Assembly: GCA_002269645.1 (NCBI GenBank)
Contig: NIVC01001705.1
Span: 106,115 to 170,114, forward strand
Direction of reading: 5' to 3'
Source of the DNA: Macrostomum lignano
Taxonomy: Eukaryota
DNA length: 64,000 bases
Shown here: in pieces, positions 1 to 64,000 of the stretch
How the letters are laid out: each line of letters begins with the position of its first letter
Position numbering within the stretch: the first letter of the stretch is position 1
The notes under the pieces: generated by a model
The model's database searches: none
Told to the model about the DNA's origin: nothing
Seen by the model: the letters and a program-made list of their open reading frames with translations, nothing else
Program-made: the position numbers and the translations under genes

Positions 1-625
1 TCTGGGATTCGGGATCAATCAGAGAATCTGGGATTCGGGATCAATCAGAGAATCTGGGATTCGGGATCAATCAGAGAATCTGGGATTCGGGATCAATCAG
101 AGAATCTGGGATTCGGGATCAATCAGAGAATCTGGGATTCGGGATCAATCAGAGAATCTGGGATTCGGGATCAATCAGAGAATCTGGGATTCGGGATCAA
201 TCAGAGAATCTGGGACTCGGGATCAGAGAATCTGGGACTCGGGATCAATCAGAGAATCTGGGACTCGGGATCAGAGAATCTGGGACTCGGGATCAGAGAA
301 TCTGGGACTCGGGATCAGAGAATCTGGGACTCGGGATCAGAGAATCTGGGACTCGGGATCAGAGAATCAGGGACTCGGGATCAGAAAATCTGGGAATCGG
401 GATCAGAGAATCTGGGACTCGGGATCAGAGAATCCGGGATTCGGGATCAGAGAATCTGGGACTCGGGATCAGAGAATCCGGGACTCGGGATCAGAGAATC
501 TGGGACTCGGGATCAGAGAATCCGGGACTCGGGATCAGAGAATCTGGGACTCGGGATCAGAGAATCCGGGACTCGGGATCAGAGAATCTGGGACTCGGGA
601 TCAGAGAATCTGGGACTCGGGATCA
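1..625. repeat. Intronic minisatellite, 26-bp unit grading into 22-bp unit
   Basis: TCTGGGATTCGGGATCAATCAGAGAA repeats, then GGGACTCGGGATCAGAGAATCT repeats. Confidence 0.95.
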
Positions 626-669
626 GAGAATCTGGTATGAGAATTTATAGATATGAGGCGACAACTCAC

Positions 670-954
670 CGATAAACCAGTCGAATATGGTGAAGATATA
701 AATTCCGCCCTGGGTGATGAGCGGCAGGCCCAGAAGGAACTCCACCATGCACATCAGGCCCACAAACGGAGTCTTGTATTTGCGCAGGTAGCGAGGAAAC
801 TCGTCCACAAACGAGGACGTCATTGTCTCGAACATGCCGAACTGCGAGTCCAGCCCGATGGTGATCAGCATCAGGAAGAACAGGATGGCCCAGAGCGGGG
901 CGACTGGCATTTGGGCGATGGCCTCGGGGTAGGCCACGAATACCAAGCCGGGGC
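670..954 (-). CDS. SLC6 transporter exon (EL4-TM8-TM9-TM10 start)
   Basis: GPGLVFVAYPEAIAQMPVAPLWAILFFLMLITIGLDSQFG...DWFI; CAG acceptor at 955-957, GTGAG donor at 669; gene continues beyond the left edge. Confidence 0.93.
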
Positions 955-969
955 CTGCGGGATGGGCAC

Positions 970-1215
970 GGGATCCACTCTGTCTACTTTCCACTGTCTA
1001 CTTTCCACTGTCTACTTTCCACTGTCTACTTTTCTCTCTGTTTACTTTCTTATGTCTACTTTTCCCTCTTCTACTTTCTTCTGTATACTTTCCGTTGTCT
1101 ACTTTCTTGTCTACTTTCCACTGTCTACTCTTCGCATTGTCTACTTTCCACTATCTACTCTTCGCATTGTCTACTTTCCACTGTCTACTTTTCGCATTGT
1201 CTACTTTCCTCTGTC
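970..1215. repeat. Degenerate TGTCTACTTTCCAC-type intronic minisatellite
   Basis: Repeats begin about 15 nt from the acceptor at 955. Confidence 0.85.
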
Positions 1216-1291
1216 AACCGTCTTGAATTTTGCTTACTAAAACTCATGTAAGCTAAGCAACAGACAGAATGCAACAACAGATGGAACGCAC

Positions 1292-1675
1292 CTTTGTCGA
1301 CCACATCACTCACTTCTTTGCCAGTCTTGTGCGCCATAAAGCCCACAACGGCAAAGATGACAAAGCCGCCAAAGATTGAGGTCAGGCAGTTCACGATAGG
1401 AACGACTATGGCATCTCGGTAGCAGTTGTTCTTAAACTTGTTGAAGCTGGACATAGTGATGAGGCCGCCCCAGGCTGGGCCCAGTGCGAAAAACACCTGC
1501 AGAGCGGCTTCATGCCAGATCTCCAGATTTGCTAGCTTACTCCAAACCGGGGTGATGTAGAATCGGATGCCTTCCCAGCTTCCAGGTAGCATGCAGTTGC
1601 GGACCATCAGGATAGCCAGGAACAGGTAGGGAGATGTGGCCGTGACGTACACCACCTTGCCGACTGACTTGACAC
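1292..1675 (-). CDS. SLC6 transporter exon (TM5-TM7)
   Basis: GVKSVGKVVYVTATSPYLFL...QVFFALGPAWGGLITMSSFN...NCLTSIFGGFVIF; CAG acceptor, GTGCG donor; phases fit the neighbouring exons. Confidence 0.93.
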
Positions 1676-1779
1676 CTGCGGATAAGCGATTAAAGCAGTT
1701 CGAATTTTATCCCCGATTTCTGCATTTATCCTATTTGTTACTACTTTATCCCAATTATCCCAAAGTTATCGTATTTATC

Positions 1780-2330
1780 CCAGTGATACCCCTCTTATCC
1801 CCATCATTCCCAAATTATACCTATCTTATCCCACTTATCCCATTCTATTCTATCCCAATTATCCCCATCCTATCCCATTTATCCCCATCTTATCCCAATT
1901 ATCCCCATCCTATCCCATTTATCCCCATCTTATCCCAATTATCCCCATCCTATCCCATTTATCCCCATCCTATCCCATTTATCCCCATCTTATCCCAATT
2001 ATCCCCATCCTATCCCATTTATCCCCATCTTATCCCAATTATCCCCATCCTATCCCATTTATCCCCATCTTATCCCAATTATCCCCATCCTATCCCATTT
2101 ATCCCCATCTTATCCCATTTATCCCCATCCTATCCCATTTATCCCCATCTTATCCCAATTATCCCCATCCTATCCCATTTATCCCCATCTTATCCCAATT
2201 ATCCCCATCCTATCCCATTTATCCCCATCTTATCCCATTTATCCCCATCCTATCCCACTTATCCCCATCTTATCCCATTTATCCCCATCCTATCCCACTA
2301 ATCCCCATTCTATCCCATTTATCCCTATTA
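1780..2330 (+). repeat. 20-bp minisatellite ATCCCCATCCTATCCCATTT
   Basis: Direct inspection; source of spurious ORF 1636-2301. Confidence 0.95.
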
Positions 2331-2939
2331 TCATATCCAATCTATCCCATCCTACCTTATTTATCCCCATTTGATCCCATTTATCTCAATTCTATCACAT
2401 TTATCCTATGATACCTCATTTATCCCCATTCCGATTTATCCCAATTCTATCGAAAACACATCACATTGATAAATTTTCAACCATGGATGACCAGGCATTA
2501 ACATCTATTGTTGAGTTGTTAAACTTTCGCGCATCAGCTACCAGGCTATTTTAAACTTTTAAAACTTCAAACAAAAATGCGACCGTTGAAGATCACTGAC
2601 TGAGACTTATAATTTTCACCCCAGGAATTGCAGTCAACTTATCAGATTGAACCGAATTTCGGGCTAAAGAATTATTGGCCAACTTCCGGAGTTCAAACTA
2701 ATTTGCCCGAATATAGTTCACGATTTGTTAAAACTTTGCCTGTCAGCTTAAAGTTGAAAGATTTCTAAATTTTCCATCAACTCCTATTCGTGGAAAAAAT
2801 CACAGATAACCCAAAAATTCCATTCTGAAAGGCTGTAAAATTTTGCAAGCGTCTTACGATTTTTAATTGACAATAAATGGCATAAATTAAATGAGATAAT
2901 GATTAATAATGAGACAGAATAGGTATAAATAAGATAGAA

Positions 2940-3245
2940 TAGGTATAAATAAGATAGAATAGGGATAAATGGGATAGGATAGGGATAAATGGGATAGGAT
3001 AGGGATAAATGGGATAGGATAGGGATAAATGGGATAGGATGGGGATACATGGCATAGATGGGATAGGGTGGGGATACATGGCATAGATGGGATAGGGTGG
3101 GGATACATGGCATAGATGGGATAGGATGGGGATACATGGCATAGATGGGATAGGGTGGGGATACATGGCATAGATGGGATAAAATGGGGATAAATGGGAT
3201 AGGATGGGGATACATGGCATAGATGGGATAAATGGGATAGGATGA
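2940..3245 (-). repeat. Inverted, diverged copy of the same 20-bp minisatellite family
   Basis: AAATGGGATAGGATAGGGAT is the reverse complement of the 1780-2330 unit with 1 mismatch. Confidence 0.85.
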
Positions 3246-3323
3246 GGATAAACTCCCCATCAAGAGATTTGCCAACACCAGAAGCGGGAGTCAGGCACAG
3301 AAGCACACGGAGGACGAACTCAC

Positions 3324-3436
3324 CCTTGCACAGGCAGGCGAAGATGAGAAGCCAGGCTCCGATCAGGGACAGCAGGAGGCCCCAGTGGATGCTGCCCAAA
3401 TTGTCGATGCCATCGGATTGCTTCAGAACGCTGTAC
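3324..3436 (-). CDS. SLC6 transporter exon (EL2 end-TM4)
   Basis: YSVLKQSDGIDNLGSIHWGLLLSLIGAWLLIFACLCK; CAG/GTGAG boundaries. Confidence 0.92.
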
Positions 3437-3580
3437 CTGTAGAAGAGATGGAATATCATTAGTGAGATGTCAATATGAAAATCGGTTACAGTAGTAGTGG
3501 TAAAAAACTCATATTTATTATGCCTATGGTTGGCATCCATCTTAGTTGCATGTCTATGGCCGAAACCCCTGACTTCTCAC

Positions 3581-3917
3581 CTCCAGAATTCGTTGGACGA
3601 AGTCTGACTGTAATTAACATGCAACGGTGTGCTCGAATTGCACCTCGGATTTGCTGGCCAAGTGAAATTTGGCATCAATTGTTCCGTCAAGTTTCTCAAG
3701 TGTTCCTCAATTCGAGTCTCGGTGCAATTGCAGGTGTTGAAATCGTTGTCACACGAGTCCCAGGGAACTCTGGCGGCGAAACTCAGCACCAGGTAATAAA
3801 TCACCCAGGTGAGAATGATATTGTAGTAGATGCAGACCAAGCCGCTGATGATTATCATGCCCCAGCCGACGCCCTTGAACAGGGGACAGATATCCCACAG
3901 AGCAAGCGGTGACGCAC
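3581..3917 (-). CDS. SLC6 transporter exon (TM3-EL2)
   Basis: ASPLALWDICPLFKGVGWGMIIISGLVCIYYNIILTW...PWDSCDNDFNTCNC...EFWR; CAG/GTGAG boundaries. Confidence 0.93.
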
Positions 3918-4661
3918 CTGAAACTCGTGGTGTTAAAATTAGTCAATTTTTACACGTAGTAATTTATGCTTTTCGAAAGCATAGAGGGGGGGGGGGGCGG
4001 ACAGCTTTGAGTCCATTTCCTGCTTTGTGCAATATGAATCCTACATGTGATTCGTCTGGTAGAATTGCACTTTGATTTATAGATATAGCTCGGGTCAATA
4101 AAAGCTTGTTTTATGTTAGCAACAGTCTCTGCAGGTTAATAAATGAACTGCATGACCCTGAGACAGAAACAATACAAGGGGATCTGCGAGCATATTATAA
4201 ATGATCAGACACTGACGTTCAGGATTTGGAAAACTTTGACAGCATAATCTTGAGTAACTAATTAGAAAAAATGATAATTTCATAGTTTGTCAAGTTGTCG
4301 GGGAAAATTGCCATCCAGCAATGATGCTATGATTATTACAACTGTCTTGTTACGATTTGTCAAGATGTCACTTGGCTAATAATCATAGTCACGGCTACAG
4401 CAGGGATTTTATGCTGTAAACTTCCAAATTGCTATGCTAGAGAAAACTGCTGAGAGAAAGCAGAACAATCACAAAGCTCCATCGAGGCTTAAACGAAAAC
4501 TGGCTCACGTTGACCTGACTGAAGTCAAGCAGTTCTGTGCAATCCAGAGACAGCCAGTTTAAAGCGGTTATTATTCGTAAAAATTTAAGCCTTTTCTTCT
4601 TGTTTTCGTGGGGTTGGGCGAGCATTTCCACAGATTTTCCGCAAGCTATACGAGCTAGGAG

Positions 4662-4662
<1 letters not shown>

Positions 4663-4708
<46 letters not shown>
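4663..4708. repeat. (CT)n microsatellite
   Basis: Direct inspection. Confidence 0.95.
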
Positions 4709-4713
<5 letters not shown>

Positions 4714-5673
4714 TCTCGTTCAGAGCAACTAAGATCGGAGCTCTCAAAAACTTCTAGAATATTTGTACACGGGTCACGAGTTTAGCGAGAGAAATGAAAA
4801 ATTAGTGGGTGTTGAGAGAGTTTGCCTAAGACTTATTTATACCTCTCTTTGCCATCTTGCCTCTCTCTTCTACTTTTTCTCTCGCCTAAGCGCCAGAGGA
4901 TTCGTATCTTCAAAATTGGTACACAAAATGATGAGAGTAGTCGGAACTGACACAGACATAGAGAGAGTAGAGACTGCCTGTCTGCAACACATTTCCGACT
5001 AAAAATTTTATAAACTGATCTGCGATGTTGCGCGTGCCATCCACAAGAAAAAGACAACTGTTTAATAGGAGCATATATAGTGAATTATGATAGCATTAAT
5101 CTGAAACAGCGCATGTAGTTAATTACTGGGCACCGTTGCCTCACTGGTCAACTGCCCCCAGGGTGGCGGACGCGGCTTGCTGTCAGAGCTCTGCTGCCCA
5201 GCTGCGGGTCCAAACTCGGCTCAACTCTGACCGGCTCGACGCTCTCTGGCTGAAAATTTTGCAGCGAAATGAGGAGAGGAGAAACGGGCGCACCGATTGC
5301 TGCTCCTAGGGGAGATGAAGAGCTGCTAGAGAGAGGCTGGCAGGCGAATGGACAGGCAGACAGACAGACATCCAGACTGTCCAGCCAAGGAGTCCTTTAT
5401 ACATGAAAGTGACACAAGTCTGATTTTTCCTCAAGCGGGGGAAATTCGGGTCATTCAGCAAGCATGAGAAGTTCGCATATTTCCAAGCTGTATTCAAAGT
5501 GCCAGAGCTTATCAACGTTTTAAAAATGAAAATCGTCCATTTTTGCAATGCGAGCTAAAAATGTCAATCACATTTTTTACTTTTTCAGCTCCAACTAAAC
5601 TATTAGTAACTGAATGACATGGATTGAGAGGAAAAATGGTCCTGTGTCACTTCCAAATAGGGAGGACTCCTTG

Positions 5674-5675
<2 letters not shown>

Positions 5676-5765
<90 letters not shown>

Positions 5766-5877
5766 CACAGACAGACGGACAACAGTCAGACACACAGACA
5801 GACAGACGAACAACAGACAGACACACAGACAGACAGACAACATACAGACAGACAGAAAGACAGACAGACAGACAGAC
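5676..5877. repeat. (AGAC)n microsatellite
   Basis: Direct inspection. Confidence 0.95.
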
Positions 5878-6325
5878 GTAAAATCGTAGAGAGGACTCAT
5901 AAATAGACAACAAAGCTGCTCACGTGTCTCTGCTTGCTTCGTAAAACAACTCTACCCAGTACGTTGTCGGAAATCTCGAACTTGAGAAAGCAAGAAGCAA
6001 CAGGAATGACAGTAAATCAAATATTAAAAAATACACAAGCTTTAAAAATATCTGGGGAGCAGAACAATGTGCATGTAAATATATGAAAAACGTACACTTC
6101 TGCTCAGTTCCCTCTAAGTACATTTAGACTTATAGTGATTGGCTGACGAAATGGAAAGAATAAGGGGAGAGCGGAGCGGCGAACAGTGCAAGTCCAGCTA
6201 ATTGAGTTTAGATTGAGAAGTTTAGATAAAGTCATTACTCAGACGAAATCAATTAGAATTGGATTAGAGTTATTAAAAATGAAAAAACAACCACTGCGCC
6301 GAGAGGCCCCTCGGCGGCTGCTCAC

Positions 6326-6444
6326 CCGAAAATTGTCCGATCGCCAGTTCGAGAAAGAACAGCGGCACTCCACAGATTGTCATGAAGACAATGTAGGGGA
6401 TGAGGAATGCGCCGCCTCCGTTCTTGTAGCACAGGTAGGGAAAC
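6326..6444 (-). CDS. SLC6 transporter exon (TM1b-TM2), absent from the ORF track
   Basis: Hand translation [39 protein letters not shown]; CAG acceptor, GTGAG donor; phase 2 in, phase 1 out. Confidence 0.93.
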
Positions 6445-6474
6445 CTGAGGGGAGGCGGGTGGAGTGACTGTTAT

Positions 6475-6511
6475 TTGTCTGCCTGTCTGCCTGTCTGTCT
6501 GTCTGTGTTAG

Positions 6512-6574
<63 letters not shown>

Positions 6575-6673
6575 GTCTGTGTGTCTGTGTCTGGATATCT
6601 CTCTGTCTGTCTGTCTGTCTGTCTTAGTGTCTGTCTTAGTCTTCGATTCTTATAGACTTAGTGTCTGTCTGTA

Positions 6674-6706
<33 letters not shown>

Positions 6707-6899
6707 TAGTGTCTGTCTTAGTGTCTGTCTGTCTTAGTGTCTTAATGTCTGTCTGTCTGTCTGTCTTAGTTTCCGTCTGTCTGTCTGTCTTAGTGTCCGT
6801 CTGTCTGTCTGTCTTAGTGTCTTAATGTCTGTCTTTCTGTCTGTCTGTCTGTCTTAGTGTCTCTCTGTCTTAGTGTCTTAATGTCTGTCTGTCTGTCTA

Positions 6900-6942
<43 letters not shown>

Positions 6943-7030
6943 TAGTGTCTGTCTGTCTGTCTTAGTGTCTGTCTGTCTGTCTGTCTGTCTGTGTCTGTCT
7001 GTCTGTCTGTCTGTGTCTGCTAGTCTATCT
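6475..7030. repeat. (GTCT)n microsatellite filling an SLC6 intron
   Basis: Direct inspection. Confidence 0.95.
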
Positions 7031-7051
7031 GTCCTGTCCAGTCCGTCTTAC

Positions 7052-7269
7052 CTCCAGATGGAGCCGAAGCCCACCGCGTATCCCACGCAGCTAAGGATGA
7101 AGTCCATGTGGTGCGGCCAGTGCTCCCGCGGCTCCACCAGCGAGTCCAGGGTGGCCATCGTGTAGGACGACTGGGCGATCGCGGCGACATCGCGACAGTC
7201 GGAGTCGGCAGCCGGCAAGACAGCGTCGGGGTCCTCGTTAGCCGGGCCGGCCCCATCCTGTTTGCAGTT
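7052..7269 (-). CDS. SLC6 transporter exon (N-terminus, TM1a); amino-acid transporter type (glycine/proline-like)
   Basis: [26 protein letters not shown]; Gly at the TM1 position that is Asp in monoamine transporters; GTAAG donor at 7051. Confidence 0.9.
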
Positions 7270-7449
7270 CTGCAAGGAAGGATTTGAGAATGAAGGGGGG
7301 GCGTAAGGAATCGCGATGCGAACGGGTGACGGATGAACTCGCGTAGCTCGGAGAAGTTAGTGACAGAAGCAAAAGATAAATAAGTGGCAGAAAAAGAAGT
7401 CTAAAAACAAGAAAGATAGTGTGCGAAATTGTAACACAAGAAAGAGGCG

Positions 7450-7960
7450 TGAGTGTGACAGAAGAAGGAAGCGTGAGTGTGACAGAAGAAGGAAGCGTGA
7501 GTGTGACAGAAGAAGTAAGCGTGAAAGTGTGACAGAAAGAAGTAAGCGTGAAAGTGTGACAGAAGAAGGAAGCGGGAGAGTGTAACAGAAGAAGGAAGCG
7601 TGTGACAGAAGGAAGCTTGAAAGTGTGTCAGAAGAAGGAAGCGGGAAAGTGTGACAGAAAGAAGGAAGCTTGAAAGTGTGTCAGAAGAAGGAAGCGGGAA
7701 AGTGTGACAGAAAGAAGGAAGCTTGAAAGTGTGTCAGAAGAAGGAAGCGGGAAAGTGTGACAGAAAGAAGGAAGCGGGAAAGTGTGACAGAAAGAAGGAA
7801 GCGGGAAAGTGTGACAGAAAGAAGGAAGCGGGAAGTGTGACAGAAAGAAGGAAGCGGGAAAGTGTGACAAAAGAAGGAAGCGTGTGACAGAAGGAAGCGT
7901 GAAAGTGTGACAGATAGAAGGAAGCGGGTGACAGAAGGAGGCTTGAAAGTATGACAGAAA
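7450..7960. repeat. Purine-rich minisatellite (GTGTGACAGAAAGAAGGAAGCGGGAAA-like)
   Basis: Direct inspection. Confidence 0.9.
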
Positions 7961-8525
7961 GAAGTAATGCAAAGAAACAGTAAGCACATCATACAACAGA
8001 ATTAATTACCAAAATATTAATTTTGTTGCTACGGGCTAATTGCCGTGGAGTAGACAACACGACGTCAAGCTCTCAATTTCAGATGCCAAAAAATGAAATC
8101 AGTTGAACAATTAGGAAATGGTTTTGTGCATTCATGCATCTTGTGTGACCTTGGTGAAAAAAAAGTTGAAACTTTCTAGGTCATAAAAGGGACAAGAAGA
8201 TTAGGGCGCAGCAACAACTGTTGTCTTTAATTGTTTGATGGTCGCAGCTGATATAGTATGTACCAACACATGTGATTCAATAGATACAGCATTGCTATCC
8301 CCTGCGGTGCGATCTTGCCTGTCTCTGTGCTAGCAATTCCGCTTCCCACAAGGCCAACAGGGGGTGTCTGCAGATAGACAGACGACTGTACTGTTGTAGA
8401 AGAAGAGAGCTTGGGGAGGGAGAGAGAGGGGGGGGGGTAAGGGGAGGCGAGTTGGTGGAAAGGAAAGGAGATGATGCTTGTGGAAAATTCCAACAGCATT
8501 TTTATTTATTCCACTAAGGGCCCAC

Positions 8526-8588
8526 CCAGAAGGGGCAGGGGGAGCCTCCGCCTCCTCCATCCGCTGGGCCGTGTGTAGCGTGGGCCAT
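8526..8588 (-). CDS. Candidate first coding exon of the SLC6 gene
   Basis: ATG at 8588, MAHATHGPADGGGGGSPCPFW, GTGGG donor, phase 0 matches exon 7269; a TTTTTAG acceptor lies about 25 nt upstream. Confidence 0.35.
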
Positions 8589-10244
8589 GTTGCTGCAACT
8601 GAATTCCAACGACTAAAAACTGTATTAGTGTGGTCCCCGATAATTCTGTAAGACTATAATTCTCATAAAATATCGATCATATATTAAGCAAAAAAAATTA
8701 CAATTGTAAAACTCAGCTCTGCCGACAATAAAAAATATTGATATGCTTGTGCATTTTCTGCATAAAAAACCAGACAATTGCTTCTGCGTCAAGCACGAAA
8801 GAAGTTGCTGTTTACTATTCTTAGGGAGGGTGTTTAGACTGTTTATTTTGGTGTTTACTAAGCTTTGCCGCTTTGGAAACAATAAACAGTCAAAAAAGAC
8901 TGGAATAATGAAGCAAAACTTTTCAAGTTCAATTCAAACTTTTCTTACCTTTCTAGACCACAGGTCTGTGATGTACTTTTTCAACGGCATCGCGCGCAAC
9001 TTTGCAACCTTTGCAAATCGTTTCTAACTCAATTTTTGTTCAGTTAAGGTTTCCAGGTTAAAGATAATTCAAAGAGGAAAGAAGTTTCGTGGCAGATTCA
9101 GCGTATTTATCAGTCTATAGTTAGCAAAACTGTCTAAAATACAACAGGGTGCGCACTGAGTACTGAGTGAATGGCGGTGGCGGGCCGAAGAACCCTGTTA
9201 CTCCAGTTGCTTTAAATATGAAAAATTGCCAGACCGACACTATACCGCTCAGGCGCCTCCCCCCACCCACCCCTCCGCAAGCGCTGAAGAATCTTTGGGT
9301 CTTGCTCCCCACATGGGGCAGGAGGCAGAATAGAGAGAACTGCCTGCTGTGCGCTTGTGCCCGTCTGCACTGGGGGAGGGAGGGCGGCTGTTTGACCCTA
9401 AAAACTGCCAGCACCCCTCAGCCAATGAAATAGGCCGCTTGGCTCCTATTCAAGCTTGCACTGAGAATTATACTTGCCCCCCCCCCGGCCTAGAAAATAC
9501 AAGCTGGAGAAAAGGAGAGAGAAAAGGGAGAGAGCGGAGGGAGGAGAGAGGATTGCGGGGTTGGGGAAGTTCAATGTGACGCATTTTTTCTGGGCTTGAG
9601 GAGACAGGCGGGACCCGCGATCACTCTCGCACGAAGGGAGCGCGGACAGGGTTGTGCGCACAGGGCTGGGCCTAAGTAAGAGAACAGGCAGGCTCTGTTG
9701 GAAATTTCCACAGGCGAACAAACAGGCGATTCCATATTGGGGGGCGGCTCAGCAAAGTAAAGAGATGGCAGATTTTTACCTTCATCCTCGCTTACCTCTC
9801 GTCCATTTGCTAAGCAGCTAAGACAGAACCTGCGCGCTGAGGCCCGCTACCTAACTTGCACTATTATCTAGTTTTTACCCGACTAATTGTCCCTCGGATT
9901 CCCATCTCGTGAAAAAATCAATAAACTTTATTTGTGGGATTCCCCCACAGTTTGTTGTAAATGCATGCGTTTGCTAGATTAAAGCAACAAATTTATCTGG
10001 AAATGACATGCAAGATCAAGTCGAATAGGTATTTAAGATATCAAAGCTGGCATGTTTGGGAGGCAGTTACATCAAGCATATCTATCATGCATAATCATGC
10101 ATACAGTAACAGGGGTCGGCCAACTTTTTTATCTCAAGGGACAGATGAGGAAGGAAAGCAGAGGGAATAAAGGCCAAAGAGGAGAGAGAGAGAGAGATGA
10201 TCATGAGATGAGATATGGTTTCAGAAAAGATGAGAGGGAAGAGA

Positions 10245-10800
10245 AGAGATGAGAAAATATGAGATGAGAGAGGAGAGAGGAGAAAAGGGAGAGAGGAGAG
10301 AGGAGAAAAGGGAGAGAGGAGAGAGGAGAAAAGGGAGAGAGGAGAGAGGAGAAAAGGGAGAGAGGAGAGAGGAGAAAAGGGAGAGCGGAGAGAGGAGAAA
10401 ATGAGAGAGGAGAGAGGAGAAAAGGGAGAGAGGAGAGAGGAGAAAAGGGAGAGAGGAGAGAGGAGAAAAGGGAGAGAGGAGAGAGGAGAAAAGGGAGAGA
10501 GGAGAGAGGAGAAAAGGGAGAGAGGAGAGAGGAGAAAAGGAGAGAGGAGAGAGGAGAAAAGGGAGAGAGGAGAGAGGAGAAAGGGAGAGAGGAGAGAGGA
10601 GAAAAGGGAGAGCGGAGAGAGGAGAAAAGGAGAGAGGAGAGAGGAGAAAAGGGAGAGAGGAGAGAGGAGAAAAGTGAGAGAGGAGAGAGGAGAAAAGGGA
10701 GAGAGGAGAGAGGAGAAAAGGGAGAGAGGAGAGAGGAGAAAAGGAGAGAGGAGAGAGGAGAAAAGGGAGAGAGGAGAGAGGAGAAAGGGAGAGAGGAGAA
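10245..10800. repeat. GA-rich about 22-bp minisatellite
   Basis: GAGAGGAGAGAGGAGAAAAGGG repeats. Confidence 0.95.
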
Positions 10801-12579
10801 AAGGAGGTAAAAGAGTTGAGAAAAGACCTCTTAAGCGGGCCGAAGCTGCCGACCCCTGCTCAGCAAATTTCAAAAATCTTTCTTGCGAAATCAAATATCC
10901 CCTGGAGCCGACCATTGGCCTAAAAGTACAAAAAAGTTATTTTGAAACTACAAATCAAACATAGGATTCTCGATATTTCTCGATGTTTTGATTTACCAAT
11001 ATCAAGAACCAGATGTTTAATTATGCTAATAAGCATTTTAAAATGGAGTTGCTTTAGTAATTGTGCTGCTGACCTTGTCTTCTCTGTATTAAAATGCTTG
11101 CTTAATCATCAGTTGCAATATGTTAGTTGGTGAGCCACTCGATGCTAACTGAGGTTAAAACTGTAGACAAAAAACGATATTGTCGCAATATCTGGCCACT
11201 TAATACCCCGCACGATTCCCTTCCCTATCGAAATGTAGAAAAACTTTCCGCTGGCGGACTTCGGCCTCCGAAAAAAGGGGCCTCGATTGAATTGGAGCGT
11301 CGCGGTGACACCAATATCGTTTTCGGCTTGCTTTTCCGCTTCAGCTATTCCCGCGGCATACTGCACCGCCCTCACCCAAGTTAAGATAAACAGAACGACT
11401 TGAAAGAGATTTTACGCTAGTTTTTTATATTGTAATTGGCTTGAATAAATTTTCTTTATCAGATCTGGGCCGGCGCCGATGTGACGGGGGAGACAAGCAG
11501 CTCCATTCGTCAAGTATTTGTTCATGCAGCCATAAAAGTTGTTTAAGAAATGTTTATCACGTGACGGAAGCGTGCCCTACATACACCTGAGAATGGTTCC
11601 CGAGAAACCAAAGTCACTTACAGGCTAATTTTTAATATTCAATTTTGCACTCTATAGGCGTTGTCACGAGGCCTTCTCGACGCTGTCTTGCACTTGCACC
11701 GTAGCACCAGGCGTAGCTCTTGTTTTGCATTAATTCAGTGCGGTCGGAGCTGCCAGAATACAAAATGCACAGTTGAGGGCTATGCGCGACTTTGACTCTC
11801 TGCTAATAGTGCACGCTGCATGACCTCTCTCCCACCAACTCCTTCATCTCTCCTCTCGTCCACCCTTCTGTCTCTCACTCTACCTCAGTGAAATAAAATG
11901 AACAATAAAACCACCCTAAGTCACGTGGTTCGTCGCCGTCGGTCATTTTTGCAAAGTTTCTTTTTAATTTGACAATATAGCCCAGATTCGGGCAAACTGA
12001 ATATCAAATACAGCTCATTAATCATTTCATTTCTATTCACTCGTGAGCGTGTGTAGAGCAAAGTTACTCGTTAACGGAGCGCTCTTGAACTCATGGCGCC
12101 CAAAATTTTTTGGTCTTGTCTTCTGTTCTCAAACTTAGTTGTACCAGTCAGTTGAATTGGGCTCTGGTTGCAGCGGGGCTGCGCAGGGGACCAACAATAT
12201 ATATATAAATAAATAACACTTGAAGCCAAAATGCAAGTAAATGCACCAGGCTTATTGTGCATTTAACTGTGTATGAGAATTTTTAGTTTAGTCCTATAGT
12301 ACGTTAGGTTGTCAGAGGGCCGAGCGCTTAAACCCTATGGCTAATAGAGTTTAGCACAACTGGACAAATTTGGGTGCAGCTGACCATGCACAGGGGAGGG
12401 TAGGTTCTCTGTGAGTGCGCACTACTTATTTTCTTGTTGAGCGAACCTAGCAAAATTGGCATGGTTAATTACTAAACCTTACTCCATATTTTGGTCTGCG
12501 TTTTAAACTACGTCTGGTATCTCTGTTTCTACTTGTTTGTAGCTTCTCTCTATGCTTGTGCATTTGTCTACTTCTCTAT

Positions 12580-13470
12580 CTACTGGTGTCTATGTGCTTG
12601 TCTACTTCTCTATCTACTCGTGTCTATGTGCTTGTCTACTTCTCTATCTACTCGTGTCTATGTGCTTGTCTACTTCTCTATCTACTGGTGTCTATGTGCT
12701 TGTCTACTTCTCTATCTACTGGTGTCTACGTGCTTGTCTACTTCTCTATCTACTGGTGTCTATGTGCTTGTCTACTTCTCTGTCTACTGGTGTCTACGTG
12801 CTTGTCTACTTCTCTATCTACTGGTGTCTATGTGCTTGTCTACTTCTCTATCTACTGGTGTCTATGTGCTTGTCTACTTCTCTATCTACTGGTGTCTATG
12901 TGCTTGTCTACTTCTCTATCTACTGGTGTCTATGTGCTTGTCTACTTCTCTATCTACTGGTGTCTATGTGCTTGTCTACTTCTCTATCTACTGGTGTCTA
13001 TGTGCTTGTCTACTTCTCTATCTACTGGTGTCTATGTGCTTGTCTACTTCTCTATCTACTGGTGTCTATGTGCTTGTCTACTTCTCTATCTACTGGTGTC
13101 TATGTGCTTGTCTACTTCTCTATCTACTGGTGTCTATGTGCTTGTCTACTTCTCTATCTACTGGTGTCTATGTGCTTGTCTACTTCTCTATCTACTGGTG
13201 TCTATGTGCTTGTCTACTTCTCTATCTACTGGTGTCTATGTGCTTGTCTACTTCTCTATCTACTCGTGGCGAGGTGTCTGTCTACTTGTCTACTTCTCTA
13301 TCTACTCGTGGCGATGTGCTTGTCTACTTCTCTATCTACTCGTATCTATGTGCTTGTCTACTTCTCTATCTACTCGTATCTAAGTGCTTGTCTTCTACTT
13401 CTCTATCTACTCACGTGTGTACCTGTTTACTTCTCTCTCTACTCATGTGTGTACCTGTCTACTTCTCTAT
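12580..13470. repeat. 34-bp minisatellite TGTCTATGTGCTTGTCTACTTCTCTATCTACTGG
   Basis: Homogeneous array; source of three spurious ORFs. Confidence 0.95.
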
Positions 13471-14327
13471 CTATTTCCTCATTTCCCACAGTCAAGTCCA
13501 ACAAAAATTCTCTCAGTAAAGTTCTCTCAAGCCAAATATTATTTGCTTCAAAACCTCAGCAATCTTGCTTGCGAAATCAAAGCAACACGATAGATAGCGT
13601 TCTTGTTATGCATTTCGGTCGATATCACGTGAGCAAACACGGGGGTTACAGCTTTTTCCGGGTTTTCTGTGAATCAAGCAGGTGAAGAATATATGTATAA
13701 TTTGAGCAGCCACGAAAAGCATGCCCTCAAACTGAGATTCGCTCCAATAAGCACTCCGACCGAGTGTTAAAGTTATTCTGCATGCATTAATTAGTTAGCA
13801 AACTAATTTATTGTGCCCCGTTCACTAGTAAATGGAGAAAATAAAGTTGAAGGCCAATTATCATGACAAAAATGAGTCACGAGTTCTAGAAATGGATCTT
13901 TCTTGAGCAGGCCCACTTGATTTTCGACAAGCTCTTATCATTTGGTTTAGTATTTACCTCAGAAGCCCCTCGAACTGTGCTCTTATCGCCAAAATGCACT
14001 CAAAATCAGCTGTAAAAAAGCAGCATTCTTGCAGTGCCTCACGCTCGACAAGCACAATTTTTTAGAATATGAAAACTTCAACCCGCTGTCTTTATCAGCG
14101 ATAGACAGTGACAGCAGCAAGGCAAGCAATCAATTCTTTAAAAAATGTTTTACTGTCAATCAACTGGTAAAAAAATTGCGCCATTGTATCAGCGTCAGTG
14201 CAAATGTACTTTTATGACCCCAGGCGTGACTGGGGTAGTCAATTACAATATTTTGTCTGGGCAGCTTGCTCATGCATTCATGCTTTGACTAACAAATTTA
14301 TAAATTTTAGTTTACTTGCGTTAACTA

Positions 14328-14580
14328 GCCTTCCCCTCTCCTAGCCCGCCTTCCCCTCTCCTTCCCCGGCCTTCCCCTCTCCTTCCCCGCCTTCCCCTCT
14401 CCTGACGCCTTCCCCTCTCCTTCCCCGCCTTCCCCTCTCCTTCCCCGCCTTCCCCTCTCCTTCCCCGCCTTCCCCTCTCCTAGCCCGCCTTCCCCTCTCC
14501 TTCCCCGCCTTCCCCTCTCCTTCCCCGCCTTCCCCTCTCCTTCCCCGCCTTCCCCTCTCCTTCCCCGCCTTCCCCTGTCC
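14328..14580. repeat. 20-bp pyrimidine minisatellite CTTCCCCTCTCCTTCCCCGC
   Basis: Direct inspection. Confidence 0.93.
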
Positions 14581-15202
14581 TTCTCTCCTTCTCTCCCCTG
14601 CTTCGATCTTCTCTTCATATCCCTTTTCCTTTGAATCCTTTCCTTTCACACAAACGAAAATTACCACCTCATGGTGCAGAATCAAAGACAGCCGGTCTGC
14701 TTTCGAGAAAATCATTTTAATTGGAGCTCTAAAACCTGCATGTGAGGAGACTTCCTGCTGTTTTTCTGAGTCTGCAGCTTCACAAAAGCCTTTGCGAAAA
14801 TGAAGCCAGCTGCTGTCACTTATCCATCATGGCCCTTCCCTGCTCTAATTGCCCCCCCCGCCGGAAAACCCGTCTTTTGAGCGGACAGCGCTGAGTTTCA
14901 GGCTCTCTTCTTCTGCTTCTAATTATAAACTCTTTTTAGCCAGCTATCGTAGCTAAAAGCAATTTCGAGGCCTGAGACTGCTGTTGACTGACTGGGAGAG
15001 AGCAGAAAAGTACTTTTTAGGATAGGACTAAAAGAAGCAACAGGTCAAAGCATGGATTCGATGTTTTTGCAAGATTTTGCCTGTTTATTGATGATCTGGG
15101 GAGTTACCAATATTATCGCAGCTCCGAAACTTCATTGATCCTAAACTTAACTTCAGAGCGCGTCTACAAATTTCTACCAAAGAAATTCATTTTAATCTTA
15201 AC

Positions 15203-15604
<402 letters not shown>

Positions 15605-15612
15605 GCTCTCCG

Positions 15613-17496
15613 TCACAGCGAGCCACTGAGCTCCTGCATTGTCTTGCAAGTCAAGCGCAGAGGCAGACAGAGCGAGATGATCAGGCGGGGCTTTCGACCA
15701 AATGCCCAGTCTATCAGTCGATGCAGCCAATAGTAGCTGGTCTCCATGTGCTCGGCATAGTTCAGCTTGAGCACGTAGCTAAACTCAACGCCGCGGTCCA
15801 TACTGTGGCTGACAACGCTAGACAGAACTCCGGTGACAAAGTTGATGAACACTATGGGCACCAGAATGATAAAGACGAACAGAGTTACTAGCAGGTCCAG
15901 ACGATCAAACGTCGGAGCAAACGTGCTCGTATCGACAACGTTCAGTGTGAGCAGGAAGGCCCAATAGAAGGACTCCATGAATTTCGGCTGCTGCTGACTC
16001 GCACTGATGTTGCTCGCCTGCTTCAGCTGCTGCTGCTGCTGCTGTTGAAACCGGCCAGACGCCTGGAACAGGCGGGCGAACAGCACCAGCAGTAGGACGT
16101 AGCAGATTAAAAAATTGCCAAACATTGCAAAGCTGTTGTAGAAGCTGTTAGTGAATCTCGACACTCCGGGAATGAGACGGCTTAGCAGCAGGATGAATAA
16201 GACACTGAAGAGGGCGTGTACCAGCATCAGGCAGCCGATGAGCGGTTGCAGCTGCTCCATGCCGAGGCTATCGCAGGCTGCAGCAGGTGCCACCATCAGC
16301 AGCAGCATTGTCAGAGCTAGCAGGCCGCAGGACAGATACGGAAAATACCACTGCATGACGAGTCTGAAGCTTCCAGCCGAGGCGCTCGGATAGCCAACTC
16401 TGCGTCTGTAGCGGTATTTGCGAACAGCTCCGAGCCCAGGCACCACGAGCTGCCAGACGCTCACAGCTAGGCTGTAGGCAATGGTGACTTTGAAACCCGT
16501 TGGCAAGGCGACTCCGCTAGTGTTTGTGCACGCCTCGACCAGGTGATCGCTAACCGTGTAGTCAAAGAAGAATAGCGTCAGAGTGAGATGGAAAATTCGC
16601 TCGATAATGTTTGTCAACAATAGCCAGCGACTGCGAGAGAACATGGCATCGACCCAGGAGGCAATGACCAACGGCTGTCGGAAAATCTCCATTCTGCGCA
16701 GAGCGTCCAGCTGCGTCTCGCACACGTCGGCCATGATTGCCAAAGGCGTCAGGAATCGTTCCGGTCCCGGGCAGACAGAGTCGGACAAGTCTATCTTGAC
16801 GTGCTCCATTGCGCCAGCAACGCGAGTCACAACTCCGCAGCTGTGGTTGCGTTACATCAGCTTCTCAACGATATGCACCTGGCCGGTGTACACACCCCAG
16901 TCCAGCGGCCTCATGCCAAAGCTGTTCACCTGACGAGACATTTGATCGACCTGGTCTGGGGTGAAAAAACCCTTAATAAAAAACCGGATGTATGCGAACT
17001 GGGTGCTTAATGATAGCCGACCGTCTGAGTCTTGATCCAGCACCTTTAGTCCCAGAAATAGCACGTGATAAGCATTGAAACCGTACTCACTGACCTCGGC
17101 CAGGTTCAACTGTGGAGCGGAAGTTTTGATAAACTCGCAACAGCGCTTAGCATTGAACATGACAGCCATAAGGAAAGGATTTGTCGGCTGCTGATGAATG
17201 CCACGAAGGGCTGTAATTTGCTTCGATATCGAGCTCGAACTTGAGCTGCTCCGGAATTCCGGCGGGCAATAGCGAATATGATTGCTTGTATCACGGCTGG
17301 TTAGGAAGTTCAGCCAGGTGTCCGGGCATCTTTGAGAGAATCTTCTCAGCGCTGCCTCGTCGTCTTGAAGGAGGCAGCGAATTAGTAGAGGCCACTGGCT
17401 CTCGCCGATGTAGTCTGATATGTTAAAGATCGACTCATTGTTGTTCTGAGGCTTCGGACTGCCTGCAGCAAGGGGAGCGAGCCGAATCGTCCTCAT
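15613..17496 (-). pseudogene. Intronless TRPV-like cation channel (ankyrin repeats + 6TM), 627 codons with one in-frame TAA at 16852-16854
   Basis: ORFs 16852-17496 and 15613-16830 share a frame (EKLM*RNHSCGVVTRV); ankyrin-like GFNAYHVL and NSFGMRPLDWGVYTG; pore-like FMESFYWAFLLTLNVVD; S6-like IILVPIVFINFVTGVLS. Confidence 0.75.
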
Positions 17497-17990
17497 GGAG
17501 AAGTATAAAGTTCGAAAAAGAAGAGACAGTTTAAAAAAAGAGTAGCTCGTAAATCATCGCTGTTTTTATACCCGTCAACGCGCCAATGCAAAAATAATTA
17601 GCTAATGCTTCCTCCATTATTTGATCAATGCAGCTAGCGCTGAAAAAGGCTTCAGAACGCCCAGGCGTTAATGAAAAGCACGGGGGCAGGGCACTTGATT
17701 TTATGTAACTTCGCTTGTAATTGTCCCTTGACAAAGAGTAAGACGGAAGTCAAAGTGATACCGTATGTTAGTTTGCTCGATTGTTGTGACCAAGATGCTA
17801 ATACAGCCTGGTGAGCAATCTAATATTTTAGAGTGAAGGACATGAAAGTGTGTAATAAATGTACACTTATGGGTCGCAAGCATAACGAACTACATGTACA
17901 TACATATGAACTATACTAGCTGTAATTCCGTTGATTGATTTGTCGCGTCAAACAGGGACGAATAGTAGAGTATACTCGTACTGAAGTAGT

Positions 17991-20900
17991 CACTACGTAA
18001 TGTGCAGATTCTGCCGGGTTTTGGAGGTGAGGTGGGTGTCAGAGCCAATGCAAATTCAACGCCTATCTAAATACATTAGACCGATTCTAATTGGTCCAGA
18101 GTCATTATGTGAGACATTTATACTCTCATGTAAAATCTATACATGTAATCAGTGTACACTGTATCGTACAGAAGCGACGACCAGTACAATATAGTACGCA
18201 TAATTAGCGCTTCACCGTTGTTGTACGTAGAAACGCGCGCGCCCCCATCCCCACACAATGCAGCATTGGTGTACGCAGAATTAACTGTCCATATTAACTG
18301 TCCATATACCCAAAATTGGCAGAATTAGCGCGCGCCCACCCACCCCATAACGTCTATATTATTACTTGTCCATATTTACTGTCCATCCCAAAATTGGTGT
18401 ACGCGCAGAATTGTAGCGCCCGCCCACCCCATAACGGTCCATCGGAGAATGTAGGTTTGAATATGCTGATAATTTATTCAAAATCACTTATAAAATACAC
18501 ATACTTTCATATAGAGGCGGGCCTGTACAAACTCTCGCCAAGCGATGGGGTCGAGGTTGCGTCATCCAAGCCTCTCCCCAAGTCAGACCCCAAATGCAGG
18601 ACTGTGTTGAAGCAGTGCTTTATATTTCTATATTGACAGTGTGGATGATACAAGACCTTTAATTGGTAATTATCAACTGCTACTGCTTTACGGTATATCC
18701 TCACCCCTCGAAGCCCCTATACTGAATGTTGAATCACCCTTTAACTCCGGACCATAGTCAAATTCAACCCTGTTCGAAAACAGCCACCCCTCCGATGTTC
18801 ACCAGACTCGTCTTCACAGCGCAGACCCCATAACAAATCGAGCTAAATTTTAACACTCGCCCCTGTTCTCTCTGTCCCCCCTTCTAAATGCCAAGGAATT
18901 TCGACCCTATCTCCATTTTCAGTGTACAGACAGATCTTTCCACAGCACAGACCCTCGGGCCTGTACAAACTCTCGCCAAGCAATGGGGTGGAGGTTGCGT
19001 CATTCAAGTCTCTCCCCAAGTCTGCCCCCCAAATACAAGACTGTTGAAGCAGTGCTTTATATATCTATTGACAGTGAGTATGATACAAGACGCTTCGTCG
19101 CGCTTTAATTACAGTAAACCATCCCCTCGAAGCTCCTATACTGAATGCTGAATCACCCTTTAACTCGGACCATAGTCAAATTCAACCCTTTTCGAAAACA
19201 GCCACCCCTCCGATGTTCACCAGACACAGCGCAGACCCCATAACAAATCGAGCTAAATTTTAACACTCGCCCCTGTTTTCTCTGTCCCCCCTTCTAAATG
19301 CCAAGGAATTTCGACCCTCTCTCCATTTTCAGTGTACAGACAGATCTTTCCACAGCACAGACCATATATTAAACTTCAAAACCCCTCTCTTCTCCGATTA
19401 CGTCATCCATGCCGCCCCAGATAGCAAGAAACCAACTTTTAATGCACACATCAACCCCGCGAGCAAATCCGAGTCCGCCAACCTCTACCTGCATTGACAA
19501 ACCCCAGCTGCATTTGTAAATGTACACAGCCTATGAATCAGTGTCTCCACCGCATGCAATTCTGATTTACTTGATCTAAACTTTGTAAGTAGTATAAGTC
19601 ACCCTTGCGTTTACTAGAAGTAGTGAAGTCCACAAATTTAAATACGTGAGGCTATTCAATTCTGCCTCTCCGCCTCCCCTACCTTCTCACTTCAAGCTTT
19701 CAGACTTGGTCTTTGAGACGGTCGGTTTAATCTGTTAGAAGCAGGAATGAATCATGCACTGACCTCTCCATACAAAGTAAAGTTGGAATTTCAGACAAGA
19801 AATTTGGTTATTTTAAAAGCTAAATGACTAGAAATGCACATTTTTTCATTAAAATGCAGCTTTTTACAGTTTTTTTACGATTTTAACCTTAAAATGCAGA
19901 CTTTGTTGATCAAAATCAGTAGTTTCATCACTAGAAACCATACTTTCAACAGCTAATTTGTCCAAATGTCGCTTTCAACTTGACCTTAGACAGCTTTTAA
20001 GCAGGAATGAACCCCACACAAACATCCACAAGCCAGCCCAAAATCAGCCAAAGACATGGCTATTGAAGCCTAAATTGCTAGAAATGCACATTTTTTCATA
20101 AGAAAATACAATTTTTCACAGTTTTTATGCATTTTTTACGTTAAAATGCAGACTTTATTGATCAAAATCAGTAGTTTCATCACTAGAAACCATACTTTCA
20201 ACAACTAATTTGTCCAAATGTCGCTTTCAACTTGACCTTAGACAGCTTTGAAGCAGGAATGAACCCCCACGAACATCCACAAGCCACCCCAGAATCAACC
20301 AAAGACATGGCTATTGAAGCCTAAATTGCTAGAAATCAGCATTTTTTCATAAGAAAATACAAATTTTCACAGTTTTACGCATTTTTTACGTTAAAATGCA
20401 GACTTTATTGATCAAAATCAGTAGTTTCATCACTAAAAACCACAATTTTAACACAAAATTATCACAAATGCTACTTCTGGAACTCTGAGACAGCTTTGAG
20501 CAGGAATTATAATCGCACACGGATTACCCGAGCCAGTCCAATTTCCACTAAAGCCATGGTTTTTTTTAAAGCTATTCATAGAATTTCTCATTCTTTCGTT
20601 TAATAAAGGCCAATTTTCACAGTTTTATTATTTTCTAACGTTAAAATGCGAAATGCGAATTGATCAAACTTAGTAGTTTCATCCCAAAAGCCATAATTTC
20701 AACCGCTAATTTGTCCAAATGCTGATTTCAAAGTTGGCAAGAGACAGCTTTCGAGCAGGAATGAGTCACACACTGATCTCCATATGCACACCCCGGCCCA
20801 AGTTGGAATTCCACCCAAGACATTTTCATTGAAAGCTAAATTACTAGAAATTTGCGCATTTTTGTTTAAAGCATGTCAATTTTTCACAGTTTTTACTCTT

Positions 20901-23900
20901 TTTAACGTTAAAATGCTGACTTTATTGAACAAAATTAATCACTTCATCAGCAGAAACCATAATTTTTACAACTTAATCGTCAAAAATGCTGTTTCATCAT
21001 TCAAATGTATGTATTTGGTACGTGTAATACCCCTCAAGAAGTCAGGGAAGGGATTATTCTTGAATATAGGGTTAAAACGTAAAGTTTGCTATAAACCTAG
21101 CTATAATAATTTTAACATATACAGTCTGCGAAGCGGTCCGTTGATTTCGATTGACATTTAAACTGTCCCTCCCAGACCTCTCTCTCTCTCCTTCTGCACC
21201 CACCGAGAAAAGTGACTCATGCGGCAATCAGCTGGACAGGTTTTATTACTGAATTGGCAAAACAGCCAACACCCAATGGTCATATTAGACTCGTCTTCAC
21301 AGCACAGACCCATGTAGAACAGAACCACTCGTCCCTTTCTCTCTGACCTTACCATTTCTAACTGTCAAGGAATTCCGACCCTCCCTCTCCAATTTCCAAA
21401 CGCATGTCCTGTGTTACGACACTGCCTAGCAACCGTATAATTTTTGCAGGTCAAGGAGCATTAATACATGAACTAACACTCCTATTTTACATTCATTGAG
21501 AGGCGGCGGCAGCGGGCGGAGGCGGCAGTAGAGACAGGGACTGTGCTGCGCACAGTCACGGTCCGGCCACCCTCCGCCCGCTGCCGCCGCCTCTCAATGA
21601 ATGTAAAATAGGAGTGTTAGTTCATGTATTAATGCTCCTTGACCTGTAGTAGAGACAGGGATATTTTCAATGAATGTAAAATAGGAGTGTTAGTTCATGT
21701 ATTAATGCTCCTTGACCTGTAGTAGAGCAGTAGAGACAGGGACTGTGCTGCGCACAGTCACGGTCCGGCCACCCTCCGCCCGCTGCCGCCGCCTCTCAAT
21801 GAATGTAAAATAGGAGTGTTAGTTCATGTATTAATGCTCCTTGACCTGCAAAAATTATACGGTTGCTAGGCAGTGTCGTAACACAGGACATGCGTTTTTC
21901 TGTAAAGTAATAATAACCCCACCATTAATATAGACAGTTGGTCGTGTAAACGAATGATTTGAAAGTTTAGTCTATGTTTTACAAAATGTCTCTATGAAAA
22001 CTCATCTTCCTACTGACAGTAGAGTTTGCAAAAATCAGTTCTTTGAATAATGCGACATTTTCGTGAAAATATTTAAACTGCTATATTGGGCCTATGACAG
22101 ATTTTTATTGAGAAACTATCGTCATTTCCACAGAGAAAGATAAACATGTGAAGCTTTCGTGAAGATTTCATCTTCATACTACGGGTGTCAAATTTTCCTG
22201 TATTTGACTGAACGTACGTGCATTTAGTCATAGTCGGGGGAGTGCTTCAACCATTTCTCAGGTTTAAATCGGCTGCCGCTTGCATATGTACATCACATGT
22301 AAATGAACATGTGGTAAATCTGATGAGGAACTATGCACAAATGCGCGAGTTGCCCCGGAAAGAGCTGAGATTGATAGATAATGAAAAATCAGTAGGAAAG
22401 AGAGAATGAGGCTGCGTGACCACCCACCCCATTATCCTGTCTTTCCGTTGCATGGCAGCACGTAATTAAATGTGTCAAGTGTACAATTGATTCAATCGAT
22501 TACTCGTTTATACGCAAAGCATCGAGAGAGTTTTTAATTGCATCCAAACTTTCTGACTAATGCCTTCGTGTGTTCCAAAGAAGGAGACACTGATTCATAG
22601 GGTGTGTACATTGACAAATGCAATTACAGCACGCAGGGTAGGGTTGGCTTTGGTAGACGCGCGGATTTGCTTGGTTCGCATTGTTCATATATGCGCATCG
22701 AATTTTTTTCTTGCTAACTGCTTCTATGGGGATGTATAGATGACGTAATCAGAGATAGGGCTTTGGTTGGGGGAGGCTGGGTCCGTGCTGTGAAAAGATC
22801 TGCTTGCTTCGTCAAAATGTACATTGGGATTGAGAGAGAGGCCGGTCGAATTTCGTTGACAACTAGAAATGGAAAGGTTTGGTCAGAGAATAGGGGTGTA
22901 TGTGTGTTTTGGCTTTATTCAAAATGGTCTGTGCTGCGAAGACGAGTCCATTGACCATTGGGTGTTTGCTGTTTTGCCAATTCAGTATACTGAACCTGTT
23001 AAACTGATTGCCTCATGAGTCACTTTTCTGGGGTATGTGTAGGAGAGAGAGGCCTGAGAGAGACAAGGGCTCGATTTGGGTGGGGGTCCTCTGGCCCCAT
23101 TCGTATTGGCTAATTTGGCGAATTGGCAAATCTACTTGCATGGGTTAAATTATTGAATATGGTCAGAGTTGAAGAATTTGGGGGATGAATCAAGAGGTAA
23201 AGTTGGCAAAAACAACACTGATTCACCACATCTAAAATATGACTGCTAGGAGCTTCGGAAATAAGACTACTGTACACAGCAGCATCAACAAAAGGTATTA
23301 AATTGTCAATCAAAATCGACCCGTAGATGTGCGATTTTGCATGGTTCACAGTGTTCATATGTGCATCGAAAAATTTTGTTTCTTGCTAACTGCTCCTATG
23401 GGGAGGTGGATGACGGAATCAAGATAGGGTTTTGGTTGGAGGAGGCTCAATATATGAGTCTGTGCTGTGAAAATATCTGTTTGTACACTGAAATTGGAGA
23501 GGGAGGGTCGGAATTCCTTGACAGTTAGAAATGGTAAGGTCAGAGAGAAAGGGACGAGTGGTTCTGTTCTACATGGGTCTGTGCTGTGAAGACGAGTCTA
23601 ATATGACCATTGGGTGTTGGCTGTTTTGCCAATTCAGTAATAAAACCTGTCCAGCTGATTGCCGCATGAGTCACTTTTCTCGGTGGGTGCAGAAGGAGAG
23701 AGAGAGAGGTCTGGGAGGGACAGTTTAAATGTCAATCGAAATCAACGGACCGCTTCGCAGACTGTATATGTTAAAATTATTATAGCTAGGTTTATAGCAA
23801 ACTTTACGTTTTAACCCTATATTCAAGAATAATCCCTTCCCTGACTTCTTGAGGGGTATTACACGTACCAAATACATACATTTGAATGATGAAACAGCAT

Positions 23901-26642
23901 TTTTGACGATTAAGTTGTAAAAATTATGGTTTCTGCTGATGAAGTGATTAATTTTGTTCAATAAAGTCAGCATTTTAACGTTAAAAAGAGTAAAAACTGT
24001 GAAAAATTGACATGCTTTAAACAAAAATGCGCAAATTTCTAGTAATTTAGCTTTCAATGAAAATGTCTTGGGTGGAATTCCAACTTGGGCCGGGGTGTGC
24101 ATATGGAGATCAGTGTGTGACTCATTCCTGCTCGAAAGCTGTCTCTTGCCAACTTTGAAATCAGCATTTGGACAAATTAGCGGTTGAAATTATGGCTTTT
24201 GGGATGAAACTACTAAGTTTGATCAATTCGCATTTCGCATTTTAACGTTAGAAAATAATAAAACTGTGAAAATTGGCCTTTATTAAACGAAAGAATGAGA
24301 AATTCTATGAATAGCTTTAAAAAAACCATGGCTTTAGTGGAAATTGGACTGGCTCGGGTAATCCGTGTGCGATTATAATTCCTGCTCAAAGCTGTCTCAG
24401 AGTTCCAGAAGTAGCATTTGTGATAATTTTGTGTTAAAATTGTGGTTTTTAGTGATGAAACTACTGATTTTGATCAATAAAGTCTGCATTTTAACGTAAA
24501 AAATGCATAAAAACTGTGAAAAATTGTATTTTCTTATGAAAAAATGTGCATTTCTAGCAATTTAGGCTTCAATAGCCATGTCTTTGGCTGATTTTGGGCT
24601 GGCTTGTGGATGTTTGTGTGGGGTTCATTCCTGCTTAAAAGCTGTCTAAGGTCAAGTTGAAAGCGACATTTGGACAAATTAGCTGTTGAAAGTATGGTTT
24701 CTAGTGATGAAACTACTGATTTTGATCAACAAAGTCTGCATTTTAAGGTTAAAATCGTAAAAAAACTGTAAAAAGCTGCATTTTAATGAAAAAATGTGCA
24801 TTTCTAGTCATTTAGCTTTTAAAATAACCAAATTTCTTGTCTGAAATTCCAACTTTACTTTGTATGGAGAGGTCAGTGCATGATTCATTCCTGCTTCTAA
24901 CAGATTAAACCGACCGTCTCAAAGACCAAGTCTGAAAGCTTGAAGTGAGAAGGTAGGGGAGGCGGAGAGGCAGAATTGAATAGCCTCACGTATTTAAATT
25001 TGTGGACTTCACTACTTCTAGTAAACGCAAGGGTGACTTATACTACTTACAAAGTTTAGATCAAGTAAATCAGAATTGCATGCGGTGGAGACACTGATTC
25101 ATAGGCTGTGTACATTTACAAATGCAGCTGGGGTTTGTCAATGCAGGTAGAGGTTGGCGGACTCGGATTTGCTCGCGGGGGTTGATGTGTGCATTAAAAG
25201 TTGGTTTCTTGCTATCTGGGGCGGCATGGATGACGTAATCGGAGAAGAGAGGGGTTTTGAAGTTTAATATATGGTCTGTGCTGTGGAAAGATCTGTCTGT
25301 ACACTGAAAATGGAGAGAGGGTCGAAATTCCTTGGCATTTAGAAGGGGGACAGAGAAAACAGGGGCGAGTGTTAAAATTTAGCTCGATTTGTTATGGGGT
25401 CTGCGCTGTGTCTGGTGAACATCGGAGGGGTGGCTGTTTTCGAAAAGGGTTGAATTTGACTATGGTCCGAGTTAAAGGGTGATTCAGCATTCAGTATAGG
25501 AGCTTCGAGGGGATGGTTTACTGTAATTAAAGCGCGACGAAGCGTCTTGTATCATACTCACTGTCAATAGATATATAAAGCACTGCTTCAACAGTCTTGT
25601 ATTTGGGGGCAGACTTGGGGAGAGACTTGAATGACGCAACCTCCACCCCATTGCTTGGCGAGAGTTTGTACAGGCCCGAGGGTCTGTGCTGTGGAAAGAT
25701 CTGTCTGTACACTGAAAATGGAGATAGGGTCGAAATTCCTTGGCATTTAGAAGGGGGGACAGAGAGAACAGGGGCGAGTGTTAAAATTTAGCTCGATTTG
25801 TTATGGGGTCTGCGCTGTGAAGACGAGTCTGGTGAACATCGGAGGGGTGGCTGTTTTCGAACAGGGTTGAATTTGACTATGGTCCGGAGTTAAAGGGTGA
25901 TTCAACATTCAGTATAGGGGCTTCGAGGGGTGAGGATATACCGTAAAGCAGTAGCAGTTGATAATTACCAATTAAAGGTCTTGTATCATCCACACTGTCA
26001 ATATAGAAATATAAAGCACTGCTTCAACACAGTCCTGCATTTGGGGTCTGACTTGGGGAGAGGCTTGGATGACGCAACCTCGACCCCATCGCTTGGCGAG
26101 AGTTTGTACAGGCCCGCCTCTATATGAAAGTATGTGTATTTTATAAGTGATTTTGAATAAATTATCAGCATATTCAAACCTACATTCTCCGATGGACCGT
26201 TATGGGGTGGGCGGGCGCTACAATTCTGCGCGTACACCAATTTTGGGATGGACAGTAAATATGGACAAGTAATAATATAGACGTTATGGGGTGGGTGGGC
26301 GCGCGCTAATTCTGCCAATTTTGGGTATATGGACAGTTAATATGGACAGTTAATTCTGCGTACACCAATGCTGCATTGTGTGGGGATGGGGCGCGCGCGT
26401 TTCTACGTACAACAACGGTGAAGCGCTAATTATGCGTACTATATTGTACTGGTCGTCGCTTCTGTACGATACAGTGTACACTGATTACATGTATAGATTT
26501 TACATGAGAGTATAAATGTCTCACATAATGACTCTGGACCAATTAGAATCGGTCTAATGTATTTAGATAGGCGTTGAATTTGCATTGGCTCTGACACCCA
26601 CCTCACCTCCAAAACCCGGCAGAATCTGCACATTACGTAGTG
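17991..26642. mobile_element. Non-autonomous CMC-superfamily (CACTA/Chapaev-like) foldback DNA transposon, 8652 bp
   Basis: Starts CACTACGTAATGTG, ends CACATTACGTAGTG; TAGT at 17987-17990 and 26643-26646; arms 17991-21396 and 23490-26642 are near-identical inverted copies; no transposase ORF. Confidence 0.88.
21397..21897. repeat. 500-bp nested-palindrome module inside the foldback element
   Basis: 125-bp inverted repeats 21398-21522 and 21773-21897; internal hairpin 21447-21522 / 21571-21646; direct duplication 21526-21646 / 21728-21848. Confidence 0.88.
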
Positions 26643-26706
26643 TAGTCCTTGAATAGAGCTCTAACTAATCAAATCGATTATATTTTATAATTTGTACGTG
26701 TGATGT

Positions 26707-28345
<1,639 letters not shown>

Positions 28346-29010
28346 CATTTGTGGCTTGCGAGATATATTTTTGTGAGATATAAGAACGAAATAAAACCAA
28401 AAACGAAAGGCAACCTAGGCAAGGCGTACAGCAACGCCGCTGTAGATCCACACGGACGTCGGGAATCAGACCACCCAGCTGTAAACGAGCTGTTGCAGAG
28501 AGAAGGGCCAGACATCGCGAAAGAATTCTATTGTCACCTGCGCTTTTCGTCAGTACTATTCCCCGACACAAAATCGCAGCCTTGATTTCTTTCAGCTTGG
28601 CAGACCAACGTCGGTTTTCTGCATGATGAGCACCGCTCGACACTCACCACACATCAGCAACCAAGCTTGTCAGCTTGTTCCATGATGTTGCGACCTGTGC
28701 TGTTATACGTACGCATCGAATACACGGAGCACAATTTATGAGCATGGGCGGGCCTTGCTTACGACCGAGTCCAATGTCTTCTTGAAGTCTATGAAGATAA
28801 ACTGGTGTACCCGTGCCGCCTCGATGACTCGGCGAAGAGCTAGCTATCTGAGATAGAATTTGCGCCACTGTGCCGCAATGGCTTCCAGAACCCGTTCTGT
28901 TGAATCCAGCACGGCCTTGCCCACCGCGATAATAGCATATAATAGCTGAATAGGAATACTGAAGGGAGATCCTTGCTGCTCTTCTAAGACATCGAGGCAT
29001 CTTCCATTAT
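28346..29010 (-). mobile_element. Degenerate non-LTR retrotransposon (RTE/CR1-like) RT fragment ending in (TAG)n
   Basis: Minus strand gives LRRVIEAARVHQFIFIDFKKTLDSV (28837-28763), like LINE RT FIDFKKAFDSV; upstream AGFN in another frame; stops and frameshifts present. Confidence 0.55.
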
Positions 29011-29249
29011 GGAGAATACTATTTTTTAGCGTCGCACTTTATAATTTCAGCCGATGCGTTTCCCCTTTTTGGTGTAAATTACGTGCTAAAGTAATTGGCT
29101 ACAACACCCAGTGGCGAATATTCGCAATGGAAAATTAAAATTTTATTTGTCAGTCAGTTTTTTGAGTCTGCCCGAATTGTCTTTTTAAAATTATGTAAAA
29201 GTGATTTGCTTGCGAAAAAAACGTGAGTAAAGGGTGTATGTAGACGGTT

Positions 29250-29700
29250 CCTAGTCATTTCGTCATCTGCCATTTCGTCATCTCGGTGTCTGGGGTGCTC
29301 ACCTCGACTATGGTCACTTCGTCATCTTAATTAACATGCACTACCTGAAGAGAGTCATTTCGTCATCCACCAATCATATTAGTTTCAACTTCAAGTGAAT
29401 TATTGTGGCAATTAAATATATTTACTTGGAACCCTAATGATCCCAGTCATTTTGCCATCTCGATTGATAAAACCTGTCGATCGATCGGTTCTGCTTGCCG
29501 CAGCTTTTAGTTATTAAACAAAAAATAGTTTACACTAACTCGAATCACGCACAGATTGATTGGTTGATGACGAAGTATCCAGCATAACTAAATACTTGGT
29601 CACTTCGTCATATTATTTTTCAAGCTACTTTGCTTCTGGTCACTTCGTCATCCGATATGACGAAATGGAATATGACGATCTGACCAGTGACCATGTAGAC
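29250..29700. repeat. Cluster of about 10 RGTCAYTTCGTCATC motifs in both orientations; possible DNA-transposon subterminal region
   Basis: Forward copies near 29254, 29270, 29312, 29353, 29597, 29638; inverted copies near 29565, 29657. Confidence 0.45.
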
Positions 29701-31253
29701 CAGCTAAGCCGAGGACGACTTGGTTTCTTAGAAAACATTTTCGAGCTGGTTTGCGCGATAAGCCAAAAAGTATACTACTACAGAGATAGTAATTTTTCTT
29801 TTTAAAAATAAAAGAACTTTAGTCGCTCAAGTTTAATGAATGCATATCGGAAGCTTTTTTAGTACAATACATGACTATTTATTGACTTCATTTATTTTTT
29901 GAAGCTTTGTTTGTAAAAGCAAGAATCCATGCAACATTTTTAGTGAGCATAGCCTGCATGCATAGTCCATAATATTCCCAAAATTGCTTTTTACTTGGTT
30001 TCTTTCTTAATAAACTCGATATAATTGTGTAATTTCGATTATATATGTTTCTTTCTAATTATTTTCAATTTTTAGGCAAATATTTGACTCAGGCCAGTGG
30101 CCAGGGGCACTTTTTTAATTTTATAACTTTTTTGCTAGGGCCTAATAAAACCCAAACTTCCATTTAAAAGTCTTGCTTTAAAGAAGACAATCTAGGCTAG
30201 GCCTATAGATTTGTTCTTAAATAAACATGCATGGAGCGAGGGTAATTGTTTCTCAATAAAATTTTATTGTAGGCCCTACTTATTAATTGGTCTAATCAGA
30301 AGAGCATGGATAGGCCTAGGCTAGGGTAGGTCTAAAAAAGATATGGTAAAAAGGGTAACCAAATTAAATATATTATTGTCATTTTTGATTTTCTAGCTTT
30401 TGATATATTTGCGAAAATGAAAGAGATAGGCCCCTATATCTATATCTATGATTATGAATAAGAATTTGATTTTTGATCTATCTTCCATAGAGAACTTGCT
30501 AAAATAATAGTTCCTAGGCTTATTTCAATGTTTTGGTATAAATCTAGCTACCAAGCCTATGGTTTATATATTAGGCTAGTTTTCAAATCTAGAAATGATA
30601 TTTCCTATTTTACCTTGTCGAGGCTATGGTATGAAATTCAATATATAAAACTAATTAGGGCCTAGTAATTGCTTTTTTCAAGATAAAGATTAGGCTTAGC
30701 TATATTGATATTTGATATTCATTTTATAATTATCAATTTTCATTTTATTATAATAGACTTATAAATCTTAGTAATTGATTCATTTAATAAAAAACATTTT
30801 AAGTTGGTTTTAATACATATTATAATATTTTATAATATGAATATATAACCTATGTTCTGTCTTTAATCTGTTTAAATAGACTTTATAATTAAAAGATGAA
30901 ATTAACTGCATTGCACTTAAAATATTTAACAATGAATTGTTTTATATATATCTTTTTATTATTTAAAAGTCTATCTTGAAAGTTTTTCTCTTTTTCTATT
31001 ATAGTTGGCATATTTTTTGAGTTTCTATTTATTCCCTTGTGATGATAAATCAAGAAAAAGTAGAGTTTTCTTATTATATTATAATACAAGCTTAGCATGA
31101 TCTAGAACATAAACAATTGACTTTATTTTATATTAATTTAAATATATATTTTTGTTTTTTATACATTTATTCTATAATAAAATATATTTTCTAGACTTGA
31201 AACCAAGGCTAAAAAAACATTAAATATTGCATGAAGCTAATCTGTTCATTTAG

Positions 31254-31326
31254 GTCACAATCAAATGATAAAGCAATGAAGAATGCTAATCAATCAATAA
31301 CAAAGTTACCTACAATTGTACATGAG
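31254..31326 (+). CDS. OXR1: OXR1/NCOA7-like gene, 5-prime exon (LysM start), absent from the ORF track
   Basis: SQSNDKAMKNANQSITKLPTIVHE, GTAAGT donor at 31327; splices in frame to VQPGDTL to complete LysM; ATG at 31276. Confidence 0.7.
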
Positions 31327-31444
31327 GTAAGTACCCTTTAGTTGTTTTGAAAATTGAAAATTAAAGTTGTTTTGGCAATTAAAAATGACAAAGAAATGTT
31401 ATTCTTATTTTTTGTGTTGAGTATTTTCTAGTCAATGACTTTTC

Positions 31445-31640
31445 AACTGGAAGTAGAGATAGAGCTGGCCACCCAGTGACCAACTGGAAGTAGAGATAGA
31501 GCTGGCCACCCAGTGACCAACTGGAAGTAGAGATAGAGCTAGCCACCCAGTGACCAACTGGAAGTAGAGATAGAGCTGGCCACTCTGACCGTGACCAACC
31601 AGAAGTAGAGACAAAGCTGGCCACCCAGTGACCGACCGGA
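31445..31640. repeat. 37-bp intronic minisatellite CAACTGGAAGTAGAGATAGAGCTGGCCACCCAGTGAC
   Basis: About 5 copies. Confidence 0.9.
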
Positions 31641-31681
31641 AGTAGGGAATCATCACGCCTCGCTCGGTAATGATACCGCAG

Positions 31682-32209
31682 GTTCAACCAGGCGACACCC
31701 TGGAAGGCCTGGCGGCCCGCTATCGCAGCACACCGTCGGAGTTGCGCCGTTTGAATCGCCTCCCAACCCGCGACCTGTTCCCTGGCACGCGGCTGTTACT
31801 GCCAGATCCGGATGCTGTCGCTGTGGCCGCCACTCAGGCCTCTGTGGTGGACGGCGACTTGGACTGTCCGTCGGCGCCGGCGCCACCTGGCCACATTGAG
31901 CGCGTTGAAGATCCAAGCGAGCGGCAGTTTGTTAAAACTCGCGCCGGCCTGGCTACGCTAGTTGCTAAGGAAGCTAGCGAATCTAGCCAACAGTCTGAGG
32001 ATTTGGGTCCCCAGGAATCGGCCGTTGTATCCGGCACCCTGCTGGTGACGCCGGAAACTCTGCTGTTCGATCCGGACGCGCACGATCCGCTTGTGATCGC
32101 CTCAGGTGCCGAGCCGTTCTGTCTGACCCACGAGCTGGCCGATGTGCAGTCTATCGGCGCTGTGTGGCCTCAGGGACCCGGGCCCGTGTGGCTGGAGGTG
32201 GCGCTAAAG
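31682..32209 (+). CDS. OXR1: OXR1/NCOA7-like exon: LysM + GRAM-like domain
   Basis: VQPGDTLEGLAARYRSTPSELRRLNRL and VVSGTLLVTPETLLFDPDAHDPLV, as in OXR1/NCOA7/mustard; CAG/GT boundaries, phase 0. Confidence 0.85.
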
Positions 32210-32227
32210 GTTTCTGTGCGAGCGTAA

Positions 32228-33010
32228 TGTTAACCTGATCCCCATCCTGAATCCTCTGATCCCGTTCTTAAATCCCCTGATCCTCATCCTGAATCCTCTG
32301 ATCCCCACCCTGAATCCTCTGATCCCGTTCTTAAATCCCCTGATCCTGATCCTGAATCCTCTGATCCCCACCCTGAATCCTCTGATCCCGATCCTAAATC
32401 CTCTGATCCCCATCCTGAATCCTCTGATTCCCTCCCTAAATCCCCTGATCCCCATCCTGAATCGTCTGACCCCATCCTGAATCGTCTGATCCCCATCCTG
32501 AATCCTCTGATCCCCACCCTGAATCCTCTGATCCCGTTCTTAAATCCCCTGATCCTCATCCTGAATCCTCTGATCCCCACCCTGAATCCTCTGATCCCGT
32601 TCTTAAATCCCCTGATCCTCATCCTGAATCCTCTGATCCCCACCCTGAATCCTCTGATCCCGTTCTTAAATCCCCTGATCCTCATCCTGAATCCTCTGAT
32701 CCCCACCCTGAATCCTCTGATCCCGTTCTTAAATCCCCTGATCCTCATCCTGAATCCTCTGATCCCCACCCTGAATCCTCTGATCCCGATCCTAAATCCT
32801 CTGATCCCCATCCTGAATCCTCTGATTCCCTCCCTAAATCCCTTGATCCCCATCCTGAATCGTCTGACCCCATCCTGAATCGTCTGATCCCCATCCTGAA
32901 TCCTCTGATCCCCATCCTGAATCCTTTGATCCCCATCCTGAATCGTCTGATCCCGATCTTGAATCCTCTGATCCCGATCCTGAATCCTCTGATCCCGATC
33001 CTGAATCCCG
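32228..33010. repeat. 21-bp intronic minisatellite GATCCCCATCCTGAATCCTCT
   Basis: Direct inspection. Confidence 0.95.
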
Positions 33011-33169
33011 TTTTCCCATGATCCTGAATTCTGTGGTCCCAAATCTGGACATTTTTTGTAAGCCTAAATCCTATGAGTAATTCTGATCTCCACGGAGCAT
33101 CAGCAAATCCCAATAATAATTTCAAAATTCTCCTTTCTATTTTCTTCTCTAAAAATTCCACCTCTTTAG

Positions 33170-34270
33170 GTGGCATCGGACGCCGCCCGCTCCACGCCGC
33201 CGCCGTCGCCCAGGCAGCAGCAAAATCAGGCGCAGCAGCAGTCGGGCTCCAAGCGTCGCCGACGGCGCCTAACGTCAGCCAGCCGTCAGACGTCGCTGCG
33301 CTTCCGCGTCGAGTCCAGCGTTGCCGAACTGCTGCGCGACTTCCTGCGCTCCCTGCCGGCCCCGGCGCCGCCAGCCTGCGGCAACAACGACACCAGCTTC
33401 GGCGCCGATTTCTCCTCCGGCGCCGCCGACCAATCAGCGCCGGGCGACAATCGAGCGCCGGCGTTTATTGAATCGTCCTTCCTGACAACAACGCCAGGCG
33501 CCGATTCCGCTTCGGACGGCGCGGCCGGTTGGCGCCTTGTTAGCGCCGATCCCTCCGGCGTGCCCGCCGATCGCCTGCCGCTGCCCCGCCTGTTAGGCGG
33601 CGAGTCCCGACTGTTGAACAGTCGCCGCCTGCGGCATCTGGTGCGCCGTCTGCCGCCGCGGGCCGAGGGCGCCGACCTGCGCCTGCTGTACAGGGCCAGT
33701 CGGCACGGATTCTCGCTACAGTCGGCCTACCGGGCCTGCCACTCGGGCGCCGATCCCGACGCCTACTGCCTGCTGCTGGTGGCCGACACTCGCAATCATC
33801 TGTTCGGCGCCTCCCTGTCGGCGCCGCCGCGCATGTCCGAGCACTACTACGGCACTGGCGAGACTTTCGTGTTCCGCTGGTCGCATCCCATTGGCCAGTT
33901 GAAGGCCGCCACAGCTGCTAAGGATGTTAAAAATGATCCCGGAGTTGATATGGTCACCGCCGCCGCTGCCGACTCCGCCTCAAAGACGGCGACATCCGAG
34001 GATTCAGATTTAGACGAAGACGAAGAGGACGACGTCCACAACCCGCTGACTAACGACTTCTATCACTACGCCTGGACGGGGGAGAACTCCTTTTTTGAGC
34101 GCGGCGCCACTGATTCCTTTAATGTTGGCTCTCGCGCTCTGTGGCTGGACTCCGGGCTCTATAGGGGCCGAACTCAGGCCTGCGACACCTTTGCTAGCCC
34201 TGTACTGACTGGCGCTGCCGAGGACTTTGTTGTGCAAGAATTGGAGCTGTGGTTGTTCACCTGCGAGTGA
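33170..34270 (+). CDS. OXR1: OXR1/NCOA7-like last exon with TLDc domain
   Basis: RRLPPRAEG...LLYRASRHGFSLQSAYR...LFGASLS...HYYGTGETFVFR...LWLDSGLYRGRTQACDTFASPVL...FVVQELELW; TAG acceptor at 33167-33169. Confidence 0.9.
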   Translation: MASDAARSTPPPSPRQQQNQAQQQSGSKRRRRRLTSASRQTSLRFRVESSVAELLRDFLRSLPAPAPPACGNNDTSFGADFSSGAADQSAPGDNRAPAFIESSFLTTTPGADSASDGAAGWRLVSADPSGVPADRLPLPRLLGGESRLLNSRRLRHLVRRLPPRAEGADLRLLYRASRHGFSLQSAYRACHSGADPDAYCLLLVADTRNHLFGASLSAPPRMSEHYYGTGETFVFRWSHPIGQLKAATAAKDVKNDPGVDMVTAAAADSASKTATSEDSDLDEDEEDDVHNPLTNDFYHYAWTGENSFFERGATDSFNVGSRALWLDSGLYRGRTQACDTFASPVLTGAAEDFVVQELELWLFTCE

Positions 34271-34419
34271 TCAGCATTATTGATTGCCAGATTGAGACTC
34301 CGGCTTTTCCCGCTGATTTGCCTTCTCGTAGCTCAGATCTAGTCCTGTCCGCCTTCACTGGCCAGCTTTCTTCTCCGCCTGTCCCGTCCGTTGTGTCTGG
34401 ATTTTCCTGTCTTCATTTC

Positions 34420-35030
34420 ATCCTCTTCCGCCCCCTCTTCCACCCCTTCTCTTCCGCATCCTCTTCCGCCCTTCCTCCGCCTTCTTGTTTTCCGCCCTCT
34501 CTTCCGCCCTCTCTTCCGCCCCCTCTTCCGCCCTTCCTCCGCCTTCTTGTTTTCCGCCCTCTCTTCCGCCCCCTCTTCCGCCCCCTCTTCCGCCCTTCCT
34601 CCGCCTTCTTGTTTTCCGCCCTCTCTTCCGCCCCCTCTTCCGCCCCCTCTTCCACCCCTTCCGTCCCCCTCTTCCGCCCCCTTCCGTCCCCCTCTTCCGC
34701 CCCCTTCCTTCCCCTCTTCCGCCTCCCTCTTCCGCCTCCCTCTTCCACTCCCCTTTCGCCCCCCTCTTCCGCATCCTCTTCCGCCCTACCTGCGCCTTCT
34801 TGTTTTCAGCCCTCTCTTTCGCCCTTCCTCCTCCTTGTTTTGTGCCCTCTTTTTTGCCCCTCTTCCGCCCCCTCTTCCGCCCCCTCTTCCGCCCCCTCTT
34901 CCGCCCCCCTTCCGTCCCCCTCTTCCGCCCCTTCTTCTGCCCTACCTGGGCCTTCTTGTTTTCCACCCTCTCTTCAGCCTCCCTCTTCCGCCCTCTCTTC
35001 CGCCCTTTCTCCGCCTTCCACTTTCTTTCC
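34420..35030. repeat. CT-rich repeat (CTTCCGCCCCCT-like)
   Basis: Direct inspection. Confidence 0.9.
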
Positions 35031-36619
35031 GATCCCCTCTCCGCTCCCGTTGTTCCGCGTCTCTCGGGCCTACATGTACTTCCCCTCTTCTTCCACCCCG
35101 CAGTTCTCCTGGTCCTTTCGCTGTCCCATTTTTTAAGACAGTTTATAATTTTCTTTTCATCTTCTTTACTATCGCTAATTACTCTCCATTCCTTTACAAA
35201 TTGAAGAGATTTCATGAGGCTATTTCTAATATAACAAATAATAGGTGTCTCAACCTTTAGCTTTTTAATTTTGCTTTCATAATCACCTCTGATCAAACAG
35301 AGGCTGTCTTCAAGTACATGTGGATTACTTTTCTATGTTTTGTTATCATTTTCTGTTAACTTTTTAATACAGAAATTCCCGCCTTTCTACTTATATGTAT
35401 ATAATCCTGCTGTAAGAGAAGTAGTTCAGTTGGAGAATGTGCATTATATATATTTTTAATATACAAAAATTATTTCCTCCTGATATATCAATCGATTTAT
35501 TTCCACCCTATGGACTGCCACGCTTCCACGCTGCTGCTGCTGCTGCAGGAACTTCCAAACTCTGATCTGCATTATTGCTATGACTATACACACAGATACT
35601 AAAAGAACTAGATGGGCCACTCAAACGCATATACTTAATAAAACAGCTTTCTACTTTCAGGTCAGTAGCAAAGAAGAATACATAAGCTATTTTATAAAAA
35701 TAATGCCAGCTGAAACGACTTCAATAAATTTAGAATAGAAGCCCAAGCTTGCAGGCGTAAACAGCTTGCTAATTGGTTCAACAGTAATGTACATTGGCCA
35801 GTCCACTGAAATGTACATGGCAGCTTTAGGCTGGAAGTCCGAGAAAGGCAATAAAAATTGGGGCAGGGCGGGCGGGGGGGGGGTAGTGTGGAAAGGCGCG
35901 GTTGGAGGTTTGAGTGGGGGGGGTGGGTAAGAGCCAATAAATGAGCCTTGGCTTTAAAAGTACATTAAAATGCTTCTGTTTAACTTACTACTGAACTGAA
36001 AGTAGCTTGCACGCAAATGTGCTGAGTGGCCTATCTTAGCCATCTAGTTATTCTCTAGTATCTGTGAACTATACTCTGCGTTAACTATATGATTCACATA
36101 GACTCTCGCCCTTCAAGGGCTTATATATCAAGATTAATATTTTGAGGAAGCAGGTAACACAGGACATTGTGTCATTTCTTCGTGTCACTATGTGTACATC
36201 CCAACTCACACCCTGCAGACTTATTCGCAAAGGTTGCTAATCTTGCACATTATTATATAGGACATTGTACAGCGTATTACATAATATTAATCCTTTATTA
36301 TTACTGTTATTATTAAGTTCATAATCATTATTAAGGAAAGTTATTCTTTTTTTCCTAGGTTCTCTGGTTTTTCTATGCACTGGAAAATTAAGCCCAATTA
36401 AATTTTTTTTAGGATACAGAAATATATTCGCTGTTCATTTTACTGTCATTAGAATTTATTTGACCCATATCAGAGCGCTTCTCTGTCTGAGCGAGTGCTA
36501 ATATTGAATTTTGATTGCAGTTTATTTCTTATTCGACTACTTTGAGTAGGGGACACGATGCGTGCTCCATTTTTTAAGATTTAACTTTAAAAATGAACAT
36601 TTCTATCAAATGTTCTAGT

Positions 36620-37140
36620 TCTATTGGGGTATGACTTACTGGGGTATCTCATGACTTACTCGAGTATCTCATGACTTACACTAGGGTATCTTATCACTTA
36701 CACTAGAGTATCCCATCTTGGCTTACTTGACTTAGCTGCAGGGTGGTCCGTAGACACAGCGGGGAGGCGAGGGTCGCCCATTCCGCTAATCCCTTAAAGC
36801 CCGAAGACAGGCAGAGGCGTGGGGCCGGTCAGGGTGGAGTATCTGAGTATCTCATCACTTACTTGGGTAGGCTCGGGTATCTCATGACTTACACTTAGTA
36901 TCTCATCACTTACACTATGGTATCTCATCACTTACACTAGGGTATCTCATCACTTACACCAGGGTATCTCATCACTTACACTAGGGTATCTCATCACTTA
37001 CTCGGGTATCTCATGACTTACTCGGGTATCTCATGACTTACACTAAGGTATCTCATCACTTACACTTGGGTACCTTATCACTTACACTAGGTTATCTCAT
37101 CACTTACTCGGGTATCTCATGACTTACTCGGGTATCTCAT
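36620..37140. repeat. About 22-bp minisatellite GGGTATCTCATCACTTACACTA, interrupted by a unique GC-rich 130-bp segment
   Basis: Direct inspection. Confidence 0.85.
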
Positions 37141-37284
37141 GACTCTCCGTATGTCTCTAAGTTACAATTTTTCTCGGAATTCCGCAACAATCTGCTCAGA
37201 CGGTTAGCTGTCATTAGCCGAGAGTCTGGAAGCTCCACCATCATCGCCAGCAGCCAATGGACTCATAAAGAGGATGGACTCATA

Positions 37285-37341
37285 ATGACAGCCAACCAGC
37301 TTACAGCTTCAAGCATACAATTAGCACCTATTTTACCGAGA
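37285..37341 (+). CDS. Candidate first coding exon of the LIM-homeobox gene
   Basis: MTANQLTASSIQLAPILPR then GTAATT donor; phase 0 matches exon 39459. Confidence 0.35.
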
Positions 37342-37554
37342 GTAATTGCTTGCTACTCAGCAGCTTACACAAATGCCATATTAACTTCTCCGCTATTCTT
37401 GGGGCTACATTTGAAACAAACAGGTCAGTCTGGCTCTAACACTGAATTGCAGTCCGTTGGAGCCTTGCGTTGGCACCGTTGTTTATGCCAGTCTTTATGA
37501 CTACCGCGAAGAGGTAATTATTGAATTTTTTATTTTTTTTCTGCGCTTGAAAGA

Positions 37555-38180
37555 AGAGGGAGTGGGAGACAGGTAGAGGGCAGTGGGAGACAGGTAGAGG
37601 GCAGTGGGAGACAGGTAGAGGGCAGTGGGAGACAGGTAGAGGGCAGTGGGAGACAGGTAGAGGGGAGTGGGAGACAGGTAGAGGGGAGTGGGAGACAGGT
37701 AGAGGGCAGTGGGAGACAGGTAGGGGATTGGGAGACAGGTAGAGGAGATTGGGAGACAGGTAGAGGGGATTGGGAGACAGGTAGAGGGGATTGGGAGACA
37801 GGTAGAGGGGATTGGGGGACAGGTAGGGGGGTGGGAGACAGGTAGAGGGCAGTGGGAGACAGGTAGGGGATTGGGAGACAGGTAGAGGGGATTGGGAGAC
37901 AGGTAGAGGGGATTGGGAGACAGGTAGAGGGGATTGGGAGACAGGTAGAGGGGAGTGGGGGACAGGTAGGGGGGGTGGGAGACAGGTAGAGGGCAGTGGG
38001 AGACAGGTAGAGGGCAGTGGGAGACAGGTAGAGGGGAGTGGGGGACAGGTAGAGGGCAGTGGGAGACAGGTAGAGGGCAGTGGGAGACAGGTAGAGGGCA
38101 GTGGGAGACAGGTAGAGGGCAGTGGGAGACAGGTAGAGGGCAGTGGAAGACAGGTAGAGAAAAGTGGGAGACAGGTAGAG
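37555..38180. repeat. 21-bp minisatellite GAGGGCAGTGGGAGACAGGTA
   Basis: Direct inspection. Confidence 0.95.
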
Positions 38181-38619
38181 GGTAATGAAAGGGAGGGGAG
38201 GTGAAGACAGAGCGGGATGAGAAAGAGATCATTTGTTGCACGGGGGCTGCGTATCTAATATACCTGAAAGCAGACAAGATATCCAGTTTATCCTAATTGA
38301 GTTGTAAACTGGATCATAAAAATCTAAAAAGATTTTCAAGCTTTTTAAGTTTTTAATAGCAAGACGTGCGGATACGAATGTAACGACTATAAGATAGCAG
38401 AAGGCATGCCCGCCACGCTTCAGGATTTTTTTACTTATTGAAGACTTGTGTTTTTGCAATAATTAGAGATCTCATTTGATATTAAGTTTTTACAACTTGC
38501 GCCTAACTATTTAATTATGGGACTTTAAAGGAAACTCAAGTTTTTGGGACTCCGATCCGAAAAAAATGATGTAGATGTTGGTCTAAATTCTTAGACAACT
38601 TCAGATAAAGATGAGTCTT

Positions 38620-39450
38620 CTAGATATTTAGACACTTGGCCTTCTGGATATAGACACTTAGAGTTTTAGATATAGACACTTGGCCTTCTGGATATAGACA
38701 CTTAGAGTTCTAGATATAGACACTTGGCCTTCTGGATATAGACACTTAGAGTTCTAGATATAGACACTTGGCCTTCTGGATATAGACACTTAGAGTTCTA
38801 GATATAGACACTTGGCCTTCTGGATATAGACACTTAGAGTTCTAGATATAGACACTTGGCCTTCTGGATATAGACACTTAGAGTTCTAGATATAGACACT
38901 TGGCCTTCTGGATATAGACACTTAGAGTTCTAGATATAGACACTTGGCCTTCTGGATATAGACACTTAGAGTTCTAGATATAGACACTTGGCCTTCTGGA
39001 TATAGACACTTAGAGTTCTAGATATAGACACTTGGCCTTCTGGATATAGACACTTAGAGTTCTAGATATAGACACTTGGCCTTCTGGATATAGACACTTA
39101 GAGTTCTAGATATAGACACTTGGCCTTCTGGATATAGACACTTAGAGTTCTAGATATAGACACTTGGCCTTCTGGATATAGACACTTAGAGTTCAAGATA
39201 TAGACACTTGGCCTTCTGGATATAGACACTATAGTTCTAGATATAGACACTTAGAGTTCTAGATATAGACAATTAGCCTTCTGGATATAGACACTTAGAG
39301 TTCTAGATATAGACACTTGGCCTTCTGGATATAGACACTTAGCTCTCTAGACACAGACACTTAGCCCTCTAGACACAGACACTTAGCCCTCTAGACACAG
39401 ACACTTAGCCCTCTAGACACAGACACTTAGCCCTCTAGACACAGACACTA
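38620..39450. repeat. 44-bp (2 x 22) minisatellite TAGATATAGACACTTGGCCTTCTGGATATAGACACTTAGAGTTC
   Basis: Homogeneous array ending just before the acceptor at 39458. Confidence 0.95.
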
Positions 39451-39458
39451 TCCTGCAG

Positions 39459-39715
39459 CAGTACAGCCCCAATTGCTCCTCTTCACTCGCCGTTGCCAAG
39501 CAGAAACTTCATCATTCCGGCCAGCCAGCCTCCGAACCGCTGCTGAGGTGTTGCGCCTGCTCAGAGCCCATAGTCCAGCGCTATCTGCTCCAGGTGGATG
39601 GCAGGCAGTTTCATTTAAACTGTCTGCGCTGCTGCCGCTGCTTCGCCTCCTTGGAATGGTGCACCAGCTGCTTCTGTCGGCAGGGCAGGATCTTCTGCCG
39701 CCGGGACTACTGGCT
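39459..39715 (+). CDS. Lhx2/9: LIM-homeobox exon, LIM1 (absent from the ORF track)
   Basis: CCACSEPIVQRYLLQVDGRQFHLNCLRCCRCFASLEWCTSCFCRQGRIFCRRDYW; CAG(CAG) acceptor, GTGAG donor. Confidence 0.88.
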
Positions 39716-39724
39716 GTGAGCTGT

Positions 39725-41835
39725 CTGTGCAGCTTCCCGATTCCCCCCAAGCTTCCCGATTCCCCCCAAGCTTCCCGATTCCCCCAAGCTTCCCGATTCC
39801 CCCCAAGCTTCCCGGTTCCCCCCAAGCTTCCCGATTCCACCCAAGCTTCCCGATTCCACCCAAGCTTCCCGATTCTTCCCAACCTTCACAGTTCTCCCAA
39901 ACTTCCCAATCCCCCCAAACTTCACAGTTACCCAAACTTCCCAATCCCCCCAAACTTCAAAGTTCCCCCAAACTTCCCAATTCCCCCCAAACTTCGCAAT
40001 TCCCCCAAACTTCACAATTCCCCCAAACTTCACAATTCCCCAGACTTCACAATTCCCCAGACTTCACAATTCCCCCAAACTTCATAACTGCCCGGACTTC
40101 ACAATTCCCCGGACTTCACAATTCCCCCGACTTCACAATTCCCCAGACTTCACAATTCCCCCAAACTTCACAATTCCCCCAAACTTCACAATTCCCCCAA
40201 ACATCACAGTTCCCCCAGACTTCACAATTCCCCAGACTTCACAATTCCCCAGACTTCACAATTCCCCAGACTTCACAATTCCCCAGACTTCACAATTCCC
40301 CCAAACTTCATAACTGCCCGGACTTCACAATTCCCCGGACTTCACAATTCCCCCGACTTCACAATTCCCCAGACTTCGCAATTCCCCCAAACTTTACAAT
40401 TCCCCCAAACTTCACAATTCCCCCAAACATCACAGTTCCCCCTGACTTCACAATTCCCCAGACTTCACAATTCCCCAGACTTCACAATTCCCCAGACTTC
40501 ACAATTCCCCCAAACTTCATAACTGCCCAGACTTCAAAATTCCCCCAAACTTCACAATTCCCCCAAATTTCACAATTCCCCCAAACTTTACAATTCCCCC
40601 GACTTCACAATTCCCCCAAACTTCACAATTCCCCCGACTTCACAATTCCCCGAAACTTCACAATTCCCCCGACTTCACAATTCCCCCAAACTTCACAATT
40701 CCCCCAAACTTCACAATTCCCCCGACTTCACAATTCCCCCAAACTTCACAATTCCCCCGACTTCACAATTCCCCCAAACTTCACAATTCCCCCAAACTTC
40801 ACAATTCCCCCGACTTCACAATTCCCCAGACTTCACAATTCCCCAGACTTCACAATTCCCCCAAACTTCATAACTGCCCAGACTTCAAAATTCCCCCAAA
40901 CTTCACAATTCCCCCAAATTTCACAATTCCCCCGACTTCACAATTCCCCCAAACTTCACAATTCCCCCAAACATCACAGTTCCCCCAGACTTCACAATTC
41001 CCCAGACTTCACAATTCCCCAGACTTCACAATTCCCCAGACTTCACAATTCCCCAGACTTCACAATTCCCCCAAACTTCATAACTGCCCGGACTTCACAA
41101 TTCCCCGGACTTCACAATTCCCCCGACTTCACAATTCCCCAGACTTCGCAATTCCCCCAAACTTTACAATTCCCCCAAACTTCACAATTCCCCCAAACAT
41201 CACAGTTCCCCCTGACTTCACAATTCCCCAGACTTCACAATTCCCCAGACTTCACAATTCCCCAGACTTCACAATTCCCCCAAACTTCATAACTGCCCAG
41301 ACTTCAAAATTCCCCCAAACTTCACAATTCCCCAGACTTCACAATTCCCCCAAACTTCACAATTCCCCCGACTTCACAATTCCCCCAAACTTCACAATTC
41401 CCCCGACTTCACAATTCCCCGAAACTTCACAATTCCCCCGACTTCACAATTCCCCCAAACTTCACAATTCCCCCAAACTTCACAATTCCCCCGACTTCAC
41501 AATTCCCCCAAACTTCACAATTCCCCCGACTTCACAATTCCCCCAAACTTCACAATTCCCCCAAACTTCACAATTCCCCCGACTTCACAATTCCCCAGAC
41601 TTCACAATTCCCCAGACTTCACAATTCCCCCAAACTTCATAACTGCCCAGACTTCAAAATTCCCCCAAACTTCACAATTCCCCCAAATTTCACAATTCCC
41701 CCAAACTTTACAATTCCCCCGACTTCACAATTCCCCAAACTTCACAATTCCCCGACTTCACAATTCCCCCAAACTTCACAATTCCCCCAAACTTTACAAT
41801 TCCCCCGACTTCACAATTCCCCAGACTTCACAATT
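39725..41835. repeat. 17-19-bp minisatellites (CTTCACAATTCCCCCAAA family) filling the intron
   Basis: Direct inspection; source of spurious 521-aa ORF. Confidence 0.95.
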
Positions 41836-41856
41836 ATTAAATTTTTCATCTTCCAG

Positions 41857-42215
41857 GCTGTTTGGCAACTCAGCCAGCAGCTGCCACGCCTGCCGAGTTT
41901 TCCTCTGTCCAGGCGAGCCCGTGATGCGAGCCCGGGACCTCCTGTACCATCCCGGCTGCTTCGCCTGCGGCGTCTGCGGCCGGCGGCTGGCGACTGGCGA
42001 CAGATTTGTCTTGACCGACGGCGCCGCGGGTCAACTGCGCTGCCAGCTGCACTCGCCGGTGATGCCGCTGACAGAGCAGCCGCTGAAGCCGGCGAAGCGC
42101 CAGCGGCAGCGATCGAAACTGGCCAAGGCGTGGAGGCGGCAGCGGCGGGCGGCGGAGCTGCGGGACTCGGATGTTGGGGACAAAATCCTCACGGTGGCGT
42201 CCGACAAAACGACAG
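41857..42215 (+). CDS. Lhx2/9: LIM-homeobox exon, LIM2
   Basis: [42 protein letters not shown]...RCQLH; VMRARD and the terminal His match Lhx2/9. Confidence 0.88.
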
Positions 42216-42224
42216 GTGAGAGAC

Positions 42225-42935
<711 letters not shown>

Positions 42936-43624
42936 TACCTTAGTGCCTGTCGCCAGGACCTCAGAGCAGATGGCTCAGTAGCAGAGCAGAATGTCATGTC
43001 GAGCAGAAACTTGGACAATGCATTACACAGCGATAAAGAAATGAAAAAGAGTTAGATATGAGAAAGCCCGCTAAAAGCCCACTCAACACCTTTGCTCAGC
43101 ACTCGTGGATGTCGAGTGTGAAATGGCTCAGCAGATCTATCAGCCCTAAGCCGCTAAACTCGAAATAACACTCAAGATTGAGCAGTTGAAGAAAAACAGC
43201 TCAACACAACCAAGAGATTCTCTTTCGGTTCAAAACACTTATTGCTCAGCCAGAAGACTCCACTAGCTTGGATTTCTGCCAAGATTGCGCAGAGTTTTTT
43301 GAGTTCATGGCTTTGTCAAATGGGTCTTCAAGTGTCCCCCAGTCTGCTCAGGGGCCACTTCCTGTGGTGGGAGCTGAACTGGCGATGGCACTGGAGATTC
43401 GCAGCGGGTTGCTTCTCATCAGGTGTTGCTATTCTCTACTGAGGTGGGGGCTGCCTGGGGTGAGCAGAGCTTCGAGTATTTGAAGTAAGCTGAGCGAATG
43501 CAATCTAATTAATTTGTCCTTTAAGTATTGTTATGGTATGTAAAACTGCTTACTGTAACAGGCTTTTTGATACTTTTGACAGATTTTATTTTTATAATTT
43601 ATCATCCTTTCATCTCTACCAAAT

Positions 43625-44070
43625 CTTCTCTTCCCCATCCCCTCCATTTTCTTCCCCATCCCCTCACATTCTCTTCCTCATCCCCTCACATCCTCTTCCC
43701 CACCCCCTCACATCCTCTTCCTCATCCCCTCACATCCTCTTCCCCATCCCCTCACATTCTCTTCCTCATCCCCTCACATCCTCTTCCCCATCCCCTCACA
43801 TTCTCTTCCTCATCCCCTCACATTCTCTTCCTCATCCCCTCATATCCTCTTCCCCATCCCCTCACATTCTCTTCCTCATCCCCTCACATTCTTTCCTCAT
43901 CCCCTCACATTCTCTTCCCCATCCCCTCACATTCTCTTCCTCATCCCCTCACCTCCTCTTCCCCATCCCCTCATATTCTCTTCCTCATCCCCTCACATTC
44001 TCTTCCCCATCCCCTCACATTCTCTTCCTCATCCCCTCACATCCTCTTCCCTATCCCTCACATTCTCTTC
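43625..44070. repeat. CT-rich about 23-bp minisatellite CATCCCCTCACATTCTCTTCCT
   Basis: Direct inspection. Confidence 0.92.
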
Positions 44071-44097
44071 CTGAGGTATGAGACACTTGTCTAACAG

Positions 44098-44754
44098 TTT
44101 AAATCCCGCTTCCCAAATCCAGAGTTTCCCAAAGCGGAGCCCACCTCTGTCGAGCCGACTCCACAGCAGCCGCAGCAGCTGTGCCGGAAGAGGCGGTCGC
44201 GCACCAGCTTCAAGCAGCAGCAGCTGCAGGCCATGAAGGCGCATTTCCAAGCCAACCCGAATCCGGATTCATGCGAACTGCGCCTGTTGGCCTCGAGCAC
44301 GGGACTCAGCAAGCGAGTGCTGCAGGTGTGGTTCCAGAACTCCCGAGCTAAGCACAGAAGACACCTGGCTAAGTCAGCCAATCAGGACTCCAATCACTCT
44401 GGCAATGCAAACTCGTCAGCCAATCAGGATTCCTATCACTCTGGCAATGCAAACTCGGCAGCCAATCAGGATTCCAATCACTCTGGCAATGCAAACTCGG
44501 CAGCCAATCAGGACTCCAATCACTCTGGCAATGCAAACTCGGCAGCCAATCAGGACTCCAATCACTCTGGCAATGCAAACTCGGCAGCCAATCAGGATTC
44601 CAATCACTCTGGCAATGCAAACTCGGCAGCCAATCAGGATTCCAATCACTCTGGCAATGCAAACTCGGCAGCCAATCACAATCAGCCTGAGCTGTCCGAC
44701 ACCAGCGGTTGCAGCTCGATGGCGCAGCCGAAAGATCTGAACTGCTCCGCATAG
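44098..44754 (+). CDS. Lhx2/9: LIM-homeobox last exon: homeodomain + 7 x 14-aa repeat
   Basis: RKRRSRTSFKQQQLQAMKAHFQANPNPDSCELRLLASSTGLSKRVLQVWFQNSRAKHRR; RTSFK, MK..F, KRVLQVWFQN.RAK.RR point to apterous/Lhx2/9 rather than Lhx6/8. Confidence 0.9.
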   Translation, partial: FKSRFPNPEFPKAEPTSVEPTPQQPQQLCRKRRSRTSFKQQQLQAMKAHFQANPNPDSCELRLLASSTGLSKRVLQVWFQNSRAKHRRHLAKSANQDSNHSGNANSSANQDSYHSGNANSAANQDSNHSGNANSAANQDSNHSGNANSAANQDSNHSGNANSAANQDSNHSGNANSAANQDSNHSGNANSAANHNQPELSDTSGCSSMAQPKDLNCSA

Positions 44755-44859
44755 TATCGGCGCCTCAGTCTCCAACTATTCTATTCTGCTCGTTTTTCCA
44801 TATTTCATTGTGATCTTTCGATGAAGATTCAAAATATGCGAATATTGGGGAAATAGCAA

Positions 44860-45230
44860 CTGTTACTATGCGGATGCAAGCTGTTGCTATGCAGATGGAA
44901 ACTGTTGCTATGCTGGTGCAGGCTGTTGCTATGCGGATGCAAGCTGTTGCTATGCTGGTGCAGGCTGTTGCTATGCGGATGGAAACTGTTGCTATGCGGA
45001 TGGAAACTGTTGCTATGCTGGTGAAAGCTGTTGCTATGCGGATGGAAGCTGTTGCTATGCGGATGGAAGCTGTTGCTATGCGGATGCAAGCTGTTGCTAT
45101 GCGGATGCAAGCTGTTGCTATGCGGATGCAAGCTGTTGCTATGTGGGTGGAAACTGTTGCTATGCGGATGCAAGCTGTTGCTATGCAGATGGAAACTGTT
45201 GCTACGCGGATGACGACAGTTGCTGCAAAG
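44860..45230. repeat. 21-bp minisatellite CTGTTGCTATGCGGATGCAAG
   Basis: Direct inspection. Confidence 0.95.
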
Positions 45231-45899
45231 ACTGCAACCCCAGACCAGTGGGAGATTTTTCAGATCCTATATAGAATATTAAATATTTGACGAGTCTGAT
45301 ATTTGGAATAGAAAAGACAAAAGCCACAGCTCGACTGTCCATAACATGATATAATTCCGCGCCTCAATGTATGCGCATATAAACAAAGCAATTATAGGCA
45401 CAGCATTGAATCTCTTTCATTAGCTGTTTTTAATCGTTTATTTTATTATATAAATTTACACTACGCAACGGAGAAGTCAGCCAAGCGGAAGCTAAAAACG
45501 CACGAACTTATTGACAATTAATAGATAATGAAAATAAAAATATTGCTAACAAGCAGTACAAAATAATAATTAGACTTATTGGCAAAGTAGGACAAAATAG
45601 CAGCGATACTACTCGTAAATATTCAATACTTGCTACTGATTAAGTAGTGCAAATCGACTGGACTGAAAAACAAGCAAATAAAAATAGCGAAAAAGCGCAA
45701 ATTCAGCGGGCACAGAAAAATAGAATTGAGAAGAAGCGAGAAATGCAAAACAGTTATACTGCCGAAAATTATTATAAAAACCTTTTGGTATTGCTTAAAA
45801 TCGACTTGGCCATCATTTTAGCAGATATTATTAATTATTAATGATCAAATGGAAGCGAAGACAAAGCAAATTGTGTTTAGAGTGATCTCTCGCCGGCAA

Positions 45900-47030
45900 T
45901 GGTTACAGTTCCAGCATTCCACTTCCGGTTCCGGAATCCCTTACAGTTTCAACATTCCACTTCCGGTTCCGGAATCCTTACAGTTTCAACATTCCACTTC
46001 CGGTTCCGGAATCCCTTACAGTTTCAACATTCCACTTCCGGTTCCGGAATCCCTTACAGTTCCTACATTCTATTTCCGGTTCCGGAGAATCCCTTACAGT
46101 TCCAACATCCCACTTCCGGTTCCGGAATCCCTTTCAGTTTTAACATCCCACTTCGGGTTCCGGAATCCCTTACAGTTCCAACATTCCACTTCCGGTTCCG
46201 GAATCCCTTACAGTTCCAACATTCCACTTTCGGTTCTGGAATCCCTTACAGTTCCAACATCCCAGTTCCGGTTCCGGAATCCCTTACAGTTCCAACATTC
46301 CACTTCCGGTTCTGGAATCCCTTACAGTTCCAACATCCCACTTCCGGTTCCGGAATCCCTTACAGTTCCAACATTCCACTTCCGGTTCTGGAATCCCTTA
46401 CAGTTCCAACATTCCACTTTCGGTTCTGGAATCCCTTACAGTTCCAACATTCCACTTTCGGTTCTGGAATCCCTTACAGTTCCAGCATTCTACTTCCGGT
46501 TCCTGGAATCCCATACAGTTTCAACATTCCACTTCCGGTTCCGGAATCCCTTACAGTTCCTACATTCTATATCCGGTTCCGGAGAATCCCTTACAGTTCC
46601 AACATTCTACTTCCGGTTTTGAAATCTGCTACAGTTCCAGCATTCTACTTCCGGTTCCGGAATCACTTACAGTTCCAGCATTCTACTTCCGGTTCCGGAA
46701 TCCCTTACAGTTCCAGCATTCTACTTCCGGTTCCGGAACCCCTTACAGGTTCCAGCATTCTACTTCCGGTTCCGGAACCCCTTACAGGTTCCAGCATTCT
46801 ACTTCCGGTTCCGGAATACCTTACAGGTTCCAGCATTCTACTTCCGGTTCCGGAATCCCTTACAGTTCCAGCATTCTACTTCCGGTTCCGGAATCCCTTA
46901 CAGTTCCAGCATTCTACTTCCGGTTCCGGAATCCCTTACAGGTTCCAGCATTCTACTTCCGGTTCCGGAATCCCTTACAGTTCCAACATCCCACTTCCGG
47001 TTCCGGAATCCCTTACAGTTCCAACCTCCT
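45900..47030. repeat. 38-bp minisatellite CATTCCACTTCCGGTTCCGGAATCCCTTACAGTTCCAA
   Basis: Direct inspection. Confidence 0.95.
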
Positions 47031-47339
47031 ACTTCCAATTTACACTTCAAATTGAACCAATTGACACCTATAGAACAAGCGCAGTTGACTTTGAATTTCC
47101 ATGGGGCACAGATAAACAGCTACAACAAATTTACCAATCATCCGTAACTGATGATCTGCCAAACTGCAAAAGTTAGCAGCCATTTTTCTAAAAAACACAC
47201 GGGTTTTTACGAGCGAGCAGCGAAAGACGCATGGCCAGGATAGGAGCAAAAAGGACTCTGATTGGAGAAGCTGGGGCAGTTTTGGAGGAACCGGATTTGG
47301 GGAATATTGATTGATAAATTGATAGATTTGTGTCTGCGA

Positions 47340-47700
47340 ACAGAGTGAACAGAACAGTGAAGAGAGTGAACAGAACAGTGAAGAGAGTGAACAGAACAGT
47401 GAAGAGAGTGAACAGAACAGTGAAGAGAGTGAACAGAACAGTGAAGAGAGTGAACAGAACAGTGAAGAGAGTGAACAGAACAGTGAAGAGAGTAAACAGA
47501 ACAGTGAAGAGAGTGAACAGAACAGTGAAGAGAGTGAACAGAACAGTGAAGAGTGAATAGAACAGTGAAGAGAGTGAATAGAACAGTGAAGAGAGTGAAT
47601 AGAACAGTGAAGAGAGTGGACAGAACAATGAAGAGTGAATAGAACAGTGAAGAGAGTGAACAGAACAGGGAAGAGAGTGAACAGAACAGTGAAGAGTGAA
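47340..47700. repeat. 21-bp minisatellite GAACAGAACAGTGAAGAGAGT
   Basis: Direct inspection. Confidence 0.95.
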
Positions 47701-47747
47701 CAGGAGTGGAGGGGGAGAGTGAAGAGACAGAAATCGTGTGAGCAGAG

Positions 47748-50700
47748 TCACAGGAAGCTGTCCAGTTCAGTCCGATCAGCCCCGGCAGATGAAGCAGCGG
47801 CAGCAGAAGAGTCGCAGCAGCAGCAGGAGCAGCAATAGCAGTCAGAAGAAGAAGCTGTAGAAGCCACCCGCTGCCTGTGACTGTCATACCAGGCCAGCAT
47901 CTCGTGCGAGAAGTCGGTTGACACGGCAGGGGAGATGTAGGCAGTTGCAGACATCATTGAGTCGGATGTCTTCTGCTGCTGCTGCTGCAGAAGCCGCTTG
48001 CTTTGGCTGGCGAAAGCTTTAGCAGAAATGGGCGGCTTTTTGTGAAAAAATCTGAAAAAAGAGAATACAAGTGAGAATAAAATTTCGCAATTTCATAAAC
48101 AAATAATCGGAACTGTAAAAACAGACCTTCTATTCTGTCGAGCCGAACTCTGAGCCGACCTGAGCGATTGAGTTTTACGCAAACTTCTGCAGTTTTCATC
48201 TTCTTCTTCAAAGTCAAAGGAGAATCTGAAATTGATGCAGCAGAATATAAAATACTTGTTAAATTCGTTGTGTGCTACTCATTAGCTACCTATAAGTAGC
48301 ATAGTTTGAATATAGACTGTTGAAAATTGGTTAAAGATTTAAGCTTAATTAATTGAAGCAGAGAAGCCGTGCAGTTTAAAGCGCTATTATACTACTTTAA
48401 AGCAGGCCAGTAGCATGGTTAGTAAGTGCACAAATTTAAGCCTGTGTATGTAACTAATTAACTCTGTTTCAATACTAAAAAACATGTTATTGCAAAATCA
48501 TAGCGCACGTGTTTATTACATTGGCATAATATTGAAGCGAAGCTGAAAAAAAACAGAAAATTATCGAATAAATAAATGTTTGCAATTTCGTAAGTCACAG
48601 TGACAATTTTTTGTATAAAAGCAATTGATATTCTCAGAGAAAATAGTGTTTAATACATAAAATTATATATAAAAAATTTCAACATGGCACATTGAAGTTG
48701 AGAGATCCAAAACTAATTGTTATGCTGATTATGCTACTACGCGTATTATAACACGTTGCTATGCGGATTCTAACTCGTTGGCTATGGCGATTTTCACTCG
48801 TTGCTATGCCGATTATAATTCGTTGCGATGCAGATTATACCCCGTTGATATGCTGATTATAGCCCGTTGCTATGCATAGTAGAATCCGTTACCATGCGTA
48901 TTATAACCCATTGCTATGCATATTATAACCCGTTGCTATGCAGATTATAACCCATTGTTATGCATGTTAAAACCCGTTGCTACGCACATTGTAGCCCGTT
49001 GCTATGCATCTTATAACATGTTGCTATGCATATTACAACCCGTTGCTATGCATATTATAACCCGTTGCTATGCATGTTAAAACCCGTTGCTACGCAGATT
49101 ATAACCCGTTGCTATGCATCTTATAACATGTTGCTATGCATATTACAACCCGTTGCTATGCATATTATAACCCGTTGTCATGCAGATTATAACCTGTTGC
49201 CGTGCATATTATAACCCGTTGCTATGCAGATTATAACCCCTTGCTATGCAGATTATAACCCGTTGCTATGCATGTTAAAACCCGTTGCTACGCAGATTAT
49301 AACCCGTTGCTATGCATCTTATAACCTGTTACTATGGTGATCCTAGGTCGTGATCCATTCTAAGCCATAGTTGAGATGAGATCAATTTGATGTGATTAAA
49401 AGTAGGGACAAGTAGAGATGAAATCAAAATGAGGAGAAACAATAATACTGACAGAACAGGAGAAAATGAGCACAATATCAAAAAGTAAACAAAAAACAAA
49501 TCGATAGCGTTATAAAAACAACAGTCGTCAGAACCCATTTGAGCAAACAAATATGTTTGTTTTTGAGCATTTAAATCTGGCAAAGTTTTTCAGCGATTAG
49601 CACTTGAATAGTGAGCAGCGTTGAGTTACCGCAATAAAAGTGGGTCAACGGATTAGGAAAACAACTTTTACTCAAAGCAATATTTATAATTAGCAGTGTG
49701 CATTGGCATGCATTGCAGCGGAGTTTAGGGACACAAAATATTCTAGTTAGTACTGTTAGTAGAGTGGTCTGCGACAGCCAGTTAGTAATCAAGCACCAAT
49801 TACAAATTTATGTATCGATAGAATTATTAATGATTATTTATTCTTAAATTATTCACCCAGTGACGATTTTTCATAATCTAGTAAGTTTGGGAGGATGATA
49901 TCTAACTAGAAAGGGATATTTAGGATGATGGGATCTAACTAAAATGGGAAATTTAGGAGGATGACATTTAACTAAAATGGGAAATTTAGAAGGATGACAT
50001 TTAACTAAAATGGGAAATTTAGGAGGATGATATCTAACTAAAATTGGACATCTAGGAGGATGATATCTAACTATATACCATTTCTAACGGCACAACAATT
50101 ATATGGTGTTAAAAGCGGTTAGGCAGCAGACATCGAGCTACTAAAACAGATGGTTTTGATAACAACACTCAAGAGACCACAGCTGGGTCTCTAATTTAGC
50201 TATCCTTAATTTGCACGTACTCTAGCGCCTCCCTGGGCCTGTAGCGATACTCGGACAGAGTGTCCGGACTGGCCAATCCGGATGAAGGGAAGTTGGTATT
50301 CTGAGCTGGGCCGCACTGCTCAACCGTCACAGCTCTGGCCCGTTGCGATTCCACTGGCTTATCAATAACAATGGAACAGTCCTTGGCCGGCAGGTGCTCC
50401 TGCAGTTGCTGCAACTGCAGCTCGAATTTCTCCAATTCTTTGGACAGATCGCCGACACTGCTGGATCGGCGGCGCTGCTTTGTCCGGCTGGCCGCGGTCA
50501 CAGATTCTCGGACAGCTACGGCGAATGGAGGCACCGGAGTCGGCTGATGCTGGTGCTGCTGCTGTAGGCTGGTTAGCGAGCTGCACACAGTGTCCTGATA
50601 GCCGGAGTCCATGCTGCACTGGGTGACCCGGTTCTTCACCGAGCCCAGCTGTTGTTGTTGCTGAATTCTTTGCAGAGCCGGCTGCTGAAGTCGCTGCTGC

Positions 50701-53700
50701 TGCTGCTGCTGCTGGTGTGGCGGTTGCTGCTCCGATGTTGCAGCAATTCTGGGGCAGATTGAGATGCGGGTGATTCGTTGAATACTTCATTCTCTTGTTC
50801 AGAGCATCCCTTTAGTGTCTATATGATCATATCTAATATCTTACATATACCATCTACCTTTTGTAGATACCTGTCTGCCCTATTTACTCCTACCTCTCCC
50901 ATCCTTATCTACCTCTCCCCCATCCCTATCTAAATCTCCCATCCCTATCTACCTCTCTCATCCCTATCTACCTCTCCCATCCTTATCTACCTCTCCCCCA
51001 TCCCTATCTAAATCTCCCATCCCTATCTACCTCTCTCATCCCTATCTACCTCTCCCATCCTTATCTACCTCTCCCCCATCCCTATCTAACTCTCCCATCC
51101 CTATCTAAATCTCCCATCCCTATCTAAATCTCCCAATCCCTGTCTACCTCTCCCATCCTTATCTACCTCTCCCCCATCCATATCTAAATCTCCCATCCCT
51201 ATCTAAATCTCCCATCCCTATCTACCTCTCCCATCCCTATCTACCTCTCTCATCCCTATCTATCTCTCTCATCCCTATCTACCTCTCTCATCCCTATCTA
51301 CCTCTCCCATCCTTATCTACCTCTCCCCCATCCCTATCTAAATCTCCCATCCCTATCTACCTCTCTCATCCCTATCTACCTCTCCCATCCTTATCTACCT
51401 CTCCCCCATCCCTATCTAAATCTCCCATCCCTATCTAAATCTCCCATCCCTATCTAAATCTCCCAATCCCTGTCTACCTCTCCCATCCTTATCTACCTCT
51501 CCCCCATCCCTATCTAAATCTCCCATCCCTATCTACCTCTCTCATCCCTATCTACCTCTCCCATCCTTATCTACCTCTCCCCCATCCCTATCTAAATCTC
51601 CCATCCCTATCTAAATCTCCCATCCCTATCTAAATCTCCCATCCTATCTAAATCTCCCAATCCCTGTCTACCTCTCCCATCCTTATCTACCTCTCCCCCA
51701 TCCCTATCTAAATCTCCCATCCCTATCTAAATCTCCCATCCCTATCTACCTCTCCCATCCCTATCTACCTCTCTCATCCCTATCTATCTCTCTCATCCCT
51801 ATCTACCTCTCTCATCCCTATCTACCTCTCCCATCCCTATCTACCTCTCTCATCCCTATCTATCTCTCTCATCCCTATCTACCTCTCTCATCCCTATCTA
51901 CCTCTCTCATCTCTATCTACCTCTCTCATCTCTATCTACCTCTCTCATCCCTGTCTACCCCAATCTCACCTGGCCGTCGAGGCGGCAGCTCCTAGCGACA
52001 ACAGGGACGAGTTCTGACTGGCGCTGACAGACAAACATTGCCCATCTTGCGACGTCTGTGAAGAATTGATTGAGAAAATAAGAACAAAGTGAGAACCAGC
52101 CTAATCATGACAGATTACCGTAGGCTTCACTGCAGCATAAGAACGATAAAGAAATTGAACCAACCGCCGTATTATCAGCCGCCACGCTGCGCGGACTCGA
52201 GCCCGAACTCAACGAGTTGAACGATGACCCGATAGCGAAATCCACCGCCACGGAGGCCGCCGTGACGCCTTCGTTGACATTCGCGCCGTCTGCAGATGCC
52301 GCCGCAGCCGCGTCTTCGGCCGCGAAGCAGAGGGCGTCTCGAACTTCTTGGATTTTCTTACTGATCTGCGCCATCTTGAGTCATAGCGGGTGAACAACGT
52401 TCAGGATAGGCATGATCTGTGTCCCACCTGTCCTCTCCCTGTATCCCAATAGTTTTCTCCCTGCATCCCACCTGTCCTCTCCCTGCATCCCACCTGTCCT
52501 TTCCCTGCATCCCACCTGTCCTCTCCCTGCATCCCACCTGTCCTCTCCCTGCATCCCACCTGTCTTCTCCCTGCATCCCACCTGTCTTCTCTCTGCATCC
52601 AATCAGTCTTCTCCCTGCATCCCACCTGTCCTTTCCCTGCATCCAACCTGTCCTCTCCCTGCATCCCACCTGTCCTTTCCCTGCATCCCACCTGTCCTTT
52701 CCCTGCATCCCACCTGTCCTCTCCCTGCATCCCACCTGTCCTCTCCCTGCATCCCACCTGTCTTCTCTCTGCATCCCACCTGTCCTTTCCCTGCATCCCC
52801 CCTGTCCTTTCCCTGCATCCCACCTGTCCTCTCCCTGCATCCCACCTGTCTTCTCCCTGCATCCCACCTGTCTTCTCTCTGCATCCAATCAGTCTTCTCC
52901 CTGCATCCCACCTGTCCTCTCCCTGCATCCCACCTGTCCTCTCCCTGCATACCACCTGTCCTCTCCCTGCATCAAATCTCATACTCCCACAAAACCCGAA
53001 ATGTCATACCCGTTCCTTAGCCAGCTGGCACTCGGCGATGCGTTTCTTTTTAAGCTGACGCGGCTGCCGCGACTCCTTGGCCTCGCGAAGCAGCCGCGTG
53101 CTGGCCTCGACTAGGGCTTTGTGCACGGCCAGTTCTTGTTGCAATTGCTCCAGCTGGTAATGAGAGAGGGTGTTGTCAGCTTGATAGAGGGTTGTAAGAC
53201 TGGAAGGTCGGAGGTTCGATTCCCGACCCACTTGGAACAATTTGTGTCCTTGAGCAAGACACTCAACTCTGCATTGCTTCAGTTCACCCAGCTGTAAAAT
53301 GGGTGCCAGCATTAGCGGGGGTAATTGAGGGTGTGTGGCGACCTCCCAGTCCTTGGACTGAACGCAGCCTTCAGATGCGCCGCGCAATAGCTGCGGCTGA
53401 GCTGTTGGTTGCACATCTGACCATTAGAGCAGGTGTAACCAGGTAGTGCCAGCAAGTAGGCATTCTGATCTCGGAGTTGAGCACTGACACAGAGACACAC
53501 ACCGACTCGACTAGGGTATGTAACAGCGTCCATAAGGATTTTATCCTCATTAGGAAAATGTGCACAATATTGTGCATTAAAGGGTTTATCTACCCAGCCA
53601 AAAATAAAATATTAAAACACAGTTCTCGCTAGTGGAAGCTAAACCCTGCTTCGCTAATCAGATAGGAGATGAGAGGAGAGGAGAGGAGAGTAGAGAGAGG

Positions 53701-55190
53701 AGAGGGAGAGGAGAGGAGAGAAGAGAGAGGAGAGGAGAGGAGAGAGAGGAGAGAGAGGAGAGGAGAGGAGAGAGAGGAGAGGAGAGGAGAGGAGAGAGAG
53801 GAGAGGAGAGGAGAGGAGAGGAGAGAGAGGAGAGGAGAGAGAGGAGAGAGAGGAGAGGAGAGGAGAGAGGAGAGAGAGGAGAGGAGAGGAGAGGAGAGGA
53901 GAGGGAGAGGAGAGGAGAGGGAGAGGAGAGGAGAGGAGAAAGAGGAGAGGAGAAAGAGAGGAGAGGAGAGGAGAGGAGAGGAGAGGAGAGGAGAGAGAGG
54001 AGAGTAGAGGAGAGGAGAGAGAGGAGAGGGAGAGGAGAGGAGAGGAGAGAGAGGAGAGGATAGGAGAGGAGAGAGAGGAGAGGAGAGGAGAGGAGAGGAG
54101 AGGAGAGGAGAGGAGAGAGAGAGGAGAGGAGAGAGAGAGGAGAGGAGAGGGAGAGGAGAGGAGAGGAGAGAGAGGAGAGGAGAAAGAGAGGAGAGGAGAG
54201 GAGAGGAGAGGAGAGAGAGGAGAGGAGAGAGAGAGGAGAGGAGAGAGAGGAGAGGGAAAGGAGAGGAGAGGAGAGGGAGAGGAGAGGAGAGGAGAGAGAG
54301 GAGAGGATAGGAGAGGAGAGGAGAGGAGAGGAGAGAGAGAGGAGAGGAGAGAGAGAGAGAGGAGAGGAGAGAGAGAGAGAGAGAGGAGAGAAGAATGAGA
54401 GGAGAGGAGAGGAGAGAGAGGAGAGAGAGGAGAGGAGAGGAGAGAGAGGAGAGGAGAGGAGAGAGAGGAGAGGAGAGGAGAGGAGAGAGAGAGAGGAGAG
54501 GAGAGAGAGAGAGAGAGGAGAGGAGAGGAGAGAGGAGAGAGAGGAGAGGAGAGGAGAGGAGAGAAAGGAGAGGTGAGGAAAGAAGGGGGAGAGATAGAAA
54601 GGAGAGGAGAGGAGAGAGAGGAGAGGAGAGGAAAGAAGGGGGAGAGATAGAAAGGAGAGGAGAGGAGAGAGAGGAGAGGAGAGGAGAGAAGGGGGAGAGA
54701 TAGAAAAGAGAGGAGAGGAGAGAGGGAGAGGGGAGAGGAGGGAGAGGAGAAGGAGAAAGGAGGGGAAGAGAATAGAAGAGAAAACTTTATTCCCGTAAAT
54801 TTGTCCTTAATCCAGATGAATGCCAGCATGTTGTTGCTCATCAGTCTGTACCTGAACGGGACGATAAAAGGTCACTAACCTGTTGCTGCAGTTGAGATTC
54901 GGTCTCGCTGCATTGCTGCTGCTTGTCCTCGTGTTGGTTAGTTGTCACGGCAACCAAATACTGAGTTGGCAGGCATCTGGTATCCTCGGTATTGGGGTCG
55001 GCTGGCGAGTCGCCTCTGTTACCAATGGCGCCGCCGGAATCAACCAGAGAGGACTGGCTGTTGTTGGCTAGTGCCTGGTGCAATAGGTAGGCAGGCGATT
55101 CATTTCTATAAAAATCTCGGATATCTATAGACAGTGATAGGCAGTGAAACAGGCACCGATAGACAAGACTGCGAGGCACCGAAAATTGCA
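47748..55190 (-). CDS. Multi-exon coiled-coil / low-complexity protein, possibly CUPID-domain (FRMD4/CCDC120/stepping stone-like); exon model partial
   Basis: Clean exon 53010-53153 (LEQLQQELAVHKALVEASTRLLREAKESRQPRQLKKKRIAECQLAKER) in phase with the exon ending at 54880; further GC-rich open frames at about 52160-52370, 50196-50786 and 47748-48020 (DFSHEMLAWY...DSFL*). Confidence 0.45.
48740..49330. repeat. About 22-23-bp degenerate minisatellite ATAACCCGTTGCTATGCAGATT
   Basis: Shares the core GTTGCTATGC with 44860-45230. Confidence 0.88.
49880..50070. repeat. About 32-bp tandem repeat CTAACTAAAATGGGAAATTTAGGAGGATGATAT
   Basis: About 6 diverged copies. Confidence 0.8.
50870..51955. repeat. 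Pyrimidine-rich minisatellite CCATCCCTATCTACCTCTC
   Basis: Direct inspection. Confidence 0.95.
52420..52975. repeat. 22-bp minisatellite CTGCATCCCACCTGTCCTCTCC
   Basis: Direct inspection. Confidence 0.95.
53205..53310 (+). mobile_element. 5-prime-truncated tRNA-derived SINE with CORE-like domain
   Basis: B box GGTTCGATTCC at 53213-53223, then GTGTCCTTGAGCAAGACACTCAACTCTG...CTTCAGTTCACCCAGCTGTAAAATGGG, resembling the MIR/CORE consensus. Confidence 0.65.
53665..54780. repeat. (GAGAG)n-type purine repeat
   Basis: Direct inspection. Confidence 0.95.
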
Positions 55191-55269
55191 ATCTAGCTCG
55201 AATTTATTCGGTAGACACAGGATCACGCTGAATCAGCCAATAAACAAGCATCTATGGACAACGTATTTA

Positions 55270-56604
55270 GACATCTGTAGACACAAATAGACGTCTCTAA
55301 ATACCTAATTATCAACCCATTCATGATCATCTATTAAGAAACCCAAATAAGACATCTACAGACACTCAAATGAGACATCTGCAGACACTCAAATGAGATT
55401 ATCTACAGACACCCAAATAAGATATTTACAGACACTCAAATAGGACATCTGCAGACACTCAAATGAGATTATCTACAGACACTCAAATAAGATATCTACA
55501 GACACTCAAATGAGACATCTACAGACACTCAAGCAAGACATCTACAGACACCCAAATAAGATATCTACAGACACTCAAATAAGACATCTGCAGACACTCA
55601 AATGAGATTATCTACAGACACTCAAGCAAGACATCTACAGACACTCAAATAAGACATCTACAGACACTCAAATGAGACATCTACAGACACTCAAATGAGA
55701 TTATCTACAGACACCCAAATAAGATATCTACAGACACTCAAATGAGACATCTACAGACACTCAAGCAAGACATCTACAGACACCCAAATAAGAAATCTAC
55801 AGACACTCAAATGAGACATCAACAGACACTCAAGCAAGACATCTACAGACACCCAAATAAGAAATCTACAGACACTCAAATAAGAAATCTACAGACACTC
55901 AAATGAGACATCTACAGACACCCAAATAAGAAATCTACAGACACTCAAATGAGACATCTACAGACACTCAAGCAAGACATCTACAGACACCCAAATAAGA
56001 AATCTACAGACACTCAAATAAGAAATCTACAGACACTCAAATGAGACATCTACAGACACCCAAATAAGACATCCACAGGCACCCAAAAAAATCTACAGAC
56101 ACCCAAATAAGATATCTACAGACACTCAAATAATATATCTACAGACACTCAAACAAGAAATCTACAGACACTCAAATAAGACATCTACAGACACCCAAAT
56201 AAGACATCTACAGACACCCAGATAAGACATCTACAGACACCAAATAAGACATCTGCAGACACCCAAATAAGACATCTACAGACACCCAAATAAGACATCT
56301 GCAGACACCCAAATAAGACATCTACAGACACCCAAATAAGACATCTACAGATACCCAAATAAGAAATCTACAGACACTCAAATAAGACATCTACAGACAC
56401 CCAAATAAGAAATCTACAGACACTCAAATAAGACATCTACAGACACCCAAATAAGAAATCTACAGACACTCAAATAAGACATCTACAGACACCCAAATAA
56501 GAAATCTACAGACACTCAAATAAGACATCTACAGACACCCAAATAAGACATCTACAGACACCCAAATAAGACATCCACAGGCACCCAAAAAAATCTACAG
56601 ACAC
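55270..56604. repeat. 22-bp minisatellite AGACATCTACAGACACTCAAAT
   Basis: Direct inspection; ends exactly at the Polinton terminus. Confidence 0.95.
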
Positions 56605-57108
56605 TAGTAGTATATACGATACAAAATACCCAGCAAACCATTCTCACCATTGCAAACAATTTAACCCTTTATCAGTGTGAAATGGCCTGTTTCCCTTCAT
56701 TTTCGCTCGTCTTCACTTCGCTCAACTCGCTTCGCTCATCCTCGCTTCATTTCGGTCAAACAGGCCATTTCACACTTACAACGATTAATTCTTTTTGAAT
56801 GGTGAGAACACGCCCTCGTCGCTCGCTTTGGTTTGCTGGGTATTTTGTATCGTCAACGCTTCCAACTCTCTCCAACACACACAAACTTTCTAGAACCCGT
56901 CGCACGCGCCGCAGGCGCGAAGGGTCGGAAAGAATAGAAGCTATTTATAGTCAGCTCACCTACCCACCCAACATTCCATTTAGACCAGATTTTAGACCAA
57001 ACAAAACTAGACCATCGTTTTGGTTTTCGTTTTCAAAAATTTGGTCTAAAATCTGGTCTAAATGGAATGCAGACAATCTTTTTTCTGTTACTAAAAATAG
57101 AACAAAAA

Positions 57109-57506
57109 ATGACACACGTTACACATGTGCAAAATATAAATGAGTATCAGGTAGGAGATCCAATTGAATACCGAGGTGAGGGACTTTTTGATTTGGTTGG
57201 AACAGCAGCAAATTTTGTTAAAGACAATATGGGGCTTATAGGGCAAGCTGGCTCTGCAGCAGGCTCTATAACAAATGCTGTAAAAGGAGGAATTGAAGCA
57301 GCTAGAGCGGCAGAAGAACTAAAGAAATTGAGAGATTTTAACGACACCCTCTCACAAATAAATGCAATAAAAGATTTAAAGCTGGCACAAGCCGCACAAC
57401 CAACAGAAACCCCACGAAAAGCGCATCAATAAGTAATAAAGATATTCAGGATTTTAATAAAATGTTAAATACTATTAAAGGTGGAAAAGGATTAAAGAAA
57501 TTTTAA
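57109..57506 (+). CDS. Polinton small Gly/Ala-rich amphipathic protein (possible membrane-lytic/core), about 132 aa after repairing one frameshift
   Basis: YRGEGLFDLVGTAANFVKDNMGLIGQAG...; +1 C at 57410-57413 continues to DFNKMLNTIKGGKGLKKF*. Confidence 0.55.
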
Positions 57507-57516
57507 CAATATAAAA

Positions 57517-58507
57517 ATGGACTCAGTTAATGATGAAAACCGGTTATATTTTATAGGAGAAATTGTAGATACCTTAAATCTTGATGATAATAAGCAAACC
57601 CACACAATGTTAAAAAGATTGGATCGATTAGGTAAAAAGTTTGACTACGACATCGATACATTTAAACTCGCAGCAAAATATGCACAAGAAGGAAGGCCAA
57701 TATCCTTTAAGAATCGCGGCAGAAATTATAGGTTGACAGACTCCGATGTGAAATTTTTAATGGAGACTCACACTAAAAAGGACGGCGGATTACTACCCAT
57801 TCTACCGCTTCTTTTAGGGCTTGGCGCAGCTGGAGCAGTCGGTTTAGCCGGAAAAAGAATTCATGATAATGTAAAACAGCTAGGAGAGTTAAGAGCGAAA
57901 CAGGGGGAATCTTGCCCCTTGCAGCTTTGCTCCCAATAATTTTTGCAGGAATTGGAGCAGCTGGAGGAGTTGCTGGCGGAGCAGCTGGAATTGCAAAAGC
58001 AGTAAATGACAAAAAAGCTGCGGACGAAAAAGCTAAAAGAGAGGCCGAATTTCAAAGACAGCAAATAACGCAGGACGCACAATTTAAACAAAAACTTATC
58101 GATACAATTAATAGTAGTTCAGCAACAGCTGAGCAAAAAAGAAATGCAGAAGCTAGGTTATCAGCTGGAAAAGGGTTAATACTAAAAGGATCAAATCATG
58201 GCAATGGTTTACTTTTACAAGGAACAACCCAAGGAAGCGGAGTTGTAGCAGATAAACTACATGAATTTGGTCAAACTTTAGAAAAAACGGGTGAGAAAGC
58301 TAAAGGATTTTTTGACAATATTGGGCTAATTTTAGGCCAGCAGTTCAGAAGATTTTTACTAAATTAGGAAAAGATTTTAACATAATTGAAAAGCATGATG
58401 GAAGCGGATTATATCTCGAAATGAGACCAAAAGCAGGTTCAGGAATTTTCTTAAATTCAAACGTTATGGGCAATGGATTGCTGTTACCAAAAGCAGATCT
58501 CGAATAG
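57517..58507 (+). CDS. Polinton core-protein precursor with two adenovirus pX(mu)-like motifs, about 330 aa after repairing two frameshifts
   Basis: KDGGLLPILPLLLGLG and KQGGILPLAALLPIIFAGIGAAGG; repeated GKGL/GNGL/GSGL motifs; +1 G at 57903-57907 and at 58323-58325 join the pieces. Confidence 0.6.
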
Positions 58508-58585
58508 GCTCCTGGGGGGTGGGTCAGGAAAAAACAAAATTAAAAAATCAATAATTCAAACATTATATAAATTATATTCTATAAA

Positions 58586-61500
58586 ATGGAACAAAGATTG
58601 ACCCCAGATCAGATTCGACAACTTCTTGCAAATGAGCGCCAACAGTTCAATCGATTACAAAGACAGATTGAACAAATTGAACAGCGCCAAAGACAACAAC
58701 GCCGCCAAAGAGCAAGAGAAAGACAGAGAGAAAGGCAGAGAGAAAGAGAAATACAAGACCAACAAATAAATGCATTAGCAAATAATATAAGGGCAGAATA
58801 TGAAATGAAGCGATTAATAGAAAAGGCTGAATATGAAAAAAGAATAGCAGAATTAGAAAAAAACCAAAAGAAACCCACACGTCGGAAACCTCGGAATAAA
58901 TCGGATGAAAAACCATTAGATGAGTTTATTAGGGTTTATCGATTTGAACCAATGCAGAATGTCCTAGATTTTATTGAAACCCAGCTTTCAAACGGATATG
59001 CTGTTGAAATTACTAATGCGAGGGTACAATATTTTTATAATAAAACCGGAGATGATCGTGAAGAGATTAATCAATACTTAGCAACATTTTATAATATAAG
59101 CCAATTTCAAGCTTGGTTTAAGCATTTGGTAGAAAATTACGACATGAATTTAAGTGTGTTTTCTGGAAGACTTAAAATGACACCAAACGAAATTACACTT
59201 AAACACGAAAGGTCAAAGCAGGGTATGGAACAAATGTCATGTGTGAAATTGTAGAGTATAAAGATGAGTACTGTTACATACCTAGTGATGGAAATTGTTT
59301 CTACAAGTGTGTTCAGTTTATTTATGGTGATAAAGCCCCATCCAAAGACGAATATGGTGCTTGGTTGTTCGACTCAAGAACCCAAAGAGGTTTAATGACA
59401 AATTCAAGAATTGGAAGATTCAATGAATATTTTAATCTTAATATAGGGCTGTACAACACCAAAAATCGTGGCATTGAACCAAAGTCTCAAAGAGGGATTC
59501 ACCACGATTGGTTATTAATAAATTATTTCCACACACCGATTACCACATTGGCATTATTGTCTTATATCAAATAAACAACGAGGAATCGCCCTCGAACGGA
59601 TAAAAGACAATTATAAAGTTGTATATAAAAACCCAACGCTCGAAAATGTTAAGGAGCTAAAAATGTTCAACACACCCACAAATCCCAATAAATCAAACGT
59701 ATATATATTTGATTTTGAAACATATTTAAATTATAATCAACAAGCATGTCCGTATGCGGTTGGTCTTTTAAACTATAACGACTTTTCTAATAAGTGTAAT
59801 GAAACCCCAGAGACAATAAAGAAACTAACTAAGATCTTGATATCAGATCGCGGTTGTGATTTTCAAACAGATGGAGATAAGGTTGACCGTGCCGAAGGTT
59901 CGCAACCAAAGGTTGATTGTGTTAGAAAAATGTTTAAATACCTTGGTACAGTTAGGTCAAAAAAGATTGTTTTGATCGCGCATAACTCATCCCGCTTTGA
60001 TTCATACATACCACTATTTTGTAATATAAAACCAATTAAAATTCTCAAAACCCAAGAGGAATATTATCAATAACTTTTGTAAACGATTACGCGTCAAAAG
60101 AGGTTAGTGCATTTATAAACAAAGATAAGAAGAAGAATCATAAGGATTCGAAACAAACCATTACGATGCTTTGTTCATATCAACACGCATCAATGAGTTT
60201 AAAAAAGTTTTGCTCATCAATGACAATTAGAGAGGATTTGCGAAAGACCTCAATGGTTCACGACATTACCGAACACGACTATTTAGAGCGCATGGACGAA
60301 TGGTATGAATATTTACAATTTGATCTTATTTCTTTATGCGCCTGTATTCATAAGTATAATGAAATAGCATATGAAATTGGAGGAATGACAATGTTCGATA
60401 CTCTTACCTGTTCAAGTTTAACATTAAAATGTTGGTTTAAAGATTTTGTTAGAGTTGAAGACAAAATGAAACAATATCTAAAGACAGAAGAAAAAACTAA
60501 TTACATTAAAAAAGTTGAAGAAATAATATCTCCGTTGAAAATAGAGGATTATTTTGACTTAAGCAAACTTGAAAAAGCAAAATACCAAACACTATTAAGA
60601 AAAGAATTTTCAGTTCACTCTCATACCAATCCTTATATACGAAGGTTTATGCGGGACGCAGTCAAAGGAGGCAGGGTATTTGCACTAATAAATAAATATG
60701 AAAGCGACTGTTTTCAAACAATTGTAGACGTTGTAAAAGCCCATTTAAAAACACCAACAAGCGACCCATGCGAGGTTATATCATCTTATCTCAAAAGCGA
60801 TATGGAAGAAAAAAAGAAAATCGCAATTAAACTAAAAAAGCAATTGGGTACCGTATCAGATTGTTTAATGAATTTTGATGGAGTTTCGTTGTACCCATCT
60901 GCCATGTCTGATAAGGATAGTGAATATCCAAGAGCAGAAACAGCAAGAGTTTTTGATATAAGCGAGGAAAAAGATTTCTTGGCACAATTTAATTCACAAA
61001 CCTTTCGACCAAAAACAGCGGTTTTAAAGATTATGTATGAGAATCCTAACACCGTTTTTCTTCAACATCTCCCATCGAAAGATAAAGAGAAATTTTATAA
61101 TCCGGAAACAAAAGCAAACGAAACAAAAACATTAAATAGGTTTAGAAACGGAAAAGTAATTGACACCTTATGTTCCGTAGATATACAAGAAATTGTAAGA
61201 ATGGGTGGAAAAATATTAAAGATATATAGTGGAATTGTATATGAAAAAAATTACGATTTCTCTCCGTTTCAGAATTATATTACAAATCTTTTTGAAATGA
61301 GAAAAGTATTTAAAAAAGAAAATAACGAGGCAGGTTCTGAATTGGTAAAAACACTATTAAATTCATTATATGGCAAAACAGTTCAAAGAGACATTACTTT
61401 CACAACACATCTCTGGAATTTGCAAACATTAAAAACCGAATACGATGACACAATCAAATCATATGAGAAAATATGTGACGATTTATATTATGTTGAAAAA

Positions 61501-62202
61501 AATAAAGACACGCAAGAATATGTAGATGAGGAAGAGGAAAGTCCTATAACAAGCCTTTGTCCAGCACAATTAGGAATATTTATCTTAGCTCATTCAAGAA
61601 GGATCATGAATAATTTTATTACCTCTATAGAGGGCTCAAAGACTCCAGAAATTTATTACGGCGATACAGATTCGTTATATATACATAAAAAACATTGGGA
61701 CACATTAAATAAAAACGGGCATGTTGGAAATAACTTAAGTCAAGGAAAAAATGATTATGGAGAGGGTGGAATTATATTCGGTTATTTTATCGCTCCTAAA
61801 ATTAAATATTGTCTTTTATTGAAAGACGATTTTATTATGGAAGAGAAAAAAACATTTAAAGGATGTGCAAACGATAAGATTAATTTTGCATCGTTTAAAA
61901 CTTTATATGATGGACAGTCAATAAAAGTAAATAATAATGCTCCGTGGAAACGATCATTTGAAGGTGGTATAACAATTCCTCAAAGCGGATCAACAATATC
62001 AAAAACATATACCTCTACGATAAACACATTTAAAAGAGAAAAACCGGATAAAAACGGAGTTATGAAACCATTCTTTAAAAACTATTTTGATGACAAACCA
62101 CAGCATGAACATTCAATTGAATATTATAACAGTTTACTATTTGACGTTGACTATAATTGTTTTGAGTTCGATATTGATGAATTAGCACTTGAAAAAAACT
62201 AA
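58586..62202 (+). CDS. polB: Protein-primed family-B DNA polymerase (N-terminal region + OTU-like + exonuclease + polymerase), about 1205 aa across three frameshifts
   Basis: IFDFET (ExoI), IAHNSSRFD (ExoII), FDGVSLYPSAM, KTLLNSLYGK, YGDTDSL; joins ORFs 58586, 59239, 59663 and 60166. Confidence 0.93.
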
Positions 62203-62580
62203 AGCATGTAATTGTTTAAGCATAATATCCATTTCGATTTCATATAATATTGAGCCAATTTCCTCACAGTCGCAGGGTAACTTAAACAATCCTTTATTTT
62301 TTCCTAAGTTTTTTTATTTTTCTAACCAATCTATCTATTTCAATTTCAATTACTATTTCAGCATAAGCAATTGCAGATTTAATAAAACGTTTTCTTTTAT
62401 CATTCATATCGGATGGGAAACATATCGTCCCCATACTCATGATATTTCTGAGATATAATTATATTTATTTTTTTATTAATATCATTAAGTTCACGCTCTT
62501 TAGTGATAAGGATTTTTATGTATCCATTTTCTTATAAAAAATTTAGTCTTCGTCGTCATCCTCCCAAACAGCCGCCAATT

Positions 62581-62874
62581 TTACAGTCCTATCACTCTTT
62601 TTATTATTTGTTTTTTTAGTTTAAATTGCAATCCACCCTCGTTGCAGTATTTCATAACAAACGCTTTAGGTTTATTAATAACTAAAACAGGAAAATTTTT
62701 AACATCATCTCCGCTTAGACATAAAATTTTTTGCCCATCTAATTGTAAAAATATTGATTGAAGCCCAATAAATTTAACCTGTCTCAAACATATAATATTA
62801 TATTCTTTATTCTCCAACATATTGGGTGTGAGATAATTAATCACATTAGAATCGGTTTTGAACCAGCTCTCCAT
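62581..62874 (-). CDS. Polinton hypothetical protein, about 97 aa
   Basis: ATG at 62874 preceded by an A-rich context; MESWFKTDSNVINYL...; no recognisable motif. Confidence 0.45.
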   Translation of the reverse strand: MESWFKTDSNVINYLTPNMLENKEYNIICLRQVKFIGLQSIFLQLDGQKILCLSGDDVKNFPVLVINKPKAFVMKYCNEGGLQFKLKKQIIKRVIGL

Positions 62875-63440
62875 TTTTAATCTAAAAAAATAATAAAAAA
62901 AAATGAAAGACATTTATGTTTGTAATAAATGTAATGTGACTATGCACAGAGGGCAAACAGCAAACGGAGATATATATCATATGTGTTATTCATGTTCTAA
63001 AATATATCAATTTGAAAAAACAAAAAAGATTGAAAACTCATATTACTATTTAAAAACACAATTTTAAGAAATCTTACAAGAGACATTTCTGATCCAATTT
63101 TAATTCCCGGAAATAATGTTTATTTATATAATAACTTTTTCCATTTAAATAAAGGAAAGGGATTAAGTTCGAAAGACTCCGAAAGGATTTTAATTTTAGT
63201 TGGATATTATTTCAATTTTCTTATTCGAGAGAATACAAAGTTTATAAGGATAGGTAACATACCTAACGAAATGTTATTGAAAAAGTCATTGGAATTTTTA
63301 TGTATTGATAAAAAATTTAAACCTAGAATCAGAAGAGAGTTACCACTTTGGGAAGAATATATAACATATGCATTAAATAAATTGTACTTTGTACACATGA
63401 CAAGTCATGATCGTGCCATAGGCACGCGTGCTTTGCACGA

Positions 63441-63737
63441 TTAAACAACATTAAGTTCTACAGCACTTCCTGACCGCGGGCTTTGTGCCCCAGTAGCAAT
63501 AGTTTCAGGTTCGTAAATGCCTAATGTTTCTATAGGTGGAGCTTTGGGTTTGTCCAAACGTAATTCTTTTAATTCCATATCGGTAAAAGTTTCAACATCT
63601 AAAATTCTATTTCTATCTTTTAAATATTTTTCATATAATTCAACCGCGGTTGATAATTCATGAATCGTTATCTCTCCGTCATCCAATATTTTTTGCACAT
63701 ATAAATATAATTGATTTTTATATTGTTTTGGCAACAT
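63441..63737 (-). CDS. Polinton hypothetical protein, 98 aa
   Basis: Non-repetitive ORF with plausible composition; no recognisable motif. Confidence 0.45.
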   Translation of the reverse strand: MLPKQYKNQLYLYVQKILDDGEITIHELSTAVELYEKYLKDRNRILDVETFTDMELKELRLDKPKAPPIETLGIYEPETIATGAQSPRSGSAVELNVV

Positions 63738-63949
63738 CTCTTAAGATTTATATTTTTCCTTTCTTTTTTTAAGATATAATTTAATGCTAAAAGTATTGAT
63801 AAGCTGATCAATTCAAAACCTGATATTGAGCCAATTGAAATACCTAAAAATAATTGAGATAAATTAAGAGTTGGAATAGATTGTAAAATACCTAAAACGA
63901 TTACACATAACATTGATAAGCTTCCAAATCCAATATTTGAAAAATCCAT
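63668..63949 (-). CDS. Polinton hypothetical membrane protein, 93 aa
   Basis: Two hydrophobic stretches followed by a basic KKERK segment. Confidence 0.4.
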   Translation of the reverse strand: MDFSNIGFGSLSMLCVIVLGILQSIPTLNLSQLFLGISIGSISGFELISLSILLALNYILKKERKNINLKRCCQNNIKINYIYMCKKYWMTER

Positions 63950-64000
63950 ATTTCTTATATGGTTTGAAATCTCTTCTTACTTTTTTAGCAATAAATCATA

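Follow-up and report, generated by a model that had tools for sequence, protein, structure and literature searches.

Polymerase type and terminal inverted repeat type change together in a Polinton family of the flatworm Macrostomum lignano

Results

Two polymerases and two kinds of ends in one family

The window, a 64,000-nucleotide stretch of Macrostomum lignano DNA, contains the left 7.4 kb of a Polinton of about 17.5 kb. The family to which this element belongs has two versions, A and B. They have common body genes and a common integrase; the polymerases that occupy one and the same slot are unrelated, and so are the terminal inverted repeats (TIRs). This linked exchange of polymerase and ends is more striking than the gene layout, and it is not visible from the window alone.

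Polymerase and TIR types agree at 91 of the 92 left ends typed: 25 are A/A, 66 are B/B, one combines polymerase A with TIR-B, and none combines polymerase B with TIR-A. After shared flanks are collapsed the corresponding numbers are 22, 62, 1 and 0. Of the polymerase starts, 31 of 39 for type A and 68 of 93 for type B entered the count, and the Fisher p value of 1.8e-19 overstates the evidence because the copies are kin. The two ends are of the same TIR type in 24/24 contigs with both ends typed (25 are listed). The single exception locus, verified by empty alleles, has TIR-B on the left, polymerase A, and TIR-A on the right. Its crossover falls in the common inner motif of the TIRs and gave one end of each type, so the element keeps one matching end. 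When 8 A elements are compared with 6 B elements, the TIR hairpin and the polymerase ORF are the sole stretches that are always type-exclusive. This linkage is not described in the papers searched on hairpins and origins in Polinton TIRs and on Polintons of this host.

Bodies are exchanged between types

The bodies of the family are 0-19% apart, and their relationships do not follow the polymerase. A tree (86 rows) built from the 1.5-kb segment that separates TIR from polymerase shows 8 changes of polymerase type, and the AU test rejects a single type-A clade (p 1.8e-113). The median A-B distance in this segment, 0.084, is smaller than the A-A distance, 0.096. Because the intervening 1.5 kb changes type 8 times, the association of TIR and polymerase is not mere physical linkage. 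Types A and B are also interleaved in the trees of the putative major capsid protein (MCP), integrase (INT) and fibre genes. Inserts of 153 nt and 166 nt, which are homology-flanked cassettes, cross between types, as do two fibre alleles.

These crossings bear on a neutral history, in which two old lineages exchanged short conversion tracts without crossover and three non-homologous blocks were co-inherited without any coupling. The blocks (two TIR hairpins and the polymerase) could not be converted piecemeal, and a polymerase cassette as large as 3.6-4 kb may be transferred only rarely. Within types, moreover, co-divergence of TIR and polymerase beyond that of the body was not found with 180 nt of polymerase; rho of TIR distance against polymerase and body distance is 0.60 vs 0.81 for A and 0.59 vs 0.56 for B. 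A polymerase swap without TIR change reported in nematodes (PMC10748475) points the same way. However, the inserts and fibre alleles are likewise non-homologous or divergent cassettes and do cross types, one crossover product exists, and the polymerase ORF, although it has homologous sequence on either side, is never found amplified between foreign ends. We regard the neutral history as rather unlikely.

Collapse of near-identical repeats during assembly could in principle produce chimeric contigs that mimic common bodies. The 6-bp target site duplications (TSDs) match in 18 of the 24 two-ended contigs and are mismatched in the other 6, so that trees of the right half may be mixed by chimeras, and the window differs from its right-hand counterpart, C955, by 12 substitutions and 21 gaps across a 3,865-nt overlap. 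The segment tested above, however, lies less than 2 kb from unique flank, and frequent chimerism there would also disrupt the concordance of TIR and polymerase; one of 92 is discordant. In the MCP and INT trees, A and B elements with matched TSDs fall together at shallow and at deeper levels. In addition, 3 of 4 runs have short-read contigs that join type-B TIR ends to the common motif, among the loose ends listed. An assembly artefact is a very improbable source of the pattern.

The two polymerases

Polymerases A and B have no significant BLASTP similarity to one another (best E 1.8). The swapped region runs from just past the start codon to just short of the stop codon, with homology on both sides. 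Polymerase A matches PF03175 (E 3e-20), and its fold matches the phi29, bidnavirus-like, adintovirus and adenovirus polymerases, as expected of a Polinton/Maverick protein-primed polymerase (pPolB). Its predicted layout is TP-vOTU-exonuclease-palm; the model has a domain of four strands and two helices, then an OTU-sized domain, ahead of the exonuclease. A weak Otubain match (E 0.011) spans the Cys motif, giving polymerase A the combination of OTU and pfam03175 that marks Alpha adintovirus polymerases, with the Otubain part weak. Polymerase B has no PF03175 match, matches Endonuclease_7 (E 9e-8), and has 2,744 relatives at E<=1e-40. It appears Beta-like by the criterion of PMC8502044, which is a divergent polymerase that falls outside pfam03175.

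The polymerase A clade is small, with 75 proteins at E<=1e-10, of which the named members are from Lottia gigantea; the best non-self identity is 54%. The pPolB2 class of Jeong et al. takes in oomycete, nematode and mollusc polymerases and has an HNH or VSR insertion; polymerase A has these Lottia relatives and no HNH/VSR match. Profile searches with polymerase alignment A3 returned no named reference groups among their matches. Relatives with intact ends were sought to learn whether the hairpin TIRs arrived together with polymerase A, and the close metagenomic matches lie on short contigs; searches of viral contigs with the MCP and with the type-B polymerase had no matches. The suggestion that this may be an undescribed lineage holds within these protein and paper searches, given the small clade and the few, incidental mentions of Polintons of this host in the papers searched. 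Purifying selection acts on the two polymerases and on the MCP, with pN/pS values among diverged copies of 0.07-0.13 and 0.16-0.28 for the polymerases and 0.02-0.13 for the MCP.

Terminal hairpins

Both TIR types are predicted to form a long internal hairpin with compensatory changes. The hairpins are imperfect, 240-300 nt long, and alike in architecture: a long stem, a G-poor loop, and then the common small hairpin. This architecture is kept across up to 30-40% TIR divergence. In TIR-B, 20 of 64 pairs have a two-sided change, and 62 cells compare with 18 after shuffling (0/500). In TIR-A there are 48 cells against 18 shuffled (0/500), and the pairs with a two-sided change are not above shuffles (10 vs 8.4, 59/500). 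Covariation of the arms can be produced by template switching instead of selection. Of 60 B sites, 55 have a stem that begins at nt 1. Of 21 A sites, 18 have one that begins at nt 9-14, which leaves a tail of about 10 bases; the full stem is absent in 4 of 21 A sites. The first 7 nt, AGTAGTA, are common to both types.

The hairpin telomeres of parvoviruses and poxviruses occur in flip and flop orientations. Termini of this kind are ruled out here, since the loop has one orientation at 67/67 termini and only an internal insert flips.

The coupling of polymerase and ends could be real without the hairpins being its cause. Specificity would then come from the primary sequence close to the terminus; the hairpins would either have arisen incidentally through template switching or have a role in excision, packaging or protection of the ends. 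Type-specific bases do start at nt 8-12, the A sites lacking a full stem would fit, and TIR palindromes of protist virophages and of PLVs (Polinton-like viruses) are reported mostly with non-pPolB replicases (10.64898/2026.07.28.741278). That two unrelated TIRs have a like architecture, kept despite their divergence and with a type-specific end geometry, argues the other way. We hold a purely primary-sequence specificity to be possible but doubtful; it is compatible with the linkage itself.

The window locus

The element begins with AGTAGT at position 56606, as originally predicted, and directly abuts a host 23-bp minisatellite array (55337-56605), inside the last unit of which it lies. The predicted 6-bp TSD, GACACT (56600-56605, + strand), is also real: the terminus followed by GACACT has a single occurrence in the genome, on C955, where the remainder of the interrupted minisatellite unit follows. 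An empty site with one GACACT is present on two further contigs, C2102 and C516. The window stops at position 64000 because contig C1705 ends there, and it therefore holds neither a right end nor virion genes; a right TIR, the TSD, and INT, ATPase, protease-like and capsid-like genes were found on C955. The prediction of a near-intact, young Polinton is thereby supported. Complete elements on five contigs are 17,366-17,547 bp long, within the 13-25 kb of Polintons/Mavericks, and the TIR (321 nt; range 100-1,500 bp) and the TSD (6 bp; range 5-8 bp) fit as well. C1706 was rejected as the continuation, as its right flank is another locus. A linear plasmid or contaminant is ruled out by the integrase, the TSD, the empty alleles, and host genes within the window.

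The left TIR is of type A (56606-56926, +). It is identical to the 321-nt right TIR on C955 and is found at both ends of sister copies. Its predicted long imperfect hairpin spans 56616-56853 (+), with the first ~10 nt unpaired, compensatory changes, and a z of -9.3 (0/100 shuffles). The inner GC-rich motif of ~40 nt with its small hairpin (56889-56926, +) is the sole long stretch common to TIR-A and TIR-B and has 246 exact matches in the genome (control, 0). An optional insert of ~153 nt follows (56927-57079, +); within it, the arms of a perfect 30-bp inverted repeat (56972-57001/57040-57069) enclose a 38-nt loop, which occurs in either orientation, varying among copies. The insert-free form is present in short-read contigs. 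The insert is not a free MITE, since 20/20 fetched matches are at the same Polinton left-end position. The original prediction overlooked both the long hairpin and this insert between TIR and gene 1.

Genes of the window copy

The core-genes-first layout is real, and the two Gly-rich structural-type genes and the 3.6-kb pPolB that had been proposed are all present. Gene 1 (57109-57506, +; one frame break in the assembly) encodes a small Gly-rich protein, a putative core protein on account of its G-x-G-L motifs, which we take to be adenain-type sites. Gene 2 (57517-58507, +; two frame breaks) encodes a putative core protein of ~330 aa with pX-like hydrophobic segments and a weak match to adenovirus pX (PF05829, E 9e-4 and 1.4e-4, under the curated cut-off). 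The type A protein-primed DNA polymerase (58586-62202, +) is split into four ORFs in the assembly. The orphan ORFs downstream had all been placed on the opposite strand, which is correct for three of the four. Those on the - strand are at 62190-62542 (~124 aa in sister copies, no family match), 62546-62876 (acidic C-terminal tail, no family match; at a guess, an ssDNA-binding protein) and 63441-64000 (two hydrophobic segments, truncated by the contig end, no significant family match). The fourth, at 62903-63444, is on the + strand and has two N-terminal CxxC motifs and no significant family match.

Once frames are repaired there are no nonsense codons, as predicted: alignment of 7 ORFs to the natural ORFs of sister copies gave 2,023 codons free of gaps, 0 of them nonsense. 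Every ORF of the window copy has frame-breaking gaps relative to those ORFs, mostly private to this assembled copy. The three breaks in genes 1 and 2 are likely assembly errors, because short-read contigs of 2-4 of the 4 runs agree with the other copies; breaks in the polymerase gene were judged against other copies.

Virion and integrase genes

The integrase is of the rve type characteristic of Polintons/Mavericks (PF00665, E 1.7e-7, 31.8 bits, slightly below the cut-off; IS481-type DDE, E 1e-12). The packaging ATPase has visible Walker A and B motifs and a weak Pox_A32 match (E 0.012). The putative MCP is a 490-aa ORF with no match in PDB, Pfam or phage searches. Among the members of its Atlas look-alikes (0.97-0.98, with a low recognition score), 10% carry DJR-like_dom and 24% Capsid_N, and its single-sequence fold has a pLDDT of 29. 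Protease and minor capsid candidates are ORFs of suitable size without matches in profile and PDB searches; the protease candidate, presumably, has the His-Asp-Gln-Cys order, read by eye.

Discussion

The linkage suggests that each polymerase and its own ends probably form a cognate replication unit. The common integrase would require only the first 7 nt, AGTAGTA, and so could insert either end type. Each polymerase, with its own fused terminal-protein domain (fused TP-vOTU domains are described in PMC11161782), would recognise the bases specific to its type, which start at about nt 8-10, in the way that pTP-Pol of adenovirus recognises the core origin. After strand displacement, either TIR would pair with itself in the single-stranded state and stand in locally for the panhandle formed by adenovirus inverted terminal repeats (ITRs) (PMC12513018). 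Folding of TIR-B would give a blunt duplex copy of the terminus, and that of TIR-A a duplex with a ~10-nt tail. Recombination would mix the bodies, and only genomes with matching polymerase and ends would be amplified; the polymerase must then act mainly in cis, or the genomes must pass through a one-genome bottleneck. Against the cognate unit stand nematode Polintons, in which polymerases are reported to be swapped and TIRs conserved (PMC10748475), so the coupling is not obligatory in Polintons.

More tentatively, this may be one animal virus population on two mutually exclusive replicons, each polymerase working only on its own self-folding end. The ends would have converged on differing hairpins, and the near-perfect match over ~130 copies would mean that each genome replicates alone, as when a single virion infects a new cell.

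The family is a natural experiment in which capsid, core and integrase genes are constant and polymerase and ends co-vary. It separates the need of the integrase from the probable need of the polymerase, and predicts a self-folding end. It offers a population-genetic argument on cis-action or a single-genome bottleneck, which bears on the spread of Polintons as viruses. Classification by polymerase or TIR would split this one family into two.

Comparison with known systems

The elements resemble the Polintons/Mavericks described as 'adintoviruses' (PMC8502044) in their TIRs, 6-bp TSD, rve integrase, OTU-like pPolB, ATPase, protease-like and capsid-like genes, and PLA2 and pX-like segments. According to that study, Alpha polymerases occur coupled to Beta virion modules; in the flatworm, a single family has Alpha-like (PF03175) and Beta-like polymerases in alternation, and the TIRs go along. 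Nematode pPolB1/pPolB2 Polintons (PMC10748475) likewise exchange distant polymerases among close elements and have other genes interspersed in trees. Their TIRs are described as highly conserved between classes, whereas those of the flatworm family are unrelated, and their polymerases are 16% identical, whereas the flatworm pair has no significant match. The table in that paper gives 748 pPolB1 and 0 pPolB2 for Platyhelminthes.

In the papers surveyed the start of Polinton replication is not shown, and the TIR as a replicase-tied origin is given as a model. Turnover of PLV end modules (PMC11296320) and replicase mosaicism (10.64898/2026.10.13.758929) are similar in proposing that TIRs act as origins and are replaced along with replication genes, the morphogenetic module being retained. 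The model of PMC11296320 is hypothetical, and there the integrase is replaced too and the genes lie beside the TIR. In the flatworm family, by contrast, the integrase is common, the polymerase lies 1.5 kb from one end and >11 kb from the other, and ~90 copies show the linkage. TIRs of Halocafeteria virophages and PLVs (10.64898/2026.07.28.741278) also have palindromes at their extremities that vary with replication genes. Those palindromes are 52 nt long, are preferentially in non-pPolB elements and are proposed replication primers; the flatworm elements have their far longer imperfect hairpins and a pPolB with a predicted terminal protein. The adenovirus ITR (PMC12513018) has a trinucleotide-repeat terminus, protein priming, and a displaced strand that refolds to a duplex origin, as envisaged here, but adenovirus pairs two ITRs, whereas each flatworm TIR is predicted to pair with itself.

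The element and its right end

The element that begins with AGTAGT at position 56606, adjoining a 23-bp minisatellite, is a real, young Polinton. It is AT-richer than the host DNA, and it runs to 64000, where the window and the contig both end. The predicted right junction occurs once in the genome, on contig C955 of the same assembly, where GACACT is followed by the remainder of the minisatellite unit, and the terminal inverted repeats (TIRs) on the two contigs (56606..56926 in the window) are identical over 321 nt. Two contigs have the empty site. C955 and its sister contigs carry integrase, Walker-motif ATPase and protease-, capsid- and fibre-like ORFs. The original prediction of a Polinton with GACACT as target-site duplication (TSD) stands, and the hallmarks TIR, TSD, polymerase, integrase and ATPase are all present. 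The names capsid, penton and protease are putative, given on weak evidence. The element is 17.4-17.5 kb long on the five contigs that hold both ends. As had been claimed, the window copy has no nonsense codons (0 in 2,023 aligned codons), and its frame breaks are mostly private to that assembled copy. One database protein, labeled Macrostomum lignano, is 100% identical over the matched part.

Host genes in the window, encoding an ion-transport/ankyrin protein (15613-17553), a TLDc protein (33170-34270) and a homeodomain (44095-44754), lie amid about 70 rows of tandem repeats. The open frames flanking the insertion site, which have no family match, may be exons of one candidate minus-strand host gene.

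Two versions of one family

A small insert beside the TIR was traced to other copies whose genes 1 and 2 (the Gly-rich putative core genes, 57109-58507 in the window) are 91-98% identical to those of the window and whose TIR is different. These type-B copies lack the polymerase of the window copy (type A) and have another in the same slot, with the borders of the swap just past the start codon and just short of the stop. What TIR-A and TIR-B have in common is limited to the first 7-9 nt and an inner motif of ~40 nt. Exact-pattern counts across the genome gave 246 inner TIR motifs, 110 gene-2 sites and polymerase starts of type A (39) and type B (93); independent insertions are fewer, because some loci are repeated on several contigs.

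The two polymerases have no significant BLASTP match to each other. The type-A polymerase falls in a small clade of 75 proteins and has a PF03175 match; that of type B has no PF03175 match, carries an endonuclease VII domain and has thousands of relatives. A type-A model (988 aa, pLDDT 76), made from a C-terminally truncated database protein, has a long helix followed by a 4-strand/2-helix domain and a domain of OTU size containing Cys and His, then an exonuclease and a palm; it has fold matches to protein-primed polymerases. Type A would be Alpha-like and type B Beta-like by the criterion of PMC8502044.

The junction of left TIR and gene 1 (56927-57079) takes alternative inserts in different copies: ~153 nt (34 copies), ~345 nt (16 copies, all type B), ~166 nt (5 copies), ~150 nt (2 copies) or none (15 copies). 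In certain B copies an additional 1.3-1.5 kb lies at this junction. Of the 33 typed copies of the 153-nt insert, 13 (in both types) have its 38-nt loop in the inverted orientation: repeated inversion directly upstream of gene 1.

Several copies have further features. On C1706 a group I intron (L002:8370-8703; RF00028, 64.6 bits) lies within a PLA2-like gene upstream of the integrase; L036 and L092, the other stretches compared, have no gathering-level match to it. On C955 a PLA2-like segment and the integrase form a single ORF (L036:2327-3529), and the HNH/endonuclease VII-like ORF upstream of it is variable or absent among copies. A fibre-like protein of 596 aa (L035:4285-6075) has N-terminal repeats, weak matches to phage tail fibres, and two divergent alleles, each found in both types. 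On C2506 (L008/L009) a young type-A copy has inserted into the TIR of an older member of this family. In some rearranged copies (L073-L075, C87; L079-L080, C151; L103-L104, C629) both termini carry the same set of end-adjacent genes, possibly through end-to-end recombination.

Linkage of polymerase and TIR

Among 109 loci, the polymerase start was typed in 99 and the TIR also in 92, leaving out 10 without the start pattern and 7 without a TIR in the stretch taken. The 92 pairs comprise 25 A/A, 66 B/B, one type-A polymerase with TIR-B and no type-B polymerase with TIR-A. Typing of both ends gave a single TIR type in 24/24 contigs, with matching TSDs in 18. The 1.5-kb segment that separates the polymerase from the left TIR gave a mixed tree (86 rows; one low-coverage row and flank duplicates removed): type changes 8 times, and a single A clade is rejected (p 1.8e-113). 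Trees of the capsid-like ORF (MCP), integrase and fibre likewise interleave A and B (FastTree; some contigs are chimeric). In 8 A versus 6 B elements, no stretch other than the TIR hairpin and the polymerase is consistently type-specific. Both polymerases and MCP are under purifying selection.

These data make it probable that polymerase and TIR are functionally coupled. Two observations count against this: the copies are not independent, which lessens the weight of the linkage, and within a type TIR divergence tracks polymerase divergence no more than body divergence. The main rival, conversion without crossover, requires no function; we regard it as unlikely, since inserts and fibre alleles do move across types but the polymerase was not found amplified between foreign ends. 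The one discordant locus has TIR-B at the left (C2322), polymerase A, and TIR-A at the right (C2834), with empty alleles on C150 and C2833.

Hairpins in the TIRs

The window TIR folds with a z of -9.3, and 17/18 A and 16/16 B TIRs fold far better than their shuffles (12 each). Two-sided changes occur in TIR-B at 20/64 pairs and 62 cells (0/500 shuffles) and in TIR-A, after one row without the 3' arm was dropped, at 48 cells (0/500 shuffles) and 10 pairs (59/500 shuffles), by a shuffle control that ignores relatedness. The stem starts at base 1 in 55/60 TIR-B sites, re-creating the terminus, and at base 9-14 in 18/21 TIR-A sites. Loop orientation is constant in 67/67 termini; the loop never flips, which rules out rolling-hairpin telomeres. 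A role of the hairpins in the coupling is held less firmly than the coupling itself.

Proposed mechanism

Polinton polymerases are described as having a fused terminal protein and a vOTU protease (PMC11161782), so that a polymerase swap replaces the primer protein too. The adenovirus pTP-polymerase complex, according to PMC12513018, recognises a core origin in the ITR and jumps back across a trinucleotide repeat; ITR pairing on the displaced strand re-forms the duplex origin. By the same logic, the common AGTAGTA would serve the common integrase and jump-back, and the bases past it, with the self-folded end, would serve the matching polymerase. Mismatched recombinants could integrate, as one has, but would not be amplified. 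More than 100 resident copies could in principle complement in trans, so the linkage suggests that the polymerase acts in cis or that genomes pass through a single-genome bottleneck.

Comparison with known systems

Polymerases are reported to be exchanged between Alpha and Beta adintoviruses (PMC8502044), replicase exchange is reported to be broad in small DNA viruses (10.64898/2026.10.13.758929), and PMC11296320 puts forward joint turnover of TIR and replicase as a hypothesis. Co-segregation of polymerase and TIR in one family with a common integrase was not found in the text of the papers cited here or in the literature searches made. The TIR palindromes described in protist elements are mostly in those without pPolB (10.64898/2026.07.28.741278), whereas the M. 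lignano hairpins are in pPolB elements. Polymerase exchange is already known in nematode Polintons, which keep their TIRs when the polymerase swaps (PMC10748475), whereas the M. lignano family changes both; the family-level linkage of polymerase with hairpin ends is what is new here.
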